A stretch of 63,989 bases of DNA, counting the filler, from Craspedostauros australis (taxonomy: Eukaryota), in the NCBI GenBank assembly GCA_030167865.1. It is 15 parts of 15 records of this genome, joined end to end, with 100 filler letters (N's around TTAATTAATTAA, not from the genome) between each part and the next. Parts side by side here need not be neighbours in the genome. Positions count along the whole stretch, not along the records: positions 44,021 to 45,858 come from JALAGF010000813.1; positions 45,959 to 47,652 come from JALAGF010000814.1; 13 more parts are not named here. One strand, given 5' to 3'. Positions 1-63,989 of the stretch are shown piece after piece. The position numbers and the translations under genes are program-made. The number at the start of each line of letters is the position of its first letter. Position 1 is the stretch's first letter. Below the pieces are notes generated by a model. It saw only the letters and a program-made list of their open reading frames with translations. It made no database searches and was not told the origin of the DNA.

Positions 1-1654
1 TGGAGAAGCCAAAAACGTCGTTGGGGGAGGGCGGGGGCACTGCCCGTTCATTGAAGTGTCCATACTCTCTCTGTCTCTCTCTCTCTATCTCTCTATCATA
101 GAATTCCGATTAATCCTATTGTTGGCATGTACTATACTATATTATATAATAGTGTATATTCGCACACATATTGATGTTCTGCCCGCATCCAACTGTCCGT
201 TCAAGGACACAAGGACAGCTGTTTGTTGAGCACTCGACACGAAGTCGAGCAGAATGATCGTATCCGAGGTTCGGCGCCGCACGCGTGTGTTACACCTACT
301 GTAGATCGTTCGCGACATCGCTGTAGATGTCCGCAGCAGTAGTGGTTCGTAGAGTATTCACAATACAAGATTTGGTCAAGGCTGTGCATGACGGTCAAGG
401 ACGTCTATGTTGAGAGCAGATCACAGCAAAACCATGTGTGCACCTACGCCGTCGAAGTGAAACATCGCGGGACGAGATGATTTGCAAGCATGCAACTTGG
501 CAAGGGCAAACCAGACTCATAAACTCAGCCATCAAGAACAGTGCAATACCAAGCACCGCAAAGCTTCCGAAGCGCGTCAGTGCAATACACACCAGGTGAG
601 TTCTATTCTGTGTTTGTCTGCATTGAACACAGCAACAATGAAGATCTCGCGCACATGTATATGGGCATGTGCATATGCGCATGTGCATATGCGCATGTGC
701 ATGTGCATGGTGGTCCCACAGAATGCGCATTGTCCTGATGGCACATACATCCCACAAAGAAAATGAAAACGACGTTCGTGTGGCCAATGATCAAGTGGCT
801 GAGCCGCCATGATAATATGCAAATCAGTCGCTGTACAATAGACTGGTATGGACCTAGAGAGACCGAGGACAAAATCCCGGTTTGAAATTTCAATGGCGAA
901 ATAAAACTAATCTAGTACTTATGTTCGATCCACGCCAGTCCGCAGAACGAGAACGTGTGGACGAAGCCATGAATCTTCGATGAATCAAGGACATGCGACA
1001 CGGACAGACTGCGCCAGCACAAGAGGGCAACAGGCACAACACACCAGCAGCAACACCGTGTGCAAAAGTGACGAGAGTGAAGGCGGCACTCCACGCAGCC
1101 TGCGTGTTACGCACACGTTGCACAAGGGTACTCGTACGATCCATCTCGCCTCGTTGGTTGTGTGCTTCCAAGAACACAGGAGGACAGCCATCTCGCCTCC
1201 ATCCGTCAACGCAAGGAGATCGGAGACCCCCCAAGGCAACAGCCTCCGTGTCCGTCCCATCCCGGAAACACATCAACGAACGGCATTATCATCCATCACT
1301 GCCTCCGATTCATCAAAGAGCTCCTCCCAATGCCCACAACAACAGTCACAAAACAACCACATTGCATCAACACCACCACCAACAACACCACCACCACCAA
1401 CAACAACACCAACACCACCAACAACAACGGAAACAACAACAACGGAAACAGTCACAACCGCAGAAACACAAAGGACAGCGCCCCACATCCTCCCGCAATT
1501 CCCGATCGCAGAGGCACAATACTCGTAGCACCCCCTCACAGAAACCCAGTAGAAATCCACAGACGAACGAGTACGAACTCTCTCGTTGGGTACTGACACA
1601 TAATAGTACAGCAGCAACTACTACCACTACGACCACTACCACTACCACCACAAC

Positions 1655-2660
1655 ATGCCGCTCCAAACAGTAACCGTAACCACAACCACTACTACCAACC
1701 CAACTACCAATGCAATCGCCGACACAACCGTGAGCATGCTGACCAACATGCACATTGAGCACCATGAGAACCAGAACCTCGAAAAACCAGGCCGACCCAG
1801 CGACTGCAGCGTTTCCACGGCAAGTACAGGCACAAGAAGCACAAGCAACCCTGGCTCATCCTGCTGCTGCATCGGAAACGAATCGAGGCATCTTCTGGAC
1901 ATCCCAGAGATCAAGGCAGGCGCAGATGCCGCACCTACCAAGGTTCCAGAGATCGTGGACACCACTGCAGACCATTCCTGCGACGATGATACTGCCGCCA
2001 ACACCTCGGCAGACTCGGAGGCCAGCGTTCCATCCGTCTCCGCTGAGCCAAAGCGCGTGAGATTTGGTGAAGTCGAGTTCCGCATGTACCCAATGATCAT
2101 GGGAGACAATCCCGATTGTCGACAGGGACCGCCGGTAAGCATCATCACATCCGTCTGTCGTGACGGGTCTGTGACGTCTAATTCCGTGGGTTCGGGAACA
2201 GGGGCTACTGCTGCTCCATTTCTACAACCGCCTTCACTCACCCACTCATCCCAACCCGTTTCCTCTTTGCAACTGCGTTCTGTGGCGCCGTTCACTACGT
2301 GGATCACGTGCGACCAATCAATTATTGCCTTTCTGTACGCGTACTCAAAAATTGCAGGTAACGATAAGCTGGAATCACTGCAATTCCAAAGCTTTTTCCA
2401 TCGATGATTTCGAGACTGCCCGACCCGCCAGAAAGAGCCAGGAGGAGCTGCAGATGACCTGGGTGCATCGCAAACGCCTGCTGCGATCCGCTTGCGGCGT
2501 GACAGACAAGGAGATGCGCGAGTGCATCGTCACCATCGACAAGATCAGACGGCAGAGGCAACAGACCGTGAAGGGACAGAAATTTGAAGCCTTCAACATC
2601 TTCGCAGAATCTGCAGGACGCAGGGGCAGGCGTCTGTTCTCCCGCAAGAGCTCCTCATGA
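1655..2660 (+). CDS. Diatom-type hypothetical protein (KRVRF...GDNP..GPP.(V)TISW family), 2 exons: 1655-2134, 2358-2660
   Basis: GTAAGC donor at 2135 and TTGCAG acceptor ending 2357 join ...GDNPDCRQGPP to VTISW...DDFETAR in frame. The motif pattern is one I recognise from expanded diatom hypothetical families. Start codon is uncertain. Confidence 0.75.
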
Positions 2661-3541
2661 AGATTGCCCAACAGCACTCTGCCGAGCGCGGAATCGGACC
2701 CCGCACTCGTACTTGTATGGTGTTCTCCTCGCATGGAGTGCACACCATCCTGTAACCCTGCGAACGGTGGCGATAACAACTGCCAACGAACCGCACAGCA
2801 ATTTTGAACGACGGCAATGTCTGCCTGGCTTACTCCACGTCTCTTCTCTTGGATAACAACAAACACGAACACCACCCAAGGCGACCTTCCGATGAAAGCC
2901 GCAAGGAATGCGATGATTATCATACGCAAATGTATACGAGTATCACATGTAATGCATAATACGTATTGTATGACTGGTTAAGTGTTAGACTCCCTGCCAC
3001 TGCTTTACATAATTACACACGCAAATAGTCGCAGACACCAGTGACCACATCAAGCTAACTTGCCTTGCAGCCAATTCATGTTGCGGTACGCTTCGGCAAG
3101 GAGCAGAGTGGATGTGATGCACTCTTTGGATAGTTCCAACTGTTCTCCGCTGCAAAGATGGGCTTGACGGAAGAGCTAGATTCGAGGACGATAGCTTGCC
3201 ACATCAAAAACAGAACAAAATCCGGCGAGCTGATCAACAACGAACACGCCACCACACAAAAGATCTGTCACAACAGAACAGAGAGAGTTCCGACAAACAT
3301 CACAACCGCGACTGGAGCCGGAACTGGAAGCACATCGTGCCGATCCTCAGCTCCACATCTCATTAGGGCTATACACTGTGTCATCACTTTGAGCTGCTGC
3401 ATTGTCGCATTCTCGGCTGTAGCATCACAGTGCAACGCAGAACAGTACACTCCAGTCTGCAGTACATCACTATTCCCAGCCAACAAGTCGAGCGACGGGA
3501 ACGAACATTAACACGAGCATTCACACCAGCAGACCGAAAGG

Positions 3542-4786
3542 ATGGCACGCAAGAAGGTGCTGCTGATGGGCAAGGCCCATTCGGGCAAGACGTCGATGCG
3601 ATCCATCATCTTTGCCAACTACCTCGCGCAGGACACGCAGAGGTTCAGCCCGACGCTGGACGTGGAGCACCATCACGTGCGCTTCCTCGGCGACCTCATC
3701 CTCAACCTCTGGGATTGCGGCGGCCAGGACACCTTCTTCGAATCCTACTTCGAGCGCGATCGCGAGACCATCTTCCGATCGGTGGAGCTGCTCATCTACG
3801 TCTTCGACATCGAATCGGACAATCCGGAGAAGGAGTTCGATCACTTCTGCGGCGTCCTGGAGGCCATCGAGGAGAACTCGCCAGACGCCAAGGTCTTCGT
3901 CCTCATCCACAAGATGGACCTGGTGGCGGAGGAGGATCGCGAGCCCATCCTGGAGGACCGCAAGCTGCTCATCCGCAACTCCTGCGAAACCTACGGCGTG
4001 GAGAACTACCAGTGCTTCGGAACCTCCATATGGGACGAGACGCTGTACAAGGCGTGGTCGGAGATCGTCACCAACCTCATTCCCAACATCGCGCTGCTGG
4101 AGAGCCAGCTCAACAAGTTCTGCGTGCAGTGCGATGCTGACGAGGTGGTCCTCTTCGAACGCGCCACCTTCCTCGTCATCAGCCACGCCGTCAACAAGGG
4201 CGAGTACCATGACTACATGCTCCCGCTGCACGTCGCCAACGGCACACTCGACAGCATATCGCACCAGGCGATCGACAATGGCACCACGACGGAGGGCGGG
4301 ACGCTGGAACCAGCATCGCTCGCATCCTCGCCGAGGACGGGCGATGTAGGTGGTCAGACAGCGGGGGATTCGTCGCTGGTCATGGCCAACAGCCTGGATG
4401 TGCCTCCCACCAACATGGATTACGTCACGGAAGCCTCCTCCATGACGCAGGATGGCGCGAAGAACATCGTCCTGTCCGAAGTACCCGCGATGCAACGACA
4501 GACCGCCGTCGCCAAGCACCAATCGCGAACGCCTCATTTCGACGCGCACCGGTTCGAAAAGATCAGCAACATCGTCAAGCAATTCAAGCTGTCCTGCAGC
4601 AAGGCGCAAGCAGAGTTCCAGGGCATGCAGGTCAAAAATTCGAGATTCTCGGCCTATATCGATGCTTTCACCGCCACGACCTACATCATGGTGATCGTGT
4701 CGGATCCGGACGTGCATTCCGCGGCGACGTTGTTGAACATCCAGAATGCGCGCAGTCACTTCGATCGATACTTTCCGAGGGGCTGA
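3542..4786 (+). CDS. RRAGA: Ras-related GTP-binding protein A/B (Gtr1/RagA), TORC1 amino-acid signalling
   Basis: [64 protein letters not shown] and [17 protein letters not shown] are RagA/B hallmarks. Confidence 0.97.
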
Positions 4787-5022
4787 GGGACGGCGGTAGA
4801 GTTGTTGGGAGACATACGTACGAGTAGTCGCACAGTGATTTGTATTGGTACTATATGTAGATCTTCGACTTTCCTCCACTCGAACATGCGTGCGACCTGC
4901 AAGTACTTTTGGTGCAATGCTCTAGCACTTGCGTGTGAATAGTGTTATACTGAGCATACTCGCACTATGACGTTCACACGAAAACACCACCAAGAGCAGC
5001 GGACTTGTCTGCTTTAGAGTGT

Positions 5023-6728
5023 CTAGTCTGTCCAATACGTCGGAAGCTGCTTGAACACCACCCCGCATTCCCGTAGCTTCACCTTGGCTGCCTTCATGCC
5101 CTGGATGGCTTGCCGTTTCTCCTCCTTATCCTTAATCTTGTCTTGGTGGAATTCCACCACGAGCATCGCGCTGTTCCTGCCGCCATCCACAAAGTCACAC
5201 AGCACGTTGCTTGCGGCAACTTCCTTGACGATGCTGTACTCCGCCCCTTCCACATCCATCTTGACGAGGATCGAGGCACCGGATAGTGCGGCAGCACTCC
5301 CATGAACGCCAGCGTTGTCTTTCAAATACCGCCCGAGCTTGCTACGGATCATGGTGCTCAGAGAGATGCCCGTCACATGAGCTTTCACCGAAGTGCCATT
5401 GTTGCGCTTTGCCGTTTTGCGAATGTCTGGCATGCTCTGGATCAAGCTCGATCCCCAGAACTGGAACGAGACGTGGAATGGGCAAGAAAGAGAAATTAAG
5501 TCGAGCCAATACGTGCAATGGAATAAGAGCATCAATATTGAGCTGTGCAATGGACAGCGAGCGTTGGGTTGTCTATTCTCGAACGAAAAGACAAAAGGAT
5601 ACATAGGTAGAGACAGGTAGGTGGAAGCGAATGTGACTCTTTGCGTTCGAATGTGCCTTGGCTACCATGCACACATGCCAAAGTCTCTCGCGCCACATTC
5701 GCATACTCTACACATCCATATTCACTCCCATGTCGATGTCGATGGAGCAAGGAATCCACTCGATCTACAGTTTGACTCACATGATGTTCCGCCGAGAACT
5801 GATCGACGTACAGCGTCGTGATCCCGTCCGTGGGTGCGACGACAGTCTCCGTCAGGATTTCTAGATGCTTCATCGGCTTCGGTTGAATGTTGTGATTGAT
5901 GAAGTCCTGCAGTCGCTTCAATCGCGCAGTGAAGTGGGGATTTCCTTCCACTCCGTAAACGCAGACGTCCTCGGGTGTTGAATCGGCGACGATAGTGCCA
6001 TAATGCCGTTGCAGCAATCCCAGCAGGCCGAAGGATTTGAAGCCATGCGTGTGCATCGTCAGAGTCTCAGTTTCGAAATGCGGATGCGGAAACGATTGGT
6101 CGTTGCGGTAGGCTCCCTTATGCATCGCAAAAGCCGTCACCCAGAGCGGCGAGCACACATCCAGCACTGCGTCCAGAAAGTAGCCGATGGAGTCGCCGCG
6201 GTTGGTGCCCAAGTCCAGGAATACGTGCTTGCAGGGTTCGGGTGCGTTCACGCTCATGGTTATTGCTGTCGATGACGCTGCATCCCCGTTTGCCTTGGAA
6301 TGCAACTGAGCAGTTGGATCATTCGCCAACAACGAATTGATGGCTGCCAATTCCACCCTCTCCTTCTCTCGCAAGAATGGTCCCATCGACACTTCGCTTT
6401 GATCCGCAGATTTTGCAGCGGCTTGATCAATGATGGTCTGACACTCTCCGCGCAACTTGGATCTCCAATGCTTGATCGTCGAAGCATGGCCGTCACCGTT
6501 GTTGCGGATTGAAGATCGATCTTGCACACCGTCCAGCGCAAGGAACGACGGTCTCATGTCCTGCGCCATTCGAATCGTCTCCAACCCTTCATTTGACTTG
6601 GCAACTCCCCAGCATAGCGATGTGATGTAGGCGATCGTTGCCGAAGCGACAAGGATGGCATAGAAGAATCGGCCTGACAGTAGGTATCTTCGAGGTCCTC
6701 TCTTCCTTCTCACCAGTGCCGGTGCCAT
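5023..6728 (-). CDS. Type II membrane FkbM-like SAM-dependent methyltransferase, 2 exons: 6728-5781, 5460-5023
   Basis: N-terminal TM segment (FFYAILVASATIAYITSLCW). Motifs VFLDLGTNRGD, VYGVEGNP and VKMDVEGAEY, LVVEFH. Phase-0 intron 5780-5461 (GTGAGT...CAG) joins the two ORFs. Confidence 0.8.
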
Positions 6729-7158
6729 TCGTCAATCCTCTCATTCCAGCACCGGCTGTTGAAGAACGGGAGGAATGCACGTTGTGGATAGCTCGAAGAT
6801 GACGGGGTGTGATGGGGATTGAACTGGACGGAGCGCTTGGTTCCCAGCCGATTTTGTGGGAACAAACGAAATCGTGAGAGAATCTCACAACAGTCATTTC
6901 ATGGAAGGCAGGTGTAATTTAAATATACACCGAATATATGTGCAATTGAAACACGTTCCTATGAGGCTGATGGGTAGGCGGGAATGAATGCTGACCAAAA
7001 ATCAAGGATGCGAACAACACAAACCAAACCGAAGAAGAACAAGTCGTTTTTCATTTTATTGATGGCGGCAGCAACAACAACACTGCGAAGCCCAGACTCA
7101 TGGAGTATAGTAGCTGGTTGAGCTTCAATAGCATCTTGTCATCGAAAGGTTGATCCCG

Positions 7159-8748
7159 ATGAGCTGCAGCAAGGCAATATCAACGCTAACAGCTACTGCA
7201 GCAACCGCGTTGAGGCGATGGCCCTTCTCGTTCCGTGTGAATTCATTTGTTGGTCAGGCAATTGTGAATGGGCGAGCCTCGATTGATGGAGCTGCTCATG
7301 CGAGTGCTGTCATGCATCGTCCAAGGTGTAGCCAATTGAGGTCGTATTCCATAGCGTCATCATGTTGCGGATCGGTGCTTCCATCATGGTCGTCCATGTC
7401 GTCACGGCAACACTCACCTGAGCGATCGCCGTTGACATCGATGCAACCAATGACGTCATGGCACACATCGTGGATGCGACACCGATCCACGATGTCTCGA
7501 TTTGGAGGATCAGACCCATTGCAGCCATCACGCTCCTATCTGACAAGGCCCGTATCCACCACTCCACGCAATTGGGCAAAGGCAAGGAGAAGGGAGGACG
7601 CGGCCCCGTCCCCCAGGTCGATGAGGACTGTCCAGCAAATGCAGGTATCCAACGCCATACCCCCAAATGCAGTGGATGCATCCTGTCCCGTGCAAACGTA
7701 CCATGCGGCTCAGACGATAGATTTGGCAGCCGTCTTTTCCAAGGTTTTTCCTGCGCAGGGTATCCACAAGGTCATGAAGAAGCGCTGCGTCATTATCGAG
7801 CTGGGACCGGCAGACAACACCAAGTCCAAATCGCCCACACCCCCAAACGCACCCACCTCCGAGCCAACGAGAGTGGAGGAAGCGCCGAGCTTGTCCAGGT
7901 TCGTTGTGGTCTTCCGGTTCGGCTCGGTCGTCTTCTTCAACGTCTCTACGAAGGACATGGCATCGATGTTGCGGAAGATCAAGAAGTGTGCGAAGCAACC
8001 CATTGCGAGCGACTTTGAAGGGAAGGAGAACTACTGCGTCCATGTCCAATCCAAGATGGAGGCCGCCGACGAGGAGACGGCGGTCACCGGAGATTACTGC
8101 ATTGTTCAGGAACTCAACATGGAATCCGCCGATGTCATCTCCAGCGTCCTCGCTCAATCTGTCGCCATCGAGACCTACAATCACTCGGTTGAAGGGCTGC
8201 TCAGCAACTTTGCGGAAATCAACGGCATCGTCCAATCGACCGGAGATCTATCCGACATCAAGCGCGATCGCCTGTTCCAGGCTGTGGCGCAGAACAACAG
8301 CATCTTCATTGACATGGTCAGCAAGCTCGGTCTGAAGAGCCGCAGTGAGACGGCGTGGAACCTCAGCCAGTACGAGCACATCCACGAGGGCATGCGAGAG
8401 GAGTTCGAGATTTCATCGCGATTCCAAAACATTGAATTCAAGCTCAATCTCATCCAGCAGAATGCCAAGTTCTTCCTCGAAGTGATGGCGAACCAAAAGA
8501 GCAACTCGCTGGAGTGGATCATCATCGTCCTCATCTTGTTTGAATGCATCTTGATGATCATGGAGATGAGCGGGTTGGGTGAGCAATTCTTTGGGACGGT
8601 GGCCAACATGATGGGGTTGGTTCCGTCGGCCTCGACGATGGTAGCGGCGAGCCCGGTCCAGCTGCCGGATGCGCTGCCATCGGAGCTGCAACCGTCGTTT
8701 CCATCGCAAGCATTGGCCAAGGTGCAACCTCGGACAAGCGCCCAATAA
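7159..8748 (+). CDS. RMD1/RMND1-like DUF155 protein, probably mitochondrial
   Basis: VVVFRFGSVVFFN, VLAQSVAI, EEFEISSRF..IEFKLNLIQQN, LEWIIIVLILFE followed by a C-terminal TM segment. Long R/S-rich N-terminus. First ATG at 7159. Confidence 0.88.
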   Translation: MSCSKAISTLTATAATALRRWPFSFRVNSFVGQAIVNGRASIDGAAHASAVMHRPRCSQLRSYSIASSCCGSVLPSWSSMSSRQHSPERSPLTSMQPMTSWHTSWMRHRSTMSRFGGSDPLQPSRSYLTRPVSTTPRNWAKARRREDAAPSPRSMRTVQQMQVSNAIPPNAVDASCPVQTYHAAQTIDLAAVFSKVFPAQGIHKVMKKRCVIIELGPADNTKSKSPTPPNAPTSEPTRVEEAPSLSRFVVVFRFGSVVFFNVSTKDMASMLRKIKKCAKQPIASDFEGKENYCVHVQSKMEAADEETAVTGDYCIVQELNMESADVISSVLAQSVAIETYNHSVEGLLSNFAEINGIVQSTGDLSDIKRDRLFQAVAQNNSIFIDMVSKLGLKSRSETAWNLSQYEHIHEGMREEFEISSRFQNIEFKLNLIQQNAKFFLEVMANQKSNSLEWIIIVLILFECILMIMEMSGLGEQFFGTVANMMGLVPSASTMVAASPVQLPDALPSELQPSFPSQALAKVQPRTSAQ

Positions 8749-9037
8749 GTGTTACCTTTCTCTGTACTCGCAGTTGGTGCTCTCCATTATCAATGAAATC
8801 ACTCTAGATTAAGAATATTATAGATGGGTAGCCCACGGTATCACTGCATCTTCTGCTGGATTGCATTATCATTGTGAGAGGCGGGGAAGGCAAGCTGGCA
8901 GACAAAGCAAATGCTTCTTCGATGTCACCATGAATGCCACTTCATTTGTACTTTCACCCATTGGTTCGTTCATGCAATCGTCAACGCGTCAACAGCACGC
9001 ATCTGAGCATCCCTCCCTCCATCCCTCTATCGGGCCA

Positions 9038-11059
9038 TCACGCCGCGGTCCCTCTTCCCAGCGTCGTGACAGCATTGCGCGTCAAGTAGACGTACTCCTC
9101 TTTGGACAAGCCGACCGCCTGCGCAGATCCCGGAGTCTTGGTGAGCTCCTGCGTGAAGCGCAATTCCAACAACACCATGTCCAGCAGAATGACGGTCATG
9201 GCCTTCCATTCCGCAAGCGCAAGCTTCGCCACGGGCGTGCTGTAATCGAACACTCTCAAGAAATCTGCCAGCCGCCGCTCCGCCTTGCGTTTGACGTGGA
9301 CCATGTCATCGGCCTTGCCCGATGTCAGCTCGTTGAGGCAACGTGGGAGGTTCATCTTGATCATCGCCATCAATCCGGCACAGCGCGACGCGCCGACATC
9401 GGAACGATCCACCTGTGGCGCCCACTCGGTGGACGCTGCAATTGTAGGGGTCGTGCTGGGAGAATTTGCATTGGCGCCCGCTTTATTGTCGCCGTCGGTG
9501 TTGCCGTCCTGCTCGGCGCTGGCTTGTAGTTTTTGCTGGTTCGTGACGTCAATCACCAGCCGCTGTAACCATTGGACGGCTTGGGGCGTGATCCATTCAG
9601 CGATGACATTCCAAAACTTCATGAATGCTCTCTGTGACGACGGATCGTTGGTGGATCCGTTGGCATCAGCTCCTTCGCCATCCATGGTGTTGATATCATC
9701 ACCGCCGCCATCGTCGTCGTTGTAGTATTCGTCCGATAGCTTGCACGATTCTAACATTTCCATCAAACTGGCATCGTCGCCGTCGTCATCATCGCCTTCA
9801 GGAGTGTCTTCTTTGTCGAGGTTGTTCTGGTTTTCATTATCCGCATCGTCGAAATCTTCGTCAGCATTGTCGTCGTCATCATCATCAAATATGTCCATTC
9901 TTCCTTTGAAGGCTTTGTACTGCGCTGCCCTTGCAACCTCCTCTTCTTCCTTGGCCTCCACACGGTAGTCCTTGTATTCCGCGGGAGACATGCACGAGAA
10001 TGAGATGTTTGCTTCCACCATCTGGGTGTCGTCAGTGATGACATCTGGATTTTGCGGCATTTCATGACCAGCCGCAACCAGCAATTCCTCGACAGAGTTC
10101 AGAATAAGGGGATTCTCGTCTCCGTCATCTTCACCATTATCCTCTGCGTTGTCTTCGCCTTCGTCGGTCCTCTTGCGTGCAGTATTGCTCGAGCCGACTT
10201 TGGCTGGCGGTACCGATGCCGCGTTTGCTTGCTTCGATGACGCCTGCGGTCCGCCCGAAACATTTGCTGGCGATGGAACGTTCTGATCAAACTTGACGGA
10301 CGCAATGTGTGATGATTGTGGCACATAACCCTCCACCGCAGAGGCTTGTAGCGATGAGGTTGCTGCGGAACCTGTCTTCTTCTTTTGTCGAGACGAGACC
10401 TTGCGTCTTCTGGGACGGACGCTTGGATCTCGCTCCACCACGAATTTCTTGCAGACAACTGGTCCGGATCTCGCTGCCGCTTCTGGCGCAGGTTTCAGAT
10501 CTTGCGTCTCCGATACCATGGTTGGTAGAAATCGGGATCCTGATGACTGCATGATCATGGACGACTCGTGCATTACCGGTTGCTGGAGCTGGTGCTGTTT
10601 GTTGGCTGAGGTGTACTTGGGCGCTTTCAGAATGCTCTTGGGCGTCTCGCTACTCACAACAGTCTCGTGCTCGTGCTTCTTCGTGGTGGGATCCTTGGCC
10701 GTCTCCATAATGTTTGGTGGAGATGAGACAACGACCACACTCTGTGCGGCTGTACCTGTAGCCGCAGGTGCAGCTGTACCACCACCACCCACTCCCATCC
10801 ATGCCTTCATCCGCGAGTTGGTCGAATTCACGCTTCCTCCATCTTTCACATTCGCAGCGGCGAGAGCCGCATCTGCTTTGGTGCCAACAGCGGTGCGAGT
10901 GGGAGTAGGCGGAGGACTTGCAGTCGCTGTCGTCTTCTGCGCTTTGCCCCGACTCCGCACCCTTGGACGCACATGGCTCGATGGCCTCTCAGAGGGGCTC
11001 TCCATCGCCACTTTCTGCTGTTCTTGTTGATGATGATGTTGTTCCTTCTGCTCTGTCAT
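9038..11059 (-). CDS. 673-aa protein with a disordered/acidic N-terminal region and an RPAP2/RIMA-like C-terminal domain
   Basis: Uninterrupted ORF. FMKFWNVIAEWIT, VFDY....LALAEWKAMTVILL and AQAVGLSKEEY..L......LGR resemble the RPAP2 C-terminal region as I recall it (not searched). Confidence 0.6.
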   Translation of the reverse strand: MTEQKEQHHHQQEQQKVAMESPSERPSSHVRPRVRSRGKAQKTTATASPPPTPTRTAVGTKADAALAAANVKDGGSVNSTNSRMKAWMGVGGGGTAAPAATGTAAQSVVVVSSPPNIMETAKDPTTKKHEHETVVSSETPKSILKAPKYTSANKQHQLQQPVMHESSMIMQSSGSRFLPTMVSETQDLKPAPEAAARSGPVVCKKFVVERDPSVRPRRRKVSSRQKKKTGSAATSSLQASAVEGYVPQSSHIASVKFDQNVPSPANVSGGPQASSKQANAASVPPAKVGSSNTARKRTDEGEDNAEDNGEDDGDENPLILNSVEELLVAAGHEMPQNPDVITDDTQMVEANISFSCMSPAEYKDYRVEAKEEEEVARAAQYKAFKGRMDIFDDDDDDNADEDFDDADNENQNNLDKEDTPEGDDDDGDDASLMEMLESCKLSDEYYNDDDGGGDDINTMDGEGADANGSTNDPSSQRAFMKFWNVIAEWITPQAVQWLQRLVIDVTNQQKLQASAEQDGNTDGDNKAGANANSPSTTPTIAASTEWAPQVDRSDVGASRCAGLMAMIKMNLPRCLNELTSGKADDMVHVKRKAERRLADFLRVFDYSTPVAKLALAEWKAMTVILLDMVLLELRFTQELTKTPGSAQAVGLSKEEYVYLTRNAVTTLGRGTAA

Positions 11060-11709
11060 CCTCCTTTGATTGTAAATTGTGAATTGAGTGGCGAGTTATG
11101 GGCGGAAGCAATCGTACGGTACGACTTTGCGCTCGCACAAGCAACCAAATCGAACCAAACTGCCGCGCGCCACACCCGTTTGGTGTTGTGGATTGAATGG
11201 TGATTGTTTGGTGATTGCTGGTGCCTTGTTTGAGAAGCGTTCTCGTGGGTGTGTTGCGCTGTGTTTCGGGTTTCGCGGTTTTGTGTTTCGTGATTTTAGT
11301 CTGTTGAGTCGATAGATGCTCCAAACGTGGACTCCAGGAACACACGATTGAATTTCTAAGTCCATGTAGTCGTAGATCAACAAAGACATATCGACGATCT
11401 CTCTGCAGAAGTACAGAGTATGATACGTGGAGACGGAGGGCAAAGCCTCGTACTTGACAGCTCATACATAACACCGGAGGCATGATACGACCAAGTCGTC
11501 TTGCTGTAGATCGCACAATCGAGATCAAATGATGTCGACGGATGATGATATTACTATTCTCTTCACATTTACGAGTACTTGTAGATACAGCCCGAGGTCC
11601 CAGGATGGCGGCATTCTTCTTTCACAAACACGGGGCGAGCGAACATGCCTGTGCAGAGTACGCTGCTCTACTGCGCTGTTCCTGCTCCTGCGGATTCTCT
11701 ACGCTAACT

Positions 11710-13915
11710 TCAATTTGGCGTCTGAATCTTGGCAACCTTGCGGGTCTTCACCATGACGGCGACGATGTACATGATCTTGTACACTGCACCGATGGCCAGC
11801 AGGGTGGCGATGTCTTGTGCCACATTGTCCTCGGTCTCAATGACAGGGAAGACCTTGCCGATCTCCTCCAATGCCTCATCGCTCGTCAAGCCGTCGCTGA
11901 AGGTGGTGTCTTGGAAGACGGTGTACATAGTGCTGCGGATGTAGTACGCGTATGGCATGATGTAGTAGAAGAGCTTCAATGGCCAGTAGAGGTCGGACTC
12001 TGGGATGAGGAATCCACCGAACAGGAAACTGCCGAACCAGAAGTTCATGAACTGGAGCATGCCGATGATTGGATCATCGAACAGCACGGACAGCGCTTCG
12101 GCAACGCTCTCGAAGACGAACATGAGTGAGGCATAGAGGATGACGTGGATGCCGAATGCCTCCCATGGCATATCCTGAATGAGGTATCCTGGAATCAGAA
12201 GGGAGAAGAACGCAAAGATGATGAAGATTGGTAGCACAAGCATGGACTTGGCGAAGACGTAGGTACCGGCGGAGACCATTCCGTTCTGCGATTCACGTTG
12301 GATGGACTTGAACTCGTCGTTGAGTGCGTAAACGGCCACGACTCCCACTGTTGTTGTTGAAGGCGTATGCCAATTGTTGTGGCAACGGTGATGAAGAGAC
12401 GACAAGAGGAATGCTTGGTGAGCGAAACGTTGGTTTCAATGGAGTTGATCAATCAGCAGGCAGTCATCGTCCCATCTATCTGTTCAACGTATTGCTGTAC
12501 TTACTGTTGGTTGGAACGGAGGCGATCCAAAGCTGGATCCACATCTTGCTGTACAGCTGGTCAAAGTCGTTGTCGCGGGCGTTCCAGTACACGAATGCGA
12601 AGACCATGCACATGACGAGGAAGATCAAGCAACGACCAAGGTAGAGTATGGGGTCGCGGGTGATGAGCCAGAAGTGACGCTTGAACATGATGCCCACCTC
12701 GACCGAGAAGGATGCGCCCTTGATCTTCTCGACGCCCACGGCTTCGTCGTCATCGTCATCGGCGAATTCCGTTCCGTGGGTAGATCCTCCGTGCGACGAA
12801 GCGTTCTTGGCCTTGTGCTGATCCCACAGATTGAGGATGTTCTCGACTTCTTCCTCACCGGAGAAATCAGAGTTGACCAGGTCAAGGAAGTGCTCGGCCG
12901 GGTTGGTTGCATCTGGAAGAGGGTATCCGATGCGGTCGAAGTATGGTGCGGCTTTGTCGGCATCGCCAGAAAAGGCCTGACGACCGCGGCTCATGATCAT
13001 GACTTGATCGAATCCATTGTACACCTTGGTGGATGGCTGATGGATGGTACACACGATGATTATGTTCTCAGCCTTGGCAACACGAGAGATCTCCTGCATG
13101 ATGTTGGATGCCGCAGCTGCATCCAATCCACTGGTGGGTTCGTCAAGGAAGAGGAGGGTTGGTTGCTTGAGGAGAGCGACGGCGATGCTCAGACGTCTCT
13201 TCTGTCCACCGCTGAGGCGTGCGCAACGCGTGTCGGCGCAGACGTTGAGACCCATCTTCTCGATGATGCGATCGGCGATCTCGGGGATCGTCTGCGGGGT
13301 TCCAACATCGTACAGCCCGGCGGCGTAGATCAAGCTCTCACGCGTTGTGAGGTAAGGCCAATGCTTGTCGTGCTGCTTGACAACTGTAGGCAATTCATTC
13401 ATCGGTTGGTCGATTGGGTGGGGCGTGGCAAACACGGTCGACGGAATTGAAAAGTGCAGAAGTAGAAGCAGGGTGAGAGGACAAGATATCGAGTTGCAGG
13501 AAGGCATGGTACTGTGTCGCTGCAAATCATTCATGCACTTACCGAAGCAATGCTTCTTGAAGATCTTGCCAGACAATGGCAGACCGTTGAGGGTAACAGA
13601 TCCAGATGGCTCGCCGTAGAAGGCATCCAATGTCAATGCGTTGATCAACGTGGTCTTTCCTGCTCCGGAAGGTCCCATGATGGCCAGCACCCGCCCGTGC
13701 TTGACCTTGCCGCTGACATTCTCGAGGATGTGCTTCTTCTTGTCGCCGCTCCCGACGACGAAGTTGACATCGCGGAACTTGAAGACGGAGGACTCCATGA
13801 GGGTGGTGGCGTTCCCCTTGGATCGCCCCATGTCGGATGCCTTGGTCTCGTTGTCGGCATCGACCTCGGTGGGCACGCCCACTTCGACGTCGTCGTTGTT
13901 TGCTGTGGAAGTCAT
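11710..13915 (-). CDS. ABCG (White-like) half transporter, 3 exons: 13915-13543, 13383-12505, 12347-11710
   Basis: Walker A GPSGAGKTT, signature LSGGQKRR, Walker B LFLDEPTSGLD, CTIHQP, NPAEHFLD and C-terminal TM helices. GTAAG...CAG introns at 13542-13384 and 12504-12348 restore the frame. Confidence 0.95.
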
Positions 13916-14833
13916 GTTGGCCGTTGTTTTGCGTGTTTTGCTCGTGTTGGTTTCGAATACTTTCGATTGCTTTGGTCGGTGCGAGTCGATGTGTTGGTGG
14001 ATGCTTGTTGCTTGGTTGCTTGATTGCTGGATGTTTCAAATTATGAGCTGATGGTGGAGTGGAGATCTCTCGGCGTGTGTTTGCACCTTGCACCTTACGT
14101 GCTGTCGTGTGTGTTGTTGTTTGCATCGTATGATGCTTCCTTGCGTGATGGTCGCCACATTTTTGTTGGTGGTGGTGGTATCGTTCATGATGGTGGTGAC
14201 ATGCGTGAAGGTATCCTGCAACGATCGTGGGAGAAAATATGGAGGCGGTTGCCTCATGTTCTCGGAATTGGAGTCAGAGGCGGAGTCCAAAGCAAACACT
14301 TCGGGCAGGCGGGAACAATTGGGAAAGTTAGAGGCGGATCGCATCTTCGAAGCGGAGGCTGATGGCACATCATGTGGTGTCATGTTCGTCAGTTTCGCCA
14401 CGACATGAAGGCGGATCGGATCGATGATGTGCGGAGATGTTCCGACGAATGAGGATGTGATCATGAAGGCGGAAAAATGGTGGCGGTTCTTGGATCAGTT
14501 TGGTGTTCTACAATCCGCCCTCAAAAAGTTGTTGACACCATATTCGTGACTAGATGTATCATGTGGTTCACGAGTTGTGTGATGGCGTAGACTTCAAATT
14601 AACATAGGGTAGATGTATGTGTTGATCTACAGCGCTCGTGTGCCCAAACAGTCGCGAAGGGCCCATCAAGTAGTGCCGACACCGCATCATACGTTTAGAG
14701 TACACGTTAGCAGCATGAATTTTGGAGTCGAGGAGCGGTATCATTCTACTGGAGTTTGCTTCTATCTATATCTGTGTGTGTATGGTTCCAGTACGCACGT
14801 TTGAGTACACGCGGTGAAGCATTCCCGCTCACG

Positions 14834-16570
14834 CTACTCGACGATGTTCCGGCCATTTGATTTGATTACTTCCGCGTACCAATCGCCCGAGTGCTTGGTC
14901 GTTCTTTGGAGCGTGTCGAAATCGACGTACACCATGCCGAACCGGCGTTGATAGCCGAACTCCCACTCGAAGTTATCCATCAAGCTCCATGCGAAGTAGC
15001 CCATCAGTCGGACACCCATCTGCTTCGCTTCGCGCGCTGCGCGGAGGTAGTCTTCGAAGTACTCCTTGCGAAGGACATCGTGCAATGCGCTTTGCAGGTC
15101 CTCCTCGTTCTCCGACGTGCCATTCTCCGTAATGAATATGGCAGGGTCGCCGTATCGTTGCGATATCCACAGCAAGAGGTCGCGACAACCATCGGGGACG
15201 ACGTTCCATCCCATGTAGTTCTGTCTCCATTCGGGCCTGTCTGAGAACTCCACGTTCATGTCTCCCCAGTAGCCGCCGTACGTTGGTTTTTGCTTCGGCA
15301 ATGCAACCACCAACGACGAGTAGTGGTTGAGGCCGATGAAGTCTGGCTTTCCCTGCAGGAGCACAGCTTTGTCCGCGTCGGAGAATACAGGTAACTGCCC
15401 CGCGAGTATGTCCTTCATTGCTTGTGGATAATCGCCAAAGTAGAATGGGTCCGTGAACCAGCCCAACTGGAAGAGTATTGCGCGCTCCGCGGCGTCGATG
15501 TCGCCTTGGCTATCGCTTGCGGGGTATCGGAAGTCGCCACTGTTGGATATCCCGATGATCCCGCCTTGCTCCGATTGGAACTGGGTCTTGTAGAGAATGG
15601 CTGCCCTGGCATGCGCCAGGATCAAGTGATGACCAGCAACGTAGGTTGCGAATGGCACGGTGTCGCTTTCGCCTGGCGCCTTCGTGCCACCCGTGTAGCC
15701 GGGCACGGCCACCGTCCATGCCTCGTTGATGGTGACCCAATGCTTCACGCGGTCGCCAAATGCGTCAAAGCAAACCTGTGCGTAGTTTACGAAATCGGCA
15801 ACGATGCGTTCGTCGAGCCAACCGCCGTACTCATCTTGCAGGCCCTGCGGAAGGTCCCAATGGTACAGCGTGATCCATGGCTCGATGCCGTGCTGCAGCA
15901 GCAGGTTGATGATGCTGTTGTAAAAGGCGATCCCATCCTGGTTTACGGCGCCCTTGCCCGTGGGAAGGATCCTCGACCAGGCGATGGAGAAGCGGTAAGC
16001 CTTGACGCCCATCTCGGCCATCAATCGGATGTCCTGCTCGTGCAGATGGTAGTGATCGCATGCAACATCGCCCGAGCTGTGATCGAGAATATGATTGGCA
16101 TTGTCATGCGTGAAGGTGTCCCAAATCGTCGTGCCGCGACCACCCTCGTTGACGCCGCCCTCGATTTGGTAGCTGGATGTGCCAACGCCCCATACGAAGT
16201 CCTCACCGAATTCTGGTGGTTCGGCATTGCTCAGGTCGCCGAAGATAGTCAACGGTGATGACAATGACGAGGAGAAGTATGACGCTATAGCGATGGCTGC
16301 AATGACGATCACGATTATTGCCACCGCATACCTCGTGCAATGTCGGTTGGGTCTTCTCCTTGTACCCGTAGCATCTCCTATTCCTGACGACGATGGCAAC
16401 GACAGTTCTAATGGAGGGTGCTCGCTTGCGTTTTTGGTGTTGATGACTGACAGCTGTCGTGGATCGCTGACGTATTCACCGTGCGCGGTGGCAGGTGTCA
16501 ACAACTCCGTCGTTTCGCCGGGTTGCTGCTGCCGCTCACGTTCATCTCTCATGTCCAGAGTAACCATCAT
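14834..16570 (-). CDS. Glycoside hydrolase family 1 beta-glucosidase with N-terminal membrane anchor
   Basis: FVWGVGTSSYQIEG, YRFSIAWSRILP, TLYHWDLP, TINEA (acid/base Glu), ITENG (nucleophile), AWSLMDNFEW. TM segment YAVAIIVIVIAAIAIASYF. Start taken as the ATG ATG at 16570 after a CA-rich leader. Confidence 0.95.
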   Translation of the reverse strand: MMVTLDMRDERERQQQPGETTELLTPATAHGEYVSDPRQLSVINTKNASEHPPLELSLPSSSGIGDATGTRRRPNRHCTRYAVAIIVIVIAAIAIASYFSSSLSSPLTIFGDLSNAEPPEFGEDFVWGVGTSSYQIEGGVNEGGRGTTIWDTFTHDNANHILDHSSGDVACDHYHLHEQDIRLMAEMGVKAYRFSIAWSRILPTGKGAVNQDGIAFYNSIINLLLQHGIEPWITLYHWDLPQGLQDEYGGWLDERIVADFVNYAQVCFDAFGDRVKHWVTINEAWTVAVPGYTGGTKAPGESDTVPFATYVAGHHLILAHARAAILYKTQFQSEQGGIIGISNSGDFRYPASDSQGDIDAAERAILFQLGWFTDPFYFGDYPQAMKDILAGQLPVFSDADKAVLLQGKPDFIGLNHYSSLVVALPKQKPTYGGYWGDMNVEFSDRPEWRQNYMGWNVVPDGCRDLLLWISQRYGDPAIFITENGTSENEEDLQSALHDVLRKEYFEDYLRAAREAKQMGVRLMGYFAWSLMDNFEWEFGYQRRFGMVYVDFDTLQRTTKHSGDWYAEVIKSNGRNIVE

Positions 16571-17180
16571 CCACGAAAGCGGGAAGGGAGATGTTGCGAT
16601 GTTGTGTGTTGTGTGTTGTTGTGCTGTGTTGTTGTGCTGTGTTGTGTTGTCTTTGTGCTCTGGTCTGACAATCATAACACGAGCAGAGTGGTTGGTGGAA
16701 ACTGTTGGGTGGTTTTGTGTGGCAAGGAGGATCGTTGTTGTTTCATTTGGACGGCTCTCGGCGAAATTGTTCACGTTCCGATCCCACCGTGTTGAAGTTG
16801 TGACCTCGTGTGAACTGGTTCTCCCTCTTTCTCCAGTACGAGATCTGTGGTACCAATACGCAGCCCGTCGCAAAGGGAGACATCGCAGCGTGCCGCACTG
16901 CATCCGCAAGTGCTCCTGCCATACGAGCTCGTCGATCAGTAGGCTACGCGTGCTACTACTATGCTCTATTGTCCTCAATTTTATGATCAGTTCACGGCAA
17001 GTTACGAATATTGAGGCGTTTATTGTTTGAAACGACAGCCCACCCAATGATCAAACGAATCGATACTGTTGACGCCATCGCTCAAGTCTCCCGGCATGCC
17101 CAAGGATAAGACCTGCTCTACTTGCATCGCCATCAACGTATCTTTCGATTCCATACCACGAAAAGAGAGATGCACGATCA

Positions 17181-18377
17181 TCATGGTTTCTTCTCATGCT
17201 CTGCATTGTCCTCTTCTGATGATGACACTGATGCTGGCTCTCCTGGTGTTGACTCCGTACTGGGAGGTGTGGCGTATTCGCGAAGTGATTCTGGGAGACC
17301 GCCATCGAGCTTCATCACATCTGCATGACTGCTCGCAACTTTCACGTACTATCGCCGATTGATTGATTGATCGATTGCGCATGGGATCGAAAAGAGGATG
17401 AATGGGAGGTTCCGCCAACGTCATTCATTAATCGTGAGAGAGCATTGCATGATGGTAACCCCTGCATACATTCAGACTTGCATCGAGGAATGAAATTGTA
17501 CAAGTGCGCACCATACGAGCCAAACCGCTCAGTGTAGCAGCAGTAGGGGTATGAAAGAAGTTCAAAATGCAGCAGATCGCAGGATGACAGAACAACCCCA
17601 ACTGGCATAACACAACGCCATCCTCACCTCGCTTGATTGGTAATGTAATCGTTGCCGTTCTTTTGGAGTCAAGTCTCTCAATTTGCGTGCAGGGTTGCCT
17701 ACCCACAGTTCGCCGCTGGAGATCTCCGTGTCCTTGGAGACCACAGCACCCGCAGCGATGAAAGATTCGTCACCGATCTGCACGCCTGGCAGCAGGACCG
17801 AACCCATGCCGATCAAGCAATTGTCGCCGATGGTTGCCGAATCTATCCTCGCCAAGTGTCCCACCGTCACTCCATTGCCAATCTGCGTGTGATTCACCGT
17901 CGCGCTGATGAGGCAGCCGTCCTGTATGTTGGAGTTTTCTCCCACGAAGATGCCACCGCCGATGCTTGTCGTCCTGCCCTTGTCCAGCCGCTTGTCATCC
18001 AGCTCCCACACCTTCTTGGCCTCTTCGTCCGGGAGGATGAAGCTCCTGGCATTCTCGCAATTGTCAGCCCGCAAAATGGCCTTGTAGAAGATGGACGCGC
18101 CGGGTTCGATGCAGACGGACCCGATCATCGTGGCGCATGGGGCGATGAAGGCGGCATCGGGCGACACGATGGGCTTGCCTCTCCACAGCAAGGGCATCTT
18201 CTGACGGTGCCGTGACAGATGGTCCTGGAAGATGATGGGATCGTCACCGATCTCACGCTTCGTTGTCGCCAGCATTTCTCCCTGGATGCCCACGCGGTCC
18301 AGGAATTGGCCCGTCTCTCGGAACGCCCTGCCCAGCGATTCGCGGAGCCTCATCACGATGGTTGGTTTGCGGCTCAT
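17181..18377 (-). CDS. Gamma carbonic anhydrase-like protein (left-handed beta-helix; mitochondrial complex I CA-domain type), 2 exons: 18377-17628, 17348-17181
   Basis: LGRAFRETGQ.LDR.G...LSRHR N-terminus, hexapeptide repeats, NIQD, VTVGH, CLIGMGS, LWVGNPARKLRDL. Intron 17627-17349 (GTGAGG...TAG) gives QSSE|YVKVASSH ending KKP*. Confidence 0.9.
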
Positions 18378-19154
18378 GATGGTGGATTAACTGCTTGGAT
18401 TCGATCAATTGCTTGGATTCGAACAATTGCTTGGATTGATGGATGCAATAGGTGACCACAGAACCGACACTTGCGCTGTGTGGTGATGGTTCACAGTTCT
18501 GGAGATGATGCTGCACGTGCTCTTTGCCTCGTCCAGGACAGCTGGTTGATTGCTTGATTCGATGGTCGTTGCCTTTTTGTTGACTCCTGTTGATTTTGGT
18601 TGCACACAGAAGACCACTGAAGAAAGATGCGGACATCAAGAATCCACGATCGTGGGCGGTCGCTACAACACCACCACCAACACATCATCAACAAAATTGG
18701 AACACGAATCGTGTCGTTGGGTTGGCGGGAATCATAGACTTGCCAGGATAGACGCAACAGTAGGATGGGGCATGTCTGTGGTCGATGAAGAGTCGTGCGA
18801 GTACGGCATATACATACACAATCGCACTTTGCGTGCACATGCTCTCTCTCTCTCTCTCTCCAGAGAGTCCAGGGAGCCACTATGTTGCAACCATTCGGAC
18901 AGCCAACAGCATCAAGCTTGAAAAACTGGCGTTGCATTTGTGATACGCAACACCCCCACCGAAACAGGAAGATCGTACAATAGAAAGTAGCTGTTGGACT
19001 GTTAGTTACTATTGCAATTTACTGTCCAAAGTGTACCAGTGAACTGAGGAAGGAGACATCTTCAAGTCTTGCGTCAACCGCCCATACACTACGTATGACT
19101 ACGTTCCTGCCCGACTGTCAACTTGCTGGCATCAACTCTGGTCTGTGCAGTCCC

Positions 19155-21478
19155 TCATGTTGCTGGCACAGGGTTCGGCTGTTCCAGTGCCTTTCTCGAT
19201 AGCGGCCCAATTCTCGTTTGATGAACCCACACTCCTGCGAGTCTCAGGATGTTGAACACTCCAAAACCGAGCCAGACACCGCTGAGCCCGATCTTTGGCG
19301 GGAAGATGTGCAGCGCGGCCAAGCAACCAGCCGTGGCAATCACCGTGCTGATGGACAGCTGCAGGAAGGACCCGGTTCCCACCATGACACCTTCGCCGAT
19401 GAACACAAGACCGTTGATGATTTGCAGCACGCTGGCGATGATGGCCGGTGCCTTGGCCGCGTCGCGGACCTCCAAGATTGGCGTGGATTTTTGTATCGCC
19501 GGCAGCAACAGTAGCTGGAAGGATCCGAGGATGATGCCCAGCAAGAATCCCCAGCTCATCATGCGGTTCACTGTGGCCTTGGCGTACTTCAAGCCTCCGA
19601 CCTTCTTGCCAGACTTTTCGTCGACCTTCTCAACCATGGCGTTCGGGACGACGATCTGGGCGACGGTGGATAGCGCGAGCAGCACGATGCCGCCGATTTG
19701 GAATGTCTGCACTGCCATGGCATGCGCGGCCGCCGCCACACCTGTCTGATCGATGGATTGCGTGACGCGCGCCACCATGAGGAAAGTGAGGTTGAGCGCC
19801 AGGTTTCGCAGCTGCAATGCGGCTCCGCCCTTGAGCAAGGGTGATAGCGACGACCATCTCGGCAGCTTAGCGATCTTCCTCCAGCGAATCAAATTGCGTT
19901 TGCGTAGCAGGGTGAGAAAAACGACGGCCGAGATGACTTCTGCCGCGAGCGTGGCCATCGCGGCACCTGGAACTCCCATGGCGAAGGAGAAGATGAGGAT
20001 GGGATCGAGGACTGCGTTGAAAACATTTGCGAATGCACTGATCTTGACGGGAGTTGCCGTGTCCAGGATACCTGTGAGGCCATGACGGGGTACGCAGCAT
20101 CGAGCATTCACGTATCACATGTTGAACAAGTGGCGAGCAAGGAAAGGAAAAGAACGGTGGATGAGATCAGAGAGGAAGGCATGGAAGACGACCACGGGTG
20201 CTCAATTGTACCGTACATGACTGGACCAGATTTGCCAAGAAATGGTGAATCGAGTCAGCAACCGAGCACCAAAAGAAGATGACGGAGAAAAACGTACCTC
20301 GGAATGCAGAAAAGCCGACCAAAGACATCAAAGAAGGAAGGAAAGCGAAGGCGCGGATCAACAGGTACGGCTTGGCATATGCCAACGCGGGCGCTGATTC
20401 AGATAGTACAGCACTGAGCGCCTTTTCCGGATAGAGGAGCATCAATACTGTTCCGATAACGGAAATGATGAGGCCCAGGAAGATGGCTTGGCAGACTGCA
20501 TCCTGCGTTCCCTCAACGTCACCTGCAGCATTCTTCTTTGAAACCAGTGTTGCGGTGACTGCGGTTTGCAGTGCATTCGTGAGCGTTGGGAAACGAGTTG
20601 TAGAAGGAATGCTCGAGAGTAGAGTGTCGAAAAGAGCAATGGTTGAGTGCTGAGGTTCATTGAAGACAGATCAGCAGGCAAGCATCGATTGGTATCGAGG
20701 TTTGGCGCATTGAACTTGTGATGTCTCGTCATGCCACATGTTGCAATACCAGACCTTGCATTCCGTGAGGTGGTGTACGCTCCCCTCATTTTCACTGCTC
20801 TGCATGGCACTGTCTCCCATTTCATCCCATTTGCTCCAATTGTATCCTTCGATGAATCGTCCAATCAAAATACCAGTCGCAACACTCACCGCTGGGAAGA
20901 AAGGAGATGCACCAAAAGGCCGAACTGAAGACCTGATTGGCGGCCGACTGTCCAGCAATTGCCAGTGCATTGCCCATCCGATTGACCCAGAACAAATCCA
21001 CGGCGCCGATCAAAGGGTTGATGGCGAAGTTGGCAATGACGGGCAACGAGATCTTGATCAACGCCTTGTCCATCTCATCGAAACAAGGCCAGGTGGATGG
21101 CTGCGGGTTAGTCGATAGCAGGAACGGCGACGCCGATGATGATCCACCCTTGGTTGACAGGGAGGCGTCTGTTTGATTGTTGGAGACTCCACCGTCGCTG
21201 CTCACTTCATCGGCAGTGTCGCCTTCGCCGTCCTGTGCACGCAATGCTGCAAGATGTTGTTTTCTTCTCCACCTCTGTCGGTAGCTGTTGACGTCAATGT
21301 TGGCACTGGCATAATCGTTGACGTAAATGCCGTTGCTGTTGCTCGTGGTCGAGAAGAGCACCGCTCGAGTGCCGGACTTTTTGCGATTGTGATGCCCGGC
21401 AAAGCATTTGACGTCGACTGTGGTCAGCAGCAGGATCCACAGATTGAGCAGGCATCGTCTGGGTGGAATGGGAGACAT
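19155..21478 (-). CDS. MATE (DinF-like) efflux transporter, predicted plastid-targeted, 3 exons: 21478-20890, 20558-20298, 20071-19155
   Basis: PLIGAVDLFWV..G..ALA, YLLIRA, FRG|ILDTATP, NAVLDPILIF..MGVPGAAMAT and multiple TM segments. Signal peptide ends VKC-F. Two phase-1 GT-AG introns keep the frame. Confidence 0.9.
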
Positions 21479-22328
21479 CTTTGTAAACGGTGTGCTTTGT
21501 GGAACGAGTGATCGGTCTATCAACCCTGTTTGGTTGGGTGCAGTTCGGTTCGGCGCGTTTTTTCTGCGGAAGCGTTGCTTTGCTCTGCTGTGATGAGATG
21601 GGATGTGAATTGGTGATGCCAATAAATCGCCCTTGATGGCCCTTCTTCTGACGTCTCCTGTTACTCTATTGATACTGCGGCAGCACTCTCTCCTTCTCTT
21701 TGGCGAACACCTGGGTTGGCCTCTTGTGCCAATGTGTCCAAAACGATGCGTTGTCAAGAAAGGAATCTCTCGCAACAGCACCAAATAATGATCGAATCGA
21801 AGTATGGTTGTGGGTACATGCACATGCGCAGACGTTGGATCGGTTTTGGTGAGGTCGGCCACTGATTTGGTGGGTGGCACCACACACAGCAGATGTCAGG
21901 AGCTGTGATGTGGTGGCAGTCGCTTCTTTCTGTCACTCTCATTCATCCACTCGTTTGGTGGAATGCGTTGGCATTCGTGTGACGCGTTGGATTTGTCGCG
22001 CAACACAATCGACTCATCTGACTATGATACGTGCATTCGTACTCGTGTAGAATGCCGCCAAGTGTAGAGCTCTGCGGTGGATGCCTGTTGCGCCTGAGCT
22101 TCTGCTTTCCCATTGGTGTGTACAACCTGCCCCATCGGCTCAAATGGATGTGCTGTTGCCGACGCATGGACAAAATAGGAAAAGCGTTCCTTTCAATCAT
22201 GTTGAAGTCACTGGCAAGGGGAGACTATTATGATAATATGATAGATGATATTGAATTTGTGGGTTGCCACTTGCCCGCCACCACACCACCAATGAGCTAC
22301 CATGCTCATTGAGCCGTCTCCGTTGCTC

Positions 22329-23447
22329 CTAGTACCCCTCCAAGCGCTCGCGGGTGAAAGCTTGAGCACGCTGTGCGTCTCCTGGGTTGCGCTTCATGCT
22401 TGGAATGATCTGGACGCAGTTCTCCGACAAGTCTCCATCCATCGTCCATGCGAGTTCGGTTCCTGCGAAGCCGAACAAAACCTTCAGCTCATACTTTTCC
22501 ATTGGTTGCAACTCTTCCTCACCATCGCAGTAGCCACGAAGGAAGTCAGACATCTCCTTTCCCAGAGCCGAATTGTTGTGGATGGTCGTCTTGATGAAGT
22601 TCGGGAGGTCGTTTGCGTCGTCGACCGCCAGGATGATCTTGATGGGCTCCTTCTTGGATGGATTTGCTTTCATTGACTCCGACCAAGCCACCGGGCTGAT
22701 ATCCATGGAGTGGATGAAGTCGATGGTTTTCTCCAGGACAGGAAAGTGATCTACTACCAATGCCACAATCTGACTCTTGAGAGCGGCCCGGGCCTCTTCC
22801 ATGCACTTGTCCATGTTGCTTTCATGGAAAGCGCAAATGTCATCCTTGATGTCCAACAGCAAGGTCAATGCACCTTTTCTGATGTACGCACTCGAGACCA
22901 GGTCGGTTGTTTTGCCAGATCCCTCTTCCGTGCAGTAGACGAAGACTTTGTCCGCATCAGATGGATCATGGGCTGGTGAGACTTCGACTTCGATGATCTT
23001 CTTTGGATCGTGCGCAATTGGACGGAAATCCTCACCAGCAAAGAAGAACCCAGGCTTGCCCTGTCGGTCGCACAGGAAGGTCGATACTCGTGCGCTCTTA
23101 TTGCGGTATGCGAGGTCTGACAACAACGGGTAGAATATCTTGATGGTGTCGCCCAGAAAGTGGTAGCAACCCTTTTCAAGTACACGGATGTTCTTGTCAT
23201 GCTTCGGTTTGGGGTTTGGCTCGCCCTCGTCTGGGCTGCTGGTGCTGTCCGTGCTCATGTTGAGGGTGCGGAATGCCGGTGGGGATGAATGCACGCTGAG
23301 GCACGAGTGTGCCGATGGTGACGGTGTTGTGAATGCTGCCACCTGGGTCGATGCTGAGGCAAGGAGGAGGAGAGCTACGAACTTCACTGGTCTTCTACCG
23401 ACTGATGGTGAACGCATCATCTTGGTTGGGAGAAGACGGATCATCAT
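22329..23447 (-). CDS. Hypothetical protein with a bipartite plastid-like presequence and a divergent P-loop NTPase domain
   Basis: FVALLLLASASTQVAA-FT followed by an S/P-rich transit-like stretch. EGSGKTT after a hydrophobic strand, IILAVDD Walker-B-like motif, VLFGFAGT. Confidence 0.55.
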   Translation of the reverse strand: MMIRLLPTKMMRSPSVGRRPVKFVALLLLASASTQVAAFTTPSPSAHSCLSVHSSPPAFRTLNMSTDSTSSPDEGEPNPKPKHDKNIRVLEKGCYHFLGDTIKIFYPLLSDLAYRNKSARVSTFLCDRQGKPGFFFAGEDFRPIAHDPKKIIEVEVSPAHDPSDADKVFVYCTEEGSGKTTDLVSSAYIRKGALTLLLDIKDDICAFHESNMDKCMEEARAALKSQIVALVVDHFPVLEKTIDFIHSMDISPVAWSESMKANPSKKEPIKIILAVDDANDLPNFIKTTIHNNSALGKEMSDFLRGYCDGEEELQPMEKYELKVLFGFAGTELAWTMDGDLSENCVQIIPSMKRNPGDAQRAQAFTRERLEGY

Positions 23448-23712
23448 GCTTTCCGTTGGATGGTGGGTCGGGTCCTCCTTCTATCTTGGTCGGGATATGG
23501 CCGTGTTGATCCTTCTTGATAGAGTACTTGCACTCACCAAGCTTGCTGAATGGGTCGATCACTCGGTGTGCAAGGTTGCGATTAATCTCTTTTTTATGAG
23601 GAACCAACTTCTCTCCTCCACATGATGGTGCTTTGTCCACGTTCATTCCAGCTTCCAGTGTGACACCAGACGAGATTGGTGCTCTTGATTGACGTCCCAA
23701 CAAAACCCCAAA

Positions 23713-23812
23713 NNNNNNNNNNNNNNNNNNNNNNNNNNNNNNNNNNNNNNNNNNNNTTAATTAATTAANNNNNNNNNNNNNNNNNNNNNNNNNNNNNNNN
23801 NNNNNNNNNNNN
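23713..23812. other. Artificial contig-join spacer N44-TTAATTAATTAA-N44 (first of 14; linker cores start at 23757, 40845, 42573, 43965, 45903, 47697, 50795, 52119, 54253, 57048, 58404, 59632, 61005, 62930)
   Basis: The same 100-nt construct recurs, with a palindromic six-frame stop linker. Confidence 0.99.
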
Positions 23813-26030
23813 GCCAGCATGAAATGCGGCCTTGATGGTCGTGTTGATTCCACTCACATGTTCGCAGTCCATGGCTGCTCTCATCAGTAGTTCCTCATTT
23901 GCGTGTCCCAGATGTGTGTAGGCATAGGATTTACCATGCCAGGCCTTCATGAACCATGCCTGCAAAGCTGTCTTTGCAAGCCATTGCTGCAGTTCCAGAA
24001 ACTGGGGTGATGCGGTGCCATCACTTCCTTTGCTGGGCACATCATTTTCGTTGCATTCTCCTTGTGTATCAGTCTTGAGACTGGAGCTACTGTTCCTTGT
24101 TGCTGCCGTGGCTTCTTCTGCATTGATGGACAGGGATGACAGAGTGCTGTGCTCTGAGCTACCTCTATTTTCACGTGCAGCTGTGCTATTATCTGGTAGG
24201 CATGTGTCAGTGAATACTGATGTGTCTGCAGCCTCTGCTCTACTGGAAGCACCTGCATTCGACACGGATGTGGCAGTAGTGGGTGGACCAGAGGCAGATG
24301 TGCTCGATGCTGCAGTTTCGGAAGCTGGTGTGCCTGATGTGCAAGGGGCTGGTGTGTTGAATGTGGACGATGTGGATTGTGAGGCAGGTGAGCCTGAAGT
24401 CCTGGGCGCAGATGCCGCAGCTGCGGCTTCTTCAGTGGGGTGTGTGTTGCATGCCGAAGTTTGAAGATATGGAGGATTGAGCTGGAGATGAAGGGAGAGC
24501 GAAAGTGCTGGCGACTGAGGTTGTAGATGTTCAAGTCTGCCGAGCAGATAAAGATTGTCCTTGATGGCAGTGGACAGACTTTGTGCACCTTAATGCTGGT
24601 GTGAGTCGAGATGGCCTCGTCCATCTAGAAGCAGATGACCTTGTGCTGTGCATTGTAGATGTGGATGGAGGAGGAGCTGATATGGCAGACATCAGTGCGG
24701 ACGATGTGAATGAAGGGGAGGCACAACAACTGCATGTACTAGGTGCAATTGTATACCTGCCAGAGTCGCGGTTGATGCTGGCTGCAGCATCACTTGACTG
24801 CTGGGTTGCAGCAGCCTGGGCAACACTGACTCCCTTCTCATGGGCGATGCCGTGCGGGTCCTGCAGTTGTTTTTTCTGGCTAGGAGATGGGATGGAATGG
24901 TTTGCATTGGTCGATGCAGCCATCATTGCAGTCTTGTAGAGGATGTCCATGTCCTTTGAAAGCTGCTTCATGCACAGCCATTGAAAACGGTTTGGCAGCA
25001 CCATGCAGTGCTTGCGATTTGCCTTCCCATGGGTGCTCAGGGTGAGGCTGAGCTTGTTTTGCAACGTCTTGGCTGGACGCTTGTTTCCGTTGCGCGAGCA
25101 CAGACAGGTGCAGACTTTCTGCTGAGCAGTCATCCTCTGACCATTGCACAACAGAGGCTCGTAGGTTGGCCTCCAATTTTGATGAGTTGTCTTGTTCATT
25201 TGTGAGCTGCTTGTAGTGCACCTTTGCATCAAGCAAGGCCTTTCCCACAGCAACACAAACTCTGTCATGTTGGGATCCAGCATCATTGGGGATGATGATG
25301 TTGGCGGCAGCAACAATGGCAGCAATCAGCATGGCTGCTGGTGCATCGTTGGCCACATGAGCATTGCCAACAGGGTAGACTCCAGTATCGACGTTGTTGG
25401 TGTCAACATTGCTTTCATTGTGGACACCAAGGATGTCATCATTGTTGTCACTGTCAAGATCAATTGGGGTATCAATAACCTAGTCTTCGTATGAACTGTT
25501 GGTGTCATTATCGCTGTGGTTGGTGGTGTCTGCTATGTGCTCGATGAGGGATGCAATGTCAGGCAAAGTACTCACGATGAAACAAGCTTCTTGAAGCTGG
25601 TGGGAACCTAAACAGTGTTATATTAGAGGAACATTTGATGACGAAAGACGTTGATGGTACTGAAGGGGATGGCAATTACGATAAAAAGCTTGTGGTTACA
25701 CACAAAGTTGTTGTGTTACCGTTTACAAGTCTATTGAAGTCCAAGGATGCCGTTGACAACACGTAAATCAACGCGACAAAATACGAAGCCACCATCACAA
25801 CCAGAACGCAACCGAGACAAACAGGCAATTTGGAGGAGGTGGAGTGGTCAAAGTAGTCTTTTCTCAGATGAGCGAAATTCGACTACTTTTTTTGTGGTCG
25901 TAAGTGGACTCCTCAGTCCACTTACGGTAACTGGATTGAGGAGTCCACTTACGGAGCCCAAAAATGCAAGGGGGTCGTAAGTGGACTCACCAGTCCACTT
26001 ACGAAAACGCCCACACAAAAAATTCCTTAC
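23813..26030 (-). mobile_element. Decayed TE-like sequence with broken minus-strand ORFs and a hairpin cluster at its upstream end
   Basis: Fragmented reading frames and visibly TG/CA-rich, CG-poor composition relative to neighbouring genes. Ends in palindromic repeats at 25899-26003. Family not recognised. Confidence 0.4.
25899..26003. repeat. Three copies of a 28-bp palindrome CGTAAGTGGACT-N4-AGTCCACTTACG
   Basis: 25899-25926 (loop CCTC), 25927-25953 (inverted copy, 2 mismatches), 25976-26003 (loop CACC). Confidence 0.95.
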
Positions 26031-26555
26031 GGATATATGGATCGGGCAACACTGATGGACTTCGTCCGCTCAATGAGAACCAACTCTGTGAGAACCAATT
26101 GATCCGAAGTGATTGAGGTGGACGGCACTGCCGAGGAAGAGGAGTGAAGTAGTTCACTCCAGCAACGGCGCTTGAGGAGCGAACGCTTCATGCAGTGGAG
26201 GAGTGCAGATGGCGAAGTCTGAACAATTAGATGTCAATTAAATATTCTCTATATTACTTTCTCAAGAGAGCCTTTAGACTCGTATGTTGTGGGACCTGCA
26301 CGAGTAGTCGCCGCGCAGTCACAGTGCAAGGAGATGACGAGTGATCAATCCAATGCCGCATCGCACCTGTCGAGTCATGCATCTGTCAACGCCAACGCAC
26401 CTGTCGAGTGAAAAGACGAAAGTTGGGCCGCATGTGCCGAAGAGAGTGCCGCAAGCGGAACTGCCACGACATCAAACAATCACTCGATCATTGTTAAGTT
26501 CAGTTGCGCCGCGTTTTGTTGTGATGGGGAGACAAGATGGTTGTGAATGTGAGTG

Positions 26556-27900
26556 TTAATGTAGGTGGGCGAGGACCATGGAATATGAGCGCCGTGGAGC
26601 CAGCGCCGTAGAGCCTCCGCTGGATTCACGCTCATATTCGTCACCTTTACCATTGGTGTCTGTTGATACGCGAGCGTTTGCTCTGTTGTTCGGGCCAGCC
26701 GTTAGGGCAGCAGATGAGTCAAGCAACGAAGCAAGGACCATGTGCCTCGCCAATTGCGCTTTGGTCATGCTGAATGCGATCGCTCGCCGCCGGCGGAGTG
26801 CGCGAGGCTTGATGCGGTCCAACCACTTGGCTGGGTTGGCGACTACTCTGGCGTCCAAAGCGATGGGTCTCATGCGCAGTGCATTGGTGCCATGTGATGC
26901 TTCGCTGCCAAGCCGTTGCTTTCCGCACCTCAGGGCGAATTCGCTGCAGAGTGGGAGTCTTGTTCAGTGCTCCAGCTTGACGACTTGGGGATTGGCATCA
27001 TCTGTCAACAGATACGCGGAACCGAAGTCGACACCAAGATATCGCGCGCATCTTCCACATGATGCGTGGTCCGACCTCAGCTCTCTCGTCCGTCACCTGC
27101 ACTTTTCCGCGCAACACGTGTGCCTGCCTAGTTCAGTTGGCGGAATTGAAGCAGCGAAGACCGGGCTCATCATCTCAGAGGTGTTTGTACCAATAGTCGC
27201 ACGAGTAGAGGGCAGTGTGCTCGTACGAGTATCATGGTGGTCGAAAACTATGGCGCGCGGAGTGTGCTGCGTTGCGCCGAGTGCGTCTTTGGCTGCTGTT
27301 GGTGATGCCTCCCTCTTGCATGATATTTTGTTTCTTGGATACAGCACTATGAGCTACTAGTGCTGTGGCGCACCTGTATATGTACTTACACAGAGTGCGG
27401 GCATCCCACGGCCTGGTACAGTCTCACCCGTCGTCGAAGTGTGAAGCTGTTTGTTCCATTCTGCGCGTGTTTCGTCTCCTCAGAAACACCATCCAACCAG
27501 ATCCACAACATACCATTTCGCAACAAGAAGAGCATGTGGTACAATTGATGCAAAGTGTGGTGGAATGGAATGAACCAAGGCGCTAACCCTGACACGGTTA
27601 AAAGGGTAGAGTGGTCCTTTTGACATCGTTGCAGCAACCAAAGGTGTTCGTTCCAACAGTTGTCCTGCGTTTGCAGGTGGCGCCGCTGCGATGACTCTGG
27701 AACAATCTTTCATCAATCCTGATCACCTTCGCCACCACAATATCTCGTAAAAATGAGTACTCCCCGCAAGTTAGCTTGGCCCGCCAACACATTCAGGCAC
27801 AAGAAGGTTGCAAAAACGCAAGCGCCTTGTCGCCCCGTTGCGATTCAACAGTTCGCCTTCCGCTCTCCACGGTGCACGCGATTCTGCGACCATGCTCTCG
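26556..27900 (-). pseudogene. Highly degenerate non-LTR (LINE, L1/Tx1-like) reverse transcriptase relic
   Basis: Motif remnants in collinear order across frames: WRAKLTCGEYSFL (cf. WRPI.LL..DYKIL), HRSG (Q.GF), GLAPWFI, NG..SF..RRRVR...GCPHS (RGVRQGCPLS), RYLGV, ANPAKWLDR. Confidence 0.5.
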
Positions 27901-29696
27901 TCATATTGAGGAGTTGTAGTGAACCCATAGTTCGTACGACGCCTCCAGCACTGGCAGAGCAGAATCACCGTTTTCCTTGAGCTTCTCGCTGATCTCCTTC
28001 GCCTTGGCCTTCGTTGCCACCGACTTTGTCTTGACAGAATACGATTTGAGCACCTGCATGAGATGGTTGCAAGCGGTTTCCGTCAATCGCGATCGCCGTG
28101 CAGGTTGTTCGCGCTTGGTCAGCGTCGGCAACAAGGCGACGATGGCGGCCACGGCATGCTCCGCCGCAATCTCATCGGGTGTGTAAGCGTCTTCCTCGGC
28201 GTCATCGTACCCTTCCAGCGCCACATCCGCGACGATTTGGAATAGCTGGGCGACCGCCGTTGGCAACGCCACCACCTTGGTTTTGGATTCTCCATCATCG
28301 TTGTTGAGGTCCTCCTTCACTGCCGACCGAGCCAGGGACGCGAAGGCCTTCGTCGCCGTCGACAATCGGAAGGTGTTATCCAGGTACACGTGCTTCTTGC
28401 CTTCCCGCTCGAAAGTCTTGCCCATGAGTTCCGAAACTGACGCCGTCGCTGGATAGCCATGCCCCGAGTACGTGGACCACGGAACATTGAGCATGGCGCA
28501 GACCATGGTCGCCTTCAGTCCCTGCAACGTGCCCTCCAGCTCCATGATCTCCTGACACACCTGCGTCGCTCCCGTATCCGCCAGCGATTCCGGCGTGTGC
28601 TCGGCCAGATGCAGGATGAGAAACAGAGAAAAGTCTTCCAGCGAATTCATCTTCCACTCCTTGGCAGGAACGGTCGAGACCTTCAGGGTCCCCACCGCCT
28701 GTCGCGGGGCGGCTGTCAGACCGATGAGGGACGCGGTTTCTGGGTTGCGCGCCAAGCTGGCCAGCAGTCCGAAGGCCCAGCGGAAATCCGCCGTGCCTCG
28801 CGCAGCATGCGCCAGCAGATCCTGCAGGATGCGCAGGAGGGAATCCGGATTCTCTAGCGGTGCGGTAGCAGTCTGCCCTCGTTCTTTCGGCGAGAATTGT
28901 CCGATCGCCTTGACGGCGAGATCGAGATAGGAAAGATTGAGCAGGATGATGAGGCAGAGGTAGGTGTCCTTCTTGCCCGCCGCGATGATAGTGCACAGAT
29001 TCTGCATGAGGCGTTGCGCCAATCCCCGTTCCAGCGCCATGATCTTTTTATTTTCTGCCGGAATGGATATATTGTTGAGCGTGAGGCAGACGAAATGCAG
29101 CTTTTCTTCATTGTCGAAGTGAAGGAGGCATTTGGTGAGCGGCGTGAGGACATCGTACTTGCCGCTGCACACCATGGGGACGCGATTATGCTTGTGCGCC
29201 ACATCGCAGAGGTCGTACAGCTGCTTGGCCGCTTCCGTTGCCTCGTCGCCTTGCTGGTTGACCATGGCAGAGAGCAGTGTGGGAATGTCGTGCATCGTGG
29301 GTGCTCTTGTTGTCTGTTGGGTTTCCGTGTGGGAGTGGACATCGAGATGGAACGGAATGGCATGAAATAACATGTGAGAGAGATGCATACATAGGCAGAG
29401 TAACAACGTGTGGTAGGTGTTGCAATAAAGCTGAGCAGAATGCGACGGTATTGGCATGCATACTCGCAATGCTGATGTCACGGCAGAAGGAACAGATGAG
29501 AGATGATGGTTGCCTTTGACCGAAAACGCCATCGTTCTTGAGTCGCAAATGAAGGACTCACCTTGGAGGAGGGTGTCGTCGCAGCTTTCTTCCCACTTCC
29601 GTCACTCGATCCTTTTGCAACAGCAGCATCGTCGGAGATCTCGACCTCTGCCGCTGTCCCGAAGATGCTGGAAAGGAAGTTCCTGATCAAGCCCGT
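27901..29696 (-). CDS. Armadillo/ARM-like helical repeat protein, 2 exons: 29696-29562, 29313-27901 (start uncertain)
   Basis: ARM-like segments VCLTLNNISIPAENK, LIILLNLS, WAFGLLASLARNPE. Phase-0 intron 29561-29314 (GTGAGT...CAG). Confidence 0.75.
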
Positions 29697-31786
29697 TGTT
29701 GCGTTGCGTTGCGATGTGCGTTGTGTGTTGAGTGTAATTGAGTGTTGGCCGAGTTCATGAAGATGAATGTATGAGGAGGAATGCAAGGAGAGACATGTAG
29801 GTGAGGAAGACGGAAGATGAGAACGTCGCAGCGTCCGAACCTTCATTCGCAACACGGCCACATCGGCTGCGCTTTGCGCAAGAGTCGCCTTACATGATTC
29901 ACTCCCGCTTTCTCTGACGCAATCCGGTGGCGCAATGTTGATTGTCAGTATTGCTATTCCAGGATCCAATCAACGGATCCCCCAAAACGACGGCTGGCCC
30001 TTGCAGAATTGATCAAGCCTCTCGTTCGATTCTTCGTCTGCCAATGCCGAGCAGTTGATCGGAGTGATGCTTCTGCAGTTTCCGTGTTCGATGCTGTGCT
30101 CTGAGTGCCTATCTCTCCAGGCAGTTGGGCTGCCAATGACACTCTCTTTTACACAACTGTTGCTGATGATGATGATGATGATGAGGCTGTCGTTGGGTGC
30201 AAATAGAGCACTGCATTGGTGTGTGGGAACAACCGCCGAGAAGATGGATCCTCACGATGCCCTCTCTCGTCATTCTTCGCCTCCCAATCGTGTTAGTTGC
30301 CTCCATCCAAAGGAAGAGACACGAAATGAGTCGCGACATCGCTTTGGCCTTCGACATTTTCGTCGCCACAAAATGTGGAAACACGATTTGACGTGTCCAA
30401 TCCCGTTTCTTGTGTTTTTCCCCTTTTGTGATCGAAGCGGTCCATCGGATCAGAATCCACTTTGATTCGAATGTATCGTCAGTAATCGTGATCCAATCAC
30501 GCTTTTGAATTCCAAGATTTTCCGCAGGGATGAATTGGTTCTGTCGACTGATTCGATCTCATGTCTGGACAAATCCAACGTGTGACTCTGCGGCAGTTGT
30601 CGATGAAGCGTGAATCTTGGTTTTGATGTCGAGAGCCAATCAGAAGTGGAAGCAAAATGACACAAGCGCCCCGGCCATGCTTCCCTGGTTCTTGACGCTT
30701 AACGAAAACGGGTACCGCAAGGACAATGGAAGCACGGGTCATTGAAGACCGAGCACATTGGATCGATTGGGCGCTGGCGCTGGCAAGTGCCTTTTGCTTC
30801 GCGAGAGGACTTTGCGAGTCAACAACGAAAGCACGAAAAACGGCTGCACGCGCGAAGAAGCGCTACAAGACGCGCGATAGCAGAGAGGGACAACAAGGAA
30901 GGAAGGAGGCACAACATCGACACGGCAATCGCGGAGGAACACAGCGACGGAAACCGACATCAGAATCAGCACAGCAGCGACACGGAGCCGAGCGGAGCAC
31001 GAGAGTGCCGGTAGTTGTGCGGGTATTGGTGAAACGAAACAAGACACAACACGGAGGCAAAACAAAAGCAGAGCAAAGGCAAGTGAAGCGCCAACAACAG
31101 CAGTAACAACAGCAGCAACAACAACAGCAACAAAGAGTGATTGCGACACAACCACGACCAGCAACATCACAACAACACCAAAGAGAGACCACATCACAGA
31201 GCCCAACCCATCTTGCGTACTCCCACAGACAGACGTCTCCTGGAACGACCACAACAGGGACACAACGATCAGCATCCGCACCCACGACCTTGTATCCGAA
31301 GCTCGTTCAACCCCGACCAAGACTGGAGCAAGAAGGCATCATCGTATCCGTATCCGTATCCGTAGTCGCAACACAACATAACACAACATCACAAAGCAGA
31401 GCAGAGGAGAGTAGAGCAGAACCAAAGGCACCAGAACTACCAAAAGCACCAAGGCAACTTGATCAAGAGACCTGCGGCTTCACGAAACAAGACAGAATTC
31501 AGAACAGACAGAAGACGGCAGACAGCGCATAGCGCATAGCACAGACGACAGATAGCGGAAGGAAGCCACCGAGAAGACCCGCAGCGACTCCGATCTCTCC
31601 CTCCTGCCTTCCCAGTCCCATCTTTGCCCTCGCGATCCATTCGGAGCCTCCAGCAGATATATCCACATCGTCATCAGAAGCATCATCATAGGCATCGCCA
31701 TCGTAAGCATCATCAAAAGCATCATATAACCAGACAGAGAGTGTTGAAAGACAGCGCATTCGGGCAATTGCAGAAGCAGCAACAGC

Positions 31787-32530
31787 ATGGCACCACTGAT
31801 GACGGCACTGAACATGATCAACGAGCCAGACAGCGGGGACTCCAGCCACTGCGTCAACGATGGAGTTGGTGAATGCGACAACACAACCAACAACAACAAG
31901 ACCGGCAGCGTCCGCTTCGTTTCCTTCCTGCAGCACCGCATCATCCCGCCCTCCAGGGACTACTCGGAGGAGGAGGTCCAGGCGGCATGGTACAGCAGAG
32001 GGGAGCTCGCGGTCATGAAGAAGGAGCGCTACGACACCGTCCGCCTGCTCAACACCGTCGGCTCCTTCCCCATCGACTCCGAACAGCACTGCAGCGACGG
32101 CCTCCTCACGGACGACGAATCCTGCCTGCGAAGGACGACCATCAGCGACGTTCTGGAGTCCGTGCTCTCGGAGCAGGAGGTGCAGATCGAGGAGGACGGC
32201 AGAATCGACCACGACATGATAGCCGACGTCTACTTCGAGGCATGCTGCGTCAGCGAGTCGCAGGCGCTCGAACGGGGGATGCGCGTGGCCAGGGAGGTCA
32301 AGTCCATCAACGTCAACGACACCACGGAGTCGACGGACACCGTCCGCGCGCCGCTTCCCTACACATCACCCAAGGTGGCCCAATCCAAGAGCTTCGGCCG
32401 CACGAGATCGAGGCACAAGAGGAATTCAAATCCCTCCAAGGCCAGGAGTCTGCCAAAAACGTACATGAACCAGACGCGTCCCAAGATCTACCAGCCTCCC
32501 AGAATCACGCACACGATACATGACATATAG
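31787..32530 (+). CDS. Diatom-type hypothetical protein (SVRF...YS.EE....WYS..EL...GL...VL.EQ family)
   Basis: Strong GC3 bias. The motif series SVRF, DYSEEEVQAAWYSRGEL, SVLSEQ, IADVY, ALERG is typical of an expanded diatom family. Confidence 0.8.
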   Translation: MAPLMTALNMINEPDSGDSSHCVNDGVGECDNTTNNNKTGSVRFVSFLQHRIIPPSRDYSEEEVQAAWYSRGELAVMKKERYDTVRLLNTVGSFPIDSEQHCSDGLLTDDESCLRRTTISDVLESVLSEQEVQIEEDGRIDHDMIADVYFEACCVSESQALERGMRVAREVKSINVNDTTESTDTVRAPLPYTSPKVAQSKSFGRTRSRHKRNSNPSKARSLPKTYMNQTRPKIYQPPRITHTIHDI

Positions 32531-33735
32531 TATCATGATCTATGAGTATGAGTATGATCTATGGACATGATCTATGAGCGTGGGTATGAGTATGAGTATG
32601 ATCATCCTCGCCTTCTCTCAACTCCACTCAATCAAGTCACAACACACACACACCCGCGCAGGCGCTGACACGAACGCCTCATTGTCCTCACCAACAGCAA
32701 CAGTCATGTCGCGCACACTTCGCGCCATGCGTTGCACGATCGTGTTTCAAGTCCTCTTCACATCTCAAACAAATCCATCATCTCCATTCCTCTTCCATAC
32801 CGACTACCAGCACGAGTAGAGCATTCTGCAACAACACAGCATCAGCCCACCTCCTTTTGGCTCTGTCCCAAGTCGGCACAGCTCAATCGCTCCGCCGCTC
32901 GGCCCACCAACGCTCGTTTGCGCTCAGCCGAAAACACGCACACACGCCAAACAATTTCATGGCAGAGGATCGCAACACCGCGCTCCGCAACCCACCAAGG
33001 GCCGGCTTTTCACCTCTTGGGAGGCGGGAAAGCCCTGCCTCGGAATTACTCTCTCCGACGCAACGCAATGGAATGACAGAACATGGCATGACATGACATG
33101 GCTTTGAGGGAAGGCGCAACGAGCTCTACAGTCTCGGCACCAGGCATGCGAGGCTGATGCTCTGCTTCAGGAAGAGGTCTCATCTACCATGCCATACCAT
33201 AACACATCATACCATACCATAATATAATAATATAGCACAATACAATCACGTATGCTCTACACAACAACACACCAAAGCGCGGCTTCAGGTGGAGACAGCA
33301 ACTTGGCTGTGGCGCTCTGCGGTGAGTGACAGGAAAGAGTGTTCTCCAGCCCGCTCGGGTTTGATGTCTCCATCACATCACGTCGCTTCCCATGAACGAA
33401 TCCACCAATCAACATCATGGAACAATTCCTCCTGCAAGACATGATGCCAATTTGTCAATACTACGACCAGAGGTCATGAGAACCTCGCACTCGGCAGTGT
33501 CGCTGCTTTGCGAGGAGGAACAGATGAGATGATGTTTCGTGACCTCGCATCGAGTGCGGCGCAACGAGAGGCAGGAGGAGAGGGGGTAGTATGCAGAAGC
33601 AGAGTAGCACTACCACTTTGTATCATCCGCTTGCGTTACTCTAAATTGTATTATATCACATAATGCTTGTGCCATCCCATACATACAGATACTCGCACCG
33701 TCCGAGTCAACTACACGAGTCTTCTAGCTCGTTGC

Positions 33736-35356
33736 CTACAGCCACTTCTGCACGGCCTCGTGGCTCCATTCGTACAGCGCCTCCTGCACCGCCACGTTGC
33801 CAGTGCGCACGGAGGGCGCCATCCGCCGCAAGTTGGGCATCAGACGCTGTGCCACCAGCAGGAACAGCGCGAAGCCTTGGGCGATAGCGTCGCGCACGGG
33901 CAGCATGCTGTAGGCCCATTCCGGCAAAACGTTCATGATGTTGATCATCCATTCTGGATGCTGCGTGTTGGTGTAGAACTTGGGAACGGTGCTGGCGTTG
34001 GTATCATCATCCAGCATGGCTTCGAAGATCGACGCCAACCCGTAATCATCCGAATCATACGCCATGAACTTCAAGGCCTGGATGGCAGGCTCGCTGCCTG
34101 CGATCCGCGTGCCGACCCACGTGGGGCAGATGCTGACGGCCTCCATGGGTTGCCCGTCCTTGTTTGCAAAGCGACGGTTCAAGGCCTCTGCATGCAGGAT
34201 CTGCGCCAGCTTGGAATTGGCGTAGGAACGATTCACACGGAACACGAAGAAGCCGTGCGCACCGCCGGGTCGGCTGGCGATGGGGTTGCGCGCGGCGAAG
34301 GCAGGGACGTCGTCGTGTGGGGAGGGGCGCAGCTCGGTGACGTCGGCTCCGAAGTGGAACAGCGAAGAAATCTGGATGATCTTCGTTTTTGGTTGGGTGG
34401 ACTTTTCCAGCAGCGGCATCAGCTTTTCCGTGAGCAGGAAATGGGACAAGTAGTTGACTTTCATCGTAGTGGATGGCAGTGGGTGGAAGTGGATGCGGGC
34501 GTTGTGTGTTTGGTATGCAATGCAGATCGAAGAAGACGGTTGGTGAGCCTGAACAGTCGAGCATTTAGTTGTAGGTGCCGTTCCAGAATTGTTTGAGGAG
34601 AGCCGAGACGAATAAAGGAAAGAGCGAATGAGCAAGCTGCTGCAGTCCAGCTTACCGTCATCTCTTTGTTGGGATGGCACTGACAGCTCGGCCGCAAAAA
34701 GCAAACGCTTCTTCTTTTGCCATTGCTTCTCTGAACATCGAGGCCTCATGCAACTTGTGCATCCCCCTCAGAACTCCGTCGCAACTTCATCACGCATTGA
34801 TGCTTCACTCACCAGCAAACACCTGCTCATAGCCTTGCTTTGACAAATCTACTCCGCTCGCTGCACCATGGATGCCAGCATTGTTCACGAGCATATCCAC
34901 CCGATCGAATCGTTGCAGCATATCGTCTGCCCCCTTGGCGACCGAATCCAAATCGTTGAGATCGGCAATGACGGTCGACACGCCTTTATTCTCCTGCGCC
35001 AGACGCTCCAACTTGGAAGATGACCGACCAATGGCGATGACATGCGCACCCATCGATGACAGCCTGCGTGTGAGCCCCAGACCAATTCCAGACGTTGCTC
35101 CAGTGACGGCAATGACGAGCCCATCGAGTGGCGCCTTGTTTGCGATGTCGGCCGCATCATGTCTCATCAACTTGTGCGCTCGTGGAATGACGTTTCCTTC
35201 CCAATCGACTGTGGGCTTGGGCATGGCCAGGATGATGGCGCAGATCAGCACCAGCAATGCTGTGCCGTACATCATTAACGTCCATACGGAAATGGAAGCC
35301 TTTCGTGATGGTCTCGCAGCCGAGGCTGACCGGGAAGTTTCGCCACCTTTGCTCAT
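33736..35356 (-). CDS. Short-chain dehydrogenase/reductase (retinol-DH/WWOX-like), copy A; exons 35356-34813, 34457-33736
   Basis: N-terminal TM segment, TGATSGIG, LVNNAG, FA|VNYLSHFLLT, catalytic YANSK. Intron 34812-34458. Confidence 0.9.
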
Positions 35357-35638
35357 GGTGTTCCTTCGGTATTCTGAAAATCGTGACGTGAGAGTGGAAT
35401 GGATGGAATGGAGGACTCTCCGCCTTGGGGTATTCCTCTTTCTGTGACAGTATGGGCAGATGCAGTGCGCGTATGTGCTGTCACTGGACTTGATGTACGA
35501 CTAATGAGATGATGATGGAACTGATCAGGGAGACGTCAACCTCGTGGCATCTACAACCTTTCGGGCCGCGTTTCTGTGTTGTGGTTGTGATCGTTCTTCT
35601 GTGTTGTGGTTGCGTCATCTTGTTCTCGTGGCAAGGAC

Positions 35639-35670
35639 GACTCAATCCAATCCCGTGGAAAGGTATCTTC
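35639..35670 (-). promoter_or_regulatory. Conserved 32-bp upstream element of the SDR genes (other copies at 37712-37743 and 40015-40046)
   Basis: GACTCAATCCAATCC(C/T)GTG..AA.GTATCTTC lies about 260-370 bp upstream of each SDR ATG while flanking DNA has diverged. It contains a CCAAT core. Confidence 0.6.
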
Positions 35671-35854
35671 GTGAGAGTCCACGTACTTCGAAATACTGGT
35701 TCTGCAGATCGCCACCATGACTGGGCGATCACTTCTCCAATCCGCAAGTACTACCATACTTCGGCAAGACACAATCTTGTAGCATCTGTTTTCTCTCCGT
35801 TCTATGATTTCATTACGAATATACTTGTACACACTGTATCGATACGCTCTTTCT

Positions 35855-37454
35855 CTAGAGCCACGCTTGCACTGCCCCACGACTCCATTCGTACAACTCT
35901 TCCTGTGCTTCGATGTCACCTACACACGCGGAGGGTGCTCTTCGTCCCACCTTGGGTATCAGACGCTGCATGATCAACAAATATCCCGCGAATATATTGC
36001 CGACGATATCACGCAAAGGAAGCATGCTGTAGGCCCATTCCGGCAACGCATTCATGCTCTGGACAAGCAATTCCGGGTGTGCAGTGTTGCTGTAGAACTT
36101 GGGAACAGCGCTGGTGTTGGTATCATCATCCAGCATGGCCTCAAAAAATGAAGCCAATCCGTAATCATCCGATTCGAAGGCGATAAACTCAAATAAGTTG
36201 GCTAGACCGTCACCCGCGATGCTCGTGCCAACCCACGAGGGGCAGATGCTGACGACCTCCATGGGTTGACCCTCGCTCTTGGCGAAGCGTCGGTTCAACG
36301 CTTCTGCATGCAGAACTTGTGCAAGCTTGGAGTTCGTGTAGGAGCGAATGTCACGAAACAGGAGGAATCCATGCGCGCCACCGGGTCGGCTGGCGATGGG
36401 GCTCGGAGCAGCGGAAGCGGGGAGGTCGCGCTGTTTGGAAGGACGAAGGTCAGAGATGCCAGCTCCGAAGTGATACAGCGAGGACACTTGGATGATCTTC
36501 GTTTTTGGTTGGGTAGACTTTTCCAGTAACGGCATCAGCTTCTCGGTGAGAAGGAAGTGGGACAAGTAGTTGACTTTTGTTTGTGTAATGATGATAAGTC
36601 CGTTTGATTGCGTGTGGACGGATAGAAGAGGGAGAGTGGTTAGCAGAGTTTGTATGGCACTCGCATGATAGACACCGTTCCACGATTGTCCGAGGAGAGC
36701 AGGTGCGACCAAGGATGAGGTGCACAGAATCAAGAACCAAGGAACGCACAATGGCAGCTCCACCCTTGCATCCTTTCCTTTTCCGCAATTGCAATATCAT
36801 TCGTTTTCATCGTTTCTGTTGTTGTCGTTGCGACTTGAGATGGCGCAGTGATCGCAGAGTTCTCAAGATGATGCAAAGCACCAAAAGGCAAACATTGATG
36901 GTTCACTCACCAGCAAACACCTGCTCGTAGCCCTGCTTTGATACATCCATGCCCTGCACCGCACCATGGATGCCAGCATTATTCACGAGCATATCCACCC
37001 GATCGAATCGTTGCAGCATATCGTCTGCCCCCTTGGCGACCGAATCCAAATCGTTGAGATCCACAAGGACAGTCGACACGCCTTCATTCTCCTGCGCCAG
37101 ACGCTCCAACTTGGAAGGCGACCGACCAATAGCGATGACATGCGCACCCATCGATGACAGCCTGCGTGTGAGCCCCAGACCAATCCCAGACGTTGCTCCA
37201 GTGACAGCAATGACGAGCCCGTCCAGTGGCGCCTTGTTTGCGATGTCGGTCGCATCATGTCCCATCAACTTGTGAGCTCGTGGAATGACGTTTCCTTCCC
37301 AATCGACGGTGGGCTTGGGCATGGCCAGGATGATGGCGCAGATCAGCACCAGCAATGCTGTGCCGTACATCATCAACGTCCATACGGAAACGGAAGCCTT
37401 TCGTGATGGTCTCGCAGCCGAGGCTGACGGAGGAGCTTCGCCACCTTTGCCCAT
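35855..37454 (-). CDS. SDR copy B; exons 37454-36911, 36573-35855
   Basis: Same motifs as copy A, with YTNSK. Intron 36910-36574 at the same position and phase. Confidence 0.9.
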
Positions 37455-37998
37455 GATGTTCTGTCACCTTTCTGACTAAAATAGTTGGATAGAATAGAGT
37501 ATTCTGGAGAGCAGTGTGAGCTACTCCCGCTGGATGTATGAGGTCGGAGAATATTGCTTTTCGTACGTTGTGTCTGCGGACTTGGCTGGTCTGTGTGTAT
37601 GAGCTGATGCGTGGAACTGATCGGTGGACTGGTTCGTTACGTGGCGATTTTCCTCTTGTTTCGCGCGTGTCATCATCTTTTGGCCGCGAGTGCCCCAGTC
37701 CCCCGTCACACGACTCAATCCAATCCCGTGAGAACGTATCTTCGACCATAGCCTACCAGCCCTTGCGTTAGGCTTCCTCTTCGATGTAAACTCAACAATG
37801 ATGCAGCCGATCAGGTATCATCCCCTCCCCCATCGACGAGGGAGAGGTTGGTGGCGGTGAGCGATCACTTTACAAAAGCACATCGGCGGGAAACCTTCTT
37901 GTATTGTTCACTTTCGTCCTATTGTATTACACTACGAGTACGCTTGTAGACACTGTATCGATGCTCGTCCCAACGAGTATCTCTGTCTCTCTCTCTCT

Positions 37999-39645
37999 CT
38001 AGAGCCACCCTTGCACTGCCCCGCGACTCCATTCGTACAACTCTTCCTGTGCCTCGACGTCGCTGGCATGCACAGATGGCACCGTCCGTCCCACCCTGAG
38101 CATCAGGCGCTGCGTGGTCAGAATATATCCCGCGAATGAATTGCCGACGATATCACGCAAAGGAATCATGGTGAAGGTCCATTCTGGCAACGCATTCATG
38201 CTCTGGACAAGCAATTCCGGATGTACTGTGTTGCTGTAGAACTTCGGAACGGTGCTGGTGTTGGTATCATCATCCAGCATGGCCTCAAAAAGTGAGGCCA
38301 ATCCGTAATCATCCGATTCGAGCGCGATGAACTTCATGATTTCGGTGACAATGGGACCCCCAAGTTGCGTGGCTACGCACGAGGGGCAGATGCTGACTGC
38401 CTCCATGGGTTGACCCTCGCTCTTGGCGAAGCGTCGGTTCAACGCTTCTGCATGTAAGACCTGTGCAAGCTTGGAGTTCGTGTAGGAGCGAATGTCACGA
38501 TAGAAGAAGAATCCGTGCCCACCACCGGGTCGGCTGGCGATGGGACTCGGAGCAGCGGAGGCGGGGAGGTCGCGCTGTTTGGAAGGACGAAGGTCAGAGA
38601 TGCCAGCTCCGAAGTGATACAGCGAGGACACTTGGATGATCTTCGTTTTTGGTTGGGTCGACTTTTCCAGTAACGGCATCAGCTTCTCGGTGAGGAGAAA
38701 GTGGGACAAGTAGTTGACTTTTGTTTGTGCGTTGATGGTATCAAACGTAGCGCATAGTAGAATGGCAGATTTATTTGATTGTGTGTTGTTGTTGTGTGTT
38801 GGTGATTGTGGTGGATGCAAGTGTCAGGAGTTTGATCGCGTGGATAGAAGAGGGACAACGGCGAGCAGAGATTGTTTGGCCCCCGTCGTCGCGACTTCTG
38901 CGTCATCATCATCCAAATCGAGCGCAGGAGTGGGATCCGTGGCTGAGATGTTGTCGTACCGACATGAGAAAGCGCAAAAGTTGACTGTTCTCGTCTTTTT
39001 GTTGCGTCGACACCAACAGTTTGGCCCAGACAACCAGGTGCTTCCTCATCAACAGTACAAATTCACGTCAAATCTTCATTTGAAGCTCAACTCACCGGCA
39101 AAGACTTGTTCGTAGCCCTGTTTGGACACACGCTCTTTCTGCGCGAAGCCAATGACGCCTGCATTGTTCACGAGTATGTCCACATGATCAAATCGTTGCA
39201 ACATATCGTCTGCTCCCTTGGCAACTGAATCCAAATCGCCGAAATCGGCAAGCACGGTCGACACGCCTTCATTCTCCTGCGCCAGACGCTCCAACTTGGA
39301 AGATGACCGACCGATGGCAATGACGTGCGCACCCATCGATGAGAGCTTGCGCGTGAAGCTCAGGCCAATGCCGGATGTTGCTCCAGTGACGGCAATGACG
39401 AGCCCATCGAGCGGCGGCTTGCTTTCGATGTCGGCCGCATCATGTCCCATCAACTTGTGTGCTCGTGGGATGACGTTGCCTTCCCAATCGGTGGTAGGTT
39501 GGGGCGTGGCAAAGATGATGGCATAGAACAGCACCACCGATGCTGTGCCGTACTTTATCCAAGTCCATGCTGATGCGGAGCTGAAAGTCTTCCGTGGTTG
39601 CTTGTCAACCAACGCTGGCGGAGGAGCTTCGCCGCCTTTGCCCAT
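37999..39645 (-). CDS. SDR copy C; exons 39645-39096, 38717-37999
   Basis: Same motifs as copy A, with YTNSK. Intron 39095-38718. Confidence 0.9.
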
Positions 39646-40900
39646 GGTGTTCTGCTAAAGGCAGTGGTACTTGCGCGAGTGTGGAGCAAGAGGGCTGGAG
39701 CGAAAAGTATGGGAGAGTCGTCGGTGCACCTCTGTTGTTGGATGTACGAGTAATACACTTGCAATACACGCGCTTGACTTGACTTGGCTTGGCTTGGCTG
39801 TACTTAACTTGGCTTGCCTTGCCCAGTCTGTTTCTACGACCATGAGATACGAATAATAAATGCTAAACTGATGAGCGATTGCTGGTCCCACAGAATGGCG
39901 ATGATAAAAAAGACCGCGATCAATGATGCCTCGGACTGTGTCCGTTGATGGGGTGGCCTCTCTTCTTTTTTGTGGTGGTGAAGCGTCGCGCCACCATCGT
40001 CGAATTGAACTCTTGACTCAATCCAATCCTGTGAGAAGGTATCTTCACATCAGCCTCGGGATTGGCACGTGACTGAAGCCTCCTCTTGGCGTCGTTGCCG
40101 ACCCGTCGCCTGTCATCCATCAACAACAAACACACAGGGAGGTTGCGGTATTGTTGGGATATCGCACCGTATTTCGGACATTATGCCGTATTGTCCGATT
40201 TTGAATACACATTGATCGTACTTTAGTTAACAGTTGTGCGAATATCGGACATTGCAAAATAGCACGTTGTCCAGCGTTGGTCCTACATCATGTTCGTTTG
40301 TCCGTTCAATGAATATCAGTTTATGCCGAGACTCCTGGTTTCGAACTGCTGACCAAAGTAGGATGTGTTTCATGATTTCCACCACGACATCAACAACACC
40401 ATCATCATCCGACGTGTCGATTGATAGGAGTTCTCTGTGTGGCCAACCACACCATGTCTGAGGGAACGCACATCGCCACCGCACCAATGATTGCGTAGAT
40501 TGATGCTGTGCCAGAATCCATCGAGCAAGCAAATCAAGTGAAACGCAAAACGTCATACAATCGGACCGTGGTTTTGCCGGACCAAAAATGTCTTTACACA
40601 ACACAGAGGAAATGTCAAGTCATACCGTGCCCACACAATGCTTGTATCATTCTTGAGTGAACCACGCAGGAGCCATTGCATCAGTGGTAGGGGGAATGTC
40701 ACTGTGACCGCCACAGCGCCATCACCTGCGGAAGCGGAGTTGTCCACGTAAACAGGTGGCAACAACACAGGCGAACGGAGCATCTTGTGCGACTGAGGAC
40801 NNNNNNNNNNNNNNNNNNNNNNNNNNNNNNNNNNNNNNNNNNNNTTAATTAATTAANNNNNNNNNNNNNNNNNNNNNNNNNNNNNNNNNNNNNNNNNNNN

Positions 40901-42528
40901 GACGCGAGATCCAACTTCCATGCCGACATCGGGGCCTACATCTGCATCAACTACCACCTCGTTTGCATTTGATTCCAGCATCTCTGTGGCCCGCAAGCCA
41001 GATGTTGTGCCAGAATGCTTTCCGCTGGATGCATTCGACCCAAATGCCATCATCTGCAATCCATCCAAGACTTCGTGCCGCAAGGCTGTCACTGGTATTC
41101 GAAGCACACCGGAATTGCAGATTTACTTCGCATGCGCTGGTATCTTGGCCAAGGGGGATGCACGCAAGCTATTCAATTGATATGCGTCCAACCCCATACT
41201 TGCTGAGGAGCTGACACTGTTGTCCGCCGCTGGCACCACTGTGTTCGCAGCTCTGGGTGGCGATGACATCTACTATGTGTGCCAGAACGCTGGGGATCCA
41301 TGCTGCGCAGAGGATTGTGACTGTACCAGTTCCGACTATTACAGTTTCATGACCATTGCCACCACTGCCTGCATTGGGTCTGGATCTTGCGACAGGATGG
41401 GACTAAACACATTGGTCCTGGATTCATCCTGTACCAGCAAAGGGGCATGCGCCAGCGTGAACTCTCTTTATGTTTCCGATTGCTATGGTCCTCACCGAAC
41501 GTACGGTGTCACCTTCATTGGTCAACTGGCCTGCACTGATTCTCTTTCCTGCACCGTCGCTGGTGAATATCCCTACAGAGACGCCATCACACAAAGCGGC
41601 GCCTGCGTTGGACCCTACGCCCGTGCGGGCATTGGCTTCTGCATTGAACAGAACCGGGCCAGCCACTCCCGGAGCCACATCAGAATTGGGTCCAACGCAT
41701 GCCTTGGTGATCATGCATACGGCGGAGCACATGTGAGCTTTTACTACAACTGCGCATGCACACCGTCGCCGTCAGCTGGGAAGATCCAGGGCAGCTTGAT
41801 CATCGGCGACAATGCCTGCGCCGCAGCCTACGCTTGCGCAGGATTGGGATTCGGTGACTCAATGACGACTGACATCATTGTGCCAGAATATGGCTGTGAC
41901 AGCGGCGGCGCGTGCTACGAATGCATGACAAAAACCAACTGCGGCAGCGACGAAGTCTTCATTATCTACGATGCTGCTGTCACCTGCCCCAAAGACGTGG
42001 ATGGTTATGTAAGGGTCGAAAGGGTCGATCAATTCTGCATCAACAATGATCAACGCCCAACAGATTGCCCGACTTTCGCCCCCTACTCCGCTGGCAAGCG
42101 ATACCCCAACAATGATTCCGACAGAGCAGCCATCCGATCTGCCAACTTTTGTTCCAACAAACTCCCCGACCATCAACAACACCACCCTGCAGACCCTTTG
42201 CTTGAATGAGGCTGGGGAGGTTGCTGCAGGCTTCACCTCCAGACCAGTCATCCTCTGTGATGACGATGTGGGCACATGCACACAATTCGTCAACGACATC
42301 GAGTCTCTCCCAACAAACAAGGACAGGTTTGTGAAAAGCATCTTCGGATGCGATGACGACCAAGGCAGCCAGGCGTCGCAGCAACAGGCGCAGGTACGAT
42401 TCGATCACATCAAGAATGACCCCCAAGCAATCGTAGCCATCCTCACTGCTCTCGAAGGTGATGGCATCCTTCTCACTGCGAACGCCGCAAGCCTATCCAT
42501 GAGATGCGGTGCTGTGGGCGGGGCCTGC
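40901..42528 (+). CDS. Partial Cys-rich extracellular/cell-surface protein with PT-repeat linkers; intron 41095-41250; +1 frameshift at the C5 run 42079-42083
   Basis: Repeated (I)G..AC....AC units and PTxxPT/PS linkers. The GT...CAG intron joins two ORFs in phase. Removing one C gives CPTFAPTPLASDTPT. Truncated at both ends. Confidence 0.6.
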
Positions 42529-42628
42529 NNNNNNNNNNNNNNNNNNNNNNNNNNNNNNNNNNNNNNNNNNNNTTAATTAATTAANNNNNNNNNNNNNNNN
42601 NNNNNNNNNNNNNNNNNNNNNNNNNNNN

Positions 42629-43920
42629 ACAACAACAACAACAATCTAACCACAAAAGCAGCTCCTGAAGAATCTGCGTTGTGACCGCCAGTTGTCATGA
42701 TCAGAGATTGTTCCATGGAAGCAATTGAAAGTACAACTGGCATTCATTACTGAATTCATTGTTGGGGGCAACACGCATCTTGCACACTCAACATTTGTCA
42801 CTCTGCCTGGGAAACCATTGACCGCGCGAGATGTTTGTGCTCCCCGCACGCGCAACACTTGTGATGTTGACATCTGTCGAAGGACCACTTTCAATTTGCA
42901 TTGTCCACGTCGCGTGCAATGATTGGTGCAAAAACAAGTCCATCCGGTCGAGGGTCGTGACATGTTGGTGAATCCTTCAGTCTCTCTTGGGTTATTCATC
43001 CAAGGACTGTCGGATGAAGGATCAGGCGCGTGCCGCCAGGATTGATCAGTGTTTGCAGATTGAAATGGTGGCGCTCAAGTATCAGATCGGTGTTGCCCCT
43101 GGCATCTGGCCTAGCACGAGTATCCATTTGGTTTTCATTCTTTCCATGCTTTGTGACCGATGGCAAAGGTATGAGCTTGACGCTCGACTCGATTGCAGCG
43201 GACAATGATGATGGCGATAGTAGTATTTAATGACATGAAAGTCACTGGATGATCCAAGTGTTGAGGGTTCACACACAGCAGTATAGCATGATGCATGCCT
43301 TGCAACAGAGATGAAGAACAACTCCAATGCAATACGCACCACGTGGTGTCAGAGTCTGAGCCACGAATGCAATGTTCCCATACACGCACAATGCCATCAC
43401 CAATGCACTTACCTGGTGCAGGGCACCCCATCTTCTGCATGCTTTTCGCAATCCTCCCATCGACCCTCTTCTGGTGTCGCCTTGCCCATGTGAACAACTG
43501 GCCCGAAGAAGCGGCGTCTGCACGAGGCAACCGATCTTGGGACCAGCGTACTCCAACAACAATTGACCCCACATGACAGGGTATGTGATTAGTCATCTTC
43601 CCTCTTCCAATATCTTCTCTTCTATTCTTCCCATCGTCAGGCGTACCCCAACACGAAGCCTGCATTGGCCACAATCTTGGCATATGCCATCTGGGATCTG
43701 TGCGCATGGCCGGAGTAGGAAGGCATAATATGGCCAAGGCCCAAGCTCCAACTACGTGGCAACTGACTTGTGTACGTCGCTGCTGCGTATTCTGGTGCAT
43801 GCAGAGCCTGACAGGACACCTTCCATGACTGTACCAAATGCTGATCGCTGGATGCACTAAAACACTGCCATCGGCGCGTGTGTAGAGGCAGAATCTTTGC
43901 CCAGTCGCCAACAGCCAAGC
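42629..43920 (-). mobile_element. Possible decayed piggyBac-like transposase fragment
   Basis: C-terminal Cys cluster RGQC...TNVECARC......C.FNCF and weak remnants (YTS; IKYY; KW). No intact ORF. Confidence 0.25.
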
Positions 43921-44371
43921 NNNNNNNNNNNNNNNNNNNNNNNNNNNNNNNNNNNNNNNNNNNNTTAATTAATTAANNNNNNNNNNNNNNNNNNNNNNNN
44001 NNNNNNNNNNNNNNNNNNNNATTCAAAGCTGTGACGAACAATGTTGGGAGGTGCGGCAATCACGGGTATTCCGACAAAGTCGTACCCTCGATTCCTAACA
44101 CACAAGGACTCACTTGCTTGGACTCACAGCTCTACCGCGGTTGTGGGGCTAGTGTGTCCCAACTCTTTGTGACCTTTTTGGCAGGTTGCTTGCGATCCAT
44201 GGCTGCGTACAAACTTCTGTAGACTTTGTACCATGAAATTGTTGATGTGTTCTGATTTGGATTTTATTGTTGTTACTGTGTGTTTTGGATTTTCGGGTTC
44301 TGGTATTATGTACATAAGCTTGGCCAGTTGTGTTGTGAAAACTGGAGTGAATTAGATTCCAAGAATCCTGG

Positions 44372-45858
44372 TTATTTCAATGATGTGAGGAGACCAATCT
44401 GAGTTGGAAGCGGTCTGGTGAATTTGGTCAATACTAGATCAAGATAGGTGAGCGCTGTCAGTTGACCAATCTCGGATGGAAGCTTCCCAGTCAAGCCAGT
44501 AGATGAAAGATCAAGGGAGGTGAGCGCTGTGAGTTGACCAATCTCGGATGGAAGCCGCCCAGTGACGTCGGCATATCCCAGAACAAGATTGGTGAGCGCT
44601 GTGAGTTGACCAATCTCGGATGGAAGCCACCCAGTGACGTCGGCATATCCCAGATTAAGCAAGGTGAGCGCTGTGAGTTGACCAATCTCGGATGGAAGCC
44701 GCCCAGTGACGTCGGCATATCCCAGATCAAGATATCTCAATGCTGTCAGTTGACCAATCTCGGATGGAAGCCGCCCAGTGACGTCGGCAAATCCCAGATC
44801 AAGGAAGATGATCGCTGTCAGTTGACCAATCTCGGATGGAAGCTGCCCAGTGAAGACGGTGGATCTCAAATCAAGATATCGCAATGCTGTCAGTCGACCA
44901 ATCTCGGATGGAAGCTGCCCGGTGAAGTCGACCCATAGTAGGTCAAGATATCTCAATGCTGTCAGTTGACCAATCTCGGATGGAAGCTGCCCAGTGAAGT
45001 CAATTCCTCTCAACTCAAGAATGGCGAGGGCTGTCAGTTGACCAATCTCGGATGGAAGCCGACCAGTGACGTCGGCATATCCCAGATCAAGAATGGTGAG
45101 CGCTGTCAGTTGACCAATCTCGGATGGAAACCGCCCAGTGAAGTCGGTGGATCCCAGATCAAGATTGGTGACCGCTGTCAGTTGACCAATCTCGGATGGA
45201 AGCCGCCCAGTGAAGTCGGTGGATCCCAGATCAAGATTGGTGAGCGCTGTCAGTTGACCAATCTCGGATGGAAGCTGTCCAATGAAATTGGTCCCTTCTA
45301 GATCAAGGAAGGTGAGCGCTGTCAGTTGACCAATCTCGGATGGAAGCTGTCCAGTGAAGTCGGTATATCCCAGATCAAGAGTGGCGAGAGCTGTCAATTG
45401 ACCAATCTGAGAAGGAAGTGGTCCAGCGAAGTCGTTGAACTCCAGGTCAAGACGTGTCAATTGCGGAAGTTGATACAATTCCGACGGAAACGCACCTCGC
45501 AGTCCCATGTACACTAGAGTTAGCTCTGAGAGCATGCTCAACATGCCAATATGACTGAAGATGATACCATCCATCTGTCGGCGGGAGCTATAAGTCATTT
45601 CCATTGACAATTGCTCAAGTTGCGAGAGATGATACAGGGCTGGATCGAGCGTGCCCCGCATGCCTTCGTCACCCAAAGCTACTTGTACCACATGGCCATT
45701 ATCGCATGTCACACCACCAGAGGAAGAGTGCCAGTCGCACACGTCAGCATCTGATAGAAAGCCCATCTTGTCGATCCAATTGGCTCCATCGAGTGAAAAG
45801 TATATGCTCACTACTGCATAGTACTCCAATAGACGCATGGCATTGGCTTGTGCATCTT
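44372..45858 (-). CDS. Leucine-rich repeat protein, version 1 (5'-partial): LRRNT-type cap plus 14 near-identical 24-aa repeats
   Basis: RLLEYYAVVSIYFSLDG.NW.....S..DVCDW...GVTC cap. Plant-specific-type LRR SEIGQLTALxxLxLxxxxFTGxLP with 72-bp period. The frame is open to the contig edge. Confidence 0.9.
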
Positions 45859-46309
45859 NNNNNNNNNNNNNNNNNNNNNNNNNNNNNNNNNNNNNNNNNN
45901 NNTTAATTAATTAANNNNNNNNNNNNNNNNNNNNNNNNNNNNNNNNNNNNNNNNNNNNATTCAAAGCTGTGACGAACAATGTTGGGAGGTGCGGCAATCA
46001 CGGGTATTCCGACAAAGTCGTACCCTCGATTCCTAACACACAAGGACTCACTTGCTTGGACTCACAGCTCTACCGCGGTTGTGGGGCTAGTGTGTCCCAA
46101 CTCTTTGTGACCTTTTTGGCAGGTTGCTTGCGATCCATGGCTGCGTACAAACTTCTGTAGACTTTGTACCATGAAATTGTTGATGTGTTCTGATTTGGAT
46201 TTTATTGTTGTTACTGTGTGTTTTGGATTTTCGGGTTCTGGTATTATGTACATAAGCTTGGCCAGTTGTGTTGTGAAAACTGGAGTGAATTAGATTCCAA
46301 GAATCCTGG

Positions 46310-47652
46310 TTATTTCAATGATGTGAGGAGACCAATCTGAGTTGGAAGCGGTCTGGTGAATTTGGTCAATACTAGATCAAGATAGGTGAGCGCTGTCAGT
46401 TGACCAATCTCGGATGGAAGCTTCCCAGTCAAGCCAGTAGATGAAAGATCAAGGAAGGTGAGCGCTGTGAGTTGACCAATCTCGGATGGAAGCTGTCCAG
46501 TGAAGTCAGTAGGTCCCAAATCAAGCCGAGCGAGGGCTGTGAGTTGACCAATCTCGGATGGAAGCCGCCCAGTGACGTCGGTATATCCCAGATCAAGCCG
46601 AGCGAGGGCTGTGAGTTGACCAATCTCGGATGGAAGCCGCCCAGTGACGTCGACAAATCTCAGATCAAGATAGGTGAGCGCTGTCAGTTGACCAATCTCG
46701 GATGGAAGCCGCCCAGTGACGTCGGCAAATCCCAGATCAAGATAGGTGAGCGCTGTCAGTTGACCAATCTCGGATGGAAGCCGCCCAGTGAAGTCGGCAT
46801 ATCCCAGATCAAGATAGGTGAGCGCTGTCAGTTGACCAATCTCGGATGGAAGCTGCCCAGTGAAGTCGACCCATATTAGCTCAAGATATCTCAATGCTGT
46901 CAGTTGACCAATCTCGGATGGAAGCTGTCCAGTGAAGTCGGCATATTCCAGATCAAGAGTGGTGAGAGCTGATAGTTGACCAATCTCGGATGGAAGCTGT
47001 CCAGTGAGGTTGCTGTTTTCCAGATCAAGATAGGTGAGCGCTGTCAGTTGACCAATCTCGGATGGAAGCTGTCCAGTGAAGTCGGCATATCCCAGATGAA
47101 GAGTGGCGAGAGCTGTCAGTCGACCAATCTCGGATGGAATCTGCCCAGTGAAGTCGGTATATCCCAGATCAAGAGTGGCGAGAGCTGTCAATTGACCAAT
47201 CTGAGAAGGAAGTGGTCCAGCGAAGTCGTTGAACTCCAGGTCAAGACGTGTCAATTGCGGAAGTTGATACAATTCCGACGGAAACGCACCTCGCAGTCCC
47301 ATGTACACTAGAGTTAGCTCTGAGAGCATGCTCAACATGCCAATATGACTGAAGATGATACCATCCATCTGTCGGCGGGAGCTATAAGTCATTTCCATTG
47401 ACAATTGCTCAAGTTGCGAGAGATGATACAGGGCTGGATCGAGCGTGCCCCGCATGCCTTCGTCACCCAAAGCTACTTGTACCACATGGCCATTATCGCA
47501 TGTCACACCACCAGAGGAAGAGTGCCAGTCGCACACGTCAGCATCTGATAGAAAGCCCATCTTGTCGATCCAATTGGCTCCATCGAGTGAAAAGTATATG
47601 CTCACTACTGCATAGTACTCCAATAGACGCATGGCATTGGCTTGTGCATCTT
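46310..47652 (-). CDS. Leucine-rich repeat protein, version 2 (5'-partial): same cap and end, 12 repeats
   Basis: Flanks match version 1 (44021-44516 = 45959-46454; 45351-45858 = 47145-47652, compared by eye). The central array differs and is 144 bp shorter. Confidence 0.9.
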
Positions 47653-47752
47653 NNNNNNNNNNNNNNNNNNNNNNNNNNNNNNNNNNNNNNNNNNNNTTAA
47701 TTAATTAANNNNNNNNNNNNNNNNNNNNNNNNNNNNNNNNNNNNNNNNNNNN

Positions 47753-50750
47753 GTATGAACATCAATCGTCCGCCGGCATAAGGCACAGTGATATCACTCC
47801 TTGCGGTTGAGCATCATCCAAGTACAAGCAAGATGAGCAAAGTCAAGCCAGGGCAGGAGCCTGTCCTCCATTGGGAGAGTCCAGAAGTGAAGAAGCACCT
47901 GCGCAGATGCACATCAAGATGGATGCCCGCGAAGATCATTCAGATGAGGGCAATATCAAGACAGTGGAGACATCAGTCCTCAAGCTCAAGGATGGAAGCG
48001 CATGACAACTGCAGCGCAGAAGAATGACTGAATTTTTGCTGTGAATTCAACGCTCTCATGGCAGCGAAGAGCATGGCATCTGCAGAGCAGAAGATGGTGC
48101 ACCTCATGCACAGAACCGCTCGAGTATGACCAGCAGTGCAGGCAGCAAACAGCAAGCTCCAAGAAGGGCTGAATGCTGCGAGTGCTCCATTCTGTGGACA
48201 CCTGACGAGCGCTTGATGACGCCAGTGCAAGTAGATGCACCAGCATGCATCCTTCAAACATGGCAAACTGGCAAGCTTCCGCACCCGATGATTGGAACTA
48301 AATCAGTACCTTCCATTCATGATAAATCCGGGTCCTAACATTACACCAACGGCATCCCCAGACTTGAGCTGGTGGAGATTTTGGACCAAGCAAGTCCAGA
48401 AGAATACAGCCGTGCCCTGATCCAAAACAGGTACCAGGTGTATGAACGCTCCTTTGAGCAGCTCTACCATCGCCTCCGATGTGGCGAATAGCTATCGCCC
48501 CCTCAAAAAGGGCAATGGCGCTAACAAAGGCAAGCGTATCGCAAGTTGTGAACGCGGCCGCGGAAGACGCGGTAAAAGCCTTAACAACAACAATAAATGC
48601 AAAATGCAGTCACGGCAAAAATCCATTCCCGTTAGTGGGAGATGCGGCCGAAACGGACACGAAACCAGCAAGTGCTGGCATGATCCGGAGATTGCAAGCA
48701 AGCCTCCGCCCAAGCGGTTGGCATGTCCCGAAAAAGGGCAAAAGGGTTTCCAATAAGAGTGATGAGAACCTCAATGTGGTCTTGACCCAAGAGGTTTCAA
48801 TCAACTCGTTCAATCCTTGCCAAAGCAAGAGGAACCCAAAGAAGAAGCGTAGCATCGCCGATGAAAACGATGAAAACGCCAACCAACTGAGTCAGTTGAA
48901 CCACAACAATAACGGTAACCGTGCTAGTAGCAGCGAATACACCGAATATCCAATGCCTACACACAAATGTGCAGCGAATTGCTATAGCCTGGCTAGCCGA
49001 AAGGCCAAGTGCAGGAAACATGACCACATGTTCACCAAAAATCGTTGGTGAAGCGGTTGATAGCAAAAGCAAATTGATTCAAATGCGTGTCCTACTAGAC
49101 TCTGGCACATCAAGTTGCCTGGTGTTGAGGAAGTGCACTCCTCGCAAATTGCGACATGAAAAGGGAATCATGAAGTGGAAAACGATGGACGGCAGAGTCT
49201 GCACGTCCAATCTGGCCACGATAAATCTAGTGCTACCCAAATTCCATTCGCACAAATCCATCCGTTGGACCATGCACGTTGATAGTACAACGCAAGCTGA
49301 GAATACCCAGTACAATACGATCGTGGGCACAGACTTGATGCATGAGCTGGGAATAGACTTGTCATTCTCAAGCAACTCAATAATATGGGACAATGTCACG
49401 ATCCCAATATGGCATCGTGAAGTACTGACGGACAAGGAAGCGATCAGCATCGCATGCCGAATAGCAATGCAGTCTATCCTGCTCAATAAAGCAGAAAACA
49501 GAATGGATAATGGATGCTGACTACAGCGAAAATAGCACTGTATAAATCCATGTTCAAACTGAGCCATCTCAGTGAAAGAGCAACAGCAGAAGCTGTTTGC
49601 AACACTCCAACGCACACCGAGGACCTTCAAAGGAGGCCTGGGTACGTTGAAGATCAGTCCAGTACATCTGGAACTCAAATCAAATGCAAAACCATTCCAT
49701 GGCAAAGCCTTTCCAGTACCCAAAGCCAATGAGCAGGTAATAAAGAAGGAGAGTAAATGATTTGAAATGATCGGAGTGTGGGAGAAGTTCTCCAACGGTG
49801 ACTGGGCTGCACCCAGCTTCATCCAGCCAAAGAAGACTGGAGATGTCCGAGTACTAACCGACTTCCGGGAGCTCAATAAGCACCTGAAATGGCGACCGTA
49901 TCCGTTGCCAAAAATATAGGACATGCTTCAGAAGCTGGAACAGTTCAAGTATGCTGCAGCGTTCAACTTGTTGATGGGGTACTACCATATCCCATTCGAC
50001 ACCCCCAGCCAGAACTTGGCCGTATCCAAGATGCCAGGTTCGCAGTGAACCTGTGTAGGTCATTCCTCAAAATGAAGGAGCTGGACTACTTGGGGTACAA
50101 CTTGATGCAACGCGGCCTCGAGCCTCAGCCAAAGAAAGTGGAAGCGATACAGCAAGTGCTGTAGCTGTCAACAAAGTGACAGCTGAGACGTTTCTTAGGC
50201 ATGATCAACTATGACCGCGATACATGGAAGCGCAGGAGTCATGTACTGACCCCGCTTACCGCCTTCGCCGCCAAGAAATGATATGGCACTGGGGCAAACC
50301 CCAGAAGAAGAAAGCTTTCGATGAGGCCAAGCAAATGGTAATGCGAAAGGCAGTGCCTAGCATACCCAGACTTCACTAAATAGTTCCATGTGCACGCCAA
50401 TGCGAGCGACTACCAAGTTGGTGGCGTGATAGCACAGGAAGGAAGGCCACTGGCATTCTATAATCACAAAATTAACACCGCTCAAACACGGTACACCACA
50501 GGAGAGAAGGAATTGCTCAGCATAGTCAAATCGCTGAAAGCATTCAATAACATTCTCCTAGGTCAGCAAATAACAATACACACAGATCATCTCAATCTGT
50601 TGTACAAACCGCTATCCTCGAACAGACTCCAGAGGTGGCGAATCCTGCTGGAAGAATATGGGCCAAAAGTAGTCCACGTAAAGGGAGAAAACAACGTAGT
50701 AGCCGATGCACTATCAAGACTCCCAACAATGGAACATCGTGACGACGATG
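47753..50750 (+). mobile_element. Degenerate Ty3/Gypsy LTR retrotransposon internal region (gag-PR-RT-RNaseH)
   Basis: Zinc-knuckle remnant GRCGRNGHETSKC, protease VLLDSGT, RT WAAPSFIQPKKTGDVRVLTDFRELNK and LDYLGY, RNase H ASDYQVGGVI..YTTGEKELLSIV..IHTDHLNL..NVVADALSR. Multiple stops and frameshifts. Confidence 0.95.
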
Positions 50751-50850
50751 NNNNNNNNNNNNNNNNNNNNNNNNNNNNNNNNNNNNNNNNNNNNTTAATT
50801 AATTAANNNNNNNNNNNNNNNNNNNNNNNNNNNNNNNNNNNNNNNNNNNN

Positions 50851-52050
50851 TACCCCCGAGCAATCAAGTACGAGCGATTCGGACTGGCATCGTGTCCGAG
50901 GAATGACACGCAATGCACTTTCCAATCCATGTCACCATGCGTGCCCACATATCGGGAAATGGCGGAGGCTCCCATCGTCAGAACGCCGTCACTAGCATCC
51001 TTTCTATCCAAGGACGAAGGAGCGTTGTTCCGTTCGCGAAGGGTGGTTCGGTTGAAGTTGAGGCGCTCGCCGTTGTCGCTTGGACATGATGTCGCTGAAT
51101 TCCTGCGTGCCACGGCGCACGAATGGATCGACGGGCACTTTCCACCGAATGAGAACGACGACAACGCCAACACCGATTCCAGTAGGCGCTCCCTTCGATC
51201 AACGTTGATCAAGGCCGCCGATGCCATTGCGGGCGACGTTCCGGAAACGGATGGAGATGAATATCGTGGTTCGGAGTCATCCGTCAAGCAGGCAAGCATG
51301 ATGTACATTCTGCGTCCCAGACTCGACCTGCAACCCATGCTGCGCAAGACACTGAACGACAATCTAGCATCCTCCGGTGAGGAATCGTCAGCACCCACAC
51401 TGCGCCTGGGATTGCCAATCCGGTCGTCGGATAAGTGCCGAGAGGTGAGCGAATGCCTCATATTCCCAAACTACATGAAGGCCCTTGCGGAATTATGGAC
51501 TCAGCAGGAACAACCTCAAGAATCGCAACAACGGCAACTCCAGCAAGGTCTGCAGGATGGCGATGCAGGAGTAACCATGCACAAGAATGCAACGCCGCGG
51601 GTTGACATTATCCTCACATCGGAAAGCGATCTCATCTTCGGCGACAAGGACAAGTATCTGCATGCAAACAAGCACGCACTCCCCTTCCAACCCAACTTCA
51701 TCCTCAACCACGCCGACATCCATCAAGGCACCGGCGGCATCGACGAAACCCGCCCTAACTACCTGTTCGACAAGGTCCTGTTTTCAGCTTTGACGACCCT
51801 GCAGTTGCAGCTGGAGGCCGATCTGAGCCTTGGCAACTGCTGTTCGAACTTCCACAACGTCCTGTTTGATTTGCTGCGTGCCGGATGTGGCCAGCGACAA
51901 CAGCGCGGACAGTGTCTGCAGAAGCATCCCAATCCAGAATTCCGGCTGTGCTGCTTCAAGGCACCTCAGTGCATGCGCGAGCGCGATCGCGATCTGGCCA
52001 AGCACCTCAACGTGTCGAAGGTGCGGTTGATGGAATTGCAAAAGTGGTGA
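50851..52050 (+). CDS. 5'-partial alpha-1,6-fucosyltransferase-like (GT23/FUT8-like) protein
   Basis: LGLPIRSSDKC.E (motif I, R..DK), IILTSES (motif II), LGNCCSNFH (motif III). Open frame from the contig edge. Confidence 0.65.
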   Translation, partial: YPRAIKYERFGLASCPRNDTQCTFQSMSPCVPTYREMAEAPIVRTPSLASFLSKDEGALFRSRRVVRLKLRRSPLSLGHDVAEFLRATAHEWIDGHFPPNENDDNANTDSSRRSLRSTLIKAADAIAGDVPETDGDEYRGSESSVKQASMMYILRPRLDLQPMLRKTLNDNLASSGEESSAPTLRLGLPIRSSDKCREVSECLIFPNYMKALAELWTQQEQPQESQQRQLQQGLQDGDAGVTMHKNATPRVDIILTSESDLIFGDKDKYLHANKHALPFQPNFILNHADIHQGTGGIDETRPNYLFDKVLFSALTTLQLQLEADLSLGNCCSNFHNVLFDLLRAGCGQRQQRGQCLQKHPNPEFRLCCFKAPQCMRERDRDLAKHLNVSKVRLMELQKW

Positions 52051-52174
52051 GGTGACGCGACACGACATGGCGTANNNNNNNNNNNNNNNNNNNNNNNNNN
52101 NNNNNNNNNNNNNNNNNNTTAATTAATTAANNNNNNNNNNNNNNNNNNNNNNNNNNNNNNNNNNNNNNNNNNNN

Positions 52175-54208
52175 CTCGAATCCACCCTTGACGCGATGTT
52201 CACCGACACGGACACCACCGCCAAAGCCATGGCAGACTTCAACCGTTCCGAACGATGCGGCAAACGCCACCACAACCAAGCTTGGTTGAATGCCATCGGG
52301 GAACACAAGAAGGCACTCTCCAACGCATCCGCGACCAGCATCTCATCTGGGTCAGAAGCATCTACCCATAGAACCGGACGCGACAACGACAGCCACCNNN
52401 NNNNNNNNNNNNNNNNNNNNNNNNNNNNNNNNNNNNNNNNNNNNNNNNNNNNNNNNNNNNNNAACTTCCAGAACGAAACCCAACTCTCCAGCATCGCCAA
52501 GCAAGGATCACAAAACACGTCACCAGTGATCATCGACACCCGCGGTACCACCCCGCCCAACGAAGGTACAGAACCAGGCACCGACTACGACCAACACCCT
52601 GGTAACGACGATACCGTAGACGTACCCGAAAACCGCGGCCCCACAGGACGGAACCGACTCTTCCCCAACGTAGACCCCGCGACGATCGGCGACTACAACC
52701 GCAACCCAACCGGCGCCAAGGTAGTAACCTTCGCCCCCGAAACGACCGCCGGAGGCCCAGGAGGTACCAACGCACCCCGGATGAACTACCCAGAGAACGA
52801 CGGGAACCGCCCACCCCACGATCGGAACCCGCATTCCTACCACGGTTCCGCGGATACACCAGCCTCACACGGCATGAGTAACTATCGAGACGACAACGGG
52901 CACGAACCCGTGAACCGAAACCCTGCCGGCAACCCACCCGCGAACCATGGGACAAACCGCCTGCACCGTGACAACCATGGACCGCCAATTAACCATGGAC
53001 ACAACAACGGTAATCCGTATGGGTATCCCCCTAACCTGGGAAACCAACTCCCTCATGGCCCACCGATTCCGATGTACCACGGNNNNNNNNNNNNNNNNNN
53101 NNNNNNNNNNNNNNNNNNNNNNNNNNNNNNNNNNNNNNNNNNNNNNNNNNNNNNNNNNNNNNNNNNNNNNNNNNNNNNNNNNNNNNNNNNNNNCCCTCAC
53201 CCCGGGTATCCACCACGACCACCCGCGTATGGGTACCGCCCAACCGATCCCAATGGAGGTTTCGGAAGACATGACCCTCGCAACATGGGCCCGAACACCC
53301 CACACGGGCACCACGAACCCGGGTATACACCCCATCGAGGATCCACCCGCAGCGAACCACCAGTCGCCCAGGCCAAACTAACGAAGCGACGCCCCATCCC
53401 TGACTCCGTCAAATTCACGAGCGATGCAGCATCCTTCCAAGTGGTGAAACACCAAATCCATGCCCACCTCCTTGGAAACGACATGGCATACCTGATCAAC
53501 GACCAGTTTCGGCACCGATACCATTCCCAAGGAATCCACGCGATCAAGGACCACATTGACCCAGTGACAGGAGTGCCAACAACCACCTCGCCAGAACAGG
53601 TCGCGAGCGACGTCAGGACCCTATTCGCGGGACTATACTCCGTCTTCGCCGGCGGCCCAGCACATGGACTCNCCACCAGAGGACTCCTCACCNAGGANGG
53701 NATCCTATTCTGGAATGAACTCCTCAATACCTACGATAACGACTGGATCCGAGGAATGGAGGTCGACTCTCTGATGAAGAGGGTACACGACTTCAATCCC
53801 AGCAGACAGGACCTGGGATCCTACGTGAAGGAAATCCAGGATACATTCGCGAACGTGAATTTCCTGGCGACCAACCCGGATCAACAAGTCTCCGACGCGC
53901 AACAACGCCGCACGCTCCTTAACCACCTCATCGGTTGCGACGACATCAACGTTCGCACCATGGTCCGGAGNNNNNNNNNNNNNNNNNNNNNNNNNNNNNN
54001 NNNNNNNNNNNNNNNNNNNNNNNNNNNNNNNNNNNNNAGGGACAATGCGGTAGCCAACAACCAGCGGGGATCAAGGTCCGGCAAACGCAGGATCTTCAAG
54101 GCAACCGCCGAAACCAACCAAGATCAAGGTGAATCCAACACCGAGATGGTCATCAATGCCATCTCGAAGAAACTACAGGAGGATCCCACCTTCATCTCAC
54201 AAGAAGTA
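52175..54208 (+). mobile_element. Gag-like ORF fragment, probably Ty1/Copia (CoDi-like)
   Basis: P/N/G/H-rich N-terminal part, then helical WNELLNTYD...SYVKEIQDTF...SDAQQRRTLLNHL, as in Copia gag. Internal N gaps. Confidence 0.55.
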
Positions 54209-54308
54209 NNNNNNNNNNNNNNNNNNNNNNNNNNNNNNNNNNNNNNNNNNNNTTAATTAATTAANNNNNNNNNNNNNNNNNNNNNNNNNNNNNNNNNNNN
54301 NNNNNNNN

Positions 54309-55470
54309 GCTGCATGCTTCTTTTGTAGCAGGCTCTCTGTGATCGTCGTGTTCGAGATCGCAGCATTGTTGTCACATGATGCGATTACTGGCCACTTGAC
54401 TTGCACCCTCAGCAATTGGAGTGCACATTGTAGCACAATGATCTCTTCTGCCACGGATCCCATGACATTGAATTNGGNGCCNTATGTTGAAGTTGNNGCT
54501 GATGATTGCCTCTTGCTTGAGAAGTATACTGGTGTTCTTCCAAGGCATAGAATGATGCCAGCATTGGATCTTCATGTGACTCAATTGTGTGCATGATCGC
54601 CATTGATGAATGCATACATTGGCAGTTGTCGGTAGATCAGCTTTGGCGATCTGTTGTTGATTTCCTCTGATGCTTCTGGGTATTCCTCCTTCATCTGCAA
54701 GGCCATTTCTGGATTGGATGGTGTTGCATTGAAGTTGTTAAATATCATCGGGCGAGAGTCAATCTGTGTTTGCAATGTGGACTTGTGCTCCAGATATCCC
54801 CATACTTTGATGGCTCTCTCAAGGCGTCATTTGCAAGATGATGCAGTGAAACGTGAAAGTGAAGAAGTTGCAAATGCAAAATCAAAACGTCCAAGTTGAA
54901 CAACTCAGTTCATCATCCTGATGAGCTGCTGGAACTGGTGTTGTTAGTCAGGTGTTAGTAGTTTGGAGTCATCCGTTTCCAGATGATTCTTGTTCTGCGT
55001 GGGACCATGATGGTTGTGTATTGATCCCTGTTGTTGTTCCAACTTGTCCAATGCATTTGCAATGTATTTGCTGCAGGCAGTCTTGCAGCAGATACTGTGA
55101 TAACTCCTGATCCACAGCCACCGTTGGACCTCAAGAAGCCAATCGTCCACATGAGTGATGTCATTCTGCTTCCGCTGATGCTGCACGAGAGTGCCCGCAT
55201 GCACTCTGCGGCATTGGCTGCAGTGGGTTGCCATCAGTGTGTCCACATGGCATGTCATGATGCTCAAAATATCAAGCCATCCCAACAATACGGCGTTTGA
55301 CATTGACATGTTGTCATCTGGCAACAATCCACATGCTGACATCACCTGGAACAGCATGAATGACCAAGAGCAGCTACACGTTTTCGACATCACCCCTGGA
55401 CATCGTGCTTGTCGCATTCCGTAGTGGCGATCCAGACTGCGGCATTCATATCTCATGGATAACGCGAACA
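54309..55470 (-). mobile_element. Degenerate Ty1/Copia RT-RNaseH fragment
   Basis: YGMRQA, HVDDWL (YVDD) and RNase H AEEIIVL..ALQLL.V....P....CDNNAAI....ESLLQKKH. Confidence 0.8.
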
Positions 55471-55899
55471 TGAGGTGTGGACCCTGGGCAATGTGGCATA
55501 TTGGCAAGTTCTGCTCACGGATACTCTTGCGACTGTTGACGGTGGTGGTGGTGGTTGTTACTATTTCGTTTGCTATTTCATTGTGTTGTTCTGGTGCCTC
55601 TTGGAGTCTCCCAATACTCTTGGTGTCTCTCAACTATCGTCCGACTATGAGTTGGCATGTGAGATGCTCTCTTGCTATTTCTTGTATTCTCTCGCTCTTT
55701 CTCTCTCTCTCGTGTGTTGGTACTGCGCGATAATCAGTGTTAGATACATACTCTGTATTCAATACATACTCCATCATTTCGTCATCTACTGGTGCACTAC
55801 TCTGTGAGTATTTGCCAATGTCTCATCTGAACTCCTCCTTGCATATCCACAATCTTGATGTCACTTGGTCATTGAATCTTCNNNNNNNNNNNNNNNNNN

Positions 55900-57003
55900 G
55901 ACATGATGACATCCTGTTGATGTCAGCTGTTGTCTTCCATGATCCTTCAGATTCCATATTCCATCGATGATGCAGTGGTATGGTGAGGATATCATCATTT
56001 GAGGTTTAGTTATGAAATACATCGATCCTTGCTCGATGTCATGCATTTCTGTCAGTTGATGGACAGACTGCATTCCTGATGCTCTCAGAAATGATTGTTC
56101 ACAAATGCCCTTCCGAAATTCTGATTTTTGTGTGTGCCCGATTTTGTGATGTGATTTTGATCAACCACAGATCAATCACAGATCACTCATGACGCAAATG
56201 TTTGCGCCGCTTGTGCGTAGAGCATAAGAGAACAATGGGTGAGCGATGCACATACACATATGTACATTCCAACAGGCAAAGCAGCAATCACAGGGCACAC
56301 ATTCACAGCTACTCTGGCTGCTACGGATTTCTGGCTGTTCATTGCTGCCACAACCATGGAGAACAAGACCATCTATGGCACTGACATTTACAATGCATTT
56401 GCTGAGGCTTCTTGTGGTGCACAGAAGTACTACATGCATGTTGACAGCCCCTTTGCTGAATGGTGGCAGTCGTAGGGACGCGCACCCATTCCGTGTGGCT
56501 GCATGACTCTCATCAGTAAGAATCTTCAGGGTCATTCCTGAGCACTATGGCAGTGGGCGGTGCACATTGATGCATAGCTGAAGCGCATGGGTTTCAGGCC
56601 CATCATGCATGCTCTATGCCTATACTGCGGCGCTTACAAAGAACACAACATGCTCTTTCTATGTCAGGTTGATGACTTTGCCATTGCATGCAGCGATGTA
56701 GCGGCTTCCTCCACGATCTGCGATGAGCTTGGATTTGTTCCTGTTCATTCCCATGAAATGATTCAGCGTTCTCCAACACTTCATTGGTGCGGATCTGATC
56801 CAAACTNCCACACATGTCTCCATCCACAATAGNANACANCTCAANAAGGTTTTCAAATGGAATGAACAGAAGAAGATGAATGGTGCGCTCACTCCAATGG
56901 ATGATGGCAATGCGCACATACGCAAGCTGGATGATTCTGAAGCCTTGGATGCATGCGGCCTCAAGCAGGTACAGGCAGACATTGAATGCTATTGTGAGGC
57001 TAT
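55900..57003 (+). mobile_element. Second degenerate Ty1/Copia RT fragment (CoDi-type QVDD)
   Basis: IYGTDIYNAFAEA, YMHVDSPFAEWW, QGH, MGFRP..H..CLY, LFLCQVDDFAIA. Confidence 0.8.
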
Positions 57004-57103
57004 NNNNNNNNNNNNNNNNNNNNNNNNNNNNNNNNNNNNNNNNNNNNTTAATTAATTAANNNNNNNNNNNNNNNNNNNNNNNNNNNNNNNNNNNNNNNNN
57101 NNN

Positions 57104-58359
57104 CAGAAGCAGGAAAGGAGATTCGCTTCCTCACGCAACTGATGGAGGACATCGGCTTGACGATGACCAAACCAGTGGATGTGTATGTGGGCAATGTGGG
57201 GGCTATCTTCATTGCCTCCAATCCGTCTACATCAGCACGAACGAGACACATCGATATACGACATCATTTCACCCGGGAGCTGATAGACAACGGAGAGGCA
57301 CGGATTCAATTTGTNNNNNNNNNNNNNNNNNNNNNNNNNNNNNNNNNNNNNNNNNNNNNNNNNNNNNNNNNNNNNAGACACAAAGGGAGTATCATTCAAT
57401 TGAGATCGACCATGGATTAATGGGACAGAAGAGATGAGTGCGAGAGCGAGACAAGGGAGTGTAACGAGAGATGATTTGTGAGTGTAAGTGAGTATGGTGG
57501 TGCGACAATGGAAGGGTGTCAGGAATCGGGGGTACGACTTTGCAAAGATACCCTGTTCTACCGCAGCTCCCATTAGGACTGACTAGAATCGGAATGGTAT
57601 TAAGTGCAAAGATACCCATGATTGCCGCAACCCCCAATAGCATCTCCCAGACAAACCGCAACCCAGCAATCGACCAGTTGCACTCGGACAGCCCAATGGC
57701 CTTACCTGTCTTATGCGACATCCAAGCACCCTCATCCAGTGGCCTACTCGGCCATGTCCCGATAACGGTCGGGAACGGAGAGATCTATGAGGACAGCAAC
57801 ACACCAGCCCACGAGTGAATCGAGTGAGCGCGACAACCAATATATCTGAACAAGTCGACGCGTCCCTGAGAACCTAATGTGAGAAAGCGAAACAGAGGCG
57901 ACCCCTATTCACCCAAGACCACGATCCGGACGATAAGTTCCAAACATCCAAAAAGGCAACCATCGAGATGACCGGAGGGAGGAACTGATAATCAGCACTT
58001 ACACACAGGACAAGAGGGGAGCACCAAACACTGCACTTACTACGCCGCCAGGGTGATCAAGCCAAGAGGTGGAGTCGGTGTGTTTGGTGTTGTTGTTGTT
58101 GCTATTAGTTGNNNNNNNNNNNNNNNNNNNNNNNNNNNNNNNNNNNNNNNNNNNNNNNNNNNNNNNNGATGGTGCCTATTGCACGGTTGCTAACGTGCTG
58201 CTCGATTACCTCGTGGTTTCTCTCGCAGTCTTTTCTAAAACATTGCCCAAGATGGCATGTCGATCTACACGATATCTCGTGTTATTCTCGCCTTTGGGTC
58301 TTTCTACATCTCTGTCTGATCTTGTCTAATCTTGCCTGGTCTTGGCTGGTCTTAGAATC
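57104..58359 (+). mobile_element. Ty1/Copia 3' end: RNase H, PPT and probable 3' LTR starting at 57517
   Basis: EAGKEIRFL..L...V.V.NVGAIFIASN..SARTRHIDIRHHF.RE. Purine run GGAAGGG (57510-57516) is immediately followed by TGTCAG. Confidence 0.8.
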
Positions 58360-58959
58360 NNNNNNNNNNNNNNNNNNNNNNNNNNNNNNNNNNNNNNNNN
58401 NNNTTAATTAATTAANNNNNNNNNNNNNNNNNNNNNNNNNNNNNNNNNNNNNNNNNNNNCGGGCTATCGCGGTGTTTTGTTCATTGACCTTTTGCACCTC
58501 ATCTTCACGCAGTAACACGCACATTTGTCGTGTTGTCTCCGTGCTAATTTCATCTGCAATTGCATGAGATCATGTCATGCCTCTATCATGCTCACAGTTC
58601 CAAGAAGACAATCTTGTGAGCTCGACAGCATNNNNNNNNNNNNNNNNNNNNNACAGTAAACAAACACTCTCCTCACCAACAACAACGACTTGATCACTCT
58701 ACGTTCTCGGTGCGGTATCCTTCACACCCATCTACGATTACGTTCTAACATGTCACGCTGTACAGCGTTCTGAGAATATGTGCATAGACATTGGCAGTCA
58801 TATTCAACTCCAACACTTTGGTGAATCCGAACGCATTCCACAGAGCACAGACATGGGGTTTGAAGCTGTGAATCCTCCAGGAAGACGTATCAGTATGCGC
58901 CCAGGTGATCCACATGTCATGACGCCGCTCAGTGACACTCCACTTCAGCATCCGTAGAA

Positions 58960-59587
58960 ATGGACCTCTTCCAAACGGATATGGGACTTCAACCTCCATG
59001 GCAACAGCCTTCGGAGTCTACTTGACGCAATGCGGTTGGTCGGATCTCTCCAGCCAGCTGGCCGAATGAATGCATCCGCAGAAGGCTGCACAGCGCAACG
59101 CGCATCGGAAAGCCCCCTCCCAAACAGCATCACCAGATATCCTTATCCCTAGCTTTGGATCGCTTCCAGATAGATCCAATACTTCAAACTTCATGGCCGC
59201 ACCCATTGGAGTGTGGTCGGAGTCATCCAAGCATTCGATTACAATATGGCCAACATTTTATATGCACGTATTCTCAGAACATTCTACAGCGTGACACGGA
59301 CGGTTCAATACAGTGTGATATCAGCATTCATAGATTGCGATCCCTTCCAAACGGATAAAGAACTTCAAACTTCATTTTCATACTCTTTGGCGTATGATTG
59401 GTGTGGTCGGAGCGTTGGATTGGAATACAATTGCCAGTTCCTGTGTACAAACATCCAAATTAATGTACAGTGCGATGCGTACCAATCACTACTGTGTGAT
59501 ATTTGCATTCATAGAATTGGATCCGTTCCTGATGGATCAAAGACTTCAAAATTCATGTCCGTACTCTCTGGAGTATGATTGGAGTAG
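58960..59587 (+). repeat. Diverged tandem repeat with ~181-195-bp period (4 units)
   Basis: A TGGAtc.cTTCCa.a.gGAT....ACTTCAAacTTCATg...GGAGT motif recurs at about 58960, 59155, 59336 and 59517. Confidence 0.75.
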
Positions 59588-60422
59588 NNNNNNNNNNNNN
59601 NNNNNNNNNNNNNNNNNNNNNNNNNNNNNNNTTAATTAATTAANNNNNNNNNNNNNNNNNNNNNNNNNNNNNNNNNNNNNNNNNNNNCATTTCGCAATTG
59701 ACTGGCGTGCTCTGAGCAACGTGGAGAAGTACATGATGCATCTCCATCAATTGCAACCAACGCATACCGAGTAACACTCCCGTGGCTTGGACACCGAACG
59801 CTTTCGACACAATGAACACAAGAGTGTATTACAACTCAACTCTCTCGAGAGCATGGATTTCCGAAGGCATCGCTCCATTCACATCCTTGCAACCGTTGAT
59901 TGTGTAATCCCACACAATTCCAAACCAAAGAAAGCATCGACAGGCTATCCTACACTATCCTTCCATACATCTTCCATACATCTCCCATACATCTCCCATA
60001 CATCGTCCAGACGAGCATCCACATCTCAGGTTGGAGCGATCTCTCAGGAGGTCAAACAATAAATCCCGACGATCGCACACTCACAAAGACTGACGAAAAC
60101 GAGAAACACTATCGGCGACGGCGACGACGACGGCGAAGAAGGGAGCGACCAAGCAATTGATCCAAGAGAGAGGGCGACCAAGGAAACGCAGCAGCGGCAG
60201 TGCAAGTATCGGTTGCGTCCACTGAGTGACTGAGTGTATGCGAGAGACGCCAATCCAGGCATTGAACGCATAGATTCAGGTACATGTGACTGCGACGGCA
60301 ACTCCAGCTTCGATTCCAGTCAGAAAAACGCAACCAGCAATACCACCAGCACATCATCAACCGCACCAACATCAAGATCAATAACAATACCCATACTCAT
60401 ACGAGAACAGCATACGTGCACA

Positions 60423-60960
60423 ATGGCCATCCCAGAAAGCCCATCGCAAAAGTCACCCCGCTCTGTGAGTCGTTCACAGAGAGCCGCACCTTCGACGCCC
60501 GCTCCCGTGTTCAACACCAAGCGCAGGCAGAGGAGAACACCGACCTCCCAGGAGCATCGGGAAGCCACACTGCAGCAGCAACGCCGAACCTCGCTGCCAG
60601 CCTCGCCTATTCCAAGATCGAACAGGCGAGAAGTGCTACATCCAGCAACGCCGCCACCTGCCGCGGCAATTCGCAGTACGCGGCGCAGCTCGGATTCAAT
60701 GGTCGCCCACGCTCGATCGCAGCAGGTCGTAGCGGAGACCCGGCGAAGGAGAAACACGGTGCAGTTCACTCAGATGCCGGATATCTTCGAGTTCCCCATC
60801 ACTCTCCACGCACCCTGCAGCATGGACGTGCAACCACTCAAGTCGTGTCTTTCGCCCGAGTCCTGGTCTGCAAGATCCGAGACGTTGAGGGTCCGATTCT
60901 CGACCGTCCAAGTCCAGGAGATGCAGACCATCTTGGATACCGGCGGCGCCATGGTTCCGT
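60423..60960 (+). CDS. 3'-partial hypothetical protein (S/P/R-rich; TVQF, LKSCL and RVRF motifs)
   Basis: Open frame to the contig edge. RVRFSTVQVQEM.TIL resembles the family at 1655. Confidence 0.5.
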
Positions 60961-61060
60961 NNNNNNNNNNNNNNNNNNNNNNNNNNNNNNNNNNNNNNNN
61001 NNNNTTAATTAATTAANNNNNNNNNNNNNNNNNNNNNNNNNNNNNNNNNNNNNNNNNNNN

Positions 61061-62885
61061 GTTGTACGCTGCAGACAGCGACGCTTTCACGCGCATGGGA
61101 TTTGCGTGCAGTTGTACGTACCAGTCAGTTTTGGTCCTGTTGTCATCCATCAATTGCTCGTGTGCTTCGTGTTCGGACGGTCTGTTTTTCGGGTCCTTCG
61201 CGGACGCTTCACTGATGTCCTTCAACTTGTCCGCGATGTATTCTGGTAGTTCCGCTGGTTTGCGCGTTGTTTTGCTCGCCCAGCCTGGCACTGCAAGTGG
61301 TGGATGTTCTGTTTCTGCNNNNNNNNNNNNNNNNNNNNNNNNNNNNNNNNNNNNNNNNNNNNNNNNNNNNNNNNNNNNNNNNNNNNNNNNNNNNNNNNNN
61401 NNNNNNNNNNNNNNNGTGCGCCCGAGTTTTCGCGTCTTGTCCGTCTTCCTGAACGATTCGGACGTTATCGGCAGCTTGTCGGACGTGATTGTTCTGTCCT
61501 CGATGACGCCCAACTCGTTGATGATCCACCCTTCCCATTCAGCGCTCTTCACCACGACGTCTTCCGTGATACCAGATGCAGCCACCAACTGTGCCTGGTC
61601 ATCATCATACTTCACCTCGTGAGTTTGACGTACCTGTTGTCCAGACGCTCGGAATCGTCTTTTTGGTGCGCCTGGAAGCGTGGTGATGTTGCCTNNNNNN
61701 NACGACGCGTTAACAAGCACCGTTGTTGTCCCTGCGATGCTACCGGCTTTCAGTGCTTCGTAGAGTTGGCGGGCGGTCTTGATGTCACGTCCGCTTTGCA
61801 CGTATTTTCGCAGTACACGGGTGATGAAGGCGAAGTGGGTGTCCAGCATGCTCTTACCAGTTTGGGCCTCTGTGTAAATCCATGCGATGATTTTGGCCGC
61901 CTTTCGTTGCCGGAGGTTCTTGTTGAGTACCGATGTGATGAGCGCGATGTGCTCGTGACTGGCAAAGCAACACGCATTATTGCTCTGTAAGATGATTTCA
62001 GTCACGGATGGGTGAATGCCTTTGACCTTTTTTTGCACAATGTCAAGCAGTCCACCAACTTGAAGAGTGTCTTGTGTCGGTCTTCCGCCGACCACAATGT
62101 CAATGAACCGAAAAGTAAAAATGTCATTGCGACACGTGATGACCATCGCCCCAAGCAGTGACATTCCCTTTTCCCCCCAATATTCTTGTTGGGCTTCGCT
62201 TTGGCCTGTCGGTAGAATTTTTTGCTTATGGTCGAGTACCACATAGGCTCTTTCAGGCTTGTTGTTGAGTTCGGATTGATATAAAGCAATTTGTCCGAAT
62301 TGAACTTTGGCACGCACTTTGTGAGCCATGTAATTAATGATTTCATCAGCGAATCCCGGCGCTGCCGCAAGCATTGATTGCAATTCGTCCTTGTGTTCTG
62401 CAAGTTCGTTGTCCTTAAGCATTTCGATGAATGGGACAAAACGATCATTCACAAATCGCATTGCTGCGCCACAACGGTTGCATACTTTACGTGGTTGTTC
62501 GTTTGTTGTGACCACAGGAATGTCATTTGTGATGATTGGAATGTTGTTTGTGATGGTGGTGTTCTTCTTGCGCTTGTGCTTGTTGGTGCGTGGCTTGCGT
62601 TGATTGGTTGATGTGGTTGTTGCCTTCTTCTTCTCCTTTCCTGTGATGAGTGCGAACNCAGCCGAATGCATGGGGTCGTCACACTCATGCTGCATGTGNG
62701 ACGCGGTGAATTCCCATTTGACGAACACAACAAGCAGTTCGAGCGCATGCGAGAGGGACTCTGCTGTGCGCACATGTGGTGAGATGACGTCATCTGGCTC
62801 GTTGTTGTCATGGTGGGTCTTGTCATTGGCATCGTTTTTCTCCTCGCCCCCCACTTCATACTTAGCCTTCAGCAGGTCGACTAGG
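61061..62885 (-). mobile_element. Large DDD-type transposase fragment, Sola3-like (catalytic part)
   Basis: VVLDHKQKILP...EAQQEYWGEKGMSLLG, LQS(N)NACCF, EAQTGKSMLDTHFA. The pattern D..K.LP..E.Q..WG..G.S / SDNA.CY / E.Q.GK..D is recalled from a large-transposase family. The Sola3 label is tentative. Confidence 0.65.
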
Positions 62886-62985
62886 NNNNNNNNNNNNNNN
62901 NNNNNNNNNNNNNNNNNNNNNNNNNNNNNTTAATTAATTAANNNNNNNNNNNNNNNNNNNNNNNNNNNNNNNNNNNNNNNNNNNN

Positions 62986-63903
62986 TGTCTTCACCTGGAT
63001 GTGCTTGTTCGCGTATTCCCATTTCGCAAATGAAAGAACAGAATCACTGTCCGTGATGATGGCCTGTGCATCATCCAGAAGTTCAGACACGAGCTCTTTG
63101 TCTTGATGTTCCTTGTTCTGAGTCTGAAGCAGTTCCATGACTCTCTTGATCATGCTTTGAAAGTGCATGAATACAGTCAGAGTGTCTGTGTAGAAGGAGG
63201 ACAGGCCGGTTTGACACTTGCCACGTCGCGTGAGCAATGTCAGGATACTCTTGAAGGCAGGCATACCAACTGGGTCATCTGTTGTGTTCTTGTACTTGGC
63301 AAAGAGCTGCTCTTCTGGTATTGATCCGCGAATGAAGATAGGCAGGTCTGGGAACAGAACACCAGCCAACTTGACGCTCCTTGTGATGCCTGGCCGGTAC
63401 TGGAACATGGAGGTGAGAAACGAGACTACGCCCTGGAGACTAGATTCCTTGACACGGTACTTGTAGTCTGCGTGTGGGAACTGGCCTCCAGCAAGGATCG
63501 CACCTCCAGCGCGCGACAGTCGCCTGTGTGCTGTACGAGACATGGTTCGACATCCTGGCATGACCTTCGCCTTGTCCTCTTTCGACAAGCCACCGTAGTG
63601 CATGGCCAGGATTCGGGTGCAGCGTCCAGAGTTGCAGGTCATTGCCAAAACCGCACGAGCAGTCAGTGACAGGTCTCGATTCCCCCAGAAGGCTAAATGA
63701 CAGAGAGTCTGCTCCAGCAACACAGGAGGGAGTTGTTTGCGATGTCGCACGAAGGTCATGGCTTCCCAAAGTTGAGGTGATGGTTTCGCGCCAGGGAAGA
63801 CTGCATGTTCGGATGTTCCGCTACACAGCTCTTTCCAGATTCGTTTGATGAGACTCCAGTGGCGCTTGGCTCCCCTTGGTGGGATGCCTCCAAATCCACG
63901 CAC
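62986..63903 (-). mobile_element. N-terminal part of a related large transposase (different copy)
   Basis: RV....L..VVSFL......G.TRSVKL......P.FIR......F..Y......P....F..IL.......GL..F...KWEY..KH matches the pre-catalytic region expected for the previous family. Confidence 0.55.
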
Positions 63904-63989
63904 AGGGAATTTCGAAATTGCTCGAATGCCAATGCCTGCTGATCTGAAGATAGATATAAGTAGTCCTTTTCTGTTTACAGCATCCTCTG

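Follow-up and report, generated by a model that had tools for sequence, protein, structure and literature searches.

Two contigs of the window (the whole 63,989-nucleotide stretch of DNA analysed here, a chain of 15 contigs with N-TTAATTAATTAA-N spacers between them) carry the 3′ part of a leucine-rich repeat (LRR) gene with identical flanks and different arrays of 72-bp units. We consider them most likely to be two real versions of this part of a single diatom gene, one from each haplotype of a diploid cell, in which a coding minisatellite has been reshaped by unequal exchange or gene conversion; our confidence in this reading is moderate. Contig A (44021..45858, 1838 bp) has 14 full units and contig B (45959..47652, 1694 bp) has 12, both on the minus strand. 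These numbers of 24-residue units, already given in a first-pass annotation, were recovered by counting in the translated minus-strand frame, where each array is followed by a truncated unit. In favour of the haplotype reading, there are exactly two versions, as expected of a diploid, and diatoms are diploid in their vegetative phase.

Each contig can be read through on the minus strand in one frame, the sole frame open across the array, which encodes partial proteins of 494 aa (P0001, from A, open at the contig end) and 446 aa (P0002, from B). The gene's 5′ end is absent, the reading frame leaving the contigs at 45858 and 47652. Both contigs have the same layout of a cap-like N-terminal module, full LRR units, a truncated unit and a stop, all on the minus strand. 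The non-repetitive N-terminal part (45419..45856 in A; identical in B, 47213-47650) comprises a cap-like module with a W..C.W..V.C pattern and irregular LRRs. The arrays follow at 44411..45418 in A, where unit 1 lies at 45347-45418, and at 46349..47212 in B, and their units are contiguous within the one open frame of 494 (A) or 446 (B) codons. The truncated last unit (LPTQIGLLTSLK) and the TAA stop occupy 44372..44410 in A (stop at 44372-44374) and 46310-46348 in B. We found no kinase domain, and the stop codon comes directly after the truncated unit. The next 351 bases (44021..44371; identical in B, 45959-46309) hold no long ORF and, in A, a single AATAAA (44263-44268); they are probably the 3′ UTR, and a further exon may lie downstream of the stop.

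The solenoid is coded by a 72-bp minisatellite with high internal conservation. Tandem Repeats Finder reported period 72 with 14.7 copies in A and 12.7 in B at 82-83% matches, and unit spacing is exactly 24 residues in both arrays; a 216-bp super-repeat that it also proposed for B was dropped (82% matches vs 83% for period 72). The 20 internal units have a mean pairwise DNA identity of 82.8% (range 68.1-98.6), and an exact 23-nt scaffold (codons L-P-S-E-I-G-Q-L) opens 21 of 26 units. The scaffold 20-mer quoted in the first-pass annotation has 24 copies at no more than one mismatch, 22 of them exact and all inside contigs A and B, against 0.01 expected by chance. That annotation described the scaffold codons as almost invariant even at silent sites; silent-site invariance is confined to the 23-nt stretch and L7, whereas L1, A3, L9 and G16 are each written with 3-4 codons. 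It is not a codon requirement, because the P-S-E motif found shortly before the array is written with codons other than those of the scaffold, as is unit 1 (CCT TCT CAG).

The encoded protein is a plant-type LRR protein of the 24-residue class, for which the plant-specific consensus is LxxLxxLxLxx(N)xLxGxIPxx. L1, L4, L7, L9, G16, L18 and P19 are kept in 23-25 of the 25 distinct units, although there is no Asn ladder at position 12: the residues there are T in 11, A in 9, V in 3, I in 1 and S in 1, with Asn in 0 of 25, so that Thr, like Cys an accepted substitute, is present in some units only. The Pfam families LRR_14, LRR_1 and LRR_8 match above their cut-offs, and the LRRNT_2 cap (PF08263) was not reported at E ≤ 0.01. 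Residues 11-150 align at 30-38% to capped LRR modules, with 33,654 proteins at E ≤ 0.001 by HMMER; a word-based protein search with residues 1-150 gave zero matches, which marks the limit of its sensitivity since HMMER found thousands. A single-sequence AlphaFold2 model shows a regular solenoid with pLDDT 70-96 over the array, its N-terminal 100 residues being poorly modelled, and each unit contributes one strand, at positions 6-8, and one short helix. The nearest solved structures by sequence and fold are the plant LRR receptor ectodomains MIK2, ERL, FLS2 and PEPR1, and the top Foldseek matches are MIK2, ERL2, FLS2, RGFR1 and BRI1. As read from its sequence, the protein is most likely kinase-less and of an extracellular type, ending just after the solenoid.

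By sequence affinity the host is a diatom, the LRR protein's nearest Atlas clusters being Bacillariophyta; with the Pfam and structure matches to the plant-type class, this agrees with the earlier description of an LRR gene in an alga. In the diatom homologues P0008, P0012, P0017 and P0044 an N-terminal hydrophobic stretch can be seen by eye, and their C-terminal LRR region runs to the end of the protein. Identity to named diatom LRR proteins is only 38-45%, which does not establish orthology, and unlike those of the array their repeats are, by eye, much less uniform.

Contigs A and B have the same ends and different interiors. Their first 496 and last 508 bases are identical (0 of 1004 nt different), which corroborates the shared flanks of about this length noted earlier. 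The differing cores, also on the minus strand, extend in A from the end of unit 1 to inside unit 13 and measure 834 bp in A (44517..45350) and 690 bp in B (46455..47144), a difference of 144, or 2 x 72. Unit-level alignment pairs the edges, places A7 with B5 and leaves two A units unpaired. Edge units correspond: A1 and B1 are 1 nt apart, as are A13 and B11, and A14 equals B12. By contrast, no internal unit is shared between A2-12 and B2-10, as had been claimed, nearest-neighbour distances being 3-12 nt, and the 9 aligned internal unit pairs differ at 82 of 648 nt (12.7%), beside 0 of 1004 nt in the flanks.

The interiors are mosaics of recurring modules. We located all of the unit examples quoted earlier (TF.D.EG in A2, RY.D.LW in A7, AI.E.RG in A6, AR.D.GP in B10 and TY.D.RF in B8), as well as the related modules offset by two units (RYLDLLWVD in A7 and RYLELIWVD in B5; GFADV in A9 and B7) and the local duplicates private to each version (TNLDLGSTD in A3 and A4; ARLDLG in B9 and B10). 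The N-half cassette GCATTGAGATAT (ALRY), which is 6 nt off the commonest one, is found in A7, A10 and B5, each time joined to a different C-half. A10 and A12 have identical C-halves, and A9 and B7 share a 24-nt C-half attached to N-halves that differ at 4 of 12 nt. Mere reshuffling of A would not yield B, which carries cassettes of its own (ALAR, ENSNLTGQ, GPTDFTGQ and RFVDVTGR) that A lacks.

The warning in the first-pass annotation that the contigs may be an exported assembly bubble was apt. They adjoin in the file and start and stop at the same bases, as would two paths exported from a single assembly graph, and the flank identity is therefore weakly informative. The same features raise the possibility, in our view distinctly unlikely, that a short-read assembler switched between haplotypes or paralogues, or dropped units, on its way through near-identical repeats and left errors in part of one array or of both, so that the units are real and their order or number is not. 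Scaffold gaps and single Ns, which are typical of drafts from short reads, occur in other contigs; both cores share sequence at word sizes of up to 62 nt; and two reports describe such repeats as unreliably recovered from Illumina assemblies (PMC12222747; PMC6868369). Exact self-repeats, however, extend to no more than 65 nt in A and 61 nt in B, and matches between the cores reach 62 nt at most, so that any word size beyond 65 nt gives a unique path without branches through each array. The frames remain open over 494 and 446 codons, and the length difference is an exact multiple of 72. Moreover, the left unique flank continues into a different unit-1 end in each contig, and a different unit (A13 or B11) leads into the right flank; two different entries and two different exits imply at least two genomic copies of both flanks, and thus at least two arrays. 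A single long array traversed twice was rejected, each unique flank being joined to two different units.

The sole public sequencing run found (X1), available as short contigs of 93-329 nt, was compared with contig A only. There, 80 short contigs aligned, 37 of them at least 99% alike, 21 at 95-99% and 22 at 90-95%, and neither array was confirmed. Cover was absent at 44021-44206, 44579-44640, 44889-44950 and 45075-45136, the last three being bins of array A, which would fit mis-threading, and one joint skips 96 bases (45216 to 45313).

In the same run the N-terminal region 45467-45858 has several distinct variants at 90-97%, and relatives of the gene thus form a multi-copy family there. This favours a further explanation, which we think rather unlikely overall: that the two versions are recent paralogues, from a duplicated segment or a multigene family, shaped by the same array mechanism with exchange between loci. 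A duplicated segment with collapsed identical flanks would also give contigs ending at the same bases, and the cassettes of B that are lacking in A suggest other donors. Against paralogues stand the exactly two versions, as in a diploid, and the absence of a third copy or other LRR gene from the remaining 13 contigs of the window, which sample very little of the genome: tblastn of P0002 against them gave no match, and no scaffold copies occur within the window outside contigs A and B. Flanks with 0 of 1004 nt different beside a core at 12.7% would require fast array turnover under either reading. Among metagenome contigs, an exact scan for the 23-nt scaffold gave 0 matches, and a scan with the N-terminal 150 residues matched 93 pattern stretches, none of which was confirmed.

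Variation within the units is concentrated at certain positions. Nine positions (5, 6, 8, 10-14 and 17) have an amino-acid entropy of 1.1-2.6 bits, all others being at or below 0.48, and the five xxLxLxx positions, where variation had been said to pile up, all fall among these nine most variable of 24 (P = 0.003). Asp-8 is retained in 20 of 25 distinct units and aromatics are common at positions 6 and 11, which argues that the variable face is patterned and not random. The ratio pN/pS is 1.41 (bootstrap 1.09-2.06) at the nine variable codons vs 0.17 (0.12-0.24) at the other 15, and reaches 1.90 (1.16-5.90) over positions 12-14 plus 17. For the five beta-face positions by themselves it is 1.23 (bootstrap 0.96-1.72), an interval that includes 1 and so does not tell positive selection from relaxed constraint. 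The interval leaves 1 outside only once the four flanking variable positions are included, and these ratios weakly support the selection suggested earlier.

Synonymous divergence adds a second contrast: dS is 0.056-0.12 in the scaffold vs 0.37-0.39 in the variable block, and pS at the invariant Ala-3 is 0.65. The difference between scaffold and variable block points to old cassettes inside a homogenised scaffold. With so high a silent divergence in the variable block, time rather than selection may explain much of the amino-acid diversity, and the array could belong to a structural or adhesive surface protein with unconstrained exposed residues and a drifting unit number, and no recognition repertoire. 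We judge this neutral variation somewhat unlikely. The beta-face ratio would fit it, and kinase-less transmembrane LRR proteins, proposed as pheromone receptors or adhesion molecules, are described as common in diatom proteomes (PMC6261938); the ratios at positions 12-14 and 17 and at all nine positions, and the patterning by Asp-8 and aromatics, speak against it.

Unequal recombination or gene conversion had been proposed as the source of the arrays' diversity. The whole-unit length difference, the private duplicates and the recombined half-unit cassettes agree with this, but the PHI recombination test on the 25 distinct units was non-significant at each of three window sizes (p = 0.11, 0.35 and 0.91). 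Incompatibility affects 38.5% of informative site pairs, irrespective of distance, which could also stem from recurrent mutation at hot sites.

A mechanism can be outlined; we infer from the arrays their allelic status, the recombination mechanism and the binding role of the variable face. The variable block of each unit encodes the beta-strand face (5, 6, 8, 10 and 11) and the adjoining ascending flank (12-14 and 17), and the identical scaffolds would serve as homology tracts for unequal exchange between sisters or homologues, slippage and short-tract gene conversion. Such events would add, delete, duplicate and recombine whole and half units, homogenising the scaffold and reshuffling older, diverged cassettes. 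The array would turn over far faster than its flanks, with only the edge units staying put, and the outcome would be a family of solenoids differing in length and in putative binding surface.

Ligand-face variation on a conserved repeat scaffold is a known way of evolving binding surfaces. In fungal HIC NLR sensors, such as the het-d/het-e WD40 proteins of Podospora anserina, coding repeats are more than 80% identical in DNA within one gene, with a few hypervariable codons per repeat located on the binding surface; unequal crossing-over or concerted evolution makes alleles differ in the number and order of their repeats, and assemblies from short reads are reported to lose highly conserved repeats or to invent them (PMC12222747). 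The diatom units resemble these in DNA identity (82.8%, where such receptors have at least ~80%) and in having hypervariable codons, at nine positions. They differ in that the repeat is a 72-bp LRR and not a 126-bp WD40, the protein is of an extracellular plant-like type with no NACHT or NB-ARC in the visible part (the gene's upstream part being absent), and the high silent divergence of the variable block makes the cassettes look old, not freshly mutated. An NLR architecture is disfavoured by the visible N-terminal part, a cap-like LRR module of extracellular type.

The annotation had also drawn a parallel with the LRR-ROCO/NB-ARC genes of Ectocarpus. In the LRR-ROCO and LRR-kinase genes of that alga, each 72-nt, 24-aa LRR is its own exon, exons are shuffled, and sites under positive selection lie on the concave face (Zambounis et al. 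2012, PMC3341825). Both organisms are stramenopile algae with shuffled 72-nt, 24-aa LRR modules, but the parallel fails in its specifics: the diatom units lie contiguously in one frame rather than in exons of their own, and neither a ROCO nor an NB-ARC part is visible. In the LRR-ROCO type a Roc-COR GTPase lies downstream of the repeats; the diatom protein stops after its LRRs, with no Roc/COR Pfam match and no kinase, and its LRR consensus is of the plant-specific GxIP type.

Plant LRR receptors (FLS2, PEPR1, MIK2 and ERL) share the 24-residue LxxLxxLxLxx.xLxGxIP unit and are the closest structures. Cf-type RLPs and PGIP are plant extracellular LRR proteins of the same 24-residue type, and the Cf-4/Cf-9 family combines xxLxLxx variation with repeat-number variation by unequal crossing-over. 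By contrast with plant receptors, whose unit-to-unit DNA identity is not known to come near that of the diatom array, the protein has no Asn-12 (0/25) and no detected LRRNT_2, C-terminal transmembrane helix or kinase. Lamprey VLR genes, which have an incomplete germline gene, banks of donor cassettes and more than two arrays per clone, offer the model for somatic diversification within a clone, under which the contigs would be two of many lineage variants. We regard this as extremely improbable: nothing beyond the cassette-like mosaic speaks for it, only two versions are present, and the window holds neither an incomplete germline gene nor a bank of flanking cassettes.

Surface recognition of partners, bacteria and parasites by diatoms is largely obscure. 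Kinase-less transmembrane LRR proteins are abundant in diatom genomes, and two of them are mating-type biased; MRP2 and MRM2 of Pseudo-nitzschia multistriata are kinase-less transmembrane LRR proteins, and like our protein have a diatom LRR domain and no kinase (PMC6261938). Among the top-ranked titles and abstract openings of a literature search, none describes highly conserved or hypervariable LRR arrays in diatoms, which does not prove them absent. A role of the array in self/non-self or pathogen recognition is conceivable. In its strongest form, to which we give a low probability, diatom surface LRR loci would be built like fungal HIC receptors, with intragenic exchange on the homogenised scaffold shuffling old half-unit cassettes into haplotype-specific binding surfaces that form an individual recognition repertoire (for mates, bacteria or parasites) under diversifying or balancing selection. 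If true, ligand-facing residues swapped as cassettes on a fixed scaffold would be a concrete candidate for recognition, at a locus easily amplified for population surveys and binding studies. Arrays of this kind lie at the limit of short-read resolution, and the unit counts and orders in draft diatom genomes are untrustworthy without long reads.

Rfam gave no match in any part of the window. The largest contig carries a RagA-like gene with named full-length matches in pennate diatoms at ~65% identity, which likewise identifies the organism as a diatom.

Among all 15 contigs of the window, which are joined by N-TTAATTAATTAA-N spacers, only contig A (44,021–45,858; 1838 bp) and contig B (45,959–47,652; 1694 bp) are related to each other. 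They are identical over 496 bases at the start and 508 at the end, and between these flanks lie differing cores of 834 bp in A and 690 bp in B, a difference of 144 bp, or 2 x 72. Tandem Repeats Finder reports a period of 72 in both, with 14.7 copies in A and 12.7 in B at 82–83% matches. A 20-mer from the scaffold, the constant 23-nt stretch of the unit, occurs 24 times in the window (0.01 expected by chance), always within A and B. On the minus strand, one frame is open from the contig end across the array to a TAA stop (44,372–44,374 in A; 46,310–46,312 in B); it is the only frame that stays open throughout the array in either contig. The resulting partial proteins, P0001 from A (494 aa) and P0002 from B (446 aa), share 146 identical non-repetitive N-terminal residues, followed by leucine-rich repeat (LRR) units of exactly 24 residues and, after the last full unit, a truncated one. 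The edge units match (A1 and B1 are 1 nt apart, as are A13 and B11, and A14 equals B12), and each internal unit has its nearest counterpart 3–12 nt away. Sequence comparison thus confirmed what the first-pass annotation had described, two versions with like flanks, 14 versus 12 full units and no internal unit in common, and every motif that it quoted was found in the units of A and B. The anatomy of the two arrays is real and neatly organised.

Pfam matches on the protein are to LRR families only, and among solved proteins the nearest in sequence are ectodomains of plant LRR receptors, such as FLS2, PEPR1, GSO1 and MIK2. A single-sequence AlphaFold2 model (mean pLDDT 74.6; 70–96 in the array; poor in the first ~100 residues) forms a regular solenoid in which each unit has a strand at positions 6–8 and a short helix at 20–24, and its best fold matches are the same ectodomains; in fold, plant eLRR receptors are the closest known system. 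We take the unit to fit the plant-specific LRR consensus except at position 12, where the canonical Asn is absent (0 of 25 distinct units). The N-terminal 150 residues (P0001 residues 1–150; 45,407–45,856) gave no match in a word-based protein search; HMMER matched them to 33,654 proteins with E ≤ 0.001. Many of these are giant proteins of 700–7800 residues that repeat a ~130-residue capped module 5–28 times, and the three giants inspected resemble bacterial multi-module LRR proteins. Relatives of the module share 30–40% identity. Diatom proteins thus use it once, at the N-terminus, and other proteins string together many copies of it.

Named diatom proteins of Stephanocyclus and Seminavis carry the same N-terminal module, aligning at 33% and 27%; by eye, a hydrophobic stretch precedes the LRR region in these proteins, which stop directly after that region. 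Bacillariophyta occupy ranks 1, 2 and 8 among the LRR protein's nearest Atlas clusters (170–176 shared features), and on the largest contig, full-length named matches in pennate diatoms at ~65% identity were obtained for a RagA-like ORF (Nitzschia, Seminavis, Cylindrotheca, Bacillariaceae). Together, these similarities indicate that the A/B gene belongs to a diatom and is of the kinase-less LRR type. Such proteins, described as common in diatom proteomes (PMC6261938), are its closest parallel in organism and architecture. The 5' end of the gene, with any anchor or signal, lies beyond both contigs.

Amino-acid entropy, calculated over the 25 distinct units, reaches 1.1–2.6 bits at positions 5, 6, 8, 10, 11, 12, 13, 14 and 17 and at most 0.48 at the remaining positions. 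All five variable positions of the xxLxLxx beta face are among these nine (P = 0.003), so the earlier claim that variation concentrates there held; its claim of selection is only weakly borne out, with a beta-face pN/pS of 1.23 (0.96–1.72). The ratio is 1.41 (1.09–2.06) for the nine variable positions, 1.90 (1.16–5.90) for positions 12–14 plus 17, and 0.17 (0.12–0.24) for the other 15, all intervals being bootstraps over units that are not independent samples. By these values the contrast between the two classes is large, and the support for positive selection over relaxed constraint is weak. Asp-8 is retained in 20 of 25 units, position 13 is Asp in 19 of 25, and positions 6 and 11 often hold Tyr, Phe or Trp. 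With a pI of ~4.1, the array is strongly acidic, with 36 D+E versus 16 K+R in A (44,411–45,418; B array 46,349–47,212). These features make up a patterned surface, acidic and aromatic, like those that serve in binding, and mark a putative binding face.

The reported invariance of the scaffold at silent sites stands for the 23-nt stretch, which is exact at the start of 21 of 26 units, and fails for Ala-3 (four codons, pS 0.65) and for L1, L9 and G16 (three or four codons each). It does not reflect a codon requirement, because unit 1 of A and B encodes the same scaffold residues with other codons, as does the PSE motif in the irregular repeat directly upstream of the array. Silent sites beside and within the variable block are very diverse, and dS is 0.056–0.12 in the scaffold versus 0.37–0.39 in the variable block. 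Recent duplication followed by positive selection would predict low dS throughout; the pattern instead fits old, diverged cassettes within a continually homogenised scaffold.

Half-unit cassettes recur in differing combinations. An ALRY N-half with linked silent changes is paired with a different C-half in each of A7, A10 and B5; A10 and A12 have identical C-halves; and A9 and B7 have a C-half but not an N-half in common. Each array also has private near-duplicates (A3/A4, 1 nt apart; B6/B7/B8, in 2-nt steps). In a unit-level alignment, the edge units and the pair A7/B5 stay in register, and two units of A have no partner. Exchange within a tandem array is expected to leave edge units conserved and distinct from internal ones, and here the edge units are conserved between A and B yet unlike the internal units. 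The PHI recombination test gave no significant signal (p = 0.11–0.91). Incompatibility affects 38.5% of informative site pairs whatever their spacing, which makes recurrent mutation a possible source of it. B carries cassettes absent from A, which suggests further donors or point mutation. Qualitatively, the recombinational reading of the arrays is well supported. Identical 23-nt scaffolds, with the conserved CTTGAT at L7-D8, would offer homology every 72 bp, on which slippage, unequal exchange and short-tract conversion could act. Such events could add or remove whole units, duplicate adjacent ones and bring half-units into new combinations, and would also homogenise the scaffold. The outcome would be solenoids of differing length, with differing residues on the concave face and adjoining flank.

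The high-internal-conservation repeats of fungal NLRs (PMC12222747) are the closest parallel in mechanism, and the Ectocarpus LRR-ROCO exons (PMC3341825) the closest in taxon and unit size. The Ectocarpus genes are defined by having one exon per LRR and a Roc-COR part, neither of which is seen in the A/B gene. Two Pseudo-nitzschia LRR receptor-like genes are reported with Ka:Ks > 1 (PMC5485032). A literature scan at title and abstract level found no description of such an LRR array in diatoms.

On both sides of the array, the unique flank runs into two different units. The genome must therefore contain two or more copies, which excludes that one array was read twice. We give about even credence to the two versions being alleles of a diploid diatom. 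A and B begin and end at the same bases, are adjacent in the file and resemble two paths exported from a short-read graph, which would make their flank identity uninformative, in agreement with the initial caution that it might arise by construction. Scaffold gaps of 7–111 N and isolated single Ns in small contigs at 52,175–62,885 suggest a short-read scaffolded draft, which bears on trust in the arrays. Haplotype switches or dropped units are possible, and published tests on similar repeats found exactly such errors (PMC12222747). Above a word length of 65 nt, each array nevertheless forms one unique path (the longest exact A–B core match is 62 nt), such that a large-k or long-read assembly could resolve it; partial mis-threading, which may co-occur with either alleles or paralogues, seems improbable. 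X1, the only public sequencing run found, kept as contigs of 93–329 nt, covers array A with holes and verifies neither array. It contains several 90–97% variants of the N-terminal region, so relatives of the LRR gene are multi-copy in its organism; this favours paralogues, a reading that we consider rather unlikely beside that of alleles. One X1 contig joins both ends of 45,216–45,313 and skips 96 bases, not a multiple of 72; it probably derives from a related gene whose array is phased differently.

The 351 bases after the stop contain a single AATAAA, at 44,263–44,268 (46,201–46,206 in B). A 176-nt X1 contig, 4 letters of which differ from the window, ends at 44,248, 15 bases downstream of this motif; X1 has no cover at 44,021–44,206 and is not on record as RNA, and this end is a coincidence, not evidence of a transcript end. 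Elsewhere, three long minus-strand ORFs on the 17-kb contig (33,736–34,767, 35,855–36,796 and 37,999–38,823) share long near-identical stretches, for example KVNYLSHFLLTEKLMPLLEKSTQPKTKIIQ, and look like a tandem triplication of one gene. The 1.6-kb contig carries a plus-strand open frame of 342 codons rich in Cys, Gly and Ala (41,181–42,209).
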